Shown one piece after another: positions 1-64,000 of a DNA stretch of 64,000 nt; the stretch's first letter is position 1, and each line of letters begins with the position of its first letter. The notes under the pieces were generated by a model, which saw only the letters and a list, made by a program, of their open reading frames with translations, ran no database searches and was not told the DNA's origin. The stretch is from Planctomycetota bacterium. GTDB taxonomy: Bacteria > Planctomycetota > UBA8108 > UBA1146. The translations under genes were made by a program, and so were the position numbers. The stretch is taken from NCBI GenBank assembly GCA_032128395.1, contig JAQBGV010000194.1, positions 13,120-77,119 on the forward strand. Reading direction: 5' to 3'.

Positions 1-645
1 GGGGAGATCCGCCGCCGTCGGGACCGGTGTCGGCTCTGCATTCGCCAGCAACCGGTCGGCGACCTCGGCCTCGCTGCGCCCACTCCACGGCGGCGCACCT
101 GCGAGACAGAGGTGCAGGATCGCCGCGAGAGAGTAGACCCCGGCCTCCTCTCCGTGCGGCCCCTCCGGTTGTTCGGGGAGCAGCAACTCCGGTGCGAGGA
201 ACGGCGCCCACTCATCGGGGGTGAGTGAGGAATCTCCTTCGAGAAGATCGACCGCACGCAGTCGGAGAGTGCCGTCGGCGTCGAGCCGGAGCCACTTCGG
301 GTGGATCCGATTCACGGTCCATCCCGCTCCCTGAAGAGATCCGAGCAGTCGAGCGAGGCGGCAGAACGATGAGACCATGGCGACGATCCCCCCGGGGCAG
401 CGACGTCGCCACCCGGGCAGCGGTGCCCCACCCCAACGCTTGAGGATCTCGTCGAGCGGCTCGCCGCCGACCTTGCGGTGATGAGGTCGATCCGAGACCG
501 ACTCGAGTGGGATCAGATCGGGGTGCAGGAACTCGTCGAGGAGTCGCCGCCTCTCGGCGGGATCCACCCCACGATCTCCGCGCCCCGACCGAGCCCGCGA
601 CGCGGAGCCCGGAAACCCGTACGTGCGCCGAATCATGGAGTGCAT
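1..645 (-). CDS. Degenerate Ser/Thr kinase-like protein (pseudokinase); 3' part runs off the window start
   Basis: Not in the ORF track. Manual translation from ATG at 645 (or 636) stays open to base 1: ...HPDLIPL...TVNRIHPKWLRLDADGTLRL...APFLAPELL...EAGVYSLAAILHLCLAGAPPWSG, which matches kinase subdomains VIII-IX. HRD and DFG are absent. Confidence 0.7.
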   Translation of the reverse strand, partial: MHSMIRRTYGFPGSASRARSGRGDRGVDPAERRRLLDEFLHPDLIPLESVSDRPHHRKVGGEPLDEILKRWGGAPLPGWRRRCPGGIVAMVSSFCRLARLLGSLQGAGWTVNRIHPKWLRLDADGTLRLRAVDLLEGDSSLTPDEWAPFLAPELLLPEQPEGPHGEEAGVYSLAAILHLCLAGAPPWSGRSEAEVADRLLANAEPTPVPTAADLP

Positions 646-778
646 TGTGGGGATGCGGAGGTGGAGGGGGAAGGAGAAGAAGGGCGAAGAGTTCAGAGTC
701 TCGGAATCGGCTCCGGACCCGAACTCGGGCCCGGAGGAATGGGAGCAGACGGGACGCCCTCGGCCCCCGAAGCTGCTC

Positions 779-2875
779 TCAAGCGCCTTCGAATCCGAGC
801 AGCCCCGGGTCCATCTCCCCTGGCTTCGGCTTCTCCTCCCCCGGGCGACGCTTCGGGGTCGGACTCTTCTCGGAGGAATCGGAGTCATCGCTCTGAGGTT
901 CACGCAGCGACTCCGGGATCGGAAGATCGAGGAGTTCGTAGATCTCGCGATCTCCGATGATCTCCTTCTCGAGCAGCTCCTCGGCGAGTTTCTCGAGCAT
1001 CGCGCGGTTCTCACCGAGAATCTCGACGGCGCGCCGCGATCCCTCGTCGATCATGCGCCGGAGCTCGTCGTCGATCAGCATCGCGGTGTGTTCGCTGAAA
1101 TGCTTCCCCTCGCCGATCTCACGCCCGAGGAAGACGTGCTCTTCGCCACGCTTGAACGATACGGGGCCGAGCTTCTCGCTCATCCCCCAGCGGCAGACCA
1201 TCCGCTCGACCAGCTGCGTCGCCTGCTCGAGATCGTTCTCCGCGCCGGTGGTCCGCTCGTCGAACACCAGCTCCTCGGCGGCACGCCCTCCGAGCAGGAT
1301 CACCACTCGGTTCAACAAGTAGGTCCGCGAGTAGTTGAAAATGTCCTCGGTCGGGAGCTGCTGCGTGACCCCGAGGGCGCGGCCGCGGGGGACGATCGTC
1401 ACCGAGTGGACCGGGTCCGCTCCCGGGAGGAGCAGCGCCAGGAGGGTGTGACCCGCTTCGTGATAGGCCGTGATCTTCCGCTCCCGGTCGCTGACGGATT
1501 CGTCGCGCAGGGTGCCGAGCAGGATCTTGTCCTTGGCCTTCTCGAAGCAGGTCATGTCGACCTTCTTCTTCAAGTCCCGCGCCGCCATCAGTGCGGCCTC
1601 GTTCGCGAGGTTCTGGAGGTCGGCCCCGGAAAAGCCGATCGTGGCCCGGGCGATCGTGTCGAGATCGACATCTTTCGCGAGGGGGATCTTGCGCGTGTGT
1701 ACCTCGAGGATCGCTTTTCGCCCCGCGCGCTGCGGCCGCTCGACCACGACTTGACGGTCGAAGCGCCCCGGCCGAACGAGGGCCGGGTCGAGAACATCGG
1801 GGCGGTTGGTCGCCGCGAGCACGATCACGGCCTGATTCGTCTCGAAGCCGTCCATCTCGGAGAGGATCTGGTTCAGGGTCTGTTCGCGTTCGTCGTGGCC
1901 TCCACCGAGCCCCGCGCCGCGCGATCGTCCGACCGCGTCGATCTCGTCGATGAAAACGATGCACGGGGAGTTTTTCTTTGCCTCGTCGAAGAGCTCGCGC
2001 ACTCGCGAAGCCCCGACCCCGACGAAGAGCTCGATGAACTCGGATCCCGAGATACTGAAGAAGGGGACCTCCGCCTCACCGGCAATCGCCCGCGCCAGGA
2101 GCGTCTTCCCCGTTCCCGGCGGACCGACGAGGAGGACCCCCTTCGGAATCTTGGCGCCGAGGGCGGCGTAGCGCTCCGGGCGCTTGAGGAAGTCGACTAC
2201 CTCGAGGAGCTCGCGCTTGACGTTCTTCAACCCCGCCACGTCCTCGAACGTGATGTGCGAGTCGGTCTTCTCGTACCGTTTCGCACGATTTCCGGAGAAC
2301 CGGCCGAAGAGCCCAGGGCCCATCTGTTTGCGGACCCGGCTGGTCAGGTACCAGAAGACTCCGATGATCAGCACGATCACCATCACCTGGACGAGCAGGA
2401 TGTCGATCAAGGACCCGCCGGCGTTCTGGTAGCCGAGATCGATCTCGCGCGACATCGCGAGCTCGTACAGCTTGTCCCCGGAAGCGGACTCCCTCGGGAT
2501 GTTCGCCTCGATCCTTCCGACCTTGCGGACCGCGGCATCGGGCTTGTTGTCGACCGGGAACTCCTCGGGAGTCTTCAGGAACGCGACGAACGTGCTGAGC
2601 TCGGACTCTTCGATCCGTCGCACGTTGTGGCGGAACTTCGGCGGGGTCTCCTGAGGGAGGATCTCTTCCCCCGCGACCACGTCGAGGAACGTGTTCACGC
2701 TGACTCTCGCGGACCCCTCGCCGAGCTGGCTGCCGAGGAAGTGGAAGGCGCTCCAGGCGAGCAGGACGAACATCACGAACCAGAACCAGGAGCGCTGGTT
2801 CCAGCGCGGGGGGGGAGGGCCCTTGGACCCGTCCGGTTGCTCCTCGGGGGGGGGAGGCTTTCGTTCTTCCATCAT
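779..2875 (-). CDS. ftsH: ATP-dependent zinc metalloprotease FtsH
   Basis: Two N-terminal TM segments, Walker A GPPGTGKT, Walker [32 protein letters not shown], zinc motif HEAGH. Confidence 0.97.
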
Positions 2876-3000
2876 CTCCTCGGGTGCCCCGGGATCGGGG
2901 CGGATTCCAGTGGCTCCGGGTCATCCTACCCGGATGGAGCCGGCTTTTCTCACGGCCCTTCGCGAGAGACCAGCAGACTGCGCATCGGATCGGAGCACCG

Positions 3001-5337
3001 CTAGAACCGGGCCAGATCGCGGGCTGCGGCCTCCACGGTCGCCGATTGGGGGAGGATCACCTCCTCCAGCTCCGGAGCGTAGGCGACGTGACAGTCGAGA
3101 GCGCCGACGCGGCGGACCGGCGCGTCGAGATCGTGGAAGAGCTCATCCTGGATCCGCGCTGCGATCTCAGCGCCGTACCCCCACGAGCGCATCTCCTCGT
3201 GGACGATCAGGCAGCGGTTCGTTCGCCGAACCGAATCGGCGATCGCTTCCCAGTCGTAGGGATTGAGCGTGCGGAGATCGAGGATCTCGGCCTCGATCCC
3301 TTCCTCGGCGAGGCGCTGCGCGGCCTGGAAGGACCGGTGGACGAGCGCACCGTAGGTGACGATCGTCAGGTCGTCCCCGCCCCTGACTCGCGCGGCCTGA
3401 CCGAAGGGGATCGCGTACTCGGGTCCGGGGTAGATCCCCTTGTTGTAGGTCTGACGGTAGAGGTGCTTGTGCTCGAGGAAGATCACCGGGTCGTCCCCGC
3501 GGATCGCCGTGCGCAGGAGCCCATTCGCGTCGAGCGCGTTGGAAGGGATCACGACCCTCAGCCCCGGCAGATGCGTGAACAGGGTCTCCGCGGATTGACT
3601 GTGGTAGACCGCACCACCGCGGAGATACCCCCCGCTCGCTACCCGGATCACCATCGGGCACGAGTCGGTCCCAGCGGAACGCCACCGCAGAAGTGACACC
3701 TCGGAGCGAATCTGGTGGTACGCGGGCCAGATGTAGTCCAGGAACTGAATCTCGACGACTGGCTTCAAGCCCCGGAGAGCGAGTCCGACCGCGCGTCCGA
3801 CGATGTTCGCCTCGGCGAGGGGGGAGTTGTAGACCCGATCGCCCCCGAACTCCCGCTGGAGCCCGTAGGTGACCTTGAAGACCCCCCCTTTCCCCTTCAC
3901 CTCGTCGAGTGCCGCTTCGCGGCTCGCATCGGCGACGTCCTCGCCAAAGACGAGGATGCGCTCATCGCGGCGCATCTCGTCGCGCATGCAGAAGTTGATC
4001 AGGTCGACCATCGTCGTCGGAGTGCCGCCCTCATCGAACTCCGGCTCCGTCGCGATCGACCGGTCGGTCGGATCGAATTCCCTCGAGTAGAGGTGGTCGA
4101 GCACGGTCTCCGAGGACGCCTGCGGTGTCGCCACCGCGATGTCGCTCGCGGTTCGGACCTCGTCGCGGACCTCCGCGCGGATGGCTTCGAGCTCGGCCTC
4201 GGTCGCGTGCCCCCCGGCGACGAGCCACTTCGGGAACGCGACGAGCGGATCCCGGTCCACCTCGCCGGCACGCTCCGACGGCGTGCGATAGGCGCGCTCG
4301 TCATCGGAGAGGGAGTGGGAGTAGGGGCGGACGACGTGGGCGTGCACGAGCGCGGGACCGCGCTGTCGACGCATCCGCTCGACGACATCGCGGAGCACGC
4401 GCACGCTTTCGATCAGGTCACAGCCATCGATCTCGCGAATGTCGAGGTTCGGGAATCCAGAGACGAGCTTCGAGATCGAGCCCCCCGCGGTGTTCACTTC
4501 GACCGGGACGCTGATCGCGTACCCGTTGTCCTCGACCAGGAACAGGACCGGCAGCTTCAGGTTGCACGCGCTGTTCAGCGCCTCCCAGATCTCCCCTTCA
4601 CTAGTGGTGCCATCGCCCACCGAGACGAAGCTGATCTCATCGCCGTGGAAATCGCGGATGCGCTCCACCAGGGTCGGGATCGCGTTTCCCTTCGACCACG
4701 CCTCTGCGCATCCGACCGCGTGCAGCGCCTGACTCCCGGTGCAGCTCGACTGGTTGACGACGTGGAGCCGCCCGCTGCCCCAGTGGCTCGGCATCTGTCG
4801 ACCCGCGCCCGCGGGTTCATCGTGGGCCGCGGTCGCCGACTTGAACATCTCGACCGGGGTCAGACCGAGTCCGAGGAGAAGCGCCCGGTCGCGGTAGTAC
4901 GGGAAGAACCAATCCTTCGCGGGGTCGAGGACGAATCCCGCCGCGGCGAGGACCGCTTCGTGACCACACCCGTTGATCTGGAAGAAGATCTGCCCCTTCC
5001 CCTTCAGACGGATCTCCTCGTCATCGATCTCGCGACTGAGGAACATCGTCCGGAAGAACGCGTGGAGCTCCGCACGATCGAGGCCTGCGGTGGAGTCGGG
5101 TACGGGCTTCACGGACACTCCCAACGCGGAATTTCTGTCTCTCAGCGCGGCCACTCTCGGCGTCGGGTCTTTCCGGGCGGGGCTCTTGCGGACGGGCTGC
5201 TTGCGAGTCGACGCCTTGCGGGGCGATGACTTGCGCGGAGCGGCACCCTGGCCATTCGCGCCGCGCTCCTTCGCACGTGATTCGGACTTTTTCTCCCCAT
5301 CGCCGCGGGAGGGGGGTTTTCTGCTCTGGGTGGGCAT
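3001..5337 (-). CDS. 2-oxoacid dehydrogenase E1, fused alpha+beta subunits (probably branched-chain type)
   Basis: TPP motif GDGTTSEGE...EDNGY, HSLSDD phosphorylation loop, beta-part motifs [23 protein letters not shown]. Confidence 0.92.
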
Positions 5338-5525
5338 TGCATCCTACCTGGGTGGGTCGTTCGGAGTGGCATTCTAGCCCGAGAGCAGAGGCCTTTCTGC
5401 CGGAAACTCGGTGGGAATTCCTCCCCCAACCTCGAGAGGACGGCAGAACTCCGAGTTCCGTCGACGTGGCCCCGGCGCTCCCCTACACTTCGATCGCGCA
5501 CCGATGGGCCGGGAGGAGCTGCACC

Positions 5526-6944
5526 GTGGTCGAAAAGATCGGCAAGTTCGACGTCGTCGTCATCGGATCCGGTCCCGGCGGATACGTCGCCGCGATTCGG
5601 GCCGGACAGCTGGGCCTCAAGACGGCGCTCATCGAGAAGGACTCGAGGCTGGGGGGAACCTGTCTCCTCCGCGGCTGCATCCCGACGAAGGCCCTCCTCG
5701 AGACCGCCCACGTTCTCGATCTCGCCCGCGAGGCGGAGTACTTCGGCGTCCGGATCCCCGAAGTGAAGCTCGACCTCGCCGCTGCGCTCGCCTATCAGGA
5801 GGCGGTCGTCGACAAGAACGCCAAGGGGGTCGAGTTCCTCCTCAAGAAGAACAAGGTCGAACGGATCCAGGGGACCGCACGACTGGACGGCCCGACCCAG
5901 GTTCGGGTCGTGCCCGCGGACGGCCCCGAACTGGTCGTCGACGCGACGAACATCATCCTGGCGACCGGCTCGGTCCCCGCCCGACCCGGGTTTCTCGACT
6001 TCTCCGACGACCGGATCATGACCAGCGACGAGGCTCTGCACGTCGAGAAGCTGCCGAAGCACGTCACCATTCTCGGCGCTGGCGCGGTCGGCGTGGAGTT
6101 CGCATCGATCTTCAAGTCCTTCGGGTCCGAGGTGTTGATCGTCGAGATGCTCGATCGGCTGCTGCCGGTCGAGGACCAGGACTGCTCGGCGGAGCTACTG
6201 CGCGCATTCAAGAAGCGCAAGATCGAGTGCCGAGTCTCGACCAAGCTCGAAAAGGCGGACACTTCCGGCAAGCGGCTGAAGCTGCTCCTGGCGAGCGAGT
6301 CGGGAGAGACCACCGAAGTCGATACCGATATCCTGCTCTGCGCGGTCGGGCGCCGTCCGGTCACCGACGGTCTTGGGTTGGAGAAGGTGGGGATCACCCC
6401 GGACAAGCAGGGATTCGTGCCGGTCGATGGCTCCCAAGCGACCGCGCGATCGAACATCTACGCGATCGGCGACATCGTCGGCTCCACTCCGCTCCTCGCT
6501 CACGTCGCGAGCGCGGAGGGAATCTGTGCCGTCGAGAGTATCGCCGGGATGAAGCCTCCTGCGATCCGGGCAGACCGAATCCCGAGCGCGACCTACTGCC
6601 ACCCAGAGGTCGCCTCGATCGGGCTGACCGAAGAGGCTGCGCGGGCCGCCGGCCACGCGATCAAGACCTCGAAGTTTCCGCTGTCGGCCCTCGGGAAGTC
6701 GGGGATCCTCGGCAAGAAGATCTCCGGTTTCTTCAAGATCATCGCCGAGGAGAAGTACGGGGAGATCCTCGGAATCCACATCGTCGGCCCGCACGCGACC
6801 GATCTGATCTGCGAAGCTTGTGCGGTGCTCGGTCTCGAGGGCACGGCGGCGGATCTCGCACACATCGTCCACCCGCACCCGACCCTCGGGGAGGGGATGC
6901 TCGAAGCCGCGCACGGATTGCTCGGCGGCGCGATCCATATCTGA
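5526..6944 (+). CDS. lpdA: Dihydrolipoyl dehydrogenase (E3)
   Basis: GSGPGG FAD motif, GGTCLLRGCIPTK redox disulfide, HPHPTLGE C-terminal motif. GTG start at 5526 follows GGAGGAG. Confidence 0.95.
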   Translation: MVEKIGKFDVVVIGSGPGGYVAAIRAGQLGLKTALIEKDSRLGGTCLLRGCIPTKALLETAHVLDLAREAEYFGVRIPEVKLDLAAALAYQEAVVDKNAKGVEFLLKKNKVERIQGTARLDGPTQVRVVPADGPELVVDATNIILATGSVPARPGFLDFSDDRIMTSDEALHVEKLPKHVTILGAGAVGVEFASIFKSFGSEVLIVEMLDRLLPVEDQDCSAELLRAFKKRKIECRVSTKLEKADTSGKRLKLLLASESGETTEVDTDILLCAVGRRPVTDGLGLEKVGITPDKQGFVPVDGSQATARSNIYAIGDIVGSTPLLAHVASAEGICAVESIAGMKPPAIRADRIPSATYCHPEVASIGLTEEAARAAGHAIKTSKFPLSALGKSGILGKKISGFFKIIAEEKYGEILGIHIVGPHATDLICEACAVLGLEGTAADLAHIVHPHPTLGEGMLEAAHGLLGGAIHI

Positions 6945-6951
6945 AACGACC

Positions 6952-7929
6952 ATGGCCGAGACGATCACGTACCTCGAGGCGGTCCGGCGCGCCCTGATCC
7001 GCGCCCTCGAGAACGACGACCGTGTCTTCCTCCTCGGTGAGGACATCGGACCGTACGGCGGCGCGTTCAAGCTGACCGATGGACTCGCCGAGCGCTTTGG
7101 CAGTGACCGAGTGATCGACACCCCGATCGTCGAGACGGGGCTCGTCGGCGCCGCCATCGGTGCCGCGATGGCAGGGCTCCGCCCGGTGGTGGAGATGCAG
7201 TTCATCGACTTCATCTCCTGCGCCTTCAACCAGCTGACGAACTTCGCAGCGACCACCCATTTCCGCTGGGGCGCGGCGGCGCCGATCGTCGTGAGGGGAC
7301 CATCCGGAGGAGGGGTGCACGCCGGCCCGTTCCACAGTCAGATGGTCGAGAGCTTCTTCCTGAACACACCCGGCTTGAAGATCGTGATCCCCTCGACGGT
7401 CGAGGATGCCTACCGCCTGCTCCTCGGAGCGATCGAGGATCCCGATCCGGTGCTCTTCCTCGAACAGAAGCGGCTGTACCGGACTCTGAAGGGAGAATTC
7501 GACCCGGAGTGGTCGCCGCTCCCCCCCGGGTCGGCCGCGCTGCGTCGCGAGGGGGACGACGTGACGATCATCAGCTACGGCGCGATGGTCCACAGTGTCC
7601 TCACCGCCGCCGAGACCCTCGCCGCTGAAGGGATCGGTGCGAACGTTCTCGACATGCGCTCGCTCTGCCCCCTCGATCGCGAGGCGTTGCTCGGAGCGGC
7701 GAAACGAACCGGCAAGGTCCTCATCGTGCACGAGGACAACGTGACCGGCGGCGCCGGAGGCGAACTCGCAGCCTTGATCAGCGAGCACGCGTTCGAGGAC
7801 CTCGACGCACCGGTGCGGCGCCTGGGCGCACTGGATGTCCCGATCCCGTACGCGGGGCCCCTCGAGGACGCATCCCTCCCGAACCCGACCACGATCGCGA
7901 AGGCGGCTCGGGAGTTGGCACGGTGGTGA
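6952..7929 (+). CDS. 2-oxoacid dehydrogenase E1 beta subunit
   Basis: GEDIG, DTPIVE, VVEMQF, HSQ and DPVLFLE motifs. ATG at 6952. Confidence 0.93.
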   Translation: MAETITYLEAVRRALIRALENDDRVFLLGEDIGPYGGAFKLTDGLAERFGSDRVIDTPIVETGLVGAAIGAAMAGLRPVVEMQFIDFISCAFNQLTNFAATTHFRWGAAAPIVVRGPSGGGVHAGPFHSQMVESFFLNTPGLKIVIPSTVEDAYRLLLGAIEDPDPVLFLEQKRLYRTLKGEFDPEWSPLPPGSAALRREGDDVTIISYGAMVHSVLTAAETLAAEGIGANVLDMRSLCPLDREALLGAAKRTGKVLIVHEDNVTGGAGGELAALISEHAFEDLDAPVRRLGALDVPIPYAGPLEDASLPNPTTIAKAARELARW

Positions 7930-8008
7930 GGGCTGCGGGGTACCCTTTCCCGGGTCAGGGGGGTGCTGTATCCTCCTCAGTTCCGAAGAACTGAACCGAG
8001 GAGAGCCG

Positions 8009-9427
8009 ATGTCCACGGAAATAAAGATGCCCCAGATGGGCGAGTCGATCGCCGAGGGGACACTGACCCGGTGGTTCAAGAAGGCCGGCGACACGATCAA
8101 GCGTGACGAGCCGCTGTTCGAGATCTCGACCGACAAGGTCGACGCCGAGGTCCCCGCCCCCGCTGACGGCGTGCTCGAGAAGATCCTCGTCGAGGAGGGG
8201 ACCACGGTCGAGGTGAACACCGTCGTCGCGATGCTCGGTGACGGCTCGGGAACCGCGACATCCGCCGGATCCCCCGCCGAGGAATCGGCGACCCCCGCGC
8301 CGTCACCGGCGACCGAGACCGCACCCGCCACTGCTGCGGGGGGGAAATCGTCCGCTCCCCCACCGCCCGCATCCCGTGAGATCGCAGCCCTCGAAATCGC
8401 AGCCCCCGAAATCGCAGCCGTCGCGAGGACCGCGCCTCTCGCCGCGAACGACTCCGACCGATCGAAGGTCCGCAGCTCGCCGCTCGTCCGACGCATCGCG
8501 CGAGAGCATGGGATCGATGACCTTTCGGCGATCTCCGGCAGCGGCGCGGGTGGACGCGTCACGAAGCACGACATCCTCGGGTTCATCGATCGACGCAACG
8601 GGTCGGGAGGCGCTGCGGCGAAAGACGGCGCAGCGGACGGTGGCGCGACTGCGGCACCGACGACGCCTCGACCCGCAGCCCCCCCGGCGGCCCACGGCGA
8701 AGTCCTCCCGGTCCTCGGGCTCCCGCGCAACCACGTCACGGTCGAGCGGATGACGGTGATGCGCCGGAAGATCGCCGAGCACATGATCCACAGCCGGCGC
8801 ACCTCGGCGCACGTCCAATCGGTCTTCGAAGCGGACATGACCCGCGTCGTCGCGCTGCGCAATCGGAACAAGGGTGCCTTCCAGGCGAAGAACGGTGTGA
8901 AGCTGACCTTCACCCCCTTCTTCATGAAGGCGGTCATCGATGCGCTCCGGGAGTTTCCCTGGTTGAACGCGTCCCTCGACGGGGACGAGGTCGTGGTCCA
9001 CCATTCGATCCACTTCGGGATCGCGGTCGCCCTCGATGGCGGGTTGATCGTCCCGGTGATCCGGAACGCGGAGGAGCTCAACCTCACCGGCCTACAGAAG
9101 CGCGTGACCGACCTGGCGACACGGGCGCGATCGAAGCAGCTCGTGCCCGAAGAGGTCGCGGGGGGCACGTTCACGATCACCAACCCAGGCCAATACGGCG
9201 GGCTGTTCGGGATTCCGATCATCAACCAGCCCCAGGTGGCAATCCTCGGGATCGGCGGTATTCAGCGCCGCCCCGTGGTGGTCGAAGGGGACGCGATCGC
9301 GATCCGCGACATGGCGTACCTGTGCATCTCCTACGACCACCGACTGGTCGACGGGGCGATGGCGGACCAGTTCATGGCCCGCGTGAAGCAGAACCTCGAG
9401 AATTTTGATGACGCCGAGCTCCGCTGA
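8009..9427 (+). CDS. Dihydrolipoamide acyltransferase (E2)
   Basis: Lipoyl domain EISTDKVDAEV, E3-binding domain SPLVRRIAREHG...GRVTKHD, catalytic SYDHRLVDG. Confidence 0.95.
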   Translation: MSTEIKMPQMGESIAEGTLTRWFKKAGDTIKRDEPLFEISTDKVDAEVPAPADGVLEKILVEEGTTVEVNTVVAMLGDGSGTATSAGSPAEESATPAPSPATETAPATAAGGKSSAPPPPASREIAALEIAAPEIAAVARTAPLAANDSDRSKVRSSPLVRRIAREHGIDDLSAISGSGAGGRVTKHDILGFIDRRNGSGGAAAKDGAADGGATAAPTTPRPAAPPAAHGEVLPVLGLPRNHVTVERMTVMRRKIAEHMIHSRRTSAHVQSVFEADMTRVVALRNRNKGAFQAKNGVKLTFTPFFMKAVIDALREFPWLNASLDGDEVVVHHSIHFGIAVALDGGLIVPVIRNAEELNLTGLQKRVTDLATRARSKQLVPEEVAGGTFTITNPGQYGGLFGIPIINQPQVAILGIGGIQRRPVVVEGDAIAIRDMAYLCISYDHRLVDGAMADQFMARVKQNLENFDDAELR

Positions 9428-10079
9428 GATTCGCTCCCGTGCCCAGGTCCAGGTGCTCTGCGAAGGGCGCGTCTCGTTCGCGGAGGCGCACGCGCGGATG
9501 CTCGAGGATCAGCGTGCTCGGGCGGATGGGCAGGAGCGCGGACTGCTGAGGCTCTTCTCGCCGAGCCCGGTGGTGACGATCGGCAGCGGCGCCGATGACA
9601 CTTCCCTCCTCGCCTCCCGATCGGACTTCGCCCGCTCGGGCATCTCGGTCGAGACCGTCGATCGCGGCGGGGAAGCGACGTACCACGGACCCGGTCAGCG
9701 GGTCGGGTACCTGACTATGTTTCTCGAGGAGCGCGAACGCGATCTCCATGCGCTCCTCCGAGAGATCGAGGGAGCGCTCATCGAGTCCCTGCTCGCCTTC
9801 GGCATCACGGGTCGCCGGGTCGAAGGGCGCACCGGGGTCTGGGTCGAAGACCGAAAGATCGCCTCGATCGGACTCTCGGTCAGGCGCTGGGTGACCGGAC
9901 ACGGTTTCGCGCTCTGCGTCGCAGGGGACCTCGAACCCTTTGCGATGATCGTCCCGTGCGGAATCGCCGACTGCCGCATCACATCGATCGAGGCCGAAAC
10001 CGGTCGGGCTCCGAGCACGGGCGAAGTCGACGCGGCTCTCTCGCGGAGTTTCTCTGCGCGATGGGGCGGGCTCTCGTGA
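9408..10079 (+). CDS. lipB: Octanoyltransferase LipB
   Basis: DRGGEATYHGPGQ, KIASIG, HGFAL and IVPCG motifs. Confidence 0.93.
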   Translation: MTPSSAEIRSRAQVQVLCEGRVSFAEAHARMLEDQRARADGQERGLLRLFSPSPVVTIGSGADDTSLLASRSDFARSGISVETVDRGGEATYHGPGQRVGYLTMFLEERERDLHALLREIEGALIESLLAFGITGRRVEGRTGVWVEDRKIASIGLSVRRWVTGHGFALCVAGDLEPFAMIVPCGIADCRITSIEAETGRAPSTGEVDAALSRSFSARWGGLS

Positions 10080-10966
10080 ACCGTCCCGCCACGCCGAAGT
10101 CTCACACTCCGCCCCCTCGTCGAGCGCCACTCCCCCGCCCTCCCTGGCTGAAAGTCCGCATCCCGTCGGGGGAACCTCTCGAGAAAGTGAACCGACTGAT
10201 GGAACGGGGGGCGCTCCACACCGTCTGCCAGGAGGCGCACTGCCCGAACATCTACGAGTGCTACGCGATGGGGACGGCGACCTTCCTGATCCTCGGCGAG
10301 GTCTGCACGCGGAAGTGCGGCTTCTGCGCCGTCTCGAAGGGGATCCCCTCGCCGGTCGACGCGGATGAACCGCGTGAGCTCGCGGCCGCGGCGCGCGAGA
10401 TGGGGCTCTCCCACGTCGTGATCACTTCGGTCGACCGGGACGACCTCCCCGATGGCGGCGCGGAACAGTTCGCGGCGGTATTGCGAGAGCTTCGACGCGC
10501 ACTCCCCGCCGCGACCCACGAAGTGCTGGTCCCCGACTTCCGCCCCGACCCCATCGGCGCGCTCGAGACGGTCCTCGCCGAGAGACCGACGATCTTCGCG
10601 CACAACGTCGAGACGGTGCGGCGGCTCTATCCCGCCGCACGACCCGGGTCGGTCTACGAGGACTCCCTCGCCCTGCTCTCCGCGGCCGCCAAACGGATCG
10701 GAGGCAGCCGAGTGAAATGCAGCCTGATCCTGGGGCTCGGCGAGAGGGACGATGAACTCCGCGAGGCGATCCGAGATGTCCACGCCGCCGGGGCTCGCCG
10801 CCTGAACCTCGGGCAGTATCTCGCTCCGTCTCCTCGTCACATCCCGGTGAAGCGCTATCTCTCGCCGGAGGAGTTCCAGGAGCTCGGGGAGTACGCCCGG
10901 AGCGTCGGATTCGAGAAGGTCGAGTCCGGGCCGCTGGTGCGGTCTTCGTACCACGCGAGCGTCTGA
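10076..10966 (+). CDS. lipA: Lipoyl synthase
   Basis: CQEAHCPNIYEC auxiliary cluster motif, CTRKCGFC radical SAM motif, RSSY. GTGA overlap with lipB. Confidence 0.96.
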   Translation: MNRPATPKSHTPPPRRAPLPRPPWLKVRIPSGEPLEKVNRLMERGALHTVCQEAHCPNIYECYAMGTATFLILGEVCTRKCGFCAVSKGIPSPVDADEPRELAAAAREMGLSHVVITSVDRDDLPDGGAEQFAAVLRELRRALPAATHEVLVPDFRPDPIGALETVLAERPTIFAHNVETVRRLYPAARPGSVYEDSLALLSAAAKRIGGSRVKCSLILGLGERDDELREAIRDVHAAGARRLNLGQYLAPSPRHIPVKRYLSPEEFQELGEYARSVGFEKVESGPLVRSSYHASV

Positions 10967-11021
10967 GCCCCCTTCCCGATCGAGCCCCGCGAAGACCTTT
11001 CGGTGAACTCTATCCGAGGGC

Positions 11022-12131
11022 ATGATGGGACGGCTGACCCCTGCAGCCGGGAGGCCACCCTTGCCCACACGCGTCTTCACCATCACCCCCGGGGGATTCG
11101 TCCCCGAGGATCTGGATGAGCCGGCGCGAATCCTCGCCGAGGGAGGGCTGGTCGGGATCCCCACCGAGACCGTGTACGGGATCGCAGCCCGGGCGGACGA
11201 TCCCGCCGCGATCGAGCGGCTGATCGAACTGAAGCAACGCCCCTCCTCGAAGCCGTTCAGCGTGCACATCGCGGACCCCGAGGACCTCACCCGGGTCATC
11301 GAAGAGATCCCCCCCGGAGCCCAGTCCCTGATGGACCACTTCTGGCCCGGTCCGCTGACGATCATCTTCCCGGGAGGCGACCGCGGGATCGGCATCCGTC
11401 TCCCCGCGCACCCGGTCGCGCGCGAGTTGATTCGTCGCAGCGGGGTCCAGATCGTGGCGCCGAGCGCGAACCCCATAGACCTGGAGCCCGCGATCGATGC
11501 TCAGGGAGTCCTGCGGTACTTCGAGGATCGGATCGACGCGGTGGTCGATGCCGGCCCCGTCACGATTCGTGAGGCATCGACCGTCGTGCGGCTCGAGTCG
11601 GACGGGCGGTTCGAGGTCCTCCGCGAGGGAATCATCACCTCTCGAATGGTCCACCGTGCACTCCGCGGGCGCGGGGTCCTGTTCGTCTGCACCGGGAACT
11701 CCTGCCGGAGCCCGATGGCGATGGCGCTCGCCCGCGAGTTGCTCTCGGCTCGACTCGGAGTTTCGATCGATGAGCTCCCGACTCGCGGATTTCAGATCGA
11801 GTCCGCGGGCATCGCCGCGTTCGGCGGGGGATGCGCCAGTTCGCAAGCAGTCGAGGTGATGTCGGAGCGGGGGATCGAGCTCGCCGGGCACCGTTCTCGC
11901 CCGGTCACGCGGGAGATGATCGAGCAGGCCGATCTGATCATCGCTCTCGGTCATGGGCATCGGGACCAGCTTCTCGCCTGGGATCCCTCGCTCGCCGACC
12001 GCGTGATGGTGATCTCCGAGACCGGAATCGCCGACCCGATCGGTGGCGACCTCGAAATCTACCGCCGCTGCGCCTTTGAGATCGAGCGAGAATTGGAAGC
12101 CCGCTGGATCGGGCGAATCGAGGAGCTATGA
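11022..12131 (+). CDS. TsaC/Sua5 (YrdC) threonylcarbamoyl-AMP synthase fused to a low-molecular-weight protein phosphatase
   Basis: N-terminal PTETVYGI, KQRP, FWPGPLT, APSAN. C-terminal VCTGNSCRS and IADPIGG. Confidence 0.9.
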   Translation: MMGRLTPAAGRPPLPTRVFTITPGGFVPEDLDEPARILAEGGLVGIPTETVYGIAARADDPAAIERLIELKQRPSSKPFSVHIADPEDLTRVIEEIPPGAQSLMDHFWPGPLTIIFPGGDRGIGIRLPAHPVARELIRRSGVQIVAPSANPIDLEPAIDAQGVLRYFEDRIDAVVDAGPVTIREASTVVRLESDGRFEVLREGIITSRMVHRALRGRGVLFVCTGNSCRSPMAMALARELLSARLGVSIDELPTRGFQIESAGIAAFGGGCASSQAVEVMSERGIELAGHRSRPVTREMIEQADLIIALGHGHRDQLLAWDPSLADRVMVISETGIADPIGGDLEIYRRCAFEIERELEARWIGRIEEL

Positions 12132-12562
12132 AGTCGCGCGCTTCGGTCGCTTCCGACCACGCCGGGATCGAGGGTCGGCGTGTCGCCGCCCGAATTCTCC
12201 GGGAACGTGGATACGACGTGGAGGAGATCGGCCCAGCCGAAGGAGAGTCCGTCGACTATCCGGACCTCGCACACCAAGTCGCCGAAAAGGTCGGGACGGG
12301 GGAGGCGGCGATCGGCGTACTCGTCTGCGGAACCGGCTTGGGGATGTCGATGGCGGCGAACCGGCATTCGGGGGTCCGCGCGGCGGTGATCACCGACCGA
12401 TTCACCGCGGAGATGTCTCGCGCCCACAACGACGCCAACATCGCCTGTTTCGGAGAGCGAGTGATCGGCGCGGACCAAATAGAAGTGCTGCTCCCGATCT
12501 TCTTGGATCGAGAGTTCGACGGCGAGCGACACCAAAGAAGAGTAGAGAAAATCGAGCCGTAG
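12128..12562 (+). CDS. rpiB: Ribose-5-phosphate isomerase B
   Basis: SDHAG, DYPD, CGTGLG, HNDAN and RHQRRV motifs. Confidence 0.95.
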   Translation: MKSRASVASDHAGIEGRRVAARILRERGYDVEEIGPAEGESVDYPDLAHQVAEKVGTGEAAIGVLVCGTGLGMSMAANRHSGVRAAVITDRFTAEMSRAHNDANIACFGERVIGADQIEVLLPIFLDREFDGERHQRRVEKIEP

Positions 12563-12568
12563 CCGGTG

Positions 12569-12885
12569 TCCCCAGCACAAAGATCCCCAGCACCAAGAGT
12601 GGGGAGGTGGTGCGTCTGTCGTGATGCGGAGTCGGGGCCGACCGGCGGCCACCCTACCGGGTCGTTGAGGATCGGACTCGGCTCCGCATCGCGGCAGACG
12701 GGCCGCCATCGCCGCTCCCCAGCACAAAGATCCCCAGCACAAAAGCTCCCAGCACCAAGAGTGGGGAGGGTGGTCCGTCTGTCGTGATGCGGAGTCGGGG
12801 CCGACCGGAGGCGACCCTACCGGGTCGTTGAGGATCGGACTCGGCTCCGCATCGCGGCAGACGGGCCGCCATCGCCGCTCCCCAC
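12569..12885. repeat. Tandem duplicated ~125-bp long-hairpin element with 15-bp TCCCCAGCACAAAGA-type repeats (REPIN/MITE-like or structured RNA)
   Basis: Near-identical copies at 12599-12721 and 12761-12885 (period 162 bp). 15-mers start at 12569, 12584, 12716, 12731 and 12746. Lies between convergent genes. Confidence 0.9.
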
Positions 12886-12889
12886 CTCC

Positions 12890-14710
12890 TTAGCCACCGT
12901 CCTCCACAGTGGGGTTCCAGAGGGGCTTGATCTGTGCCCGGCGCTCGAGCTCCACCCAGAATTGAGAAGCGATCGCCGTCCGCCGCCGATTGAGGACCCT
13001 CGACTCGAGCCCCTGGCGAACCGAGTTCCAGATCTTCATGTCGGGGTCCCCGAACCCCTGCAAGACCGCGACGTACACGCTCTGATCCCGGGGGAGCACC
13101 ACCGGCTCGGTGACGTCCCCGATCTCCTCGCAACCGGAGAACACCGCGCGGAGGAGTAGGGAGCCCGCGGCCAGCGGCTTGCCGTCGAGCAACAGCTCGC
13201 GGGACTCGTATTGGGAGAGGGGCTTCTCGGTCGAGTGGATCGTGTAGTTCTCCCCGTCCGCGAAGGTTTGCAGAGTCGTTTCGGGCTCGGCGCGGATCCT
13301 CTCGACCCAAGACCCGATGTACGCGGACGCCAGCTCCCGGGCCTTCTCGTTCTTCGCGTTCTCGGTGACCTGGACGATCGCCTCTTCGAAGGTCTGTGCG
13401 CGCGCCTCTTGCGCCCCACTGATCCGGTAGATGTAGCTTCCGGTCTGCACCGCGACCGTCTCGGTCCCCACCTGCCCGACGCTACCTGGGTCGAGCACGT
13501 TGAACATCCCGCTGAGCACGGGGTGGTTCACGAACTCCCGGGGGAGGGTGGTGATCTGCGATCTCTCGAACCACCCCGTGTCAGCGAAGATGATCTTGTC
13601 CATGTCCTCGGGGGTGAAGGAGTCCTCGAGCTTCCACTCCTCGCCGGAGGCGGCGAGTTCGCCGGCGCGAACGATCGCGGCCTCGAGGACCGCTTTCTCG
13701 CGCGCGATCGCGTCATCGTCACTCAACGACTTCTCCACGATCTCGAAGACTTCGATGAGGTTGCGATAGTCGTCCGCGGGATCGTAGTTCTCCGGCTTCA
13801 CCCAATCGGCAGCACGCGGCCTCTTGTAGCGTTGCTTGTCCCGCTCCCAGCGCGCCTGGAGAGCATCCGGGTCCGCCCGGAAATCAAGATCGTAGAACTT
13901 CTGGCGGTCGGCTCTCGCGATACGCAGACTCAGCGCCGCGTTCTTCCGGTAGGGGAACGGATTGTCGTCGTACACCGACCGGATGAATTCTTCGTCCATT
14001 TCGCCCGCCTCCTCGAGGAAGCGGTCGATCGGCACTTGCACGTAGTCGAAGCGGCGCCCGTGACGATCGGTGTAGAATTCGTCGTAGATCTCGCTCTCGG
14101 GGACGGCCGGGATCGTCGAAACGATCCGACCGAGCATCCCGACCCGAGCGATGGTGCGCACGGTATCCTCGAAATCGGCGACGCTCATCCGGAGTCCGAT
14201 CCGGCCCTCCGAGATCGCCTTGCGGTACTCGTCCTTGTTGAATCCGGCGCTCCCGCGCTCGGCGATGAATATCGACTGGTCCTGCTGGAAGTTGATGCCG
14301 GTGAACGTGGGCTTGTTGATCGCTCGCGCCCAGCTGATGACATCGAGTGCCGCAGAGCGGAGCGCCTCCTGCTCTTCCGCCTCCGAGAGTCGGAGGCCGA
14401 GGCGCTCGATCTCGTGGAGCTGCATGATGTATTCGAGAGCCTGCGGTTCCGTTGCCTTCGGCGGCCGGAAGTACGGGCCGTAGGACCGGGCCCCGTTCAC
14501 CATCGTCTGACGACCGCGCTCATCGCTCAGTTCGATGAACTTGGCTCGGGAGTAGTTGCTGCCGAAGATCTCGTACACCGCCTCGGCGTCGAGGCGTCCC
14601 TGGGTCAGGTACCAGGTCATGATCCCCGTGAACGCGAACGCAGGCGCGAGCACCAGGAGCAGAAGGGTCATGAGGACCTTCTCGTTGCGCTTGAAGAACC
14701 CGGCGGACAT
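12890..14710 (-). CDS. Membrane-anchored SurA/PpiD-like periplasmic chaperone
   Basis: N-terminal FFKRNEK plus TM helix, EIYDEFY...RRFDYV pattern, TFEEAIVQV...KARELA and VTEPV motifs typical of PpiD-like proteins. Similarity is weak. Confidence 0.6.
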   Translation of the reverse strand: MSAGFFKRNEKVLMTLLLLVLAPAFAFTGIMTWYLTQGRLDAEAVYEIFGSNYSRAKFIELSDERGRQTMVNGARSYGPYFRPPKATEPQALEYIMQLHEIERLGLRLSEAEEQEALRSAALDVISWARAINKPTFTGINFQQDQSIFIAERGSAGFNKDEYRKAISEGRIGLRMSVADFEDTVRTIARVGMLGRIVSTIPAVPESEIYDEFYTDRHGRRFDYVQVPIDRFLEEAGEMDEEFIRSVYDDNPFPYRKNAALSLRIARADRQKFYDLDFRADPDALQARWERDKQRYKRPRAADWVKPENYDPADDYRNLIEVFEIVEKSLSDDDAIAREKAVLEAAIVRAGELAASGEEWKLEDSFTPEDMDKIIFADTGWFERSQITTLPREFVNHPVLSGMFNVLDPGSVGQVGTETVAVQTGSYIYRISGAQEARAQTFEEAIVQVTENAKNEKARELASAYIGSWVERIRAEPETTLQTFADGENYTIHSTEKPLSQYESRELLLDGKPLAAGSLLLRAVFSGCEEIGDVTEPVVLPRDQSVYVAVLQGFGDPDMKIWNSVRQGLESRVLNRRRTAIASQFWVELERRAQIKPLWNPTVEDGG

Positions 14711-14729
14711 TTCATGCTCCTGTGTTCTT

Positions 14730-14884
14730 GGGGGCCTGGCAGGCACCCTCTCGTGTTATTGGGGGCCTGGCTCCCAGGCCCCTCTCACTCGCGGCAAAGC
14801 CGCTCGCGATTCACCCCAACGAGGCGAGCTCTGCTCGCGTGCTTGTCTTTGGGGGCCTGGCACCCAGGCCCCTCTCGCTCGCGG
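14730..14884. repeat. Cluster of REP-like palindromes GGGGGCCTGG-N3-CCAGGCCCCTCTC(G/A)CTCGCGG
   Basis: Full copies at 14761-14794 and 14851-14884, degenerate copy at 14730-14753, inverted copy at 28681-28713. Confidence 0.8.
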
Positions 14885-15064
14885 GGCGGCCATGAAGTCA
14901 AGCCGGTTGGAATCGGTAGCGTCGAGGCGTATGCGGGGCGGCTTGCCACTCCCTTGTCGTCGGAAACGCTACTTCACTCTCGCGAGGAGCTCCACATCGA
15001 AGACCAGGAGAGCCTCCGGTCGCTCCATCCACGGTGACGTGGCGGGTGGCCTCGGGGGTATGGA

Positions 15065-15493
15065 TCACGAGTTCTGGTCGATGCACTCGTTCGCGAGTGC
15101 ATCACAGCGCTCGTTTTCGGGGTGTCCCGTGTGGCCCTCGACCCAGCGCCAGGTCACGTTCCGACTCTCCGTCACGGAGACGAGCCGCTGCCACAGCTCC
15201 TGGTTCAGGACCGGCTTTCCGTCCGACTTCCGCCAGTTGCGGCGGAGCCAGCCGGCGACCCACTTCGTGATGCCATCGATCATGTAGCGGGAGTCCGACA
15301 CCACCACGGCCTCGACCCCTTCCGGGAGCGAAGCGATCGCCTCGATCGCTGCGGTGAGTTCCATCCGATTGTTCGTCGTTTCCGGGTCGAAGCCGGAGAG
15401 TTCGCGGGTCTTCCCGTCCTGTCGGACGAGCGCCCCCCACGCCCCTGGACCCGGATTTCCTCTGCACGCGCCGTCGGTATAGATCTCGATCAT
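15065..15493 (-). CDS. rnhA: Ribonuclease HI
   Basis: IYTDGACRGNPGPG, TTNNRMEL, SDSRY and WVEGHTGHPENERCD motifs. Confidence 0.97.
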   Translation of the reverse strand: MIEIYTDGACRGNPGPGAWGALVRQDGKTRELSGFDPETTNNRMELTAAIEAIASLPEGVEAVVVSDSRYMIDGITKWVAGWLRRNWRKSDGKPVLNQELWQRLVSVTESRNVTWRWVEGHTGHPENERCDALANECIDQNS

Positions 15494-17730
15494 CCGCGCC
15501 GGCTCTTTCGCCTCCGGGGCTTTCCGCGACGCGGCTGACCAGCCCCCGACTTCCCACTCGCTTCCCCCCCACTGGGGTGAAGGTGCTGAAGATAACGCAG
15601 ATCCACGGTCCGATGCAGGGGATCTGCGGCGGCGAGTCGGACCTCGATCGGGTCCCCGAGTCTGAAGATGCGGCCCGCATTGCGGCCCCGGAGCGCAAAT
15701 TGCGCCTCGCTGTAAAGATAGATGTCGTCCCTCAGGGTCCGGATGTGCACGAACCCATCGACGAGAATCTTGTCGATCCGGACGAAGAATCCGTTGTCGC
15801 GCACCGCGCTCACCACCCCGGTAAATCGCTCCCCGACGCGGTGGCGGAGCCACGAGATCGCCCGGAGCTTCGACATCTCCCGCTCCGCCATCTCCGCGTT
15901 GCGTTCCCCCGCGCTCGAATGCTCCGCCTGGGAGGCGAGGCCGGCCAGCTTCGCCTCCGCTTCCTCCGAGAGGACCTTCCGATCCCCGAAGAGGCCGGCG
16001 TCGAGAGCGCGGTGCACTTGAAGGTCGGGGTAGCGACGGATGGGAGAAGTGAAGTGGCAGTACTCATCGGTGGCCAGCGCGAAGTGGAGCGCCCGGCTCG
16101 CTGAGTACTCCGCCCGCGTCAGGGTGCGCAGCAGCGCGAGCTGGATCACCGTGGCGGCGGGCTCGTCCGCGATCGCCTCGACCAGGCGAGGGAAGTCGGA
16201 GGGACCGTCGATTCGAACCCCAGGTACCAGGACTCGGCAGAGTTTCAGGAAGTTCCGAACGTCCTCCTCGGCGGGTTCGTCGTGCGTGCGCCTGAGGATC
16301 GCGATGCCGCGATGCGACGCGGTCCGAGCCACCGCCTCGTTCGCCGCGAGCATGAACTCCTCGACCAAGTGGTGCGACCGATCGCGTGAACGAGTCTCGA
16401 TGTCGAGGACCTCGCCATCGTCATCGAGGCGCAGACGCATTTCCTCGAGGTCGAGGTCGAGTGCCCCGCGGGCGAGGCGACGGGCGTGGAGGAGTTCTCG
16501 GAGGCGGTCCATCGCTTTCAGAGCGGGGACGAACGATTTCTCGTCGGGGTCGGGGGGGGCACCGTCGAGGAGCTCCTGCGCTTCGGAATAGGAGAAGCGC
16601 CGTCGACTGCAGATCACCGCTCGCTCGATTTGTTCGCTGCGGACTCGTCCGTCCGGCCCGAAGTCGATCCAAGCGATCTTGACGGGTCGGTCCTCGTCGG
16701 GGCGGAGGGAACAGAGGTCGTTGGAGAGGCGCTCGGGGAGCATCGGAAAGGTCCGGCCGGGAAGGTAGGCGGATGTCGCGCGCCGGTACGCTTCCTTGTC
16801 GATGGGGTCGTTCGCCCGCACGAAATGGCTGACATCTGCGATCGCGACCGCAAGTCGAAACGCCCCCCCGGGGAGCTCCTCGATCGCGACTGCATCGTCG
16901 TGGTCCTTCGCATCGCTCGGGTCGATGGTGACGAAGGGCACATCGCGACGGTCGCTTCGACGCCCGATCTCCGCCTCGGTCAACAGACCGGGGATCGCGG
17001 CGGCCGCCTCGACGACCTCGGGGGGGAAATTCTCTTCGAGGCCGAACTCCGCCGCGACGAGCTGCAGATCCGCCTTCCAGGTCCCTTCCTCGAGGGCGAT
17101 CTCGACGACCTCACCCGGGGGGAGTCCGCCGATCGGACTTCCCTCGCGAAGGCGCGCGAGGACCCGCTCCCCGTCCGACGCGCCTCGCTCGAGCCCCGGA
17201 TCGATGTGCATCTCCCGGACGCTCTCGTGCCGGAGGGGCTCGACGACGCCGCCCCCTCCCTTCTTCGCCCAGAAGCGGCCGACGATCACCCGGGGACTGC
17301 GTTTCAGGACGTGAAGGATCCGCCCTTCACGACCTTTGGCGCTCTCGGGACGGTCGGGGCGAGGCTGCTTCCGGGGCTCGACGAGGACCATGTCACCGTG
17401 GTGAGCATCGGCGAGACGGGACGAGGCGATGAAAATGTCACCCAGGGGATCTTCGTCGGCCGGGCGGACGAAGCCGAAGCCCCGACGGTTGACGACCAGT
17501 GTCCCCACCACCCACCCCTCGCGACGGGGCGCGAACCACCCCCGGCCGGCGAGGTGGACGACGGCCCCCTCCTCCTCGAGCGAGTGGAGGAGTTCGGTGA
17601 AGTCGGGAATCTCACGTGAGTTCACACCGAGGGTCTCGGACAGAGCCCGTGCGGTGATCGATGAATACGAGGGACTCTTGAAGAACGCCCGAGCGGCCGT
17701 GGTCAGCTCCCGGCGGCGGTCATCATCCAT
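15490..17730 (-). CDS. rnr: Ribonuclease R
   Basis: Cold-shock domain GFGFV, RNB TIDPSDAKDHDDA, HFTSPIRRYPDL, C-terminal S1 domain and basic tail. Confidence 0.95.
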   Translation of the reverse strand: MDDDRRRELTTAARAFFKSPSYSSITARALSETLGVNSREIPDFTELLHSLEEEGAVVHLAGRGWFAPRREGWVVGTLVVNRRGFGFVRPADEDPLGDIFIASSRLADAHHGDMVLVEPRKQPRPDRPESAKGREGRILHVLKRSPRVIVGRFWAKKGGGGVVEPLRHESVREMHIDPGLERGASDGERVLARLREGSPIGGLPPGEVVEIALEEGTWKADLQLVAAEFGLEENFPPEVVEAAAAIPGLLTEAEIGRRSDRRDVPFVTIDPSDAKDHDDAVAIEELPGGAFRLAVAIADVSHFVRANDPIDKEAYRRATSAYLPGRTFPMLPERLSNDLCSLRPDEDRPVKIAWIDFGPDGRVRSEQIERAVICSRRRFSYSEAQELLDGAPPDPDEKSFVPALKAMDRLRELLHARRLARGALDLDLEEMRLRLDDDGEVLDIETRSRDRSHHLVEEFMLAANEAVARTASHRGIAILRRTHDEPAEEDVRNFLKLCRVLVPGVRIDGPSDFPRLVEAIADEPAATVIQLALLRTLTRAEYSASRALHFALATDEYCHFTSPIRRYPDLQVHRALDAGLFGDRKVLSEEAEAKLAGLASQAEHSSAGERNAEMAEREMSKLRAISWLRHRVGERFTGVVSAVRDNGFFVRIDKILVDGFVHIRTLRDDIYLYSEAQFALRGRNAGRIFRLGDPIEVRLAAADPLHRTVDLRYLQHLHPSGGEASGKSGAGQPRRGKPRRRKSRRG

Positions 17731-17900
17731 CCGTCCGTCCCCCCTACGATCCCCGTCCCGAAAAAGAGCGGAGCCGGAAGGGTCTCCCCCATCCGGCTCC
17801 GATACGCGACTGCGCACGCGCCATACGAGGCACGGACGACGCTCGCAGCTCCATCGCCCCAACGTTCAAAAACTCTTCCGAGGCTCCTCCATCGCAAGCG

Positions 17901-17966
17901 ATGAAACCGCAAGGTTTCATGCAAAAAGGCATCGCGATCGATCATTCAAATATTTTGAATGATCGA
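17901..17966. promoter_or_regulatory. Two adjacent AT-rich inverted repeats at the 3' end of pilC
   Basis: ATGAAACC-GCAA-GGTTTCAT (17901-17920) and TCGATCATTCAAA-TAT-TTTGAATGATCGA (17938-17966). Function unknown. Confidence 0.4.
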
Positions 17967-19178
17967 GAGCAACGGCATGAACAAGGCGATGACGATGAAG
18001 CCCACGCAAAGCCCCATGCCTACGATCAAGATCGGCTCGAGCAGACTCGACAGCGAGTCGACGAGCACGTCGACGTCGAGGTCGTAGTTGTCGGCGATCT
18101 TGTTGAGCATCTTGTCGAGCTCTCCCGTCTCCTCGCCGATGTCGATCATGTTGACCAGCAACGAGTCGAAGACCCCTGACTGCTGCAGCGGCCCGGCGAT
18201 CGTCTCGCCCTCGCGGATCGATCCGTGGACTTGCATGATCGCACTCGCGATCACCTTGTTCCCAACCGCCTCCTTGACGATGCTCAGCGCCTCGAGGATC
18301 GGCACGCCGGAGCTGATCAATGTTCCGAGGGTCCGGCAGAAGCGCGAGATCGTCGATTTGCGCACGATCGTGCCGAACACCGGGGCTCGCAATTTGAAAT
18401 GATCGAATGCGAGGCCCCCCTTCTCGCTGCTCGCGATCAACTTGACGAGGAACACCACCACGAAGACGATGATCGGCGCCATGTACCAATACGACTGAAC
18501 CGTCTCCGAGAAGGTCAGGAGCATCTGGGTGGGGCCCGGCAACGCGGTGTCCATGTCCTTGAACATGACTTGGAACTGCGGGATGACCTTGGTCATGATG
18601 AAGCCGAGGATCACGCTGGCGACGATGATGACCGCGATCGGGTAGATCATCGCCCCCTTCACCTTCTTGCGGAGCTTCAGCGACTTCTCCTGGAAGTCGG
18701 AGAGCCGCTGGAGGATCACGTCGAGCACCCCGCCCGCCTCGCCGGCCTTGACCATGGCGGTGTAGAGGGTGTCGAAAGAGCGGGGGTATTTCTCGAGCGC
18801 CTCGGAGAAGCTCGCTCCACCCTCGACATCCTCGGTGACCGCCTCGAGCTGAGAGCGGAACTTCCCGGTCTTCATCTGACCGGCGAGGATCTTGAGGGAG
18901 CGGACGATCGGAAGTCCCGCGTCCTGGAGGGTCGCCATCTGCTGGGTGAACTGCGTGACGTCCCCCTGGGAGACCCAGTCGAAGAGGGACAAGCCGCCCT
19001 TCTTCTTCACCTCGCCGCCAGCGGCGGGGGCGGCGGCCCCCTTCTTCTCCTGGAGCTTGGTGGGCTTGAGGCCCATCGTGCGGATCTTCTGCAGCGCTTC
19101 CTGCTTGGTGCTGGCCTCGATGGCCTTGCGCAGTTTGTTGCCGCGTCCATCGATGGCTTCGTAGGCAAAGACCGGCAT
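17946..19178 (-). CDS. pilC: Type IV pilus / T2SS inner-membrane platform protein (PilC/GspF family)
   Basis: MPVFAYEA start, AGEAGGVLD, YP motif, GEETGELD, LLEP and ALFMP. Confidence 0.94.
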   Translation of the reverse strand: MPVFAYEAIDGRGNKLRKAIEASTKQEALQKIRTMGLKPTKLQEKKGAAAPAAGGEVKKKGGLSLFDWVSQGDVTQFTQQMATLQDAGLPIVRSLKILAGQMKTGKFRSQLEAVTEDVEGGASFSEALEKYPRSFDTLYTAMVKAGEAGGVLDVILQRLSDFQEKSLKLRKKVKGAMIYPIAVIIVASVILGFIMTKVIPQFQVMFKDMDTALPGPTQMLLTFSETVQSYWYMAPIIVFVVVFLVKLIASSEKGGLAFDHFKLRAPVFGTIVRKSTISRFCRTLGTLISSGVPILEALSIVKEAVGNKVIASAIMQVHGSIREGETIAGPLQQSGVFDSLLVNMIDIGEETGELDKMLNKIADNYDLDVDVLVDSLSSLLEPILIVGMGLCVGFIVIALFMPLLSIIQNI

Positions 19179-19375
19179 CGTCGCTCCTTCAAACCGGGGA
19201 CCGGAGCCGCGAGGCCCCCAGGCCACTCGGTCCGGCGGGCCATGATAGCGCGCCACGTCCTGATCCGCGCTCTGTTTCCTCCGCGGGGGCTTCCGCTAGG
19301 CCCCCCTTGCCGCCTTCGGCTCGGGTTTCTCGAAAGGGCTCTCGGGGAGCCCGCGATCGTTCGCCTTTGGGTCCG

Positions 19376-21082
19376 CTAGCCGATGATCGTTTCCTTCACC
19401 ACTTCCTCGATCGTGGTGATCCCGTCGAAGAGGTGCAGCATCCCCGAGTCTCTCAGGGTGCGCATGCCGTCCTCTCTCGCCGCGATCGCGATCTCCTGGG
19501 TCGACGCGCCGCTGAGGATCAGATCGGCGAGGCGGTCGCTCATCAGCATGATCTCGAAGAGTGCGATCCGGCCCTTGTAGCCGGAACTGTTGCACCTCTT
19601 GCAACCCTTGCCATAGAAGAACGTCCGGCCGGCGACTTCGGATCGCGTGAGCTCGAGCTCCATCAACATCTCGTCGGTCGGCTCGTACTCGGTCTTGCAG
19701 GCTTCGCAGATCCGCCGCACCAAGCGCTGTGCGACGACCGCCTGGAGGGTCGCGGTGATCAGGAATGCCTCGACCCCCAGGTCGATGAGTCGGATCACCG
19801 AGGACGGGGCGTCGTTGGTGTGCAGGGTCGAGAACACGATGTGCCCGGTCAGGCTCGCCTCGACCGCAATCTGGCCGGTCTCGAGGTCGCGGATCTCCCC
19901 GACCAGGATCTTGTCTGGGTCCTGCCTGAGGATCGATCGCAGGCAGGCCGCAAAGGTCACCCCGATCTCCTCGTTGATCGGCACCTGCACAATGCCTTCG
20001 ATGTTGTACTCGACCGGATCCTCCGTAGTGATGATCTTGATCCCGGGATCGTTCGCCTCGGCCAGACAGGAATAGAGCGTGGTAGTTTTCCCGGAGCCGG
20101 TCGGCCCGGTGACCAGGATGATCCCGTTCGGTCTGGCGATCAGCTTGCGAAGCACCTCGAGGTCCCTCTGACGGAGGCCGATCTGCTCCAGGTCGAGCGA
20201 GACGTTCGAGCGGTCGAGGACCCGCATCACCACAGACTCGCCGTGCATCGTAGGAAGGGTGGAAACCCGGAGATCGACGGGGTTGCCGGCGATGTTCAGC
20301 TCGATCCGACCGTCCTGGGGAAGGCGTGTCTCGGCGATGTCGAGGTGCGACATCACTTTCACCCGCGAGATCACCGCACGGGCGAGCTGGATCGGCGGAG
20401 GTATCATCTCGTACAGGATTCCATCGACCCGGTACCGCACCTTGAATTCCGTCTCGAACGGCTCGAGGTGGATGTCCGAGGCCCGATCCTTGATCGCGGT
20501 GAGGAGGATCATGTTGAGGAGCTTGACAACAGGAGCGGCGTTGACGTCCCTCTCGAGTTGATCGAGATCCATCAACCTCTCGCGCTCGTCCACGATGGCG
20601 AAGTCGTCGCCGCCGAGCGTTCCGATCAGTGACTCCATCGATTCGGACTTGCCCGCATAGAACTTTTCGAAGGCGGCGGCGACCGCCACAGGGTCGCTCA
20701 CAGCACCCTTGACGTCACAGTTCAGCATGAACTTGAGATCGTCGAGCATGCTGATGTTCAGCGGATCGGCGAGCGCAACGGTCAGCACCTGGCCATCGAA
20801 GGAGACCGGGATCACCTGATAGGTCTCGGCGACTGTCACCGGGACCATGTCGATCAACTCTGGGGTGATCGTCGCAAGGGCGAGGTCGATGACGTCCATT
20901 CCGGACTGGCGACCGAGCGCTTCCGTCAGCTGCCGGTCGTCGATCTGGCCGCTGTCGACGAGAATGCGGCCGAGCGCTCCGCCCCTCTCCTTCTGGGCGT
21001 TGAGTGCCTCTTGAATGTCGAACTCGCTGACCAGCTTCATCTCTTTCAAGATTTGGCCGAGCGGCTTTGTCGCGATCGCCAT
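19376..21082 (-). CDS. pilB: Type IV pilus assembly ATPase (PilB/GspE family), paralog 2
   Basis: MshEN-like N-terminus LGQIL, ASDIHLEP, GPTGSGKTTT, LRQDPD, STLHTN, tetracysteine CEAC/CKRC. Confidence 0.92.
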   Translation of the reverse strand: MAIATKPLGQILKEMKLVSEFDIQEALNAQKERGGALGRILVDSGQIDDRQLTEALGRQSGMDVIDLALATITPELIDMVPVTVAETYQVIPVSFDGQVLTVALADPLNISMLDDLKFMLNCDVKGAVSDPVAVAAAFEKFYAGKSESMESLIGTLGGDDFAIVDERERLMDLDQLERDVNAAPVVKLLNMILLTAIKDRASDIHLEPFETEFKVRYRVDGILYEMIPPPIQLARAVISRVKVMSHLDIAETRLPQDGRIELNIAGNPVDLRVSTLPTMHGESVVMRVLDRSNVSLDLEQIGLRQRDLEVLRKLIARPNGIILVTGPTGSGKTTTLYSCLAEANDPGIKIITTEDPVEYNIEGIVQVPINEEIGVTFAACLRSILRQDPDKILVGEIRDLETGQIAVEASLTGHIVFSTLHTNDAPSSVIRLIDLGVEAFLITATLQAVVAQRLVRRICEACKTEYEPTDEMLMELELTRSEVAGRTFFYGKGCKRCNSSGYKGRIALFEIMLMSDRLADLILSGASTQEIAIAAREDGMRTLRDSGMLHLFDGITTIEEVVKETIIG

Positions 21083-21137
21083 GATTTCCTCTTGTCACTC
21101 ACGCCCCTCGAGGGGGCAACGTTCGAGCGCTCTTCGC

Positions 21138-22835
21138 TCAGAGAGCGAGATCCGCGGCGCTCGTGACGCGCAGGATCTCGTCAAGGGTCGTGACCCCGCC
21201 CAGGAACTTTCGCACGGCGTCCTGTTGGAGGGTCGTCATTCCCTCGCTGATCGCCTTCGCGCGCAGGTCCTTGGTCGGCGTCTTCTTGAAGGTCATGTCT
21301 CGCAGATCGGTCGACAACTCCATCAGCTCGTAGACCCCTTGGCGACCGCGATAGCCGGCACCGTTGCATTCGTGGCACCCGACTGAGCGGTACACGGTCG
21401 CACCACCGAGGTCGCTCACTCTCAAGCCGATCTGACGCAACTCGATCTCGGTGGGATCGTATTGTTCGCGGCACTTTTCGCAGATGCGCCGGATCAGGCG
21501 CTGACCCATGATCGCCATCACCGCGGAGGCGACCAGGAACGGCTTCACTCCCATGTCGATCAGACGCGTCAGGGCCGACGGAGCATCGTTGGTGTGGAGG
21601 GTCGAGAAGACCAGGTGCCCGGTCAGCGCGGCCTGGATCGCGATATCCGCGGTCTCGCGGTCGCGGATCTCCCCGACCAGGATGATGTTCGGGGCCTGGC
21701 GCATCATCGCGCGCAGGATCCGCTGGAAGTCGAGTCCGATCTCGTGTCGGACCTCCGACTGGTTGATCCCGGCGATGTTGTACTCGATCGGGTTCTCGGC
21801 GGTGATGATCTTCACGTCAGGCCGGTTGAGCTGCTTGAGCGCCGCGTAGAGCGTGGTGGTCTTCCCCGATCCAGTCGGGCCGGTGACGAGAAAAATTCCG
21901 TTCGGGCGTTTGATGATCTTGTTGAACCGGCCGAGGTCCGACTCATGGAAGCCGAGGACGGGCAGGTCGACCAGTCCCTTTTCCTTGTCGAGGATCCGCA
22001 TCACGACCGATTCGCCGTGCACGGCGGGGAGCGCGGAGACCCGCAGGTCGATCTCCCGACCGTGCAGTCTCAGCTTGATCCGACCGTCCTGAGGGCGCCG
22101 TTTCTCGGCCATGTCCATGTGGGACATGATCTTGATCCGGGAGATCACGGGCCCCTGCAGCTTCTTCGGCGGGGATTCCATCACCTTGCAGACCCCGTCG
22201 ATCCGGTACCGGACCCGGAGCGTCTTCTCGAACGGCTCGATGTGGATGTCGGAGGCGCGCTCCTTGAGCGCGTTCGCGATCAGCATCTGTACCAGCTTGA
22301 TCACCGGCGCGTCGTTCGCATCACCGTCGTCACCGGCGTCAGCCTCGCGACCGAACTGGACGTTCGCCCCGGTGGAGTCGCCGAGGACACTGTCGTAGCC
22401 CCCCGACAGGCGGTAGTAGTCGTCGAGCGCCTCCTCGACCGCCTCGGGGGTCGCGAGTGCGCAATCGACCTCAGCCCCGAGGATGAAGCGGAGGTTGTCG
22501 AGGGTGAAGAAGTCGAGCGGGTCGCTCATGGCGATGATCAGCTTGCGGCCCTTTTGCGCGACCGGAATGATCTTGTGCTCGAGCGCGACGTCCTTCGGAA
22601 CTCGGTCGAGCAGTTCCTTGGGGATCGTGTGCTGTGAGATGTTCGCGTAGGGGAGCTGGAAGTGGGTCGCGAGGGCGCGGGTGACGTGCTCTTGTGTGCA
22701 GTGTCCGAGGCGGACGAGTGCCTCGCCGATCCGGCAGTGGTTCGCGCGTTGATAGTCGAGGGCCTTCTGGAGCTGCTCCTCCGTCGCCCACCCCTTCGCG
22801 CGAAGGATCTCGCCGACTTTCTTCTTCACACTCAT
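21138..22835 (-). CDS. pilB: Type IV pilus assembly ATPase (PilB/GspE family), paralog 1
   Basis: VGEIL...RIGEAL N-terminus, ASDIHIEP, GPTGSGKTTT, STLHTN, CEKC/CHEC. Confidence 0.92.
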   Translation of the reverse strand: MSVKKKVGEILRAKGWATEEQLQKALDYQRANHCRIGEALVRLGHCTQEHVTRALATHFQLPYANISQHTIPKELLDRVPKDVALEHKIIPVAQKGRKLIIAMSDPLDFFTLDNLRFILGAEVDCALATPEAVEEALDDYYRLSGGYDSVLGDSTGANVQFGREADAGDDGDANDAPVIKLVQMLIANALKERASDIHIEPFEKTLRVRYRIDGVCKVMESPPKKLQGPVISRIKIMSHMDMAEKRRPQDGRIKLRLHGREIDLRVSALPAVHGESVVMRILDKEKGLVDLPVLGFHESDLGRFNKIIKRPNGIFLVTGPTGSGKTTTLYAALKQLNRPDVKIITAENPIEYNIAGINQSEVRHEIGLDFQRILRAMMRQAPNIILVGEIRDRETADIAIQAALTGHLVFSTLHTNDAPSALTRLIDMGVKPFLVASAVMAIMGQRLIRRICEKCREQYDPTEIELRQIGLRVSDLGGATVYRSVGCHECNGAGYRGRQGVYELMELSTDLRDMTFKKTPTKDLRAKAISEGMTTLQQDAVRKFLGGVTTLDEILRVTSAADLAL

Positions 22836-23329
22836 CTCCTCCGTCCCTCCGAGTTCCCGAGCGAGACCCGGGAGGGAAATGGTCCGACTCCGACGATGCA
22901 GTCCGGGAGACGCTCAGTCGGTTCGAAGGGGTCAAGCGAGGAATCGAGTCGGACCGCGTGACACGCACCAACGCTGCGACCTGGCGCGGACACCCCTCCG
23001 CGCGTCGCAATCCGCTGGCCCGCTCCACAGGCTCGACGAATCTCCCCGAACGCTCGCCCGAGTGGACGGCGCCAGTGGTGGTGGACCCATGAAGACCGGT
23101 CACCGCTGGTGAGCACCGTTGTGTCGGGACTCGCCCGATGGGTCCGGCGGGACCCTCCGGGGCTTGCTCCACTTCCGTCTTCTCGCAAGGGTCGCCCGGC
23201 GAGCACGCAGGGGTACGCGGGCCGAGTGGCCCACCCTCCGCTCTCTCGCCCGTATACCGGTGGAGAAGACCCGATGGTACGGGGATCAGCCCATCTGTCA
23301 AGGGATGCGGCGATTGGGGGCCTCCTGAG

Positions 23330-23759
23330 GTCGCTCCTACGTCCGCCTCCTCGGCGATCCTCGCAACTAGTGTCGTCCGGGTGCTCACTGCCGATCCGAT
23401 CGTCGAGATGGCCCTGCTGGTCCTGCTGCTCATTTTCTTCTTCGGCGGAGTGGTGAACATGCTGCGCAACGTGCTCCTCGACCGACCCGTCGATTCCAAC
23501 AAGATCGTCAGAGCGGTGGTCGCATACCTGATGATCGGGATCAGTGGGGCGGTGCTCTACCCGCTCATCCTCAGCGCCGATCCGCAACGGTTTTGCGGAC
23601 TCGACGGTCTGGAGGGAATGGCAAGAAGGCGAACATTCAGCCCGCTCCACGGCGATCTTCGAGGCAGTGGTCGGACAGTTCTTCATCGCTGTCGTCGTCG
23701 TGGGACTGGTCGCCCTGTTGATCAACGATCCGAGTCACGGGCGCGAGGGAGGAGGCTGA
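23330..23759 (+). pseudogene. Remnant of a two-TM potassium/ion channel family gene with the pore region deleted and a frameshift
   Basis: One frame reads VDSNKIVRAVVAYLMIGISGAVLYPLILSADPQRF; another reads ARSTAIFEAVVGQFFIAVVVVGLVALL. The expected intervening YFSFxTLTTxGYGD is missing. The 5' boundary is approximate. Confidence 0.6.
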
Positions 23760-24046
23760 GACCGGGGTCGGAAGCCTCCATCTCAGCCCGTCTTGCGACG
23801 GCTTGCCACGAAAATGCCGTCTCTGTAGGATACCGCGCTTCCGTGGAGAGCACGGTGCCGTGGCTGGCGTTGCGAGCGCATGCTCGGCGCGTTTTCCATA
23901 CCCCTGACTCGCACCGCGATGGGCTTGGGTAGCACGGGTCGCGACCCGTGCGTCCCGTCGCGGTCGATGCGATCGCTCTCGGCGTGCGGAACCGATACCG
24001 CCGGGCCGAGCCCGATCTCCTTAGATGCATCCGAAAGGACCTGCCG

Positions 24047-24589
24047 ATGCGTGCGTTCCTCTGCCTCTCCCTCCTCGTCCTCACCGCGGGGTGCGCCACG
24101 TCGAGCGGTGGGCCGGTCTTTCGACTCCGTCCTGCACCCGACCCGGCCACTGGAACACCGGCCAAGAGATTCACCGGCACCGCCGGGGTCACCGTCGATA
24201 CACAGAGCCACGACCTCGGTTTCTCGATCGTCGCTCGCCCCAGCAGCTGGTACGTCGCGCCCGAGGTCGGCTTCACGATCGCCTCCGACAGCGACCGAGC
24301 CTCAGAGATCTTCGCGGGTGGCCGGGTGGCGGCGCGACTCACCGAGCTCCCGATCGAAGTCTACGTGAATGGGGGGTACTCCTATGTCGATGGCATCCCC
24401 TCCCCGGCGGCCCCCGCGCCTCCCGTGGATGACACTTCCTCCAGCTACTACGCGGGGGTGGGCGCGCAGATCTTCCTGGGCGATCAAGAGGGTGCTTTCA
24501 TCGGAGTGGGATTCCGTTTCGTCGGCCACGACGACCTCTCCAGCGAAGAGGAGAGCGAGGCCCAGTTGTCGATCGGATGGGCCTGGTAG
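24047..24589 (+). CDS. Putative lipoprotein / small outer-membrane beta-barrel
   Basis: Signal peptide with lipobox LTAGC, amphipathic strands (VYVNGGYSY, YYAGVGAQIF, FIGVGFRF), C-terminal LSIGWAW. Confidence 0.65.
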   Translation: MRAFLCLSLLVLTAGCATSSGGPVFRLRPAPDPATGTPAKRFTGTAGVTVDTQSHDLGFSIVARPSSWYVAPEVGFTIASDSDRASEIFAGGRVAARLTELPIEVYVNGGYSYVDGIPSPAAPAPPVDDTSSSYYAGVGAQIFLGDQEGAFIGVGFRFVGHDDLSSEEESEAQLSIGWAW

Positions 24590-24660
24590 TCGGCGAGCTC
24601 TTCGACGATGCGGCCGCAGTAGAACTCGAGGGTTCGATCGAACCCGCGATGCACTCCCTG

Positions 24661-27049
24661 CTACCCGCCATGCCCGCTGACGAAGGCGCGAATCCCGGCG
24701 GTTTGGGCCTTGCGCTGTGCTGCCGGGGCCGTGGGGTCGAACTCCGGGAGACCCTCCGGGTAGAAGCCGCGGAGTCCGAGATGGGCGACCCTTCTCAGGC
24801 CCGCCCCCTTCGCGTCGAGATCATGAAGCAACTCCGGGATCAGGGCGCGGACTCCGTGGCGGAGAGCGGCTCGGGCGACCACCTCTCGCAGCGGGGCCGA
24901 CGGGGGGATCGTTCGGAGTTCTGTGGTAGAGAGCCCGGACTTCGCTCTCATCGGGAGGTTGGTTCGACTCGATGATCTCGGTGGCGCGGAGCCAGTCGGC
25001 ATGCCACCTCAGACAGGCTCCGGCGTCCCCCGGTGGATGCCCGAGAACCGACTCCAATGCCTCGTCGATCATCTTCCTGCTGTTCTTCTCGGTCGTCGAT
25101 TCGCCGATCCGGACGAGAGCGGGGACCAGAGCGCCCTTCCTCCCCGGCTCACAGGATGAGACGACGGACGCGAGGATCTTCAGGGAAGACCGCCGCGGTC
25201 GTCTCGAGAGAGCACGAACGAGTTCGGGCCAGTGCAAGCAGGTGTCGAGTTCCGGGATGTAGACCCATTCGAGCGTTCCGGAGCTTCGATTCGCCGCGCC
25301 TTCACCGGTGACCACGATTCGTTCGATCGGACTCGTAGTCACCAGCGATGTCGCACGCCGCAGGACGAGCAGTGCGAACGCGGTCGAGACCCGAGGGCTC
25401 TCCCCCCACATCGAAGTGTTCGGCCACGAGCCGTCGGCACGCTGCTGCCCGAGCGCCCATTTCGCGCACTCGTCGTACCAGTCCTTTCCGTCGAGCCGCT
25501 CGATCCGGCCGATGTCCGCCACCTTCTCGAGGCTGTACAGCCCGTAGTAGCTCGCGAACGGGTTCCAGTTCTCGAGGAGCCAGCCGAGGCCGTCGCGGAT
25601 CCCCGCCTCGATCCGGGTGCGTTCGTCCGTGGAGAGGCGAGCCCCGCCGTTCTCTCGCACGAGCAACAGGCTGGAGGTGCCGGCGCAGACTCGGTTCCAA
25701 CGATTGCCGTCCATCGCGATCGGATGCCCAGGGCTGTACTCGAATTCGCGGGCGCGTACTTCGAGCCCGTTCGCTCCGGTGATCGCCCGATCCGCGGCAT
25801 CGGGGTCGACCGCGGTCCCTCCTCCCCGTTTCCGCCGAACCGGCGGCTCGCTCTCAGCTCGGGTTCTGCGGGGTGCGAGCTCGACTCGCTTCCCGGTGAC
25901 CGGTCCTTCGTCTCGTTGCAAGGACAAGAGATAGTGGGCCGACCGGCTCCACACCTCCGGTGGGATCTGCACTCCGCGTCGCCCCGCGATCGCCAGCGCG
26001 AGCACCACGAACTGAGTGCAGGAGATGTCCGCGGTGTTCTCGGATGGGAAGTAATGCCACCCCCCCTCCGCGTTCTGCGACGAGAGCAGGCCCCCGGTCA
26101 GTCGGGCGATCCGACGGCGGTGCTCCAGGCCGATACCGGGGTTACCGATCACCTGGGCGGGGTCGATCCCGGGGGAGGCGAGGAGGCCGTCCTCCTCGAT
26201 CTGCGCGATCGCCGCATCCCGAGCGAAGATCTCGGAGCAGACCCCGTAGCAGTACTGCCGCTTCTCGAGATTCCGCTCGAGGTGGGCGAAGTTCGCGATG
26301 ATCTCGGGGTGGTCGACCGCGACCCCGGCGACGATGAGCGCGTAGGTCTCGAACGCGACCTGCGCACTCTTGTCCTTGACGTTCACCTCGTCGAAGACCC
26401 GCTCCGCTGCGACCTGTTCGAGGAGCCAATCGGTCCCGAGATCGATGGCCCGCGCGATCGCGGCACTTCGCTGCATCCCCTCGGTGGGAGCGACCTGCTT
26501 CACCCCGGGCGCGGTCGGCCCGATCGCAGTTGGGTCGTGTCGATAGAGCTCCGGTGGTGCGATCGAGAACTCCCGCGCTCCGGGCGGGAGCCACTCGAGG
26601 ACCAGGCTCGACCCCCCTCCTGCATCGAAATGCTCGATCGTGAAGGGGTGCTCCCCTCGCGGGAGCGCGATCTCTCCTTCGAGTCCGGTCGCCCCGTGGG
26701 TGCCGTCGTGATCCACCACCAGTGTCGCCCCGATGCGCAGCCGCGAACCGTCGTCGGAAACGAGTCGAAAATGGAACACCGCGGAGCGCGGGACCCGGAG
26801 GAACCCGCTCACCCGGCAGAAGAACCGCGGCTCGACCGGCTGGAACGATCCCGAGTCGAGACTCAGGTCGATGCGCTCGATCACTCGGACGACGTTCGGC
26901 AGCGCCTCCGGATCGATCCGGGGGATCGCCACAAGACTCTCTCCGAGCTGGAACATCTCGAGGATCGCCCCGGGCGAGAGACCCTCCTGGTCCGGCCCAG
27001 CGGAGAGCAGGAGGGGGGAAACGAGGAGGAGTGCGAGGCGGCGGCGCAA
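24661..27049 (-). CDS. Secreted PA14-domain + prenyltransferase/squalene-cyclase-repeat protein, with a probable +1 frameshift near 24900-24930
   Basis: PA14 motif FRLVSDDGSRL...VVDHDGTHG...HFDAGGG; QW-like repeats QNAEGGWHY and QRADGSWP. A helical C-terminus continues in the 24661..25002 frame. TTG start at 27049 is inferred. Confidence 0.7.
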
Positions 27050-27348
27050 TGGTTCTCCCTCTCCGCGATTCGAAGTGCGAATCGACAGTATCGATGCTCC
27101 GGGTCTCGATTGCCGTTCCGGGCCCGCTCCTGTCTCCCACTCCTCTCGAGCAGCGGGGCCCAACGCCCCCCGCCCGCTGGCGGCCATCCGAATCCGCATC
27201 ACAACTCGTAAGCCACAAACAACTTACGCCGAGGGGTGCGGATGAGTGGTAGGATGGGACTACCTCTCGCACACCCCCCCGCGAACCGGATCGCACCATC
27301 GAGCAGCGGCGCCCGTCGCAATCGCGATCCTCCATTGGAGTGAGAACC

Positions 27349-28668
27349 ATGATCGACCCGTGCATCCTGCGCGGCGCCCTGGCCGCCGCGCTCATCGGTT
27401 TGCTTGGAACTTCCGCCGCATCCGCCCAGGTGAACGACCTCTATCAGCTTCGCATCGAGAGCGCGTCCGTCCCGCTCGGGGGAACGGTCGCCCTCAGCGT
27501 AACCCTCGACAGCGCCGGCGGGAACATCGAGGGCTGGTCCTTTGGTGTCTGCCACGACCAGACTCGGCTCACGGGGACCACCATCGCGCCGGGGTCCACT
27601 ACCCTGACCGTGAAGAATGGCTCCCCGGCCGACTTCGCAATGGTCAACGAGTACGCCACCGGCTGGACCGCCGGCGTGGTGATCTGCCTGACCGGCTGCG
27701 CAGTCCTCCCCCCCGGGATGGGTTACGAGCTCTACGTCGCGAACTACCAGGAGATCGGAGGGGACCCGAACTTCACCGACGTGTGTTTCTGCGACTCCCT
27801 GGGGTCTCCCCCCGTGTACAGCATCGTCGTCGTCGGCGCTCAGTCGATGACCCCGGAGACGCACTGCGGCACCGTCGAATCGGTCGATTCGTTTCCGTAC
27901 CGCTTCCGGGCGGCCGATGCGATCGGAACCTACTCCCCCCTCGATGGTGTCGGCTCGGTGGTCGCCGATCTCTTTGTCAGAGAGAACGACCTCGTAGCCG
28001 CGGCGCAGAACACCGAGGCTTTCGCGATGGGAGTCTCCCACGATCCGACCCTGCTCATCCCGACCGGTGTGACGACGACCGGTCCGGTCGCCTCCCTCGG
28101 AGGTGGTTCGGGACCCGACTTCTTCGGCCCGAACCTGATGGCGAGCGGGGTCACCGTCGGCGTGGTCTATTCGTTCCTCTCCACGCAGACCGTCCAATTC
28201 GCGAACGAGAGTGCGGTCGCGCGGATCCACTACGACACCGTCGCCTCCAACTTGGCCGGAAACGATATCGGCACCACGACCCCGCTCCAGTGGAGCGACC
28301 TGCTCGGCGCACCCCCGGTGCGTAACGTGATGGTCGTATCGGGAACTAGCCTCGGCGTCGAACTCGTCGGCGGCAGCATCGAGCTGATCGCCACGGTCGC
28401 GACCCCGTTCAAGCGCGGAGACTGCAATGGGGACAGTGCGCTGAATCTCGCGGACGGGATCTGGCTCCTGAATTACTTGTTCCTCAATGGACCGTCCCGC
28501 GAGTGCATCTCCGCCTGCGACACCGACGACAACGACGACCTAGGAATCCTGGACGCCGTGCTGCTGATCCAACACTGGATCATCGGCGGCCCGCCACCGG
28601 CCGCGCCCTACCCAGGCTGCGGCATCGACACGAACGCGATCTGCCCGGTCTACCCGGGTTGCCCGTAG
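27349..28668 (+). CDS. Secreted protein with two cohesin-like beta domains and a C-terminal dockerin-like domain
   Basis: Signal peptide (SASA), internal repeat GWSFGVCHD / AFAMGVSHD, EF-hand-like pair FKRGDCNGDSALNLAD and CDTDDNDDLGILD. Confidence 0.75.
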   Translation: MIDPCILRGALAAALIGLLGTSAASAQVNDLYQLRIESASVPLGGTVALSVTLDSAGGNIEGWSFGVCHDQTRLTGTTIAPGSTTLTVKNGSPADFAMVNEYATGWTAGVVICLTGCAVLPPGMGYELYVANYQEIGGDPNFTDVCFCDSLGSPPVYSIVVVGAQSMTPETHCGTVESVDSFPYRFRAADAIGTYSPLDGVGSVVADLFVRENDLVAAAQNTEAFAMGVSHDPTLLIPTGVTTTGPVASLGGGSGPDFFGPNLMASGVTVGVVYSFLSTQTVQFANESAVARIHYDTVASNLAGNDIGTTTPLQWSDLLGAPPVRNVMVVSGTSLGVELVGGSIELIATVATPFKRGDCNGDSALNLADGIWLLNYLFLNGPSRECISACDTDDNDDLGILDAVLLIQHWIIGGPPPAAPYPGCGIDTNAICPVYPGCP

Positions 28669-28680
28669 CGAGACCAAGGA

Positions 28681-28713
28681 CCGCGAGCGAGAGGGGCCTG
28701 CGAGCCAGGCCCC
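28681..28713. repeat. REP-like palindrome, inverted copy of the 14761/14851 family
   Basis: CCGCGAGCGAGAGGGGCCTG-CGAGC-CAGGCCCC, between convergent genes. Confidence 0.75.
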
Positions 28714-28734
28714 TAGCAAATCCCCCCAGCCCCC

Positions 28735-29538
28735 CTAGCAACGCCTCCACGTGACGACCGTGAGGTCGTCTGGCTTTCCGCCTGACTTCATCCGCTCCCG
28801 GCAGCGTGCGACCAATTCGGTCATCGCCGCCGGGAGCGGTCCTTTTCGGAGGATTTCGCCGATGGCTACCGGGTCGAGATTGTCGAAGAGGCCGTCGGAG
28901 GCGAGCAGGACCGTGTCGCGGCGCGCGATCGGGTGGATGGGGCCGATATCGATCCGCATCCCACGCGATCCGACGATGTTCGAGACGACGTGCCGTTCTT
29001 CGTGGACCCGTGCGTCCTTCTCGCTGAGCATCCCCGACTCGACCGCATACCCGGTCGGGGAGTGCATGATCGTCTGAAGCTTGAGCTTGCCGCGTCCCCC
29101 GATCTGGATCACCGCCGAGTCACCGACGTGGTAGGTCCGCAGCGTCTCGCTAACAATCTCGACGACGACCAGGGTGGTCGCCGCTCCGGTGCCGAGGGCG
29201 AGGATCTCTCGATTCCCCGCCTCGAACCCGTCGAGTATCCCATCGCGGAGTTCGCGGTCCCCTTCGACCGCCGCCCGGATCGCCTGTGCGAGTTGTTCGA
29301 GCGCGATCCGAGACGCTGCGCCCCCTCCGGAGTGTCCGCCGAGACCATCCGCGACCGCGAGGACCGTTCGGTCGGCATCGACGGACAGCACGAGGAGACA
29401 GTCCTCGTTCTCGCTCCCCTTGTCGGGTTCGCGCAGGGTCTCGAACGCGACGACCCCGCACCCCACCGCGATCACATCTCGGGCGCTCGCCTCGCCGACG
29501 ACCCGCCGCTCGAACGGGATCACGGAGCTCTCGGTCAT
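28735..29538 (-). CDS. PP2C-family Ser/Thr protein phosphatase
   Basis: NED, VADGLGG, HVGDS, LASDGL and DDLT motifs. Confidence 0.93.
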   Translation of the reverse strand: MTESSVIPFERRVVGEASARDVIAVGCGVVAFETLREPDKGSENEDCLLVLSVDADRTVLAVADGLGGHSGGGAASRIALEQLAQAIRAAVEGDRELRDGILDGFEAGNREILALGTGAATTLVVVEIVSETLRTYHVGDSAVIQIGGRGKLKLQTIMHSPTGYAVESGMLSEKDARVHEERHVVSNIVGSRGMRIDIGPIHPIARRDTVLLASDGLFDNLDPVAIGEILRKGPLPAAMTELVARCRERMKSGGKPDDLTVVTWRRC

Positions 29539-30845
29539 CCGCGGAGCTCCTTCCCACACCAGGCGCAGTGGTCCCAGAACTCCCGCGCGACCCCGTGCTC
29601 ACAGCGGGAACATCGCTTCCCACGCTGTTTCAGCAGCCAGGTCCGCTGCACCTTCCACTTGCACCACGGGCAGTAGCGGCTGAACGCGAAGAGGACCTTG
29701 CGGTCGCACGATGGGTTGCGGCAGCGCGCAGTGTACTCTCGATCGGAATACTCGCGCTCGGACGCCGGCCCGATCGCCGGACCGAAACACCAGGCACAGA
29801 ACTTCCAGTCGAGCTTGACCCCACGCTCGCACCGCGGGCAGCGGGCGGGCAAGCGTGTGTCGACGCGGAGTTTCTTCAGTTCGCGATCGCACCAGGGGCA
29901 AAAGTGCATCGACTCGTGGATCGGCCCGTCGCAGCCGGGACAGGGACGAAGTGGGCGGAGTCCTTTGTAGGCGCGAGCGAATTCGCGGAATCTCGCGGTC
30001 TTCCAGCGGTTGCTCGGCTGCGTCCGGCGGGGGCGTCGCCTCACCGGACGCAGCGCCTTGGAACGAACCCGACGCCAGCTGAGGCGGAGCTGCTCCGCAT
30101 CGCGGAACCGCTTCCTGTCGTCGAGCTTGAGAGCGCGCTCGAGCAGATGGATGAGTTCGGGGTGAACCCTTGTCCGGAGCCGTGAGGCGCCGTCGGCGGG
30201 CCAGTCGAACGGCCAGATCGGCAACAGGCCGGTGAGCATCTGCCAGAACACCAGACCGAGGGAGAAGACATCGCTTCGCGGCGAGGGACGTCCGAGTGCC
30301 TGGTCGGGGGCGACGTACCCGACCGTGCCGGAACCGGACCCCGACAGGGTGTGCTGCGCGAATCGAGCGATCCCGAAGTCGGCGAGACGGATCTGGCCAC
30401 CGGCGAACAGGATGAAATTCTCGGGTTTGACGTCGCAGTGGATCACGCCCTGTCGATGGGCGTACGCGAGCGCCTCGATCATCGGGTCGAAGAGTTCCAG
30501 CGCGTCCCTGAGCGCCATCCGCTTCTCGAGCCGATCTCCCAAGGTCGACGAACCGAGAGGAGAGACGATCACGAAGTGGCCATCGATCTGACCCGCGGTC
30601 TTGATCGGAAGGATGTTCGGGTGGTCGAGGCTCGCAGTGACCCGCACCTCCTTGCGAAAGTCGCGGAACACGCCGGCCGTGACCAGATGGGCATGTGGGA
30701 TCTTCAGTGCGACGCGAATCCCCTCGACCGTGTCGTACGCGCGATACACGGTCGCGAATCCGCCGCGAGCGAGCCGCTGTTCGACCCGGTACTGGCCGAG
30801 TCTCTGGCGGATGCGGATCGGTCGTGATGTCCCGGGCCCTGGCAT
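29535..30845 (-). CDS. Ser/Thr protein kinase with C-terminal zinc-ribbon repeats
   Basis: RGGFATVY, VALK, HCDVKPEN, DFG, SDVFSLG; eight Cys pairs in the C-terminus. Confidence 0.93.
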   Translation of the reverse strand: MPGPGTSRPIRIRQRLGQYRVEQRLARGGFATVYRAYDTVEGIRVALKIPHAHLVTAGVFRDFRKEVRVTASLDHPNILPIKTAGQIDGHFVIVSPLGSSTLGDRLEKRMALRDALELFDPMIEALAYAHRQGVIHCDVKPENFILFAGGQIRLADFGIARFAQHTLSGSGSGTVGYVAPDQALGRPSPRSDVFSLGLVFWQMLTGLLPIWPFDWPADGASRLRTRVHPELIHLLERALKLDDRKRFRDAEQLRLSWRRVRSKALRPVRRRPRRTQPSNRWKTARFREFARAYKGLRPLRPCPGCDGPIHESMHFCPWCDRELKKLRVDTRLPARCPRCERGVKLDWKFCAWCFGPAIGPASEREYSDREYTARCRNPSCDRKVLFAFSRYCPWCKWKVQRTWLLKQRGKRCSRCEHGVAREFWDHCAWCGKELRG

Positions 30846-30985
30846 GATCTCCCCTCGATCGAGCCGAAGAGTCTATCGGGGAGCGGAGGAACTCGGGTAG
30901 GGGTCCCCCCCGAGAATCAGCGTGTCGGCGATCCACCGTCCGGGTACCATCCGCGGACACCGCGAAATGACGAGAGGTTGGGGGA

Positions 30986-31795
30986 ATGATCGCACCGAGG
31001 CTCATCACCATCGTTCTGCTCGCACTCCCCGTCCTGACGAGCGGCTGCAGTCTCACCGGCGGTTCCGCGTGGAACGGGGTCCACATCTCCGGTGCCGCCG
31101 GGTACATGGAGACCGAACTCGACGGAAGCCTCGACACCACGATCGAGCGAACCCCGGGGATCCCCGTCACGACGGGCTTCGATTTCGAGGGCAACGGCGG
31201 GCAGAAAGGCAAGGAGTCGACCGTCTACCTCGCCGGCGCGGTGGGGCTCGCTCCGCTCGAGCTCAGAGTGAGTGGCTTCCAGTACCAGCAGAACTCCACC
31301 GGCACGTTCACGGGCGAGTTCCTCGACACCACGTTCACCGGCATGGTCGAATCTGAGTTCGATATCGGTGCGTATCAGGCCACTCTCGGATTCGACATTC
31401 TGAATCTCGAACGATTCCGGGTGGGGATCCTCGCCGGGGCGACGATCCTGGATCTCGATCTCGGCCTGTCCGATGTCACGTTTCCCGGGACCGAAGAATC
31501 GGTCGACGAGATACTCCCGATCCCCGTCGTCGGGGTGCGGGCCGATATCAAGATCACGGGATTCCTCCGCGTCGGAGCGACCGGGACGTTCTTTCCCCTC
31601 GAGGATATCGAAGACTTCGACGTCCGCTTCATGGACCTGGAAGGTGGGATTTATCTCGAACCCGTCTCCTACCTCGAGATCTTCGCGATCTATCGATCGA
31701 TCTCGCTCGAGGGGGAGGGTGAGATCGACAACGTCATCGCCGATTTCGACATCGAACTCAGTGGGCCGGTCTTCGGGGTGGCGGTGACTTTCTAG
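30986..31795 (+). CDS. Putative lipoprotein / outer-membrane beta-barrel
   Basis: Lipobox LTSGC, amphipathic strands, PIPVVG, C-terminal GPVFGVAVTF. Confidence 0.7.
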   Translation: MIAPRLITIVLLALPVLTSGCSLTGGSAWNGVHISGAAGYMETELDGSLDTTIERTPGIPVTTGFDFEGNGGQKGKESTVYLAGAVGLAPLELRVSGFQYQQNSTGTFTGEFLDTTFTGMVESEFDIGAYQATLGFDILNLERFRVGILAGATILDLDLGLSDVTFPGTEESVDEILPIPVVGVRADIKITGFLRVGATGTFFPLEDIEDFDVRFMDLEGGIYLEPVSYLEIFAIYRSISLEGEGEIDNVIADFDIELSGPVFGVAVTF

Positions 31796-31844
31796 GCGAA
31801 GGCGTGGAGCAGAGGGAGAAGTCGCGACCGAGCGAGCTCGGCTC

Positions 31845-33185
31845 CTACGTCACCAGCACGCCCGCCGGGTCCGGTTGCTCCCATGCGGCAGCGGCGATCG
31901 ACGCGAGCTTCGGCTCGGCCATCGCCCAGAGTCGGGGCCGGATCTCGGCCAGCTGCGCCAGGAACTCGGCCGGCTGCGAATTTCGAGGGAACGCGACCTC
32001 CCGGTGGCGCTGCGCTGCGAGAGATGCGACCGAGACGACCCACTCGTCGGGGCGCGCCACCTTCTGCGGATCCTCGCACGCCTCGACGACTCGGCCGATC
32101 CAAGCCGGCAACCCCCACTGCCGCACGATCGCACCTCCGAGTTCGGCGTGGTCGAAGCCGAACAGATCACGCTCCGCCTCTGCCCAACGGCATCGCGTCG
32201 CGAGCACCTGTTCCCGCACCGCGAAATGATCGAGGCGTGGGCTCGCCACCGCGGCGAGGATCCCGACCATGTGCAGAATTCCGGCGATCCCAGGATCACT
32301 GTTCCGCGGCAGACCGATCGCGGCTCCGATCTCGCGCGAGGCGAATCCCGTGGCGAGGGAGAGCGACCAGCAATCGCGCGACACCAGGTCCTCCCGCTTC
32401 AGGAGAACCTCCGAGACCGAGGCACCGAGGCAGATCGAGCCGAGATCGCGAAGGCCGAGCAGGGCGCACGCGTCGGAGACGGTGCTGACCGACTTCTTCA
32501 ACCCGTAGTAGGCGGAGTTCACGACTTTGAGTACCGAGCTCGAGAGCCCCGGGTCGGTCTCGACGACCCTCGCGATCTGCTTCACCGTCGCTTCGGAATC
32601 GCCGAGGAGCTCGAGGACCTGGTGGGTGGCCGCCCGGAAGACGGGCACACGGACTCCCTGCATCCGCGGATCGGCGAGGCGGATCGCTTCGGAGATGGCG
32701 CGGAGGGGACGCGGCCCGGAGATCGCAGCGACCTCGGGAGGTGCGGCGGTAGCGGCCGGGGCAGGAACGGGAGCGGCTCGGAAACGTCCGGCGTCCTCGA
32801 GCACCTGCCGGACCCGTTCCCGAACGAGCTGGGGTCGCACCGGCTTGAGCAACAGGTCGGCGACCCCGAGCTGACGCGATTTTTCGACCTGAGCCTCATC
32901 CGCGATCGAAGTGATCAGCATCACGGGGATGTCGGTGGCACCGAGGTCATTTCTCAGCCGACGGATGAGGTCGAAGCCGGAGAGCCCCGGGAAGGAGATC
33001 TCGCTGATCACGAGGTCGAACCCACCGCGCGAGAGCTCAGCGAGCGCTTCGCGGACGTCAGCTGCGGTGCGGATCTGGTATTGATCGGGGTGGAGGGTTC
33101 GCTCGAGGGTCCGCAGGAAGATGCGGTTCCCATCGACGAGGAGAATCCGCGGCGAGTCGGCTCTGGCGCCGCGCGGGCCCGGCAT
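31845..33185 (-). CDS. Receiver-domain + HDOD-domain signalling protein
   Basis: ILLVD, PGLSG and KP receiver motifs; HDOD motifs DPGLSSSVLKVVNSAYYG, ILHMVG and FGFDHAELG. Confidence 0.88.
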   Translation of the reverse strand: MPGPRGARADSPRILLVDGNRIFLRTLERTLHPDQYQIRTAADVREALAELSRGGFDLVISEISFPGLSGFDLIRRLRNDLGATDIPVMLITSIADEAQVEKSRQLGVADLLLKPVRPQLVRERVRQVLEDAGRFRAAPVPAPAATAAPPEVAAISGPRPLRAISEAIRLADPRMQGVRVPVFRAATHQVLELLGDSEATVKQIARVVETDPGLSSSVLKVVNSAYYGLKKSVSTVSDACALLGLRDLGSICLGASVSEVLLKREDLVSRDCWSLSLATGFASREIGAAIGLPRNSDPGIAGILHMVGILAAVASPRLDHFAVREQVLATRCRWAEAERDLFGFDHAELGGAIVRQWGLPAWIGRVVEACEDPQKVARPDEWVVSVASLAAQRHREVAFPRNSQPAEFLAQLAEIRPRLWAMAEPKLASIAAAAWEQPDPAGVLVT

Positions 33186-33327
33186 AGGACTCCTCCTCCC
33201 GAAATGGAATTCCCCTGGCTCCGCACGTCATCCAAGAGTCGCATCCGGAGCCGACATCGCCGATCCGCCCACTCTCCCGATCACGCTAAGTGACAACGCC
33301 TGCGTAGCTTGTGGGAGCATCCCGCGA

Positions 33328-34720
33328 TCACCGGAGCCCGATCCGAAGTGCGAGATCGGAGACGAATCGCCGCCCAGGATCGAGGAGTACGAGGGTATCG
33401 CGAAAGGCCGGGAGCGAAGGAGTCATCGCCTCGAAGCGCTCCGCGGTGATCCCCGCATCCTTCGCCAAGTAGATCGTGCCACCGCGGTCCGCCACCTCGG
33501 CATCGATCTCGTCGAGCAGTGCGTCGAGACCCGGGCGACGGGGGGAAGTCGAGGGCGAGGGTGAGACCCGGGCGTGGGAAAGAGATTCCCCCCCGTCCTT
33601 CGCCGAGGCCCTTCAGCACAGCGAGAGTCGGCGGATGATTTCGGTCGCGCAGTCGATCGAGAATCGAGCGCACCCCCGCCGCAGACTCTTCGGATGGGAG
33701 CACGCACTGGTGCTGGCGAAACCCCCGACGCCCGTAGAAACGGTTCCATTCGCGCACCCGATCGAGGGGGAAGAAGAACTGGTGCCACGGTTCGATCTTC
33801 GTCTCTCCCGATCGACGGGTCGCCCAGCTGAACCGCTTGCCATTCAGCAGACGCACGCCGCCACGCCAGAGCAGCCCGTCTCCCAGAAAGGGAAACGGTG
33901 CCGAGCGAGTCGGCGGGACGTCGAACGGGTGGCCGCGCGCGCTCGGGGGGAGATCCGAGAGTTCGGCGTGGTCTCCCCCGATCACGATGCCGCGGCCGAA
34001 TCCAGCCCCACTCGCGAACGCATCGATCCAGGCGACGGTGTAGCGCCAGCGCTCCTCTGCCCACAAGAGGAGCTCGACCGATTCGTCGAGGTCCCGAGCT
34101 GTCCGGGCCTCGCTGCGCATCCAACTCGAAGGAACGGGAACGAGCGAGAGTTCGATCTCCTCGATCAGGCCGGTCAGACCCATCCCCCCGATGGTGAGCT
34201 CGAGCAGAGCAGCGGCGCTCGAGTCCCCCACGTCTAGGGTACGTCGTACTCCGTCCGCAGTGCGCAGGACGACGGTGCGCACGTGATGGCCGATCGACCC
34301 GTCGCGGTGGTGGTTCTTGCCGTGAATGTCCGCCGCGATCGCTCCACCGAGCGTGACCGCACCGGTGCCGGGGAGCACCGGGAGGAAGAGCCCATGCTCG
34401 AGCGCAGCTTCACTGGCACGGGCGACGGAGACCCCGGCGACGGCGCGTAGGGTGCCCGCGGCGGCATCGATCTGAACTTCGTGCGCGGGAGGGACCTGCA
34501 GAACGACCCCCGCCGAGGAGAGCGCCGCGTCCCCGTAGGAACGACCGGCCCCGCGCGCGATCACGCTCGGGGCTTCGGGGTCGGCGAGGAGGGATGCGAC
34601 GAGCGAGGGGTCGGCGCCGATGACCTGGCAGTTCGTGCGTGGGTATCTCCCCCACCCGGTGAGACTCTTCCGGTGCAGCTCGGGGGACCATGGCCCGACG
34701 GAAGAGCTCGATGGGACCAC
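33328..34720 (-). CDS. DprE1-like FAD-binding oxidoreductase with a +1 frameshift in a C6 run (33540-33545)
   Basis: ARGAGRSYGD, PVLPGT, DIHGKNHH, GGMGLTG, LAVLK and TLALDF. After the shift the C-terminus reads GGTIYLAKD...DPGRRFVSDLALRIGLR-stop at 33328. Confidence 0.85.
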
Positions 34721-34722
34721 CG

Positions 34723-35577
34723 CTACTCGACGAACTCCGGGTCGGGGCCATCGGGGACGATCCCCGCCTCGACTCCGCGCCGGAGGAAGCGACGCACCGC
34801 CTCACGACCGTCGTCGCCGTAGTCGAGGGTGCGGGCGTTGACGTACATCCCGACGAACTGGTCGGTCTGACTGCGGTCGAGACCGCGACCGTAGCCCTCT
34901 GCGTAGTCGAGCGCCTCCTCGCGGTGATCGAGAGCGTACGCGATGCTCGCGCGCAAGATCTGCGAGACCTCACGCATCCGCTCCGGTCCGAGGTCGCGAC
35001 GGATCGCGTTTCCGCCGAGCGGGAGCGGCAACCCGTCCTCTTCTTCCGCCCACCACTCCCCGAGATCTAGGATGCGGTGCAGCCCATCATCCGAGTAGGT
35101 GAGCTGGCCCTCGTGGATCACGACGCCCGCGTCGACCTGCCCATCTCTCACACGATCGATGATCTCGTCGAAGGGGACGACGGTGGTCCGCACTCCGGGG
35201 CTCCAAAGACGGAGCGCGAGAGCGGCGCTCGTCCATTCCCCCGGGATCGCGACGGTGCGCCCTTCGAGCGACTCTCGATCCCCCGGCTCCCGGGCGACCA
35301 CCACCGGTCCGTACCCCTCTCCCATACTCGCCCCGTGCGCGAGAAGTGCGTACCGTTCGCGAAGATGAGCGAAGCCGTGGATGGAGAGCGCCGTGACTTC
35401 GTAGCGCCCCTCGACCGCGCGGCGGTTCAAGGTCTCGATGTCGGCGAGCACGTGCTCGAACCGGTACGAGCCCGCGTCGACCCGCCCTTCCCCGATCGCA
35501 TAGTGCATGAACGCGTCATCGGAATCGGGGCTGTGGGCGATGGTGATGGAAGTGGTCGTCGGGGAAGCGTCAGGCAT
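34723..35577 (-). CDS. mqnD: 1,4-dihydroxy-6-naphthoate synthase (futalosine menaquinone pathway)
   Basis: HSPDSDDAFM, DIETLN, GYGP, IHEGQLTY, LPLPLG and MYVN motifs. Confidence 0.9.
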   Translation of the reverse strand: MPDASPTTTSITIAHSPDSDDAFMHYAIGEGRVDAGSYRFEHVLADIETLNRRAVEGRYEVTALSIHGFAHLRERYALLAHGASMGEGYGPVVVAREPGDRESLEGRTVAIPGEWTSAALALRLWSPGVRTTVVPFDEIIDRVRDGQVDAGVVIHEGQLTYSDDGLHRILDLGEWWAEEEDGLPLPLGGNAIRRDLGPERMREVSQILRASIAYALDHREEALDYAEGYGRGLDRSQTDQFVGMYVNARTLDYGDDGREAVRRFLRRGVEAGIVPDGPDPEFVE

Positions 35578-35661
35578 ACTCTCTCCTAGATGATCGAGGA
35601 GCGAGCACGATAGCGTGAGGATGCGAAACCGACCAGCCCAGGACCGGTCGAGGCCGGCACT

Positions 35662-36714
35662 CTAGACTGGTTTTCGTAGCACGAAGGTGAGCGTGGCGCC
35701 GGCATCCGGAAAGCGTCGGGCGAGCCAGCGCCCCCCCAGACGGAGGAGGCGGTTCTTCTTCTCGGCGTGGCCCGGGGTGGAGAGGTGGTCGTAGGTCTCG
35801 AGGTGGAGGAGTTCGTAGTCGGGGAGCCAGACGCGGCGAACCTTCTCGACATCGAGGCCGCGGTCCGGGTCGACTTCTCGCCCCGCGGTCGGGGAGTGGA
35901 AGTCGATCCACTGGACGAGCTCCTCACGGCTGGGCGCGGTCGTCACGGTCCCGGCGTCCACCAGTTTCTTGGCGACCTGGTCGAGGATCTCCTCCGTCTC
36001 CCGAGCCTTTTCGGCGACCCCACGCCCGCGCGCCTCGAGGAGCGCGCCGCGCAGCTTCGACCGCAGCCCGAACGCCCGCGCGAGCCGGTCGATGCGCAGC
36101 GCCTTCGCGACCGCGATCGCGCTGCCGATCGGATCACCGAACAGTTCGATCATCCGGGACCAGCGTCGGAGGCCGCGCTCGCGGTAATGGCGTAGATTCG
36201 GTTCGTGTCCGATGACGAGCAGCCCCCCCGGTCTCAGGATCCGATCGATCTGAGAGAAGAGGCGACGCAGGTCGGGGACGTGATGCACGACCGAGTTGCC
36301 GGTGACCACATCGAAACTCTTCGACGGGAACGGGTAGCTCACTCCGTCGACCGGCTCGTAGCGGAGGCGACAGGGGACCACTTCCGATTGCAGTCGCTCG
36401 CGCGCGATCGCGAGCATCGAGATCGAGAGATCGCTCAGCACGTACTCGTCCTCGGCTCGGAGGTAGGGGCCGACCGTCCTCGGCACGAAACCGGTGCCGG
36501 TGCCGATGTCGAGGTAATTCCGCGCTCGTCCCGGCCCCGAGAGCCACGTCTCGGCGATCGCGCGCCAGCGGGCGGCCTCGGCGACGAAGATCTCGTCGTG
36601 CTTCTCCTCGTACCGCACCCCTTCGAGGTCGTGGAAGATGCGGTTCACCTCGATGATGAGGCGCTCGGACGAGATCTTCTTGGTCGCGGTGGAGGGCGGG
36701 CGCGGCGTGGTCAT
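35662..36714 (-). CDS. Class I SAM-dependent methyltransferase
   Basis: LDIGTGTG, SFDVV, VHHVPD and LRPGG motifs. Confidence 0.88.
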   Translation of the reverse strand: MTTPRPPSTATKKISSERLIIEVNRIFHDLEGVRYEEKHDEIFVAEAARWRAIAETWLSGPGRARNYLDIGTGTGFVPRTVGPYLRAEDEYVLSDLSISMLAIARERLQSEVVPCRLRYEPVDGVSYPFPSKSFDVVTGNSVVHHVPDLRRLFSQIDRILRPGGLLVIGHEPNLRHYRERGLRRWSRMIELFGDPIGSAIAVAKALRIDRLARAFGLRSKLRGALLEARGRGVAEKARETEEILDQVAKKLVDAGTVTTAPSREELVQWIDFHSPTAGREVDPDRGLDVEKVRRVWLPDYELLHLETYDHLSTPGHAEKKNRLLRLGGRWLARRFPDAGATLTFVLRKPV

Positions 36715-36716
36715 GG

Positions 36717-37925
36717 TCACCTCGCCATCTCGGAGTGCGGGGTGTCCACTAGGACTTCGACCGGTACGAGCGGATCGGTCTCGGCGGCGAAGGCGACCGG
36801 GTCGTCGCGGTAGACGGCGATCGTCTGGCGCGCGGCACGCTGCCACGAGTACGCCGGGTCGGCGACGCGCCGGTGGCCGCGGATGCGCAGCTCCTCACGC
36901 CACGCTTCGTCCTCCTCGAGTCGACGCATCCCCGCCGCCAGCGCTTCCGGGTCCTCGGGATCGACGAGCGCGGCGGCGTCCCCCACCACCTCCGGACACG
37001 ATGTGCGGTCGCTGACGAGCATCGGAAGCCCACACGCCATCGCTTCGAGCGGCGGGAGCCCGAAGCCCTCGTAGAGGGACGGGTAGATCCCCCACCGTGC
37101 AGCGGTGAGGAGGGCCGCGAGTTCATCGGGGTAACGGACCGAGGCGGATCGCACTGCCAGGTCGAGCCCGAGGGCTGTGACGACCGCTCGAGCCTCCGCC
37201 GGGAGCGACTTCGGGCCGGTGAGGAGGAGGGTCGGCCGCGACTTGGGGTCGGGGAATGCGGCGGAAAACGCCCGCAGGCACGCCGGGATGTTCTTCCGCG
37301 GGGTGATCGTCCCGACCGGGTAGATCGCGAACGCGCCTTCGATGCCGAGCTTCCGTCGCACCTTCTGCTGCACGCTCGCCGCAGCGGGAGAGAAGCGGGG
37401 ATCCACGCCGTGCGGAACCACCCAGACCCGCTCCGGATCGACATCGCACGCCGAGACCAGGTCCTCTTTCGAGCGATGGGCGAGGGCGATCACTCGATCC
37501 GCACGGCGGAGCGAGTGGCGCAGCAAGGTGCGATAGCCGTAATCGTTGCCACGTGGGTCGTCGTAGAGATCGGGACGACGGAGGTACGCGACATCGTGGA
37601 CGGTGAGGACGGTGGGGACTCCCGAGCGGGCGCGCGGCAGCGAGAAGTGCGTGCCGTGGACGACGTCGACCGGTCCGGTGGTGCGCTCGACCTTCGGCCA
37701 CCCGAAGTGATTCTCGAGGAAATCGAGCATGCGACGGGATCCGCGCATCGGGACCGCGCGGACCCGATCCGGGAGATCCGGGCGAAACTCCGCAGTGCGC
37801 CCGCGCAGCAGCATCTGGACCTCGAGACGGGGCTCCACCGCGACGAGGGCCGGAATCAGGTTCTCGAGATAGCTGCGGACCCCGCCGGGAATCGCCCAGT
37901 GGGACCCGTCGATCGCGAGGCGCAT
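36717..37925 (-). CDS. Glycosyltransferase family 4
   Basis: TVHD, VGTITPRKN and PSLYEGFGLPPLEAMACG motifs. Confidence 0.93.
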   Translation of the reverse strand: MRLAIDGSHWAIPGGVRSYLENLIPALVAVEPRLEVQMLLRGRTAEFRPDLPDRVRAVPMRGSRRMLDFLENHFGWPKVERTTGPVDVVHGTHFSLPRARSGVPTVLTVHDVAYLRRPDLYDDPRGNDYGYRTLLRHSLRRADRVIALAHRSKEDLVSACDVDPERVWVVPHGVDPRFSPAAASVQQKVRRKLGIEGAFAIYPVGTITPRKNIPACLRAFSAAFPDPKSRPTLLLTGPKSLPAEARAVVTALGLDLAVRSASVRYPDELAALLTAARWGIYPSLYEGFGLPPLEAMACGLPMLVSDRTSCPEVVGDAAALVDPEDPEALAAGMRRLEEDEAWREELRIRGHRRVADPAYSWQRAARQTIAVYRDDPVAFAAETDPLVPVEVLVDTPHSEMAR

Positions 37926-38166
37926 CGGTTCTCCTTCTCCGGCCACACCGTGTCTTTCTCTTCGGCAGGATCGGGGGTCGGCTCCAGTGGGAAGAAGAGG
38001 ACTCCCATGTCCCGGGTTTCGGGGCGGGAAACGCCACGAGCCAAGGTTTACACCGGGGCCCGCGCTCCTATACTCCCCGACGGTCGAGCACCGCCCCCTC
38101 GGACGGCCCCCCAGAGAATCACGCTCGCGGCGGGACTCCGGCCAGGCAGAAGAATTGAGGACCGCG

Positions 38167-38397
38167 ATGGCTGATCCAGCGAATCGAGTGAGTTCGAACG
38201 TCCCCGGAAAGTGGTACGTCGATGTCGAGTGCATCGACTGCGATCTGTGCAGGACCACCGCTCCCGAGAACTTCAAAGCGAACGAGGACGAGGGCTATTC
38301 CTTCGTCTACAAGCAACCGACCTCCGCAGAGGAGGAGGAGCTCTGCCGGCAAGCGCTGGAAGAGTGTCCGGTGGAGGCGATCGGGAGCGACGGATAG
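38167..38397 (+). CDS. Monocluster ferredoxin
   Basis: CIDCDLC...CPVEAIG. ATG follows GAGGA. Confidence 0.93.
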   Translation: MADPANRVSSNVPGKWYVDVECIDCDLCRTTAPENFKANEDEGYSFVYKQPTSAEEEELCRQALEECPVEAIGSDG

Positions 38398-38464
38398 GGC
38401 GTGTCAGGGGACTGGCTCGCCGGAGGTGTAGCTGTCCCAGCTTCTCTGGCGTCTCTCCGACAGT

Positions 38465-41338
38465 TCAGCCGGACCGCGCCCCTGCAACCTCCCGCGCTGC
38501 CAAGAGGCATCGACGGATCACCTGCGTCGCGGCCGGGATCTTTCCGCCGAACAGCGTCCAGATCACTTCCTCGGGGCGCACCATCTCCTGCCCTTGAAGC
38601 ACGAGCCGCAGCGCGAGGATTCGTTCCTCCTCGATGACCGTGAGCCACTCCGCGGCGTCCTCGGGAAGCGCATCGATGAACGAGACTTCATCGATCCCCG
38701 GTGCGAGATCGACGGTTTTCATCCTCCCGTTCTTGTCGGTGCGCTCGAACGGGACGTTCTCCGCGCGAATTCGTTCGAGGGCGTCTTCCGGAAGCGCGGC
38801 GACATCCTCTGCCGGGAGTAGGACGAGCGAGTCCGAGCGCATCGCGAATCGCGACAGCTTGAGCCCCCCCTCCCCCACCGCTTGCCCACCCGCGAGTCGG
38901 ATCCCCTCGGGGAGGACGCGGTTCACGCGTTCGGCGATCTCGGCGGGGTCGTGCTGATTGCGCAGCCACAGTTCGAGGGGCTCGGCGAGTCCCGCAAGGC
39001 CGAGGCGCAGCGGCGGTCCGTAACTGATGCGCGGGTTCGGGTGGAAGCCACGGGTGTAGGAGACCGTGAGCCCCGCCCGTCGAATCGCGCGGGGGAACAT
39101 CCGGACGAGGTCCAGGTGCGAGGTGAATCGACCGATCCCGAGCTTGGAGTAGGTGAAGCGGTACGCGTACGCCTGTTCGTCCACGGCGTGTCGCGGGGGG
39201 AGCGGCTTCTTCCCGCGTTTGACTTCACGGCGCCCCGCTGCGAGCTCGCGCACCTCGTCGAAAGTCTGTTCGGTCACCCGACTCCTACCCTCGACGCGGT
39301 GCGCATCGAGGGTGGTGAGGAATTCGACCCGATCTTCGCGCATACGAGTCATGTCGCACACGATCCCGCAGTGATAGCAGACGAGCGGCTTCGTCTGCTC
39401 AAGGGCATCTTCCAGGTTCGAGGGGTGCACGATCTGCGTCGCGGGTTTCCCGCACGGCAGGCTGACCCGATCCTTGAGCGCCCGACGGTATTCCTTCTGG
39501 AGGAACTTCGGCTCAACGCCGCAATCGATGTGGTCCCAGGGGAGGCGAGCGTCGATCGGGATGGTACGCAGGTAGGGGGTTCGGTCGATCTCGAGTTCTT
39601 CGATCGCCTCGAGCCAGAGGTCGAAGCGCAGTCGGTCGGACCAACCATCGAAGCGGCACCCCTTCCGCCACGCGGTCTCGATCAAGTCGGCGAGCGGTCG
39701 GTCCCCCCGACCGAGGACTCCCTCGAGGTGCGAACCTCGCGGATCGTGCCAACGCAGCTCCAGCCCCTGCACGCGGGTCGCATCGCGCAGCACCCGATGC
39801 TTGCGCTCGATCTCGGGAATGTCGTCCTGCGCCGCCCATTGAAAAGGAGTGAACGGCTTCGGGACGTGGCTCGAGACGGAGACGGTGACCTTGGCGCGTC
39901 CTCCCGAAATGTATTCCTTCGCGATCGCGAGCATCCGTTTTCCGGTCTCGGCGATCCCCAGCACGTCTTCTTCGTCCTCGCTCGGCAGCCCGATCATGAA
40001 GTAGAGCTTCATCCGCTTCCAACCGCGCGAGAAGATGCGATGCGCGCTCTTCGCGATGTCCTCCTCGGTGATGTTCTTGTTCACGACATCGCGCATCCGC
40101 TGCGTCCCCGCCTCGGGGGCGAAGGTCAAAGAGGTGCTCCGCACCGAGCCGATCTCGTCGAGCATCTCCTCGGACACCCCATACGCTCGCAGTGACGAGA
40201 CACTGAGGGAGACGTTTGCGTCCTTGAGTTTCGGCATCACGCTCTTGACGAGCGGCTCGATCGCGGAGTAGTCCGCGGTCGACAGACTCGTCAGCGACAC
40301 CTCGTCGAATCCACCGCAGCGGATCGACTTCTCGACGACTTCTTCGATCTCCTCGGGGGGGCGTTCCCGCACGGGGCGGTAGATCATCCCCGCCTGACAG
40401 AACCGGCACCCCTCGGTGCAACCCCGCGCGATCTCGATCGACACGCGGTCGAAGACGATCTCGGTGTTCGCGACCGGGAACTCGGCGGGGAACGGGTATT
40501 CGGCGAGGTCGGCGACGTGGGCGCGAGTGACCACTTCGGGGACCCGCGGGTCGAGCGGTGCACTGACCACCGTCAGGCCGGTGCGCTGGTCGAATTCGGT
40601 CGAGTAGAGGCTGGGTACGTAGATTCCAGGGAGTGAGCTGATCGCGATCAGCCGCTCGCGGCGCGAGAACCCGGCTTCGCGCAGCTCCCGCCAGCGGCGC
40701 ACGGTATCGACGAAGAACCCCTCGCCGTCACCGATCAGGTAGGCGTCGATGAACGGCGCCATCGGCTCCGGCTGGAACGCGCCCGGGCCTCCCGCCATCA
40801 CCAGCGGATCCTCTTCGGACCGATCTGCGCTGCGCAGCGGGATCCCGCCGAGGTCGAGCATCGTGAGGACGTTGGTAAAGGTCAGCTCGTACTGGAGCGA
40901 GAACCCGACGCAGTCGAACTCGCAGAGTGGGATCCAACTCTCGAGGGAGACGAGGGGGAGGTCGCGGCGGCGCAGCTCGCGTTCGAGGTCGACCCACGGC
41001 GCGTAGACCCGCTCGGCCCGGACTCCATCGAGGCCGTTCAGGTGCGAATAGAGGATCCGGTAGCCGAGATGGGACATCCCGATCTCGTACGCATCAGGGA
41101 ATGCGAGCGCGATCGACAGGTCGACCTCGGTCTTCTTTACGGAGTGCTGCTCCCCCCCGGTGTACCGCCCCGGTTTCTCGAGTCGATGGAGGAACGAAGC
41201 GTAGGGATGACCGGCAAGGGTGGTGCCATCGGGCAGACGCGGAACGTCGTGACCGGGAGCTTCTCTCGGTTCGGCTCCGCTCTCGAAGCCGACCTTTCCC
41301 ATCTCATCCCAGAGGTTGCTTCCCCCGGTATCCGTCAT
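38465..41338 (-). CDS. B12-binding-like radical SAM protein fused to a radical-SAM-linked C-terminal domain (TIGR03960/TIGR03936-like)
   Basis: PDAYEIGMSH, CTEGCRFC and LPWDHID; C-terminal SHLDL...GFHPNPRISY. Confidence 0.85.
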   Translation of the reverse strand: MTDTGGSNLWDEMGKVGFESGAEPREAPGHDVPRLPDGTTLAGHPYASFLHRLEKPGRYTGGEQHSVKKTEVDLSIALAFPDAYEIGMSHLGYRILYSHLNGLDGVRAERVYAPWVDLERELRRRDLPLVSLESWIPLCEFDCVGFSLQYELTFTNVLTMLDLGGIPLRSADRSEEDPLVMAGGPGAFQPEPMAPFIDAYLIGDGEGFFVDTVRRWRELREAGFSRRERLIAISSLPGIYVPSLYSTEFDQRTGLTVVSAPLDPRVPEVVTRAHVADLAEYPFPAEFPVANTEIVFDRVSIEIARGCTEGCRFCQAGMIYRPVRERPPEEIEEVVEKSIRCGGFDEVSLTSLSTADYSAIEPLVKSVMPKLKDANVSLSVSSLRAYGVSEEMLDEIGSVRSTSLTFAPEAGTQRMRDVVNKNITEEDIAKSAHRIFSRGWKRMKLYFMIGLPSEDEEDVLGIAETGKRMLAIAKEYISGGRAKVTVSVSSHVPKPFTPFQWAAQDDIPEIERKHRVLRDATRVQGLELRWHDPRGSHLEGVLGRGDRPLADLIETAWRKGCRFDGWSDRLRFDLWLEAIEELEIDRTPYLRTIPIDARLPWDHIDCGVEPKFLQKEYRRALKDRVSLPCGKPATQIVHPSNLEDALEQTKPLVCYHCGIVCDMTRMREDRVEFLTTLDAHRVEGRSRVTEQTFDEVRELAAGRREVKRGKKPLPPRHAVDEQAYAYRFTYSKLGIGRFTSHLDLVRMFPRAIRRAGLTVSYTRGFHPNPRISYGPPLRLGLAGLAEPLELWLRNQHDPAEIAERVNRVLPEGIRLAGGQAVGEGGLKLSRFAMRSDSLVLLPAEDVAALPEDALERIRAENVPFERTDKNGRMKTVDLAPGIDEVSFIDALPEDAAEWLTVIEEERILALRLVLQGQEMVRPEEVIWTLFGGKIPAATQVIRRCLLAAREVAGARSG

Positions 41339-41474
41339 CGGTCAGGTCCTTCCCCAGTGCTGCGAGCGTTCGTCCGCGGATCGTAGCACGGGGGGAGAGT
41401 GGATCCGTACGAGAGCTCGGTCGTGAGCGCGCACGATCATCCCTCGATGGTCTTCTTCTCTGCGTCTCGGCTAG

Positions 41475-43928
41475 CTAGGGAAGCGAAAACGTCCGATTGA
41501 AATACCCGCGCTCCCCATCGAGGAACGTGACCCCGACCCAGAGATCTCCGCCCCCCCCCGCAGGCCGAGCGAAGGGGAGTTCATAGAGTCGGCCCTCCCC
41601 GGCGGCGAGAATCTCCGCGGTGTAGGTGCGCTCTCCTCGATCGTCGGGGCCCGCCTGGAGGTAGAGGTGGAAGCGGACCGGAACCGCTTCGCGATTGCTG
41701 ATACGAACGGTCACCGCGCCAGCATCGACGTCGGCGAGAGCGACGACGACTCGAGCGGACTCGAGGGGAATCGGTCTCTGGAAGGGGACCTGGGCGGAGC
41801 GTCCGTCGGGACGGCGGATCGTCAAGGTGCCGTGGGTCCACTCGGTCCCCTCGATCCCTGCGCTGGGGGGGACTTCGATCGCGACATCCCAGGTGGCGCG
41901 TTTCCCCGCATCGATCGCGCTCGGCGTGAGCGCACCGCGCAGTTCATAGCCAGGGGGAAGCTCGAGGGAGGGCTCGAGCGTCGCGCGCCCGCCGAGGTGG
42001 TTGTCGACGGTGACGCGAAATCCGTCATCTGCGGCGGAGATCGCGAGGGATCGAACGGTCCGTTCGAGGGGGAGATCGATCCCTTCGATGAGGAGGAACC
42101 GACCGCGGAGCTCGATCGTCACGACGCCGTTCTCGACCGGCGGGATCTCCAATCGGTGTCCAGTGGCATCGAAGACGCGCGGATCACCTTCCGCGTGAAG
42201 GGTGATCGATCGCGCGAGGAACGCTCTCCCGTCGGCGATGAGAACCACTGCACCCCGCCCTTCGCGCCGGTAGAGGAGGGCCTCCGCCCCCCCCAGCCAG
42301 CGCTCGCGGCCGAGGCACCGCGCTGAGCCGAGGTAGCCGCGACAGAAGCGCCAGACGAGCCAGGAAGCCTGAGGCGCGAATCCTTCCTCGGGGGTTCGAC
42401 CTCGCCGAAAGAGACTCGCCATCGGATCGATCAGGTAGACCTCGCTCGCTCCTGCCGCATCGAGTCGGAGGAGAGTCGTCGCCCAGACCTCGGGATCGAG
42501 GCCGAGACGTACCCCATCGAGGCGGGCGGCGAATCGGCGCGGGAGGCTCGCATCGAAGCTTCTCCCGACGGTGAGGAGCTGAGGGACGTCGGAGAGGATT
42601 CCGGGGAGCTCTCCCGCGATCCCGAAGCGGAGATCGGGAGCACGGGTCGCTAGAGCCGCGACGACCGCGGGTACGTCGGGGGCGGACTCCAGGTACCACC
42701 GCGACACGTCCCTGAAGAGACCGGCGAGGGCGGGGAGGGCGGGCTCGAGATTCTCTGCGCCGAGCGCGATCCTCGCCGCCCGCTGCGACTCGGGAACCGA
42801 TGCGAGATCCCGCGGCCAACCATCGATCAGATCTGTGACTGCGAGCAGGGCGGGGACCGGGGCGACCGGCCGAACCCACTCCTCGAGCGGCCACGAGACC
42901 TCCATGCCGTGTCGAGACCTCCCCCGCCCGACTGCGAAGGGAGGGTTTCCGAGTGCGAACGGCTCCTGCCGAAGGAGCGTCTCGTGGCCGCGCGCATCCC
43001 GCACGCGAACGACGAGCCAGCGAATCTCCGCTTCCTGCTCGATCGAACGATCTGCGCTCCGCCCGAGGAAGCGAGCACTGGGTCTGAGGTGGATCGGGTG
43101 CGGGTCGTCGACGAAACGCGCGAGTCGTTCCGCCGCGAGGATCTCCCCTTGCGAGTCGAGCACCGCGAGTTCGACCTCGTAATCCCCAGAGGGGAGCCCG
43201 ACGCTGTACAGCTCGACCGGAGACTCGACTCCCTCGGGGTCGACCCTCCGCAACGGATCGCGCCAGCGCACGACCGCCCGCGGGGTGGCGGTGACACGAA
43301 CATCATCGAACTCGAATCCCCCGGGTCGTCGCTCGCGCGGTGCATCGACTCGGATCTCGAGGCGCCAAGCGACGGTGCCCTCGGGAACGATCACCTCCGC
43401 TCGGTGACGGCTCCACGCCGACGGGGGTCCCCCACCCTCGAGAAGCGGGCGGAACTCCCTCCCGAAGATCGGTCGCCCCGTGTCCTCGTCGAGGGCGTCG
43501 CTGAACCGGACCCCGAATTCCCAACTTCCCCGGCCGAGGTCATCCCAGCGGACCGTGGCCTCGAGCACGAGGAGCTCTCCCGGTTCGACGGGCGGATGGG
43601 TCGGATCGGTCGGATCGAAGCCGGGCTCGGGGATCTGCCTCGAAATCAGAAGAGCGCTCCCGCCGCCGACCGGGATCCGGATCGCCCGACCGAGTCCCCC
43701 GGTGCCGCCTTCGATCAGTGACGCCTCCATCGCCCTGGGAAAATCGATGGATGAGTAGTCCTGGTCCCAACCGAACGCCGGGAGGGTCAGGCGGGAGATG
43801 GGGAGATCCCACCGCTCGACGTCGCAGAGGAAGAGGACGCGATCCCCGGTCGACTTCGGCTCGGTCAGGGCTTGCGGGGAAGCGAGGCCGATCGCAGCGG
43901 CGAAGATCGCGAGGGTGGCGAAGGTCAT
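41475..43928 (-). CDS. Secreted multidomain protein (CBM-like jelly-roll, Ig/NEW3-like C-terminal domains)
   Basis: Signal peptide MTFATLAIFAAAIGLA; W...VPEG...FEFDDVRV jelly-roll pattern; VTVDN...LELPPG Ig-like segments. Confidence 0.55.
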   Translation of the reverse strand: MTFATLAIFAAAIGLASPQALTEPKSTGDRVLFLCDVERWDLPISRLTLPAFGWDQDYSSIDFPRAMEASLIEGGTGGLGRAIRIPVGGGSALLISRQIPEPGFDPTDPTHPPVEPGELLVLEATVRWDDLGRGSWEFGVRFSDALDEDTGRPIFGREFRPLLEGGGPPSAWSRHRAEVIVPEGTVAWRLEIRVDAPRERRPGGFEFDDVRVTATPRAVVRWRDPLRRVDPEGVESPVELYSVGLPSGDYEVELAVLDSQGEILAAERLARFVDDPHPIHLRPSARFLGRSADRSIEQEAEIRWLVVRVRDARGHETLLRQEPFALGNPPFAVGRGRSRHGMEVSWPLEEWVRPVAPVPALLAVTDLIDGWPRDLASVPESQRAARIALGAENLEPALPALAGLFRDVSRWYLESAPDVPAVVAALATRAPDLRFGIAGELPGILSDVPQLLTVGRSFDASLPRRFAARLDGVRLGLDPEVWATTLLRLDAAGASEVYLIDPMASLFRRGRTPEEGFAPQASWLVWRFCRGYLGSARCLGRERWLGGAEALLYRREGRGAVVLIADGRAFLARSITLHAEGDPRVFDATGHRLEIPPVENGVVTIELRGRFLLIEGIDLPLERTVRSLAISAADDGFRVTVDNHLGGRATLEPSLELPPGYELRGALTPSAIDAGKRATWDVAIEVPPSAGIEGTEWTHGTLTIRRPDGRSAQVPFQRPIPLESARVVVALADVDAGAVTVRISNREAVPVRFHLYLQAGPDDRGERTYTAEILAAGEGRLYELPFARPAGGGGDLWVGVTFLDGERGYFNRTFSLP

Positions 43929-44392
43929 TCGGTCCGATCCAGGTAGCGCGGGGATGGGGTCGGCGCCGGGGGGGTGCCGTAGGCCTGGTTCACGCGACGT
44001 CCCCCTTCGATCTTGCGCAACTGGACCGCGGTCTCCTGTCGGGCCTCGTCGACCCGGCGCTGTTGTTCGGTCTCGAGGGAGATCAGTCCCTCGAGTGTCG
44101 TGTGGAGTAGGTCGAGTTCGTTCTGGACTTCGGCCCGCAGCGCACCCGGCAAGGTGTCCCGTTCGGATTGCCAGCACGCCTTGAGGGGTGCGATGCGCAC
44201 ATCGATCGCTTCGATGCGAGTGAGGGTCGACTCCTTGGCCCGGGCGAGGGCGAGGATCTCATCGGTCTGCGCGCCGAGGAGGATCTCGCTCTGCCGACGA
44301 GTGTGCAGTTCGAGTTCCGCGTACACCTCTCGCTGCTCCCTGAGACCATCGCGCATCGTCCGCGCTTCGGGGCACCAGTCCGACGTCATCAT
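43925..44392 (-). CDS. FlgN-like helical export chaperone
   Basis: All-helical protein of ~155 aa, YAEL...Q...K...I pattern, C-terminal NQAYG...YLDR. Confidence 0.55.
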   Translation of the reverse strand: MMTSDWCPEARTMRDGLREQREVYAELELHTRRQSEILLGAQTDEILALARAKESTLTRIEAIDVRIAPLKACWQSERDTLPGALRAEVQNELDLLHTTLEGLISLETEQQRRVDEARQETAVQLRKIEGGRRVNQAYGTPPAPTPSPRYLDRTE

Positions 44393-47300
44393 CGCGACCT
44401 CTCGTTTCTTCCGACCATCCGCACGTCGGCTTCGAGGAGACGGATCCGCGACCGAAGCTCCTGGCGAAGGTCGACCGGGACCACTCGTCCCACCTCGCTC
44501 GCGAGCGCCTCTGCCTTCCGCTCGCCCCTCCGGTAGAGCCCGAGCGCGACCTCGTGATCCCCGCGCTCTCGCGCGATCTCCCCGAGCATCAGGTAGCCGA
44601 AGGGAACTCGGACCGAACTCGGGTAGCGCTCGATCGCCCTCTGGTAGGCATCTTCGGCCAGCTGAGCGTCCCCCTCCATCCGCCAGGCGTCGCCCAGGGT
44701 GTAGAGCGCCTTCTCTGCGGTCTCGTCCCAGAGTCGCCGCTCCTCAAGAGGCGGATTGCCGCTCCGAAACGCATCCTCGTCCGCGAACAACGACTCGAGG
44801 TGCCTCCGGGCGGTTGCGGGATCCCCGAGGACCAGGCTGTGCTCCGCGGCGTGGTGCCTCGCGATCGCCGCCTCCGCGGTGCCCTCGGTCGGCAGGAGCC
44901 AGCTCGCCGCCTCGGCCCACGCATCCCGTGCGGCGCGAATCTCGCTCTCGGCGGGGGCTTCCAGTCCAGGGATGCGACGCTCGAGCACCTGTGCGCGGCG
45001 GAGAAGTGCAGTCCGCCGCAGCGAGCTGCTCGGTCTCAGGTCGTGGATCAGACGGTCGTAGACCTCGAGGGCGGGAGCATCTCGCCCGACTGCTTCGAGG
45101 GCCCCCGCTTTCTCGATCAACAGCGTCTCGAGCACCGGATAGGTCGCATCTTGGTCGAGGATCTTCGAGTCGGCGAGGATGATCACCTTCTGCATGTTCC
45201 CCGCCTCTCTCTCGATTCGGATGCTGAGGAGCAGCGCATCCCACGCGGGGCCATCATCCCTCTCACCACGGGAGAGGACCGGTGCGAACTCCTCGACCGA
45301 GTCTCTCGCCTCGTCGAGATCCCCTGCCGCCAGGAACGATCGAGATGCCTCGAGATGCAGTCGAGTCTGGGAGGGATCGAGCCGAGCGGCGGCGCGAAAG
45401 GCACGCCCCGCGGCGCGGTGGTGGGTGACCGAGTCTTCCCGCAGATCCTCCGGGGTGGCGGCAGCGAGCCCTCGCTCGGCCTCGGCCTCGGCGATGAGGA
45501 GCACGATCGAGCCACCCGAGAGGTGTCGGACCCGGACGAGGGTCGTCCGCGCGAGTTCGAGTGCACCCGCAGACTGCTGGGCCCCTACCCGCTCGAAGAG
45601 CACATCCCTCAGCGCGAGCCGCGCGCTCTCGAGCTCGAACGGGAGCCCCCCGGGGCGGAGGAAACGCGCCTCGATTTCAGCGAGACGTCTTGCCGCCTTG
45701 TGGTCGTCCAGCCAGCCGACCGGTTGCTGATCGAGGTCGAGCCTCAATCGCAGCACCTGGGCGACCTCCTCGGGTACCGCATCGTAGGCCGCGTCCTCCG
45801 CGAGAGGTGCGAGCGTGGCGGCGGCTGCGGCGCGCAGCTCATCGGCGGAGGCGAGGTCGTCCTCGCGCTCCTCGAGGACCACCAGCAGCGCTCCGATCTC
45901 CGCGCGCGAGAGCCCCGGGGGGGGCCCTTCGTCGAGCAATCCGAGAAGACGCGGTGCGATCCCGCCGATCCGGCCTTCCCCGAGTGCGATCCTCGATTCG
46001 AGGAAGTGGAGGTAGGCGAGGTCGCGTCGGGAGGTGAGCTCGGTGCGGAGCAATTCGAGGGTGCGATCGAGCCAGGGGCGACCCGCGTCGGAGAACTCCG
46101 CCCAGACCTTTCCACTCTCGAATCGCACCGCGGGGCGGTCGACCGCAACGGAGAACCGACCGTGTTCCGCAAGGCGACGCCAACTCTCGGCCTCGGGCGA
46201 GTACAGGACATGCTCGACCGGAGGGCGCGCGGCGTCGGCGGCGAGGAGCTCCTTCACCCGCTCGCGCGCGCCCTCGCCCCCATCGAGTCTCGCCCGACCC
46301 GCTCGCAGCAGCTCCCAATAGAAGCTCGCGCCGACCTGCTCCGGATGAACCGCGAGCTGGTCGAGCACATGGCCGAGCTCCGCGCGGTCATCGAGGAGCA
46401 GAGCGTTCACTCCGACCTTGAACAGCTGTCGGTCGCGTGGGGTGTGCGCTCCGAGGAGTGGGGCCGCGCTTCGCTGCCGCACGCGGGCCGCCGCGATTTG
46501 GGCCCGGGCGAGATCGAGGGTGACCCGACGACGGTGCCGCGCGGAAAGTGGCTGATCGAGTCGATCGGATTCGTCCGGTGGATCGAGCGCCGCGGTGAGG
46601 GATTCGATCGCCGCCCCGATGTTGGCGCTCCCCGCTCGGCTCGCCTCGACCGCGGCGAGCCGCTGCACCCCATCGATCCAGTGCCCGAGCCGGCGCGCGG
46701 CTCCCTGGGATGCCCCGGGACGTCGTTCCATCTCGATCGGTTCAGTGGCCCGAGCGAGGATGTCGATCAATCGGCCGTCCTGCGAGTGACCGGCGAGCTC
46801 CGCGAGCACTCGGATCCACTCGGCGTGGAGTTCGAACGAGGGGAGTTCCGTCCCGGGTGGAGAGAGAATCGCGTCAGCCCATCGCGCGGCGAGATCCGGC
46901 TCGTCGAGCAACACCGCCGAGGCGAGGATCTCCCCCGGTGCAGTGCGGTCCTGTGCGCGGAGCCAGGTCGCGATCCCGGGGGCCCGCAAGAGGTCGCGGG
47001 CGATCGCTGCGAAGTACTCCGGCCCTCCCTCCGAGATCGCGCGTTGCCGAAGGCTGCGGATCAGCTCCCCCGGGTCACGGAGCGGGACGTCGCGTTCGAT
47101 CGCGGAGAGGAGGATCGCGACTTCCAATTCGAGCAGCTTCGGCTCCGGGTTGCCGCGGCTGCGTCGACCGAGCGCGTCGGTGACCGATTGGTAGCTCTCG
47201 GGAGTCCAATGGTGCAGATCGCGCCGGGCGAACCCGTTCAGGACGACGCGGGGGTCGGCGCTCTCGATCCGTGCGATGAGGAGCGCGATCTCCTCGGCGG

Positions 47301-47478
47301 GAATCTGGGGAGCCGCTCGGCCGAGACGGAAGGGATCATCGGGGTTGCGCCCCACCGTCTCCGCCGTTCCAGGCTGGGTCGAGGGGGAATCGCCGAGGGC
47401 CAGCCAGATCAGCGGTGCGAGCAGCACTACTGCGAGCCCGGCACCGATCCGCGGCAGGGGTCCGGAGGGAAATCGCAT
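44389..47478 (-). CDS. Large membrane-anchored TPR protein
   Basis: N-terminal TM helix; TPR motifs ALYTLGDAW...AYQRAIERYP and GYLMLGEI...ALGLY. Confidence 0.7.
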   Translation of the reverse strand: MRFPSGPLPRIGAGLAVVLLAPLIWLALGDSPSTQPGTAETVGRNPDDPFRLGRAAPQIPAEEIALLIARIESADPRVVLNGFARRDLHHWTPESYQSVTDALGRRSRGNPEPKLLELEVAILLSAIERDVPLRDPGELIRSLRQRAISEGGPEYFAAIARDLLRAPGIATWLRAQDRTAPGEILASAVLLDEPDLAARWADAILSPPGTELPSFELHAEWIRVLAELAGHSQDGRLIDILARATEPIEMERRPGASQGAARRLGHWIDGVQRLAAVEASRAGSANIGAAIESLTAALDPPDESDRLDQPLSARHRRRVTLDLARAQIAAARVRQRSAAPLLGAHTPRDRQLFKVGVNALLLDDRAELGHVLDQLAVHPEQVGASFYWELLRAGRARLDGGEGARERVKELLAADAARPPVEHVLYSPEAESWRRLAEHGRFSVAVDRPAVRFESGKVWAEFSDAGRPWLDRTLELLRTELTSRRDLAYLHFLESRIALGEGRIGGIAPRLLGLLDEGPPPGLSRAEIGALLVVLEEREDDLASADELRAAAAATLAPLAEDAAYDAVPEEVAQVLRLRLDLDQQPVGWLDDHKAARRLAEIEARFLRPGGLPFELESARLALRDVLFERVGAQQSAGALELARTTLVRVRHLSGGSIVLLIAEAEAERGLAAATPEDLREDSVTHHRAAGRAFRAAARLDPSQTRLHLEASRSFLAAGDLDEARDSVEEFAPVLSRGERDDGPAWDALLLSIRIEREAGNMQKVIILADSKILDQDATYPVLETLLIEKAGALEAVGRDAPALEVYDRLIHDLRPSSSLRRTALLRRAQVLERRIPGLEAPAESEIRAARDAWAEAASWLLPTEGTAEAAIARHHAAEHSLVLGDPATARRHLESLFADEDAFRSGNPPLEERRLWDETAEKALYTLGDAWRMEGDAQLAEDAYQRAIERYPSSVRVPFGYLMLGEIARERGDHEVALGLYRRGERKAEALASEVGRVVPVDLRQELRSRIRLLEADVRMVGRNERSR

Positions 47479-47482
47479 CCGA

Positions 47483-47776
47483 TCAGCCTTCCTGCTCCTC
47501 GTCGAGGATCTCGCGGACCTCCTTGAGGCTGTGCCTCTTCTTGAGATCGGCGATTCGGGCGAGTCGGTGGAACACCTCCTCGCCGTAGAGGCGATGACCG
47601 GACTCGGTGCGCTCCTCCTCGGTGATCAATCCGAGCATCGTGTAGTTGTGGAGCGTCTGGCGGGAAATGCCCGTATGGGCCATCACCTCGCCGATCTTGA
47701 ACAGTTTTCGAGGGATCTGTGGGGTGCCGCGGCGCGTTTCGGCGCGCTGGTCCCTGCGCTCCGCACCCCCGGCCAT
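47483..47776 (-). CDS. Short MerR-family HTH regulator
   Basis: FKIGEV...ISRQTLHNY...GLI...RTESGHRLY. No effector domain. Confidence 0.9.
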   Translation of the reverse strand: MAGGAERRDQRAETRRGTPQIPRKLFKIGEVMAHTGISRQTLHNYTMLGLITEEERTESGHRLYGEEVFHRLARIADLKKRHSLKEVREILDEEQEG

Positions 47777-47826
47777 GACGACTCCACTCCCGTCCCGATC
47801 CAATCCCCGCCACCCTCCATGCGACT

Positions 47827-47860
47827 CTTTGTACTTTATGTTTTACAAAGCGTAAGGCAA
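47827..47860 (-). promoter_or_regulatory. Candidate sigma70 promoter with an overlapping dyad upstream of the MerR gene
   Basis: AT-rich island with CTTTGTA-N10-TACAAAG inverted repeat; minus strand reads TTGCCT-N16-TAAAGT. Confidence 0.4.
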
Positions 47861-47929
47861 GGGGAATCACCCGAGCATGGGGTGGGCGACTCCCTTCGCC
47901 CCGGGCCCGGGTGGTTCGGCGGGATGGGT

Positions 47930-48220
47930 CTACTGCTTGGCGCCCCTCGGGGGCACCGGATCGAACCCTCCCCGCGAGAAGGGGTTACACCTCAGGATCC
48001 GCCAGATGGTCAGGACGGACCCCCGCCAGAAGCCCCGGGCCTGGAACGCCTCCGCCGAGTACTGGCTGCAGCTGGGGTAGTACCGGCAGAGGGGGGGGAG
48101 CAAGGGGGAGATCGCCGCCTGGTACCCCTTGAGGAGGAACAGGACGGGGCGAACCGGCCACGGGGCCAGGCGTGCCTCGATCCGGGGGGACCGACGCCAA
48201 GGTCGATCACTCGACTTCAC
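47930..48220 (-). CDS. yidD: Membrane protein insertion efficiency factor YidD
   Basis: [17 protein letters not shown] and [21 protein letters not shown] overlap with rnpA. Confidence 0.93.
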
Positions 48221-48594
48221 GACCCCTTCTTCCTGGGGCGCCACTCCCCGATCAGCCGAAGAAACTGTCCGCGGAGTTCATCGAACGACAGTCGATCGGC
48301 CCCGGGCTGAGGGATCGCGACGACATCGAGGGCAGCGGGGAACACCTCGAGGTGGCGGCGGAAGATCTCACGGAGACGCCGCTTCACTCGGTTCCGAACG
48401 ACGGCGCCCCCCACCTTGCGCGAAACCGCGAGACCGAGTCGGGGGTGACCGCGGTCGTTCTCGGCGAGGACGATCCGGAGCTGCGGCGTGCTGCGCCGGA
48501 CGCCGTTTCGAAAAACGTGCTCGAATTCACGTTTGCGCCGCAGCCGAGCCGTCGGGGGGAATCGCTCCCCGACCGGCGCCGGTGCGGCGCTCAG
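48217..48594 (-). CDS. rnpA: Ribonuclease P protein component (probable non-canonical CTG start)
   Basis: [42 protein letters not shown] (RNR motif). The frame is open upstream of the 48414 GTG with no ATG/GTG/TTG. Confidence 0.9.
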
Positions 48595-49679
48595 GAGGAA
48601 GGGGCCGGGTTCGTCACCGCCTTCGGCTGGCGAGCCCGCGCTTCGGCGAGGCGTTCCTCGGCGACATGATCCGCCGCGCGCTCCGGAGTGATCCCCTCAC
48701 GACGGGCAGTCGTGAAGATTTCCTTGAGCGCGGTGTAGATGTTCTCGATCTTGTTGACCGCGATGCGCTCGTCGTACCCCCCCGGTCGCACCTCGGTTGA
48801 GACGTTGATGATCCCCCCGGCGTTGATCACGTAGTCGGGCGCGTAGAGGATCCCCCGCTCCGCGAGCATCGGACCGTGGCGCGGCTCGAGAAGTTGGTTG
48901 TTCGCACACCCGGCGACGACCTTCGCCTTGAGCCTCGGGATCGTATCGTCGTCCAGGATTCCGCCGAGCGCGCACGGCATGAAGAAGTCGCAGTCGACGT
49001 CGTAGATCTCATCGGAGGAGACCAGCTCTACCCCGGGAAGGGCCTGGAATTCCTCGCATCGCTCTTCTGAGAGGTCGGAGACGGTGATCCACGCGCCGAG
49101 CATCGAGAGCCCGAGGACCACATCCCCCCCCACGTGACCGAGCCCCTGGCAAGCGTAGTGAAAGTTGTCGAGACGGCTGGTGCCGAACGCCTCTTCGGCG
49201 CAGGCGCGCAGCCCACGCATCACCCCGCGTGCGGTGAAGGGAGAGGGGTTGCCGCTGGAACCGGAGCGTCGCGAGAGGCCGGTGACGTGCTTCGTCTCCT
49301 TTCGGATCCACTCGAGCTCCCGGATTCCCACTCCGACATCCTCCGCGGTGATGTACCGCCCACCCAGGCTGTCGATGAAGCGCCCCATCGCGCGGAAGCG
49401 CGCCTCGGTCTTCTCGGTCTTCGAGTCCCCGATGATCACGGCCTTTCCGCCCCCGAGACCGGTGTCTGCACAGGCGGATTTGTAGGTCATCCCCTTCGAC
49501 AGGCGCAGCACATCGCGGAGCGCCTCTTCCTCGCTGGTGTACTTCCACATCCGCAGCCCGCCGAGCGAGGGACCGAGGGTGGTGTCGTGGATCGCGATGA
49601 GGGCGTGGAGTCCAGATTCTTTGTCCTGGGCCACGACAACTTTCTCGTAGTCATCGACTGGGATTTCTCTGATCTGCAT
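48591..49679 (-). CDS. Leucine dehydrogenase (Glu/Leu/Phe/Val dehydrogenase family)
   Basis: GPSLGGLRM, GMTYK, GGGKAVI, YITAEDVG, GLGHVG, ANNQL and PDYVINAGG motifs. Confidence 0.93.
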   Translation of the reverse strand: MQIREIPVDDYEKVVVAQDKESGLHALIAIHDTTLGPSLGGLRMWKYTSEEEALRDVLRLSKGMTYKSACADTGLGGGKAVIIGDSKTEKTEARFRAMGRFIDSLGGRYITAEDVGVGIRELEWIRKETKHVTGLSRRSGSSGNPSPFTARGVMRGLRACAEEAFGTSRLDNFHYACQGLGHVGGDVVLGLSMLGAWITVSDLSEERCEEFQALPGVELVSSDEIYDVDCDFFMPCALGGILDDDTIPRLKAKVVAGCANNQLLEPRHGPMLAERGILYAPDYVINAGGIINVSTEVRPGGYDERIAVNKIENIYTALKEIFTTARREGITPERAADHVAEERLAEARARQPKAVTNPAPSS

Positions 49680-49729
49680 TCGTGATCGCCTCTCTCGGTG
49701 GACGTGACCCGGGGGTGGGTCATCGTTCG

Positions 49730-50090
49730 ATCGGAATGGCGTAGCACGCCGCCATCCTGAGCCGGGAATCCTCCTCGTACCACCGATGGAACAACCGTGA
49801 CGAAGCAGTCGGATCCTGGGCGGTCGCGCGACAGCGAGGAGAGCGCGTCGGCTAGGAAAGCCAGCGCGTTGCTCCGGCGCCGTGGAGGGTCTCTGGGGGG
49901 CGGTCCGAAAGATCTGCCCAAGAGACCGCCACTTCCGGAAGGAACCACCGCCGGAAGGAACAGTCGCTGTCGGAAGGTCGAGACTGGACAGGAATCGGGC
50001 TCCGAGCCCCCCCGAAAGGGGGATTGTACAGACCCCCTCTGCGGTGCAACAGCGTTTCCCTCGCCAGAAGCGCCGCAGGAGTAGCTCTCC
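49730..50090 (+). ncRNA. Candidate structured, GGA-rich small RNA or leader region (unassigned)
   Basis: ~500-bp divergent intergenic gap with several hairpins (AGGAA loop, GAAA loops) and repeated CCGGAAGGAAC. Confidence 0.25.
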
Positions 50091-50199
50091 AGCGGGGTTG
50101 CGTTCCCTCGGGGGGTGACGTAGACCTCGTGGCCCGGGTGATCCTCCACGGGTGGATCTCGGGAGGGTGGACTTTCGGCCGAGCGGTGGACGGAGCGGC

Positions 50200-51585
50200 G
50201 TGCAGTACCACGGATTCCTGATGCGGCGGTACATCTTCCGGCGCACGATCCCCTATGCGGCGGTCCTCGCCGTGGCATTCGGTGTCTTTTCGTTGATCCC
50301 CGTCCTCGCGGTGATGGAGGGGTTCAAGGAGGAGATGCGCGGGAGGATCCGAGGGAGTCTCTCGCACCTCACCCTCTTCAGCCGATACACGTCGACCTTC
50401 CTCGGTGCGGATGATGCGATCGCCCAACTCGAGGCGATCGACCACGTCGAGGCCGCTTCTCCCTACGTCGAGACGCAGGGGATCTACCGGGCCTACACGA
50501 TCTCCCCCTGTCAGATTCGCGGAGTCGACCCGATCGCCGAGTCGCGGGTCGGCGACTTTGCCAGCTACCTCTTGAGACCCGAGGAGATCGGACCTCTCCT
50601 CCAGGATCCCACCGCCACCCTGCCGTCCGGGCGCACGCCCCTCACCGATCGAGAGATCGAACGGATGTTCTCTCTCGAACGGCGTCGCCAGCTCCAGCAG
50701 ACCAACGTGTTCGGGGAGGAGAACGAGGGATTCGGCTGGGAGAAGCCGCCGCAGCCGATCGTGGTCGGGATCGAAGCGTTGCGCCGAGAGGACACGAGGA
50801 TCGGTCACGTGATGGCGATTTCGAGCTTCTCCCCGATCGACCTCGAGTTCCGCGTGCAATCGTTCCTCGTCGTCGGAGCGTTCCAGACCGGAGTCTTCGA
50901 GCAGGACGAGCATTGGATCTACACCCCGATCCAAGCCGCGATCCAATACCTCGATCTCTTCGACGAAGAGGCGATGGACGATCGCGTCACCGGGATCTCG
51001 GTGCGGCTCGACGACTTTCGCTTTGCAGAGGCGGTGCGGGCCGAGATCGAGACGGAGGTCGTCCCGTACCTGAAGACTTCGGATGTCATCGTTCGTACCT
51101 GGGAGGACCAACGGCGCAACCTGCTGCGCGCCGTCGATATTGAGAAGCGCATCATCTCCGTGATGATGCTGCTGATCGTCCTCTTCGCCGGATTCATGAT
51201 CTTCTTGATCCTGACGCTGATGGTCATCGAGAAGACCCGCGATCTCGGCGTCCTCCGGTCCCTCGGAGCGACTTCGCGTGGAGTGGTGTGGCTCTTCCTC
51301 CGCCAAGGGATGACGCTGACCTTCCTCGGGATCATCGTCGGATTGATCGCGGGGACGCTCCTCGTCCAGAACATCAATCCGCTCCACGACGCGATCTTCC
51401 ACGCCACCGGCTGGCGGTTGTTCCCCCCGGACATCTACTACCTCGACCGCATTCCGACCCGGATGCTCCTCGCGGACTGGTTGATCGTCATCGTCCCGGC
51501 GATCGTCTGCGGTCTGCTGGGCAGCATCGTCCCCGCGTTCTGGGCCGCGCGTCGAGATCCGATCGAGGCGCTGCACCATGAGTGA
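50200..51585 (+). CDS. Lipoprotein-releasing ABC transporter permease (LolC/E family)
   Basis: VLAVMEGF, VIEKTRDLGVLRSLGA, IYYLDRIP and PIEALHHE motifs. Confidence 0.9.
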   Translation: MQYHGFLMRRYIFRRTIPYAAVLAVAFGVFSLIPVLAVMEGFKEEMRGRIRGSLSHLTLFSRYTSTFLGADDAIAQLEAIDHVEAASPYVETQGIYRAYTISPCQIRGVDPIAESRVGDFASYLLRPEEIGPLLQDPTATLPSGRTPLTDREIERMFSLERRRQLQQTNVFGEENEGFGWEKPPQPIVVGIEALRREDTRIGHVMAISSFSPIDLEFRVQSFLVVGAFQTGVFEQDEHWIYTPIQAAIQYLDLFDEEAMDDRVTGISVRLDDFRFAEAVRAEIETEVVPYLKTSDVIVRTWEDQRRNLLRAVDIEKRIISVMMLLIVLFAGFMIFLILTLMVIEKTRDLGVLRSLGATSRGVVWLFLRQGMTLTFLGIIVGLIAGTLLVQNINPLHDAIFHATGWRLFPPDIYYLDRIPTRMLLADWLIVIVPAIVCGLLGSIVPAFWAARRDPIEALHHE

Positions 51586-52375
51586 GGGAACGATCGAACC
51601 CGATGGGTTGGGCGCGGCGGTGGATCGCGACGGGTCGCGTCGCGAGGCCCCGATCGTCCTCGAGGCCCGCGGGATCTCCCGGCACTACATGCTCGGGGAC
51701 AAGAAGCTCGAGGTGCTGCGCGGGATCGACCTGGTGGTACGCGAGGGGGAAGTCGTTTCGGTGATGGGGATGTCCGGGGTGGGGAAGAGCACGCTCCTCC
51801 ACATCCTCGGACTTCTTGACACCGCCTCGAGCGGGACGGTGACCTACCACCTTCCGACCGGGCCGGTCGAGGCCTCGGGGTTGAGTGAGGAGCGTCGCGC
51901 GGAGCTGCGGAACGACCACATCGGGTTCGTCTTCCAGTTCTACCACCTGCTCCCCGACCTCAACCTGATCGAGAACGTCCTGCTCCCCGCGATGATCCGC
52001 CGCTCCGCGGCCAGCTATCGTCGCGAGCGCAAGGATCTCGAGCAGCGCGCCCACGCATTGATCGACCGAGTCGGTCTGAACGGGCGCGAGTCCCAGATGC
52101 CGAACACGCTGTCGGGGGGCGAGCGCCAGCGGGTCGCGATCTCCCGAGCGCTGATGAACGAACCGAGGATCCTCCTCTGCGACGAGCCGACCGGCAACCT
52201 GGATGCGCGCACCAGCGATCAGATGCACGAGCTCTTCGCCGAGCTGAACGACCGTTACCGCACCACCTTCTTGTTCATGACCCACGACCCGAGTCTGGCC
52301 CAACAAGCGGAAGTGCAGAGGGTGATGATCGACGGCCGCTTCGAGGAAGTGTCGCTCCCGGAGAGTCGGAGTTAG
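51578..52375 (+). CDS. lolD: Lipoprotein-releasing ABC transporter ATPase
   Basis: GMSGVGKS, GFVFQFYHLL, LSGGERQRVA and DEPTGNLD. Follows the LolC/E gene. Confidence 0.88.
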   Translation: MSEGTIEPDGLGAAVDRDGSRREAPIVLEARGISRHYMLGDKKLEVLRGIDLVVREGEVVSVMGMSGVGKSTLLHILGLLDTASSGTVTYHLPTGPVEASGLSEERRAELRNDHIGFVFQFYHLLPDLNLIENVLLPAMIRRSAASYRRERKDLEQRAHALIDRVGLNGRESQMPNTLSGGERQRVAISRALMNEPRILLCDEPTGNLDARTSDQMHELFAELNDRYRTTFLFMTHDPSLAQQAEVQRVMIDGRFEEVSLPESRS

Positions 52376-52390
52376 AGGGAGAAGCGATCC

Positions 52391-53002
52391 CTACCCCGAC
52401 CCCATCTCCACCGTCCGCACCCCCGGCCACCCCCGATGACTCGCGAGCACCACGATCCTCCCCCGCGCGAGTTCCCCTCGGATCACCGCTCGCACCAGCG
52501 CTTCCGTCCCGTCGTGCTGGGCGCTCGTCGGCTCATCGAGAAGGAGTACCCGCGGATCCGGGGCGAGGGTCCGCAAGAGTGCGGCGCGTTGCGCTTCGCC
52601 CCCGGAGAGCCGGGCCGGTCGGCGGTCGAGGAGCGCGGTGATCGCGAGTCGATCGGCGAGGTCGTCGATCCTCTCCCCCGCGCCCGGTGCCGCCAGTTCC
52701 GCCTGCCCGCGAACGGTGAGGTGCGGCCACAGCCCGAGAGCCTGGAGCAGGACCCCGACCCCTCGACGCCAGGGAGCGACGGTGGGGACCCCGGGGCCCT
52801 CCCACGTCGTGTCGCCGAGTCGCACCGTCCCCCCGAACGCCGGCACGAGGCCGGCGAGAGTCTCGAGCAGGGTGCTCTTGCCGCAGCCGTTCTCCCCGAC
52901 GAGTTGGGATGCTTCCCCCGGCTCGAGGTGAAGATCGTAAGGCCCGCCGCGGAAGCCCCCGCGACCGGTTTCGAGCCGTCCGACGACGAGCGCCTCGCTC
53001 AT
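52391..53002 (-). CDS. ABC transporter ATP-binding protein
   Basis: GENGCGKS, LSGGE and LLDEP motifs. Confidence 0.88.
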   Translation of the reverse strand: MSEALVVGRLETGRGGFRGGPYDLHLEPGEASQLVGENGCGKSTLLETLAGLVPAFGGTVRLGDTTWEGPGVPTVAPWRRGVGVLLQALGLWPHLTVRGQAELAAPGAGERIDDLADRLAITALLDRRPARLSGGEAQRAALLRTLAPDPRVLLLDEPTSAQHDGTEALVRAVIRGELARGRIVVLASHRGWPGVRTVEMGSG

Positions 53003-54480
53003 CCCGCCCCCTTCGCTCCCCGACCGACCCTTCCGATCACCGCCACGAGGATGCCGGCCGCGGCCGCCAGTGCCAGGGAGAGCCGCGCAGCTTGGACGTC
53101 GTAGCGATAGTGGAGGAGTTGGTGCAGCTCGACCGCGGGGAGAAGGCGGCCCGGCGGCACGACGAGAGATGCGCTCTCGACCTCGCCGAGGATCAGCACC
53201 ACCAGGATCGTCGCGCTCGCGGTGATCCCTCCCACCGCGCGCGGCAGAAGGACGCGGAATCGGCGAGTCATCGGCGAAAGCAACGACGCCGCGTCGCGTT
53301 CGGCGCGGGGGATGGTGCGATCGGCGATCCTCCCGAGCAGCACCGCGACGCCGAGAAAACGAACCCCCTGCGCGAAATCGAGTGGGATCGTCCCGTCCGC
53401 GATCCAGGCGGGCAGACGGGGAAGGCCCCCCTCGAGGAGGATCAACGCGGGGAGGCACCCCGGAAGCACGAGGGGGAGTGCGGCGAGCGCGGTGCCGACC
53501 CGACCGACTCCGATGCCGATCCGCCAACCGACGAGCGCGAGCGCGAGCGAGAGTGGAACGACACGGAGGATATCGAGACCGAGGGCCGCGATCCATCGCG
53601 ACGCCTCCGACTGCGCCAGTGCGAATCCTTCTTCGAGCGCATCATCGCACAGCCCGCCGAGACCGAGCATCGCCAGCAGCGCGGGAACGAATGCGATCGC
53701 GGTGGCGACCACCGAACGCGGTGCGAGAGGATCGGGGCGTCCGAGGGAGGCGGGAGCGGCCTCGAGAGCGATCGTCGCGGTCGCGAAACGGAGGAGAGGT
53801 GCCGCGATACCGAGGCAGACCGTGCACCAGAGCCACCCTTCCAGGTCGCTCCCCGACGCGGTGAAGGCGGCGAGCGCGCGCGGGCCGATCGTCTCGACAC
53901 CGGTGTAGGCGGGGATCTCGATCCGCGGCAGGAGGAGCAGGAAGGAGAGACTCCCGAGTCGGAGTGCGACCGGCGCGGCGCGGGCCGCAAGGAGTCGGGC
54001 CGCGCGACCGGGCGACAGTTGAGATCGCATCGCGAGACGCTCCGCCCTCGGAACTGCGGCGAGGGAGCGTGCGACTCCCCAGAGAACGAGCGGGGCCAGC
54101 TGCACCGCGTGGAGGAGCGCCGCCCCGACCTCTCCGCGCACCAGCACCACCAGCGAACCCCCTGCGAGCCAGGACTGTGCGGCGGTCGTCACCACCACCG
54201 ACGGCAGGAGGAACGGGGCGAGCAGAAGCGGCGTCCAGAGGCCGCGCGCGGGGATGCGATAGGCGGAGACCAGCACACCGAGCGCGCCGCCGACGACGGT
54301 GGCGAGCGCAGCCCCGCTCCCGGCGACCACAAGGGTACGCGCGACCACCGCGATGACGCTCGAGATCCCGCCACTCCCCTCTCCCGATTCCGCGTGGAGG
54401 ATCCAGAGCAGCGCAAAAAGTGCGAACGGCCCGAGTGCGAGAGCGAGGAGGAGTCGCGCACCACGGTCGGTCTCGCGCAT
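52999..54480 (-). CDS. Fe(III)/thiamine-type ABC transporter permease (two fused TM modules)
   Basis: Highly hydrophobic with two EAA-like loops (PRAERLA, PRAERDAA). Confidence 0.75.
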   Translation of the reverse strand: MRETDRGARLLLALALGPFALFALLWILHAESGEGSGGISSVIAVVARTLVVAGSGAALATVVGGALGVLVSAYRIPARGLWTPLLLAPFLLPSVVVTTAAQSWLAGGSLVVLVRGEVGAALLHAVQLAPLVLWGVARSLAAVPRAERLAMRSQLSPGRAARLLAARAAPVALRLGSLSFLLLLPRIEIPAYTGVETIGPRALAAFTASGSDLEGWLWCTVCLGIAAPLLRFATATIALEAAPASLGRPDPLAPRSVVATAIAFVPALLAMLGLGGLCDDALEEGFALAQSEASRWIAALGLDILRVVPLSLALALVGWRIGIGVGRVGTALAALPLVLPGCLPALILLEGGLPRLPAWIADGTIPLDFAQGVRFLGVAVLLGRIADRTIPRAERDAASLLSPMTRRFRVLLPRAVGGITASATILVVLILGEVESASLVVPPGRLLPAVELHQLLHYRYDVQAARLSLALAAAAGILVAVIGRVGRGAKGAG

Positions 54481-54531
54481 CGCTCCTCCGCTTCCGGCTG
54501 GGGACTGGCTCCGCGAGGCGGTGCGGGTCCC

Positions 54532-55539
54532 CTACAAGCCGAAGACCTCCCGTGCGATCTCCAGCGCTCTCGGCAACGCCGCCGCCGCTTCCTCGAGCGA
54601 AATCGACATCCGCGGCACGTCCTCGAGCCGCAGACCGTTCTCGGGCACCGGCACATCGGGCCGCAGTGGGATCTGTCGCGACGGCGAACTTGCGAGCTCT
54701 TCCTCGATACGCGGGTCGAGCAAGAACTCGATGAGCGCGCGACCCTGGTCGGGGTGTGGCGCGCCGGCAACGAGGGCGACGGTGTTCGGGAGGATTAGCG
54801 TTCCCTCCGCCGGGAAGAACCCCTCGTCGATCGACCGGCCGCGCCGGCGCACCACCTCGACGTCGTCGGTGTCGGTCAGCGCGAGGATCGCCTCGCCGGA
54901 GAGCACTCGGTCGCGGCTGGTCGAATTGCCCGCGACCACCTGCACGACGTTCTCGACGAGACCGACGAGGAATCGCCGGAAACGATCCTCGCCCCAGAGG
55001 GCGAGGAGAGCCGCGAGATGGCTCCCGGTCGTGCCGAATCGAGGATCTGCGATGGCGATCCTTCCCCGGAACCGTGCGTCGAGGAGACCCTCGAGCGTCG
55101 TCGGGACCTCGCGCCGGTCGAGACGGGCCGGGTCGAACGCGATGACCCTCGCCCGCGCCGCGAACCCGGTCCATCGATGTTCGGGATCTCGAAACTCCGC
55201 CGGGATCCCGGTCGCCGACTTTGGCTCGAACGGCGCGAAGACACCTTCGCCGGCGAGACGCACCGTCCGGAGCGGTTCGTTGCTCCAGAGGACATCGCAC
55301 CGCGGTCGGGACCTCTCACGCCGCAGCCGTTCGATGAGACCGGTCGTCTTGGTCGCCTCGGTGTCGAACACCGAGCGGGCACGGATGCCGGTCTCCGCCT
55401 CGAACCGCGCGAGGACCTCTCGGCTGAAGACCGGATCGAGCGAGGTGTAGACCACGACTTGAGGGCCGTCGTCCCCCCCGACGCAGCCGACCGCGATCGC
55501 GGCGACGGCGAACACCGACAAAACCACGCGTCCCCTCAC
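54532..55539 (-). CDS. Fe(III)-type ABC substrate-binding lipoprotein
   Basis: Lipobox IAVGC; VVVYTS, FEAETGI, DTEATKT and TDTDD motifs. Confidence 0.85.
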   Translation of the reverse strand: MRGRVVLSVFAVAAIAVGCVGGDDGPQVVVYTSLDPVFSREVLARFEAETGIRARSVFDTEATKTTGLIERLRRERSRPRCDVLWSNEPLRTVRLAGEGVFAPFEPKSATGIPAEFRDPEHRWTGFAARARVIAFDPARLDRREVPTTLEGLLDARFRGRIAIADPRFGTTGSHLAALLALWGEDRFRRFLVGLVENVVQVVAGNSTSRDRVLSGEAILALTDTDDVEVVRRRGRSIDEGFFPAEGTLILPNTVALVAGAPHPDQGRALIEFLLDPRIEEELASSPSRQIPLRPDVPVPENGLRLEDVPRMSISLEEAAAALPRALEIAREVFGL

Positions 55540-56210
55540 TCGACCCACCGCCCATCCCGCATCGTCAGCACTCGATCTGCGCGCGCGGCGACCGCCTCCG
55601 AGTGCGTGACGAGAAGGAGCGACACCGCGTCCTCTTTCTGCATCGCCTCGAGCAGATCGAGGATTTCTCCCCCAGTTTTGCTGTCGAGATTCCCGGTCGG
55701 CTCATCGCACAGGATCAGCGGGGGACGCTTGACGAGCGCGCGCGCGATCGCAACCCGCTGGCGTTCTCCTCCGGACAACTCCGAGGGGCGATGGAGGAGG
55801 CGCGGACCGAGTCCGACCCTCTCGAGAACCGTGGTGGGATCACTCGGTGGATCTCCCCCCGAACGTCGGTAGTCGAGGGGGAGGCGGACGTTCTCGATCG
55901 CGGTGCGGTCGTTCAACAGGTGGAAGGACTGGAACACGAAACCGATCGTGCGGTTGCGGATCTGCGCGAGATCGCGGTCGGGAAGGCGGGAGACATCCCT
56001 TCCATCCAGTCGATAGGTGCCCGAGGTCGGCCGGTCGAGACACCCCGCGATCTGCAAGAGAGTCGTCTTCCCCGACCCCGACTCGCCGCGAATCGCGACG
56101 AATTCGCCGCGTCCGAGCTCGAAGTCGATCTCCTCGACCGCGGTCACCGCGGCCAGGCCATCGCCGTAGCGCTTCGTGATCGCGCGCATTTCGACGACTG
56201 GTTCGGGCAT
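55536..56210 (-). CDS. MacB/LolD-type ABC ATPase
   Basis: GESGSGKT, IGFVFQSFHLL, LSGGERQRVA and DEPTGNLD. Confidence 0.92.
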   Translation of the reverse strand: MPEPVVEMRAITKRYGDGLAAVTAVEEIDFELGRGEFVAIRGESGSGKTTLLQIAGCLDRPTSGTYRLDGRDVSRLPDRDLAQIRNRTIGFVFQSFHLLNDRTAIENVRLPLDYRRSGGDPPSDPTTVLERVGLGPRLLHRPSELSGGERQRVAIARALVKRPPLILCDEPTGNLDSKTGGEILDLLEAMQKEDAVSLLLVTHSEAVAARADRVLTMRDGRWVE

Positions 56211-56232
56211 CACCACTTCCTCTTCCACTCGG

Positions 56233-57489
56233 TCACTCGCGATGATCACTGAGTACGGCCGCAGGGTCGAGCCGCGCGATCCGCTGCGCCGGGATCAGAT
56301 GCGCGAGCCACGCAGCGATGACCATGGCCGCGGGGGTCCCCCACACCGCGAGTGGAGGGAGATAGGGCGGCCAGTCGAGCACGGGACGGATGCCGAACTC
56401 GAGGATCATCCGTCCGATCCCGTAGCCGATCGGCACCGACATCACCGCGAGCAGGGTCGCTTCGCCGAGCAGTGGGAGCACGACCTGTGCACGAGTCGCA
56501 CCCTCCGCCCGCCGCAGCGCCACCTCCGGGTACCGCTCCTCGACCGACATGATGGAGATCGTCCCGGTCAGCACGACGACGAAGAGCAGATCGACGATCC
56601 AGATGAAATGCGACAGAGAGCTGAAGCGGTCGACGATATCGATCACGAACTCGACCCACCGGCGTTGGACGTGGAAGTAGGGCTCCATCTGGCGGGCGGA
56701 GAAGAACGACTCGAGGCGCGGCAGGATCGAATCGGCGTCGTCGGGGTCGGAGAGTTGCACGAGGACCCCGCTCGGCGCGTCGACCTCAGGGCGCCACGGC
56801 AGGTACACGTTCTTGAACTCGAGCCGCCTGGCGGTGATCTTTCGCGCCTGCGACTGTCCATCGAAGGCCTTGAGGTGTTTTCGCAGCGAGATCGGATCGC
56901 GGAACACGCCGAGCACGCGCACCGATCCGAGCTTGCCCGCGCGGAAGATCGAGATCACCTCCCCGACGAGCGCCGCGGGATCCTCCGGGCGGAGCTCCCG
57001 GGCGAGCGCCTCGTCGAGCACCCCGGGCATCGGGAGTTCCGGAGCGTCGGGAATCCGATCGCCCGCGTCGAGGAATCGCCCCGCGAGAAGGCCCGCCCGA
57101 AGGACCCCTTCGAAGCGAGGGGTGGTCGCCATCGCAGTCGTCGGCACCGACTTTTCTCCGCTGCGCAGGAGAACCAACTCCATTCTGAACGGGATCACCC
57201 CAGCGACCGCGCCACCGAATTCGCGTTCGAGGTCGGCGATCGCCGCGACATCGACCGGTCGCGTCCCTGCCCGGCTCTCCCCGATCAGGGTCACGGGGCC
57301 GACGGTCACCGGATTCAGGGCGGCGATCACGTCGATCCCGAGCGCCATCGCGTCGGACCGGATCGTCTGCCGCCCCCCTTCGATCGTCGCCACCGATGCG
57401 ATGACCGAGGCGAACCCCAGGGCAAAGGTCAGGACGAGCAGAGCGGAGCGCCCGGGGTGTCTCAGGATCGGGATGATCGATTCACGCAC
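56233..57489 (-). CDS. MacB/FtsX-type ABC permease
   Basis: N-terminal TM, periplasmic domain, SVEERYPEVALRRAEGA, PAQRIARLDP. Confidence 0.85.
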   Translation of the reverse strand: MRESIIPILRHPGRSALLVLTFALGFASVIASVATIEGGRQTIRSDAMALGIDVIAALNPVTVGPVTLIGESRAGTRPVDVAAIADLEREFGGAVAGVIPFRMELVLLRSGEKSVPTTAMATTPRFEGVLRAGLLAGRFLDAGDRIPDAPELPMPGVLDEALARELRPEDPAALVGEVISIFRAGKLGSVRVLGVFRDPISLRKHLKAFDGQSQARKITARRLEFKNVYLPWRPEVDAPSGVLVQLSDPDDADSILPRLESFFSARQMEPYFHVQRRWVEFVIDIVDRFSSLSHFIWIVDLLFVVVLTGTISIMSVEERYPEVALRRAEGATRAQVVLPLLGEATLLAVMSVPIGYGIGRMILEFGIRPVLDWPPYLPPLAVWGTPAAMVIAAWLAHLIPAQRIARLDPAAVLSDHRE

Positions 57490-57498
57490 GATGGATAC

Positions 57499-58836
57499 TC
57501 ACGCTCTTCGGAGGAGATCGACCGGCGCGTGCCGGCTCGCCCGCCAGGCGGGTACCGCAGAGGCCGCGAGCGCCCCCACGAGAAGGATCGAGGCGCCTCC
57601 TGCGATCGTGCGCCACGGCCAGTCGATGGTCAGCAGGATGTTCGGATCGATCTTCACCCGTAGCCACGCGATCCCCATCCCGGTGAATACTCCGAGGACG
57701 ATTCCCACTGCCGCGAGGATGACCCCCTCCGCGATGAACTGCGAGAAGATGTCCGACCGTCGCGCCCCCTCCGCCAGGCGGAGAGCGATCTCCCGACGCC
57801 GTCGACTCCCGGCGAGGAGGAGCAGGTTGCCGACCACCGCGAGCCCGACCCCGGTCGACAGCCAGAAAAAAATGTCGTGGAGCGCCATGTACCCGTCGAG
57901 TTCTGGTCGGGAGAGGATCGACCACGCCGCATTGCTGTAGATCAGCGGGGTGCGGCCGTGGCTGACGAGACACTCTTCGACCGCCAGCTCGATCTCGCCG
58001 ATCCTCGCCGGGTCCGCGCGCAGGAAGATCCAGTCGAGGTGCTCTCCTTCGACGTGGGAGCGGTCGACGAACACCCCGCGACCGCTATCGAGGAACGGCA
58101 CCGGTCTCGGCGACACCCCCAGGGTCTCCATCAACTCGTGAATCAGCGCGGTGAAGGTGCGATCCTCCTCGAGACCGAATCGGTCGACCCCGGCCGACGC
58201 GGATTGCGCCACGATCCCGACGACCACCAGATCGCGACGAGCGGGTGCCCGGGGCTGCGGCTCGGCTCCGTTCGCAAGGATTTCGAGGCGGGCCGGGGCA
58301 CGAGGACCGACCGACTGCCAGAGCCGGAGTCGCGCCCCCAACACGCCGTCGGGGAAGCTCGACTCCGGGAGGATCGCAGCGGCGAGCGAGCTCTCGAGCG
58401 CCACCTCCAGCGATCCGTCCTCGCGCTCGGCCACACCCGGCCAGCTCCCCTCGGCGAGGGAACGCCTGCTGAGGGAGAGATGACGGTCCCCGGCCCCGAT
58501 CCACCAAGCGGGTTCCTCCCCCGGCCCGAGATCGAGGGGCTCGACCCGAAGTGCGGCGAGTCGCCCCTCGGGACCGATGATCTGCTGCAGGAGGAGAAGG
58601 TCCTCCTCGCGGGGCGCCGCTGCCCCCCCCTCTCCGGGGGAGGGCTCGATCTGAAGAAGATCGGTGCCGAGTTCACTCGCCCGTTCGAGCGCCTGTCGGC
58701 GGGAGCCGCCGATCACCGCAGCGGGGATCACCACGAGGGCGACCGCCCAGAGCATCCCCTGGGAGACCAGAAAGGTGCGAAAGGGGTGCCGAGCGCACTC
58801 CTCAGCGGCAATTCGCACGGCACTCCTCGCCGACAT
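57499..58836 (-). CDS. MacB/FtsX-type ABC permease
   Basis: HPFRTFL, RRREIALRLAEGA, QFIAE and PAWRASRHAP motifs. Confidence 0.85.
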   Translation of the reverse strand: MSARSAVRIAAEECARHPFRTFLVSQGMLWAVALVVIPAAVIGGSRRQALERASELGTDLLQIEPSPGEGGAAAPREEDLLLLQQIIGPEGRLAALRVEPLDLGPGEEPAWWIGAGDRHLSLSRRSLAEGSWPGVAEREDGSLEVALESSLAAAILPESSFPDGVLGARLRLWQSVGPRAPARLEILANGAEPQPRAPARRDLVVVGIVAQSASAGVDRFGLEEDRTFTALIHELMETLGVSPRPVPFLDSGRGVFVDRSHVEGEHLDWIFLRADPARIGEIELAVEECLVSHGRTPLIYSNAAWSILSRPELDGYMALHDIFFWLSTGVGLAVVGNLLLLAGSRRRREIALRLAEGARRSDIFSQFIAEGVILAAVGIVLGVFTGMGIAWLRVKIDPNILLTIDWPWRTIAGGASILLVGALAASAVPAWRASRHAPVDLLRRA

Positions 58837-59019
58837 TCGCTCACCCTTCTCCTCCGTGGCTGCGGTCCACAGGGACCGGGAATCCGCTCGACGTCGATCC
58901 GGGGGAAGGCTCTAATGTGCCGCTCGTACGCCATCCCCGGCGTTCAGCGTCGCTCCATTCCGGCTCCCCAACTGGCGCCGGCCATCGAATCCGAGTCTTC
59001 CGGGAGGGACAAGAGCACC

Positions 59020-59538
59020 GTGCTGCATCTCAACGAGATCGTACTTCGAATCTCAGAATCTTTCGCGAACCGACGGGGACTCTCTTCTCTCGCCCGCGTG
59101 CGATCGGTCGCCGGGGCCACCCTCGCGGCTCTCGCCGTGATTTCCCTCGGCTGCGCCGCGATGGGGCCTCCCGCCCCCTCGATCGACGTCATCCACGACC
59201 ATCAACCGGACGATATCCCCACCCCTCAGCGCTTCACCTTCGATGATGGCGAGCTCGCCTCGTTCGCCTACATCAAGTTCAAGGACGCCCCGCGACTCCC
59301 GATGCGCTCGATGAAGCTCACCTACTGGGGAGACCGCCCGGTGAAGGAGATCGAGGCGTGGTATCTCCAACAGATGCCGCTCCACGGCTGGAAGCACATC
59401 GCGACCGATGGCTACGCCGAGACGCACATTAGCTTCAGCAAGGGCCTCGAGCGTGCCGAGGTCTTCCTGAAGAGGACCCCGGACGAAAACGGCCGCTACT
59501 TCGTCACCCGCCTGATCATCGAGATCGGGGTGCGTTGA
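59020..59538 (+). CDS. Hypothetical lipoprotein
   Basis: Lipobox ISLGC; DIPTP...WYLQQMPLHGW. Start uncertain (59020 or 59098). Confidence 0.65.
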   Translation: MLHLNEIVLRISESFANRRGLSSLARVRSVAGATLAALAVISLGCAAMGPPAPSIDVIHDHQPDDIPTPQRFTFDDGELASFAYIKFKDAPRLPMRSMKLTYWGDRPVKEIEAWYLQQMPLHGWKHIATDGYAETHISFSKGLERAEVFLKRTPDENGRYFVTRLIIEIGVR

Positions 59539-59569
59539 AGGCTCCCGACGAGATTTCTAGGACGGACCG

Positions 59570-60391
59570 ATGGTGAAGACCCAGAGCAAGGGCCCCGGAC
59601 AACCCGCCCCCTCCAAGCCGGAGGCTCTCGACGAGAAGATCACGCACCTCACCGAGGAGGTGGCGCGCACCGCGACTCGCTACAAGGTGCCGATCCTCGT
59701 CACGCTGGTAGCGGTTGTCGCGATCGTCGCGGTGACCAGCCTCATCTCGATCCTCTCCGATCAACAGGAATCGTCGTGGAGCGACCAGATCTATCTCCTA
59801 TTCCAGCAGGAGCCCAGCCAGATCCGGGTCGACGGCCCGAAGCTCGCCGAACAGCTGCGAGGGACGCGGATCGAACCCGCGTTCATCGTGCAATACGCGA
59901 GTTGGCGCTTCAATCAGGGCGAACCTGGGGATCGGGAAGAGGCGATCGCACTGCTCGAGCAGGCGAAGGGTCGCAACCCGGACAGCATCTTGATCGGCCT
60001 CGCTCTCGGCGAGTTCGAGCAAGTCGCAAACGCCTCCGAAGGGTTCGTGCTGCCACCGATCCCGGAACCGAACGTCGCACCGGGGGGAACCGCGGGGCTC
60101 TCCCCGAATTTTCCGGGATTGGGTACCGCGTTTCCACCGCCCCCGGTCGTGACCGCTCCCCCCGAAAGCTCTCGAGCGCCAGATCCACCACCTTCGAGTG
60201 CGGACGGCGACGAGAGCGGGGAGATAGACTCTGGGTCTGGCTCGGGCCAAGACCCGGAGGGCGGCGCGACGGTAGAGCCTCCCGCGGTGGGGTCGGGGAG
60301 CGAAGACAGCGGGAGTGGGGGCGAGGATGACGCGAATTCCGGAGAAACTCGCGACCCTCCCGTACCGGCAACCGGAGATGGTGAAGGCTAA
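59570..60391 (+). CDS. Single-TM protein with a short helical/TPR-like periplasmic part and a Pro/acidic disordered tail (YfgM-like)
   Basis: TM segment at residues ~40-60, helical repeats, low-complexity tail. Confidence 0.55.
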   Translation: MVKTQSKGPGQPAPSKPEALDEKITHLTEEVARTATRYKVPILVTLVAVVAIVAVTSLISILSDQQESSWSDQIYLLFQQEPSQIRVDGPKLAEQLRGTRIEPAFIVQYASWRFNQGEPGDREEAIALLEQAKGRNPDSILIGLALGEFEQVANASEGFVLPPIPEPNVAPGGTAGLSPNFPGLGTAFPPPPVVTAPPESSRAPDPPPSSADGDESGEIDSGSGSGQDPEGGATVEPPAVGSGSEDSGSGGEDDANSGETRDPPVPATGDGEG

Positions 60392-61466
60392 CCCGGGAGG
60401 GCGTGAGCGAACGCTCACCGTCGAGCACGCCGAGGCGGGTCATCGCCTCGATGTCTTCCTCCACGAGCGACTCCCGGAGCTCTCTCGCTCGGTTCTCAAG
60501 CGCCTCGTCGAACAGGGGCACGTCCGCATCGCGGGACGCGCAGCGAAGCCGAGCCGACCCCTCCGCGCCGGTGAGACGGTCGAAATCTCGATCCCCCCTC
60601 CTCCCCCTCCCTTGCCGATCCCGGAGTCGTTCCCGCTCGATGTCATCCACGAAGACGCAGCGTTCCTCGTGATCCACAAGCCCGCGGGGCTGGTCGTCCA
60701 CCCCGGAGCGGGAAACCTCCACGGAGGTACTCTGGTCAATTCGCTGCTCGCCCACACCGATCAGCTCTCGCGGGAGGCAGGGGACTATCGCCCCGGGATC
60801 GTCCACCGACTCGATCGAGAGACCTCGGGGCTGATGGTGATCGCGCGCCATGACGATGCGCATCGCCGCCTCGCCGCCCAGTTCAAGGCCCGCATGGTGC
60901 GCAAGGAGTACCTCGCCCTGGCGCACGGAGAACCCGTGTCGCTGGAAGGCAGAATCGAGGAGCCGATCGGCCGCTCGCTCGTCAACCGCAAGCGGATGGC
61001 CGTCAGACCCGATTCGGGGGGGAAGGCCGCCCTGACCCTCTGGCGAACGATCGGCTCGCTCGGTCGCTTCACCTGGTTCCGCTGCTTCCCGCACACCGGG
61101 AGGACGCACCAGATCCGTGTGCACCTCAAGACCATCGGGCACCCGATCGCCTGTGACTTCCACTACGGTCGCGAACGCTCGCTCACCCTCTCCGAGGCGC
61201 AGGGGCGCAAGCCGCAGGGGAAGGAGGAGCCGGTGCTCAGCCGGCACGCCCTCCACGCCTTCCGCCTCGAGTTCCGCCACCCCGATGACGGGCAACTCCT
61301 CCAGTTCGAGGCACCGCTCCCCGATGATCTCTCGGCGCTGTGGGAGCGGTCGACGATCGATCGTTCCTCGCTCGACAGTCCCGCCCCGCCGCCTCCGACC
61401 GACGGGCACTTCGATCTCGGAAGCGACCCCCTCGCCCGGCTCGCTGGAGAGGAGGGGAAAGCGTGA
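60378..61466 (+). CDS. rluD: RluD-family pseudouridine synthase
   Basis: S4 domain RLDVFL, KPAGLVVHP, GIVHRLDRETSG and TGRTHQIRVH. Confidence 0.93.
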   Translation: MVKANPGGRERTLTVEHAEAGHRLDVFLHERLPELSRSVLKRLVEQGHVRIAGRAAKPSRPLRAGETVEISIPPPPPPLPIPESFPLDVIHEDAAFLVIHKPAGLVVHPGAGNLHGGTLVNSLLAHTDQLSREAGDYRPGIVHRLDRETSGLMVIARHDDAHRRLAAQFKARMVRKEYLALAHGEPVSLEGRIEEPIGRSLVNRKRMAVRPDSGGKAALTLWRTIGSLGRFTWFRCFPHTGRTHQIRVHLKTIGHPIACDFHYGRERSLTLSEAQGRKPQGKEEPVLSRHALHAFRLEFRHPDDGQLLQFEAPLPDDLSALWERSTIDRSSLDSPAPPPPTDGHFDLGSDPLARLAGEEGKA

Positions 61467-62284
61467 ACACCGTGCGCCGGTTCGCGGAGAGGGTCATCCT
61501 CTCACCCGAGCTCGGGGAGAAGCTCGCCCCCCCGCCGCGCGATCTCGTGGATGATGACCGCGGCGACGGTATCGCACCGGCCGCTCCCGTACGATCCCCG
61601 GAGCTCACCATCGTGTCCGGCCGCGAAGCGAAGGTGCCGGCCCTCGGCGGCTTCTCCGACCCCGAACAACGGCGGCGGATCATCCACTCCCTCGCGAATC
61701 ACGAACTCCAGGCGACCGAGTTGTTCGCGCGGGCGTTGCTCGCGTTCCCCGATGCACCGGCGGAACTCCGGGGCGACCTCCTCTCCGTCCTGCGCGAGGA
61801 ACAAGTGCACACCCGTCTCCACGTGCGCCGACTCGAAGCGCTGGGGGGGCGCTTCGGGGCCTATCCGGTGAGCGGGTATTTCTGGAACCGGACCGTCGCA
61901 GCGAACACCCCCGCCGAGTTCCTCGCGGCGATGTCGCTCACCTTCGAGAACGCAAACCTCGACCACGCCGCCGAGATCGCATTGGTGGCGCGGCAGCACG
62001 GCGACGAAGAGACCGCCCGGATCCTCGATCGGATCGGAGCGGACGAGGTCCGACACGTCGCACTCGGCCGCCACTGGCTCGAGCAGCTGGCCGATCCCGG
62101 GGAGACTCTCTGGGAGTCCTATCAGCGAAACCTCCTCTGGCCGCTGCATCCGGGTCGGGCCCGGGGTACCGATTTCCGGCCCGACCCGCGGCGCGCCGCG
62201 GGTCTCGACGAGGAGTTCATCGCGGGGCTCGCCGCCTCCCCGAGAGATGCGTTGCCGACCCGACGCGGGGAGGGATCCTCTTGA
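61463..62284 (+). CDS. Ferritin-like DUF455-family protein
   Basis: HSLANHELQATELF, EEQVH, FENANLD and DEVRHV di-metal-type motifs. Confidence 0.8.
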   Translation: MNTVRRFAERVILSPELGEKLAPPPRDLVDDDRGDGIAPAAPVRSPELTIVSGREAKVPALGGFSDPEQRRRIIHSLANHELQATELFARALLAFPDAPAELRGDLLSVLREEQVHTRLHVRRLEALGGRFGAYPVSGYFWNRTVAANTPAEFLAAMSLTFENANLDHAAEIALVARQHGDEETARILDRIGADEVRHVALGRHWLEQLADPGETLWESYQRNLLWPLHPGRARGTDFRPDPRRAAGLDEEFIAGLAASPRDALPTRRGEGSS

Positions 62285-63441
62285 GCTTCCGGCGCATCGT
62301 CGCGAACCTGGACTTCGAGCGGACGATCGCCCCCGGTGAGGGGCGCCCCGTGCGACCTCTGCGCCCGGACGCGGCACGGACCGCAACCCTCCTCGGGACC
62401 TTGATGCGCGTCTTCGGAGTCGCGGGGGATCGGCTCTGGCTCCCCGGTGCCCTCCCACCCCATCGAGTCGCCGACGTGGAGGGAATCACAACTCCTCCGT
62501 TCGAGAGTGGTGAACTCCGCCAGCTCGAACCCGCGATGGGTTGGCTCGCATGGGGAGAGACGGAGGCGGTCGCTGCGATGCGCTCCCGCGATCACGGGGA
62601 TCCTTTGCACGGAGACGACCCCTCGTCATCTCCACTCTGGATGCGCGTTTGGAATCTCCCTCGATCGATGCCTGCGGTCAGCCGCCATGTTCACCACCGA
62701 CACACGCATACCGTCCTCGCGCGCGAGCTCGGACTCGATCTTCCCGGGCAGCGTTGGATCGACTCCGTCGAGACCCTCGAGGAACACCTCGCGGCGGGGG
62801 GCGCAGAGACCTCTCCGGGGGAGCGCTGGATCCTCAAGCCCCCGTTCTCGGCGGCGGGGCGGGACTGGGTGCGCGCAGAGGGGCACACATTGCTCCCCGC
62901 AATCCGGTCCCAGATCGAGCGGACCCTCGAGGAAGGAGGATCGTTCCTCTTCGAGCCGCTCCTCGAGCGGATCCGAGACATCGGGATCACCCTCAGCATC
63001 AGCGACTACGGGGTCGAAGTGATTGGACGCCACGAACTCGAGACCGGGACCAGCGGTCGCTTCCGGGCGGTGCACATCCGGGGTGCTGCCTCCGAGGAAC
63101 CCGAGGACCGGTTCCCGGGAGATGCGGTCAAGGCTGCTCTTCGGATCGGCGAACGCTTGATCGCGCTCGGCTTCCGCGGACCGTGTGGGATCGACTCCTG
63201 GCTCGCAAAGACCGCGGATGGGAAGCACCACGCTCAGCTTTTCGGCGAGATCAACGCCCGACTCACGTTCGGCTGGCTCGCCCAGGCGTGGCGGGATCGG
63301 CTCGCTCAGCTGGGAAGGATCGACCCGGAGGGGGACTTGTCGCTCCAGACCAGCACCGAAAAGGCCCCACCTCGCGACTCGATCCCCCTGGTGACCCCCG
63401 GGGAACACGATCCCCTGGCGGCCTGGCTCGAATTCTCGTGA
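62281..63441 (+). CDS. ATP-grasp-fold protein of unknown function
   Basis: WILKPPFSAAGR, FLFEPLL, GFRGPCGID and EINARLT motifs. Confidence 0.75.
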   Translation: MSFRRIVANLDFERTIAPGEGRPVRPLRPDAARTATLLGTLMRVFGVAGDRLWLPGALPPHRVADVEGITTPPFESGELRQLEPAMGWLAWGETEAVAAMRSRDHGDPLHGDDPSSSPLWMRVWNLPRSMPAVSRHVHHRHTHTVLARELGLDLPGQRWIDSVETLEEHLAAGGAETSPGERWILKPPFSAAGRDWVRAEGHTLLPAIRSQIERTLEEGGSFLFEPLLERIRDIGITLSISDYGVEVIGRHELETGTSGRFRAVHIRGAASEEPEDRFPGDAVKAALRIGERLIALGFRGPCGIDSWLAKTADGKHHAQLFGEINARLTFGWLAQAWRDRLAQLGRIDPEGDLSLQTSTEKAPPRDSIPLVTPGEHDPLAAWLEFS

Positions 63442-63490
63442 TCTGACTCGGAAGTCCGCACCATTTTGCAGTGTGCACTTCCGAGTCAGA
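63442..63490. terminator. Strong hairpin immediately after the ATP-grasp gene stop
   Basis: Perfect 14-bp inverted repeat TCTGACTCGGAAGT...ACTTCCGAGTCAGA. No U-tract. Confidence 0.35.
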
Positions 63491-63638
63491 CCCCTCGATG
63501 CTGTGGAAACCCCCACCCTGTCCCTCCCCCTTGGGGGTGGGGGGACTTGCGCTTGCGGGCTGGTCGGGGACCCGGTAGTTTCCGATCTACTCTCCGCTTT
63601 TCTCCCTAGCCTAGTCCATGACCGGGATGGAGTTCGGC

Positions 63639-64000
63639 ATGTCCACCGACTACGTCGAGAAGTTCGATCAGGTGCCCCTCTTCGTGGGGCTGGAGATGCT
63701 CGAGATTCGTGAACTCCTGAAGATCACCGAAGGCATCCAGGTCAAGAAGGGCGATCTGGTCGTCCGCCAGGACACCCCCGGAGATGGCTTCTACGTGATC
63801 GGCGCCGGAAAGTTCGAAGTGCTGAAGGCCGGGAACAGTGACAAGGTCCTCGCCCGGCTCGAGATGCTCTCCTCGTTCGGGGAGATGTCGCTCGTCACTG
63901 ACGACAACCGCTCCGCCTCGGTGCTGTGTGTCGAAGAGGGCCGGCTGACAAAGTTTCCCAAAGCCGGTTTCGAGAAGCTCCTCGAGGCGGGAAGCCTCCC
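63639..64000 (+). CDS. Cyclic-nucleotide-binding domain protein (partial)
   Basis: VPLF...KGDLVVRQDTPGDGFYVI...G...FGEMSL...RSASV. Runs off the window end. Confidence 0.9.
   Translation, partial: MSTDYVEKFDQVPLFVGLEMLEIRELLKITEGIQVKKGDLVVRQDTPGDGFYVIGAGKFEVLKAGNSDKVLARLEMLSSFGEMSLVTDDNRSASVLCVEEGRLTKFPKAGFEKLLEAGSL

Follow-up and report, generated by a model that had tools for sequence, protein, structure and literature searches.

A family of oriented intergenic hairpins with a conserved core in a Planctomycetota genome and in other phyla, a candidate ERIC-type mobile element

The window analysed here is a stretch of 64,000 nucleotides from a Planctomycetota bacterium (assembly GCA_032128395.1, contig JAQBGV010000194.1, positions 13,120 to 77,119 of the forward strand). 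It contains a tandem array of two hairpins (parts in Table 1), flanked by the rpiB stop codon at 12562 on one side and, on the other, by that of a 618-aa gene in convergent orientation, at 12890. The initial annotation had described this array as two 15-mers, a hairpin, three 15-mers and a second hairpin, and the coordinates agree with that layout. The hairpins are indeed nearly identical, being apart by three substitutions and one indel. The repeat has a spacing of 163 nt, and the third leader unit of the spacer between the hairpins is 16 nt long and diverged. Each hairpin is capped by an apical core that consists of a purine-rich internal loop, G-T pairs, a bulged A and a small stem-loop; the core of copy 1 carries two substitutions. 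The TAA stop of the 618-aa gene lies 9 nt beyond hairpin 2, and this stop is the anchor of the placement. No further family copies were found in the window with model R1, and no sigma-70 promoter or terminator pattern was found in 12400-13100. The window hairpins had no match in Rfam at gathering score, where only miRNA models appeared, far below threshold. Directly 5' of rpiB (11022-12131, + strand), a TsaC/Sua5-type threonylcarbamoyl-AMP synthase is fused to a low-molecular-weight phosphatase (YwlE/ArsC-like) domain.

Table 1. Features of the hairpin array and its flanking genes in the window.
Feature	Position	Strand	Basis or remark
rpiB, ribose-5-phosphate isomerase B	12128..12562	+	ORF; NF004051 and TIGR01120 above cut-off
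Two 15-mers, an unpaired 5' leader, duplicated	12569-12583, 12584-12598	+	leader also on contigs C114 and C50
Hairpin copy 1, G-T strand on +	paired 12597-12717	+	folding; model R1, 93.9 bits
Apical core, copy 1	12640..12672	+	alignment
Three leader units between the hairpins	12716-12761	+	within the 163-nt local tandem duplication
Hairpin copy 2, G-T strand on +	paired 12759-12880	+	folding; model R1, 119.5 bits (copy 2 is part of the R1 training set)
Apical core, copy 2	12803..12835	+	55 nt upstream of the convergent gene's stop
Group II intron site, empty in the window	12837..12838 (copy 2), 12674/12675 (copy 1)	+	intron ends in other copies
Convergent 618-aa gene, weakly PpiD/SurA-like	12890..14746	-	ORF; NF008054 E 3e-4, far below cut-off

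Folding of both strands showed that the + strand folds better, both as RNA (z-scores of -9.1 and -10.9 for hairpins 1 and 2, against -3.0 and -5.6 on the - strand) and as DNA (-5.9 and -6.8, against -1.8 and -3.7). The main stem quoted in the initial annotation contains exactly four non-Watson-Crick pairs, each of them G-U on the + strand, and each window hairpin has nine G-U pairs in total. The proposed apical stem GCGACCC-TACC-GGGTCGT is perfect in copy 2, which is not the case in copy 1. GTGG and CCAC do not form the bounding pair that had been proposed; in both the minimum free energy structure and the alignment, the partner of the GAG start is an earlier CGCTC. Read-through from rpiB would carry the G-U strand.

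The locus was compared with public contigs of three runs, all belonging to one study and possibly made from the source samples. In two of the runs, public contigs are identical to the stretch from rpiB to hairpin 1, which in the third run is split over two pieces; the junction between the hairpin end and the downstream gene is present in all three. Among the matches listed, copy-2-specific sequence occurs in one run at about half depth, and no contig of the three runs bridges the spacer of three 15-mers, a gap in cover that in itself proves nothing. Independent confirmation thus covers the element and not the tandem duplication.

BLAST and iterated nhmmer searches yielded 85 matches in the source genome, 37 of them near full length, which identifies a multi-copy, non-autonomous element. 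This count is a floor, because 41 of the 85 copies lie at most 400 nt from a contig end. The 29 copies that were aligned have a column identity of 71%, with 93.4% of cells paired and two-sided changes in 32 of the 49 pairs. None of 500 shuffles reached the observed pairing and covariation, a result that overstates significance and is not a probability as the aligned copies share descent; slid controls were 32-45% paired. (A further alignment, A2, had held reverse-strand matches and kept 76 of its 90 rows.) The internal loops are invariant, and the unvarying positions are concentrated around the apical loop and at a basal G-A mismatch. G-T pairs outnumber A-C pairs (155 vs 25), and in 30 of 31 intact copies the G-T strand is the better-folding one, both when treated as RNA and when treated as DNA. 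The array is thus neither a single locus nor one without covariation, and the covarying stems together with the strand-specific folding support the earlier proposal of selection on a single-stranded fold. Template-switch repair of palindromes could also yield covariation without selection.

The window copies belong to a subfamily that has paired sequence in place of the lower internal loops. The 15-mers, which had been suggested to be spacers for processing, are the leader of this subfamily and were amplified at two loci: there is one on contig C114, four on contig C50, and two and three in the window. Other subfamilies have amplified different end pieces. Decayed, truncated and intron-interrupted copies are common, with many 5'-truncated copies and end duplications. 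Among the 31 intact copies we found no conserved ends, and flanking inverted or direct repeats (terminal inverted repeats, TIRs, or target duplications) did not exceed permutation.

Placement relative to genes was investigated on a map of the source genome made from our own hexamer calls (3636 genes, 87.8% coding). None of the 70 copies found at E<=1e-6 overlaps a called gene. A convergent gene follows on the 3' side in 42 of 48 copies, and no bias is seen on the 5' side (18 vs 16). In 17 of 50 copies, 52-59 nt separate the end of the core from the stop. Where a stop lies at most 80 nt away, it is TAG in 13 cases, TGA in six and TAA in four, such that stops containing TA make up 17 of 23, against 40% genome-wide (p 0.002). 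The complete genome of Desulfosarcina alkanivorans (G328) shows the same placement, with a convergent 3'-side gene in 25 of 27 copies and a core-to-stop distance of 51-60 nt in 24 of 27. The TGA stops, which number 6 of 23 in the source genome and 8 of 24 in D. alkanivorans, are unexpected under a strict TA target, unless stops changed later. At cross-phylum loci with Pfam-confirmed neighbours, some of them redundant, close stops were found 24 times on the 3' side and eight times on the 5' side. No shared function was seen among the neighbour genes of the cross-phylum loci. The copies occur singly, among housekeeping genes. An RNA specific to rpiB, as had been considered, does not agree with this pattern: copies adjoin unrelated genes and are anchored on the stop of the convergent downstream gene.

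This usual orientation places the G-T strand antisense to the gene whose stop it adjoins, so that the mRNA would carry the weaker A-C fold. The G-T strand is also the leading-strand template in 18 of 22 copies in the source genome and in 23 of 27 in D. alkanivorans, for which origin and terminus were estimated from 24 skew samples. Of the two orientations, that relative to the gene looks primary, because all four replication-strand exceptions in D. alkanivorans still face the gene backwards. Pairing of the closing stem with the gene's stop or last codons did not exceed permutation in D. alkanivorans.

The family is patchily distributed. By BLAST, the core is present in 4 of 40 relatives, and 24 genomes of the same family gave no match; the core pattern was found in 20 of 301 genomes of the phylum, with no match for the reversed control. 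Among the matches listed, the core pattern also occurs in Nitrospirota, Desulfobacterota and other phyla; of 80 such cross-phylum loci 65 passed the hairpin filter, two of these probably by chance. Elements of other phyla match model R1, which was trained on the source genome alone, with E-values of 1e-8 to 1e-18. An alignment of 46 elements from different phyla has a column identity of 46%, and its 14 invariant columns all fall inside the core, an invariance that is partly built in, as most of these elements were retrieved by the core pattern. No Rfam match was found over the elements at 16 other loci, and BLAST of plasmids with the element gave only three weak partial matches.

The ends behave differently from the interior. 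Young families of near-identical copies that bear TIRs, with (C)TAG or TAA ends, occur in four genomes (G026, G029, G030 and G215), and TIRs of relatives' elements match those of an IS1380 element (L330) and, more loosely, an IS5 element (L321). In G030 (127 matches) and at locus L045, the IS1380-like TIR surrounds inserts of many lengths (~40-160 nt), some of which are tandem arrays or have internal deletions. In D. alkanivorans the ends are specific to each locus and yet paired: the terminal 14-nt arms are 32% identical between copies, against 78% for the inner arm. In the source genome, none of the 85 copies lies near an IS1380-type TIR or the genome's own IS1182 TIR, and one of 85 lies near an IS5-like word. 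Taken over all its members, the family has a conserved interior, with ends that are absent, locus-specific or derived from different IS families. Some relatives of the hairpin family thus are TIR-bounded MITEs, like RUP or the NEMIS/Correia type, which are driven by DDE transposases; the family as such, with its interior kept and its ends exchangeable, is the reverse of a MITE.

A classical MITE could nevertheless underlie the whole family. DDE transposases would then read the TIRs with the hairpin as passive cargo, the source-genome copies would be old remnants that have lost their TIRs, and the covariation would reflect successive subfamilies and palindrome repair. The TIR-bearing families of the relatives, their match to IS1380 and IS5 elements and the enrichment of TA-containing stops agree with this. 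In the source genome, though, TIRs are missing near the copies and flanking repeats are at permutation level, and the gap of ~6-13 nt between stem and stop leaves no room for eroded 20-nt TIRs. The locus-specific but paired ends in D. alkanivorans also argue against it, and passive cargo leaves a core that is invariant across phyla unexplained. We consider this explanation unlikely.

A host function at gene ends was considered with the help of a single orthologous site. In Nitrospiraceae, the element occupies the gap between pyrG and kdsA at 17 of 25 loci, and three of these copies are damaged. The other eight loci lack the element and have diverged too far for a target site to be recognised; no pairs of filled and empty sites close enough for this purpose were found. 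Ten aligned copies show more than one Watson-Crick type in 17 of 43 pairs, whereas the strand asymmetry is weak (33 G-T vs 10 A-C, with the core strand folding better in 6 of 10). Retention at this site is equally compatible with a host function and with earlier mobility. The elements may then be domesticated cis-elements at gene ends that spread by rare gene conversion and act as an mRNA-stability switch, as an antisense RNA or as a host-protein site at a fixed distance from the stop. Compensatory change at the retained pyrG-kdsA site and the fixed core-to-stop spacing in the source genome and D. alkanivorans are in line with such a role, as is the described effect of ERIC on transcript stability (PMC2229807, PMC10969869). 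On the other hand, the mRNA usually does not contain the strand that bears the motif, the distribution is patchy down to the complete absence from the same-family genomes in BLAST, damaged and intron-interrupted copies are common, and the neighbours lack a common function. Domestication is in our view still less likely than passive transport by TIRs.

In some copies the core is interrupted by a group II intron. In the source genome, 5/5 intron 5' ends (contigs C12, C16, C40, C71 and C148) and 3/3 intron 3' ends (C79, C113 and C237; loci include L354-L356) lie at one position of the core. All five assembled 5' ends come after the same eight bases, and the three 3' ends run on into the 3' arm of the hairpin and match RF00029 above threshold. 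The 111 nt compared at the 5' end are identical in four contigs, and the middle of the intron and its ORF are absent from the assembly. One further intron-core junction was found in a public contig of run X1. Intron and core have the same orientation, and the repeat provides the group II intron with a landing site that exists in many copies. This pattern of junctions was seen in one other of 400 genomes of the phylum. No relatives of the intron were found in viral contigs, and a metagenome match proved to be chance. Among 58 genomes of the class, one contained a relative, a 5' fragment behind a different short hairpin; this short fragment (L350:1452-1560, G028) has the small hairpin upstream and is apparently cut by an IS. 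Another group II intron of the source genome (L003:1-666, contig C206), a 3' part with an RT fragment, lies outside the hairpin. The domain V of the core-inserted intron starts with AGC, unlike that of IIC introns, which carries a CGC triad. Class IIC introns target hairpins, and like the hairpin family, their targets, attC sites and terminators, are multi-copy hairpins with a fixed landing site just 3' of the stem-loop, in the orientation opposite to the neighbouring gene (PMC7923331). In contrast to attC sites, the family shows no R''/R' boxes in the alignment, by eye, and forms no cassette arrays, its copies being single.

Alternatively, the family may be SINE-like, with RNA of the G-U strand copied by a reverse transcriptase, for example that of the intron, and inserted at gene 3' ends. 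The strand-specific fold, the fixed polarity without TIRs, the many 5'-truncated copies with end duplications and the intron lying in the same orientation inside the core would all suit such a mechanism. Target duplications at permutation level, the rarity of the junction pattern among the phylum's genomes and the scarcity of RT genes near the elements speak against it: among 112 neighbour ORFs of cross-phylum loci there is one RT, and its intron ends ~60 nt from the element. We therefore regard SINE-like spread as very unlikely. The complete-looking group II intron at L114:980-1400 has its 3' end ~60 nt from a Nitrospira-type element and lies on the strand opposite to the core.

Searches for a mobilising enzyme included Y1/RAYT and RT genes, for which the initial annotation had proposed to look nearby, and they revealed no mover. 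The 112 neighbour ORFs, which remained of 118 candidates after six were dropped as duplicates or likely chance loci, contain no transposase, and no element core was found near 28 transposase loci of relatives. In the source genome, partner searches covered Y1, RT, IS1182 and IS1380. They returned two weak Y1 matches, one RT fragment that belongs to another intron, and an IS1380-like gene on contig C226 for which no perfect 12-nt TIR was found. An IS1182 element on contig C12 was rejected as a partner, as it has its own TIRs and sits in a third repeat ~120 nt from a hairpin copy. This intact IS1182-family element (L073:1300-2945) has CTAG at both ends and lies inside a third short tandem hairpin repeat. 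Its TIR has 29 matches across the source genome, which suggests a separate MITE family.

The source genome has one RAYT-like gene (L001:1366-2145, contig C127; NF047646 E 5e-18, below cut-off). On its 3' side are REP-type doublets (~145 nt, inverted ends) of a second repeat that has 167 ends genome-wide; gene and second repeat are probably a REPIN-RAYT system. No nhmmer match of the hairpin family was found on the contig of the RAYT-like gene. The folding strand of the hairpins is mostly the leading-strand template, and Y1 elements have the opposite strand preference. The GTGG ends of the hairpins, which had been read as a link to RAYT-type REPs, are paired and variable among copies. That the hairpins are REPINs of this RAYT is thus highly improbable: the gene is present and 32 of the 167 second-repeat ends are no further than 150 nt from a hairpin copy, at times inside it, yet the sole RAYT-like gene is flanked by that different repeat, the hairpins have no unpaired conserved tetranucleotide and their strand placement is the wrong one for Y1. 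The family does resemble REP/REPIN sequences, which are described as intergenic palindromes near gene ends that form tandem arrays and are targets for other elements (PMC3733652), but it consists of one long hairpin in place of a 20-40-nt REP doublet and is without an unpaired GTAG/GTGG/CGTC foot.

ERIC, also called IRU or RU-1, of enterobacteria is like the hairpin family in length, in its one long imperfect stem-loop and in its dispersal. ERIC has a short TIR and a TA duplication, and De Gregorio is said to have found in 2005 that it is oriented beside stop codons. ERIC sequences, which we retrieved via a published primer, fold with an apical stem that has a G-T closure and a GA/GA loop, and the strand with the purine loop folds better; at one ERIC locus a convergent stop lies 56 nt beyond the purine loop. 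By sequence, ERIC does not appear as a homologue: covariance model R1 had no match at nine loci and R2 none at three, and the profile HMM gave 0.1-0.5 bits, a score that 2-9 of 200 shuffles reached. A 2008 review characterises ERIC as a stem-loop repeat of 127 bp that ends in TA and affects mRNA in a manner that depends on its orientation, and holds that, as of that date, mobilisation by a transposase was without experimental support for ERIC- and RPE-type palindromes (PMC2229807). The hairpin family shares with ERIC the single imperfect stem-loop of ~125 nt, the many intergenic copies and the orientation beside stops, but is GC-rich and belongs to other phyla, and its copies in the source genome are without TA termini, TIR and TA duplication. 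By analogy, the family may work like ERIC. YPAL or RU-2 of Yersinia (168 bp) is a long palindrome beside gene ends without TA ends (PMC2229807); YPAL has duplications of 3-26 bp, none of which were seen in the source-genome copies, and the RU-2 sequence as given in PMC2759123 is, by eye, without the core.

A core that is one pair shorter was found at 22 viral-contig loci, which represent ten distinct contexts. These short-core types comprise an element with an RPE1 domain, an enterobacterial repeat of ~131 nt and one more type; model R2 ranks the short-core types other than the RPE1 element at E-values of 0.002-0.13. The RPE1-domain element (L218; TIGR01045 E 7e-14) contains both core halves, one base pair shorter; it was retrieved by a core-based pattern, which means that the shared core words are not an independent test. 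This one element scored 15 bits with R1 (E 0.14) and 12 bits with R2 (E 0.67), its profile score lies within that of shuffles, and it matches the ~131-nt repeat of E. coli via the core alone. At L218:910-1602 it lies in frame with the C-terminus of a gene on a phage-like or GTA-like contig. RPE-1, the Rickettsia palindromic element, inserts in frame within genes, unlike the hairpin family and its 70 intergenic copies. The enterobacterial repeat, which may be the one named RSA, occurs at several places in E. coli chromosomes. On many plasmids (H17-H28), efflux transporter genes are annotated such that their end overlaps this short-core repeat. We found no published account of the hairpin family or of a core common to ERIC and RPE in a mostly open literature without supplements, where repeat catalogues of the type of PMC3372372 could contain the family.

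Taken together, these comparisons make it on balance likely that the hairpins are an ERIC-type, non-autonomous mobile element whose folded core, and not its ends, is recognised and moved in trans. The trans-acting enzyme likely recognises the single strand in its folded form and not the sequences at the termini. Compensatory changes would arise because variants with an intact fold are the ones to spread or persist. Insertion would favour stop codons that contain TA, and the orientation may have the effect that a strong fold is absent from the mRNA directly downstream of a ribosome that terminates, and for the most part from the lagging-strand template as well. The naked hairpin of ~125 nt would be the old form, which in some lineages may have become enclosed by IS1380- or IS5-like ends and then multiplied anew in the manner of a classical MITE. 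The tandem in the window may have arisen by local slippage between the leader and the similar 3' end of the element. That there is a mover, that a single-stranded step is involved and why the orientation is biased are inferences from these patterns.

A broader reading of this ERIC-type element is tentative, and we would not call it probable. One ancient core, with a GA/GA-type internal loop, a G-T closure and a bulged A, may unite ERIC, RPE-1, the enterobacterial ~131-nt repeat and many undescribed families as a superfamily. One factor would then read this core and place it ~55 nt behind stops on the template strand, whatever the ends, and IS ends and the group II intron would be secondary.

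Small mobile DNA of the ERIC kind, to which the hairpin family likely belongs in kind, is already known. To it the present analysis adds a core that several phyla share and that has exchangeable ends, the match of these ends to IS1380 and IS5, and the group II intron site. In this family the variables of ERIC- and RPE-type elements can be separated: the interior is invariant, the ends are absent, locus-specific or borrowed from IS elements, and the distance to the stop is fixed. The 33-nt core may serve as bait for pull-downs, and D. alkanivorans, a cultured host with a complete genome and 27 pattern-matching copies, offers a system for transcript and mobility tests.
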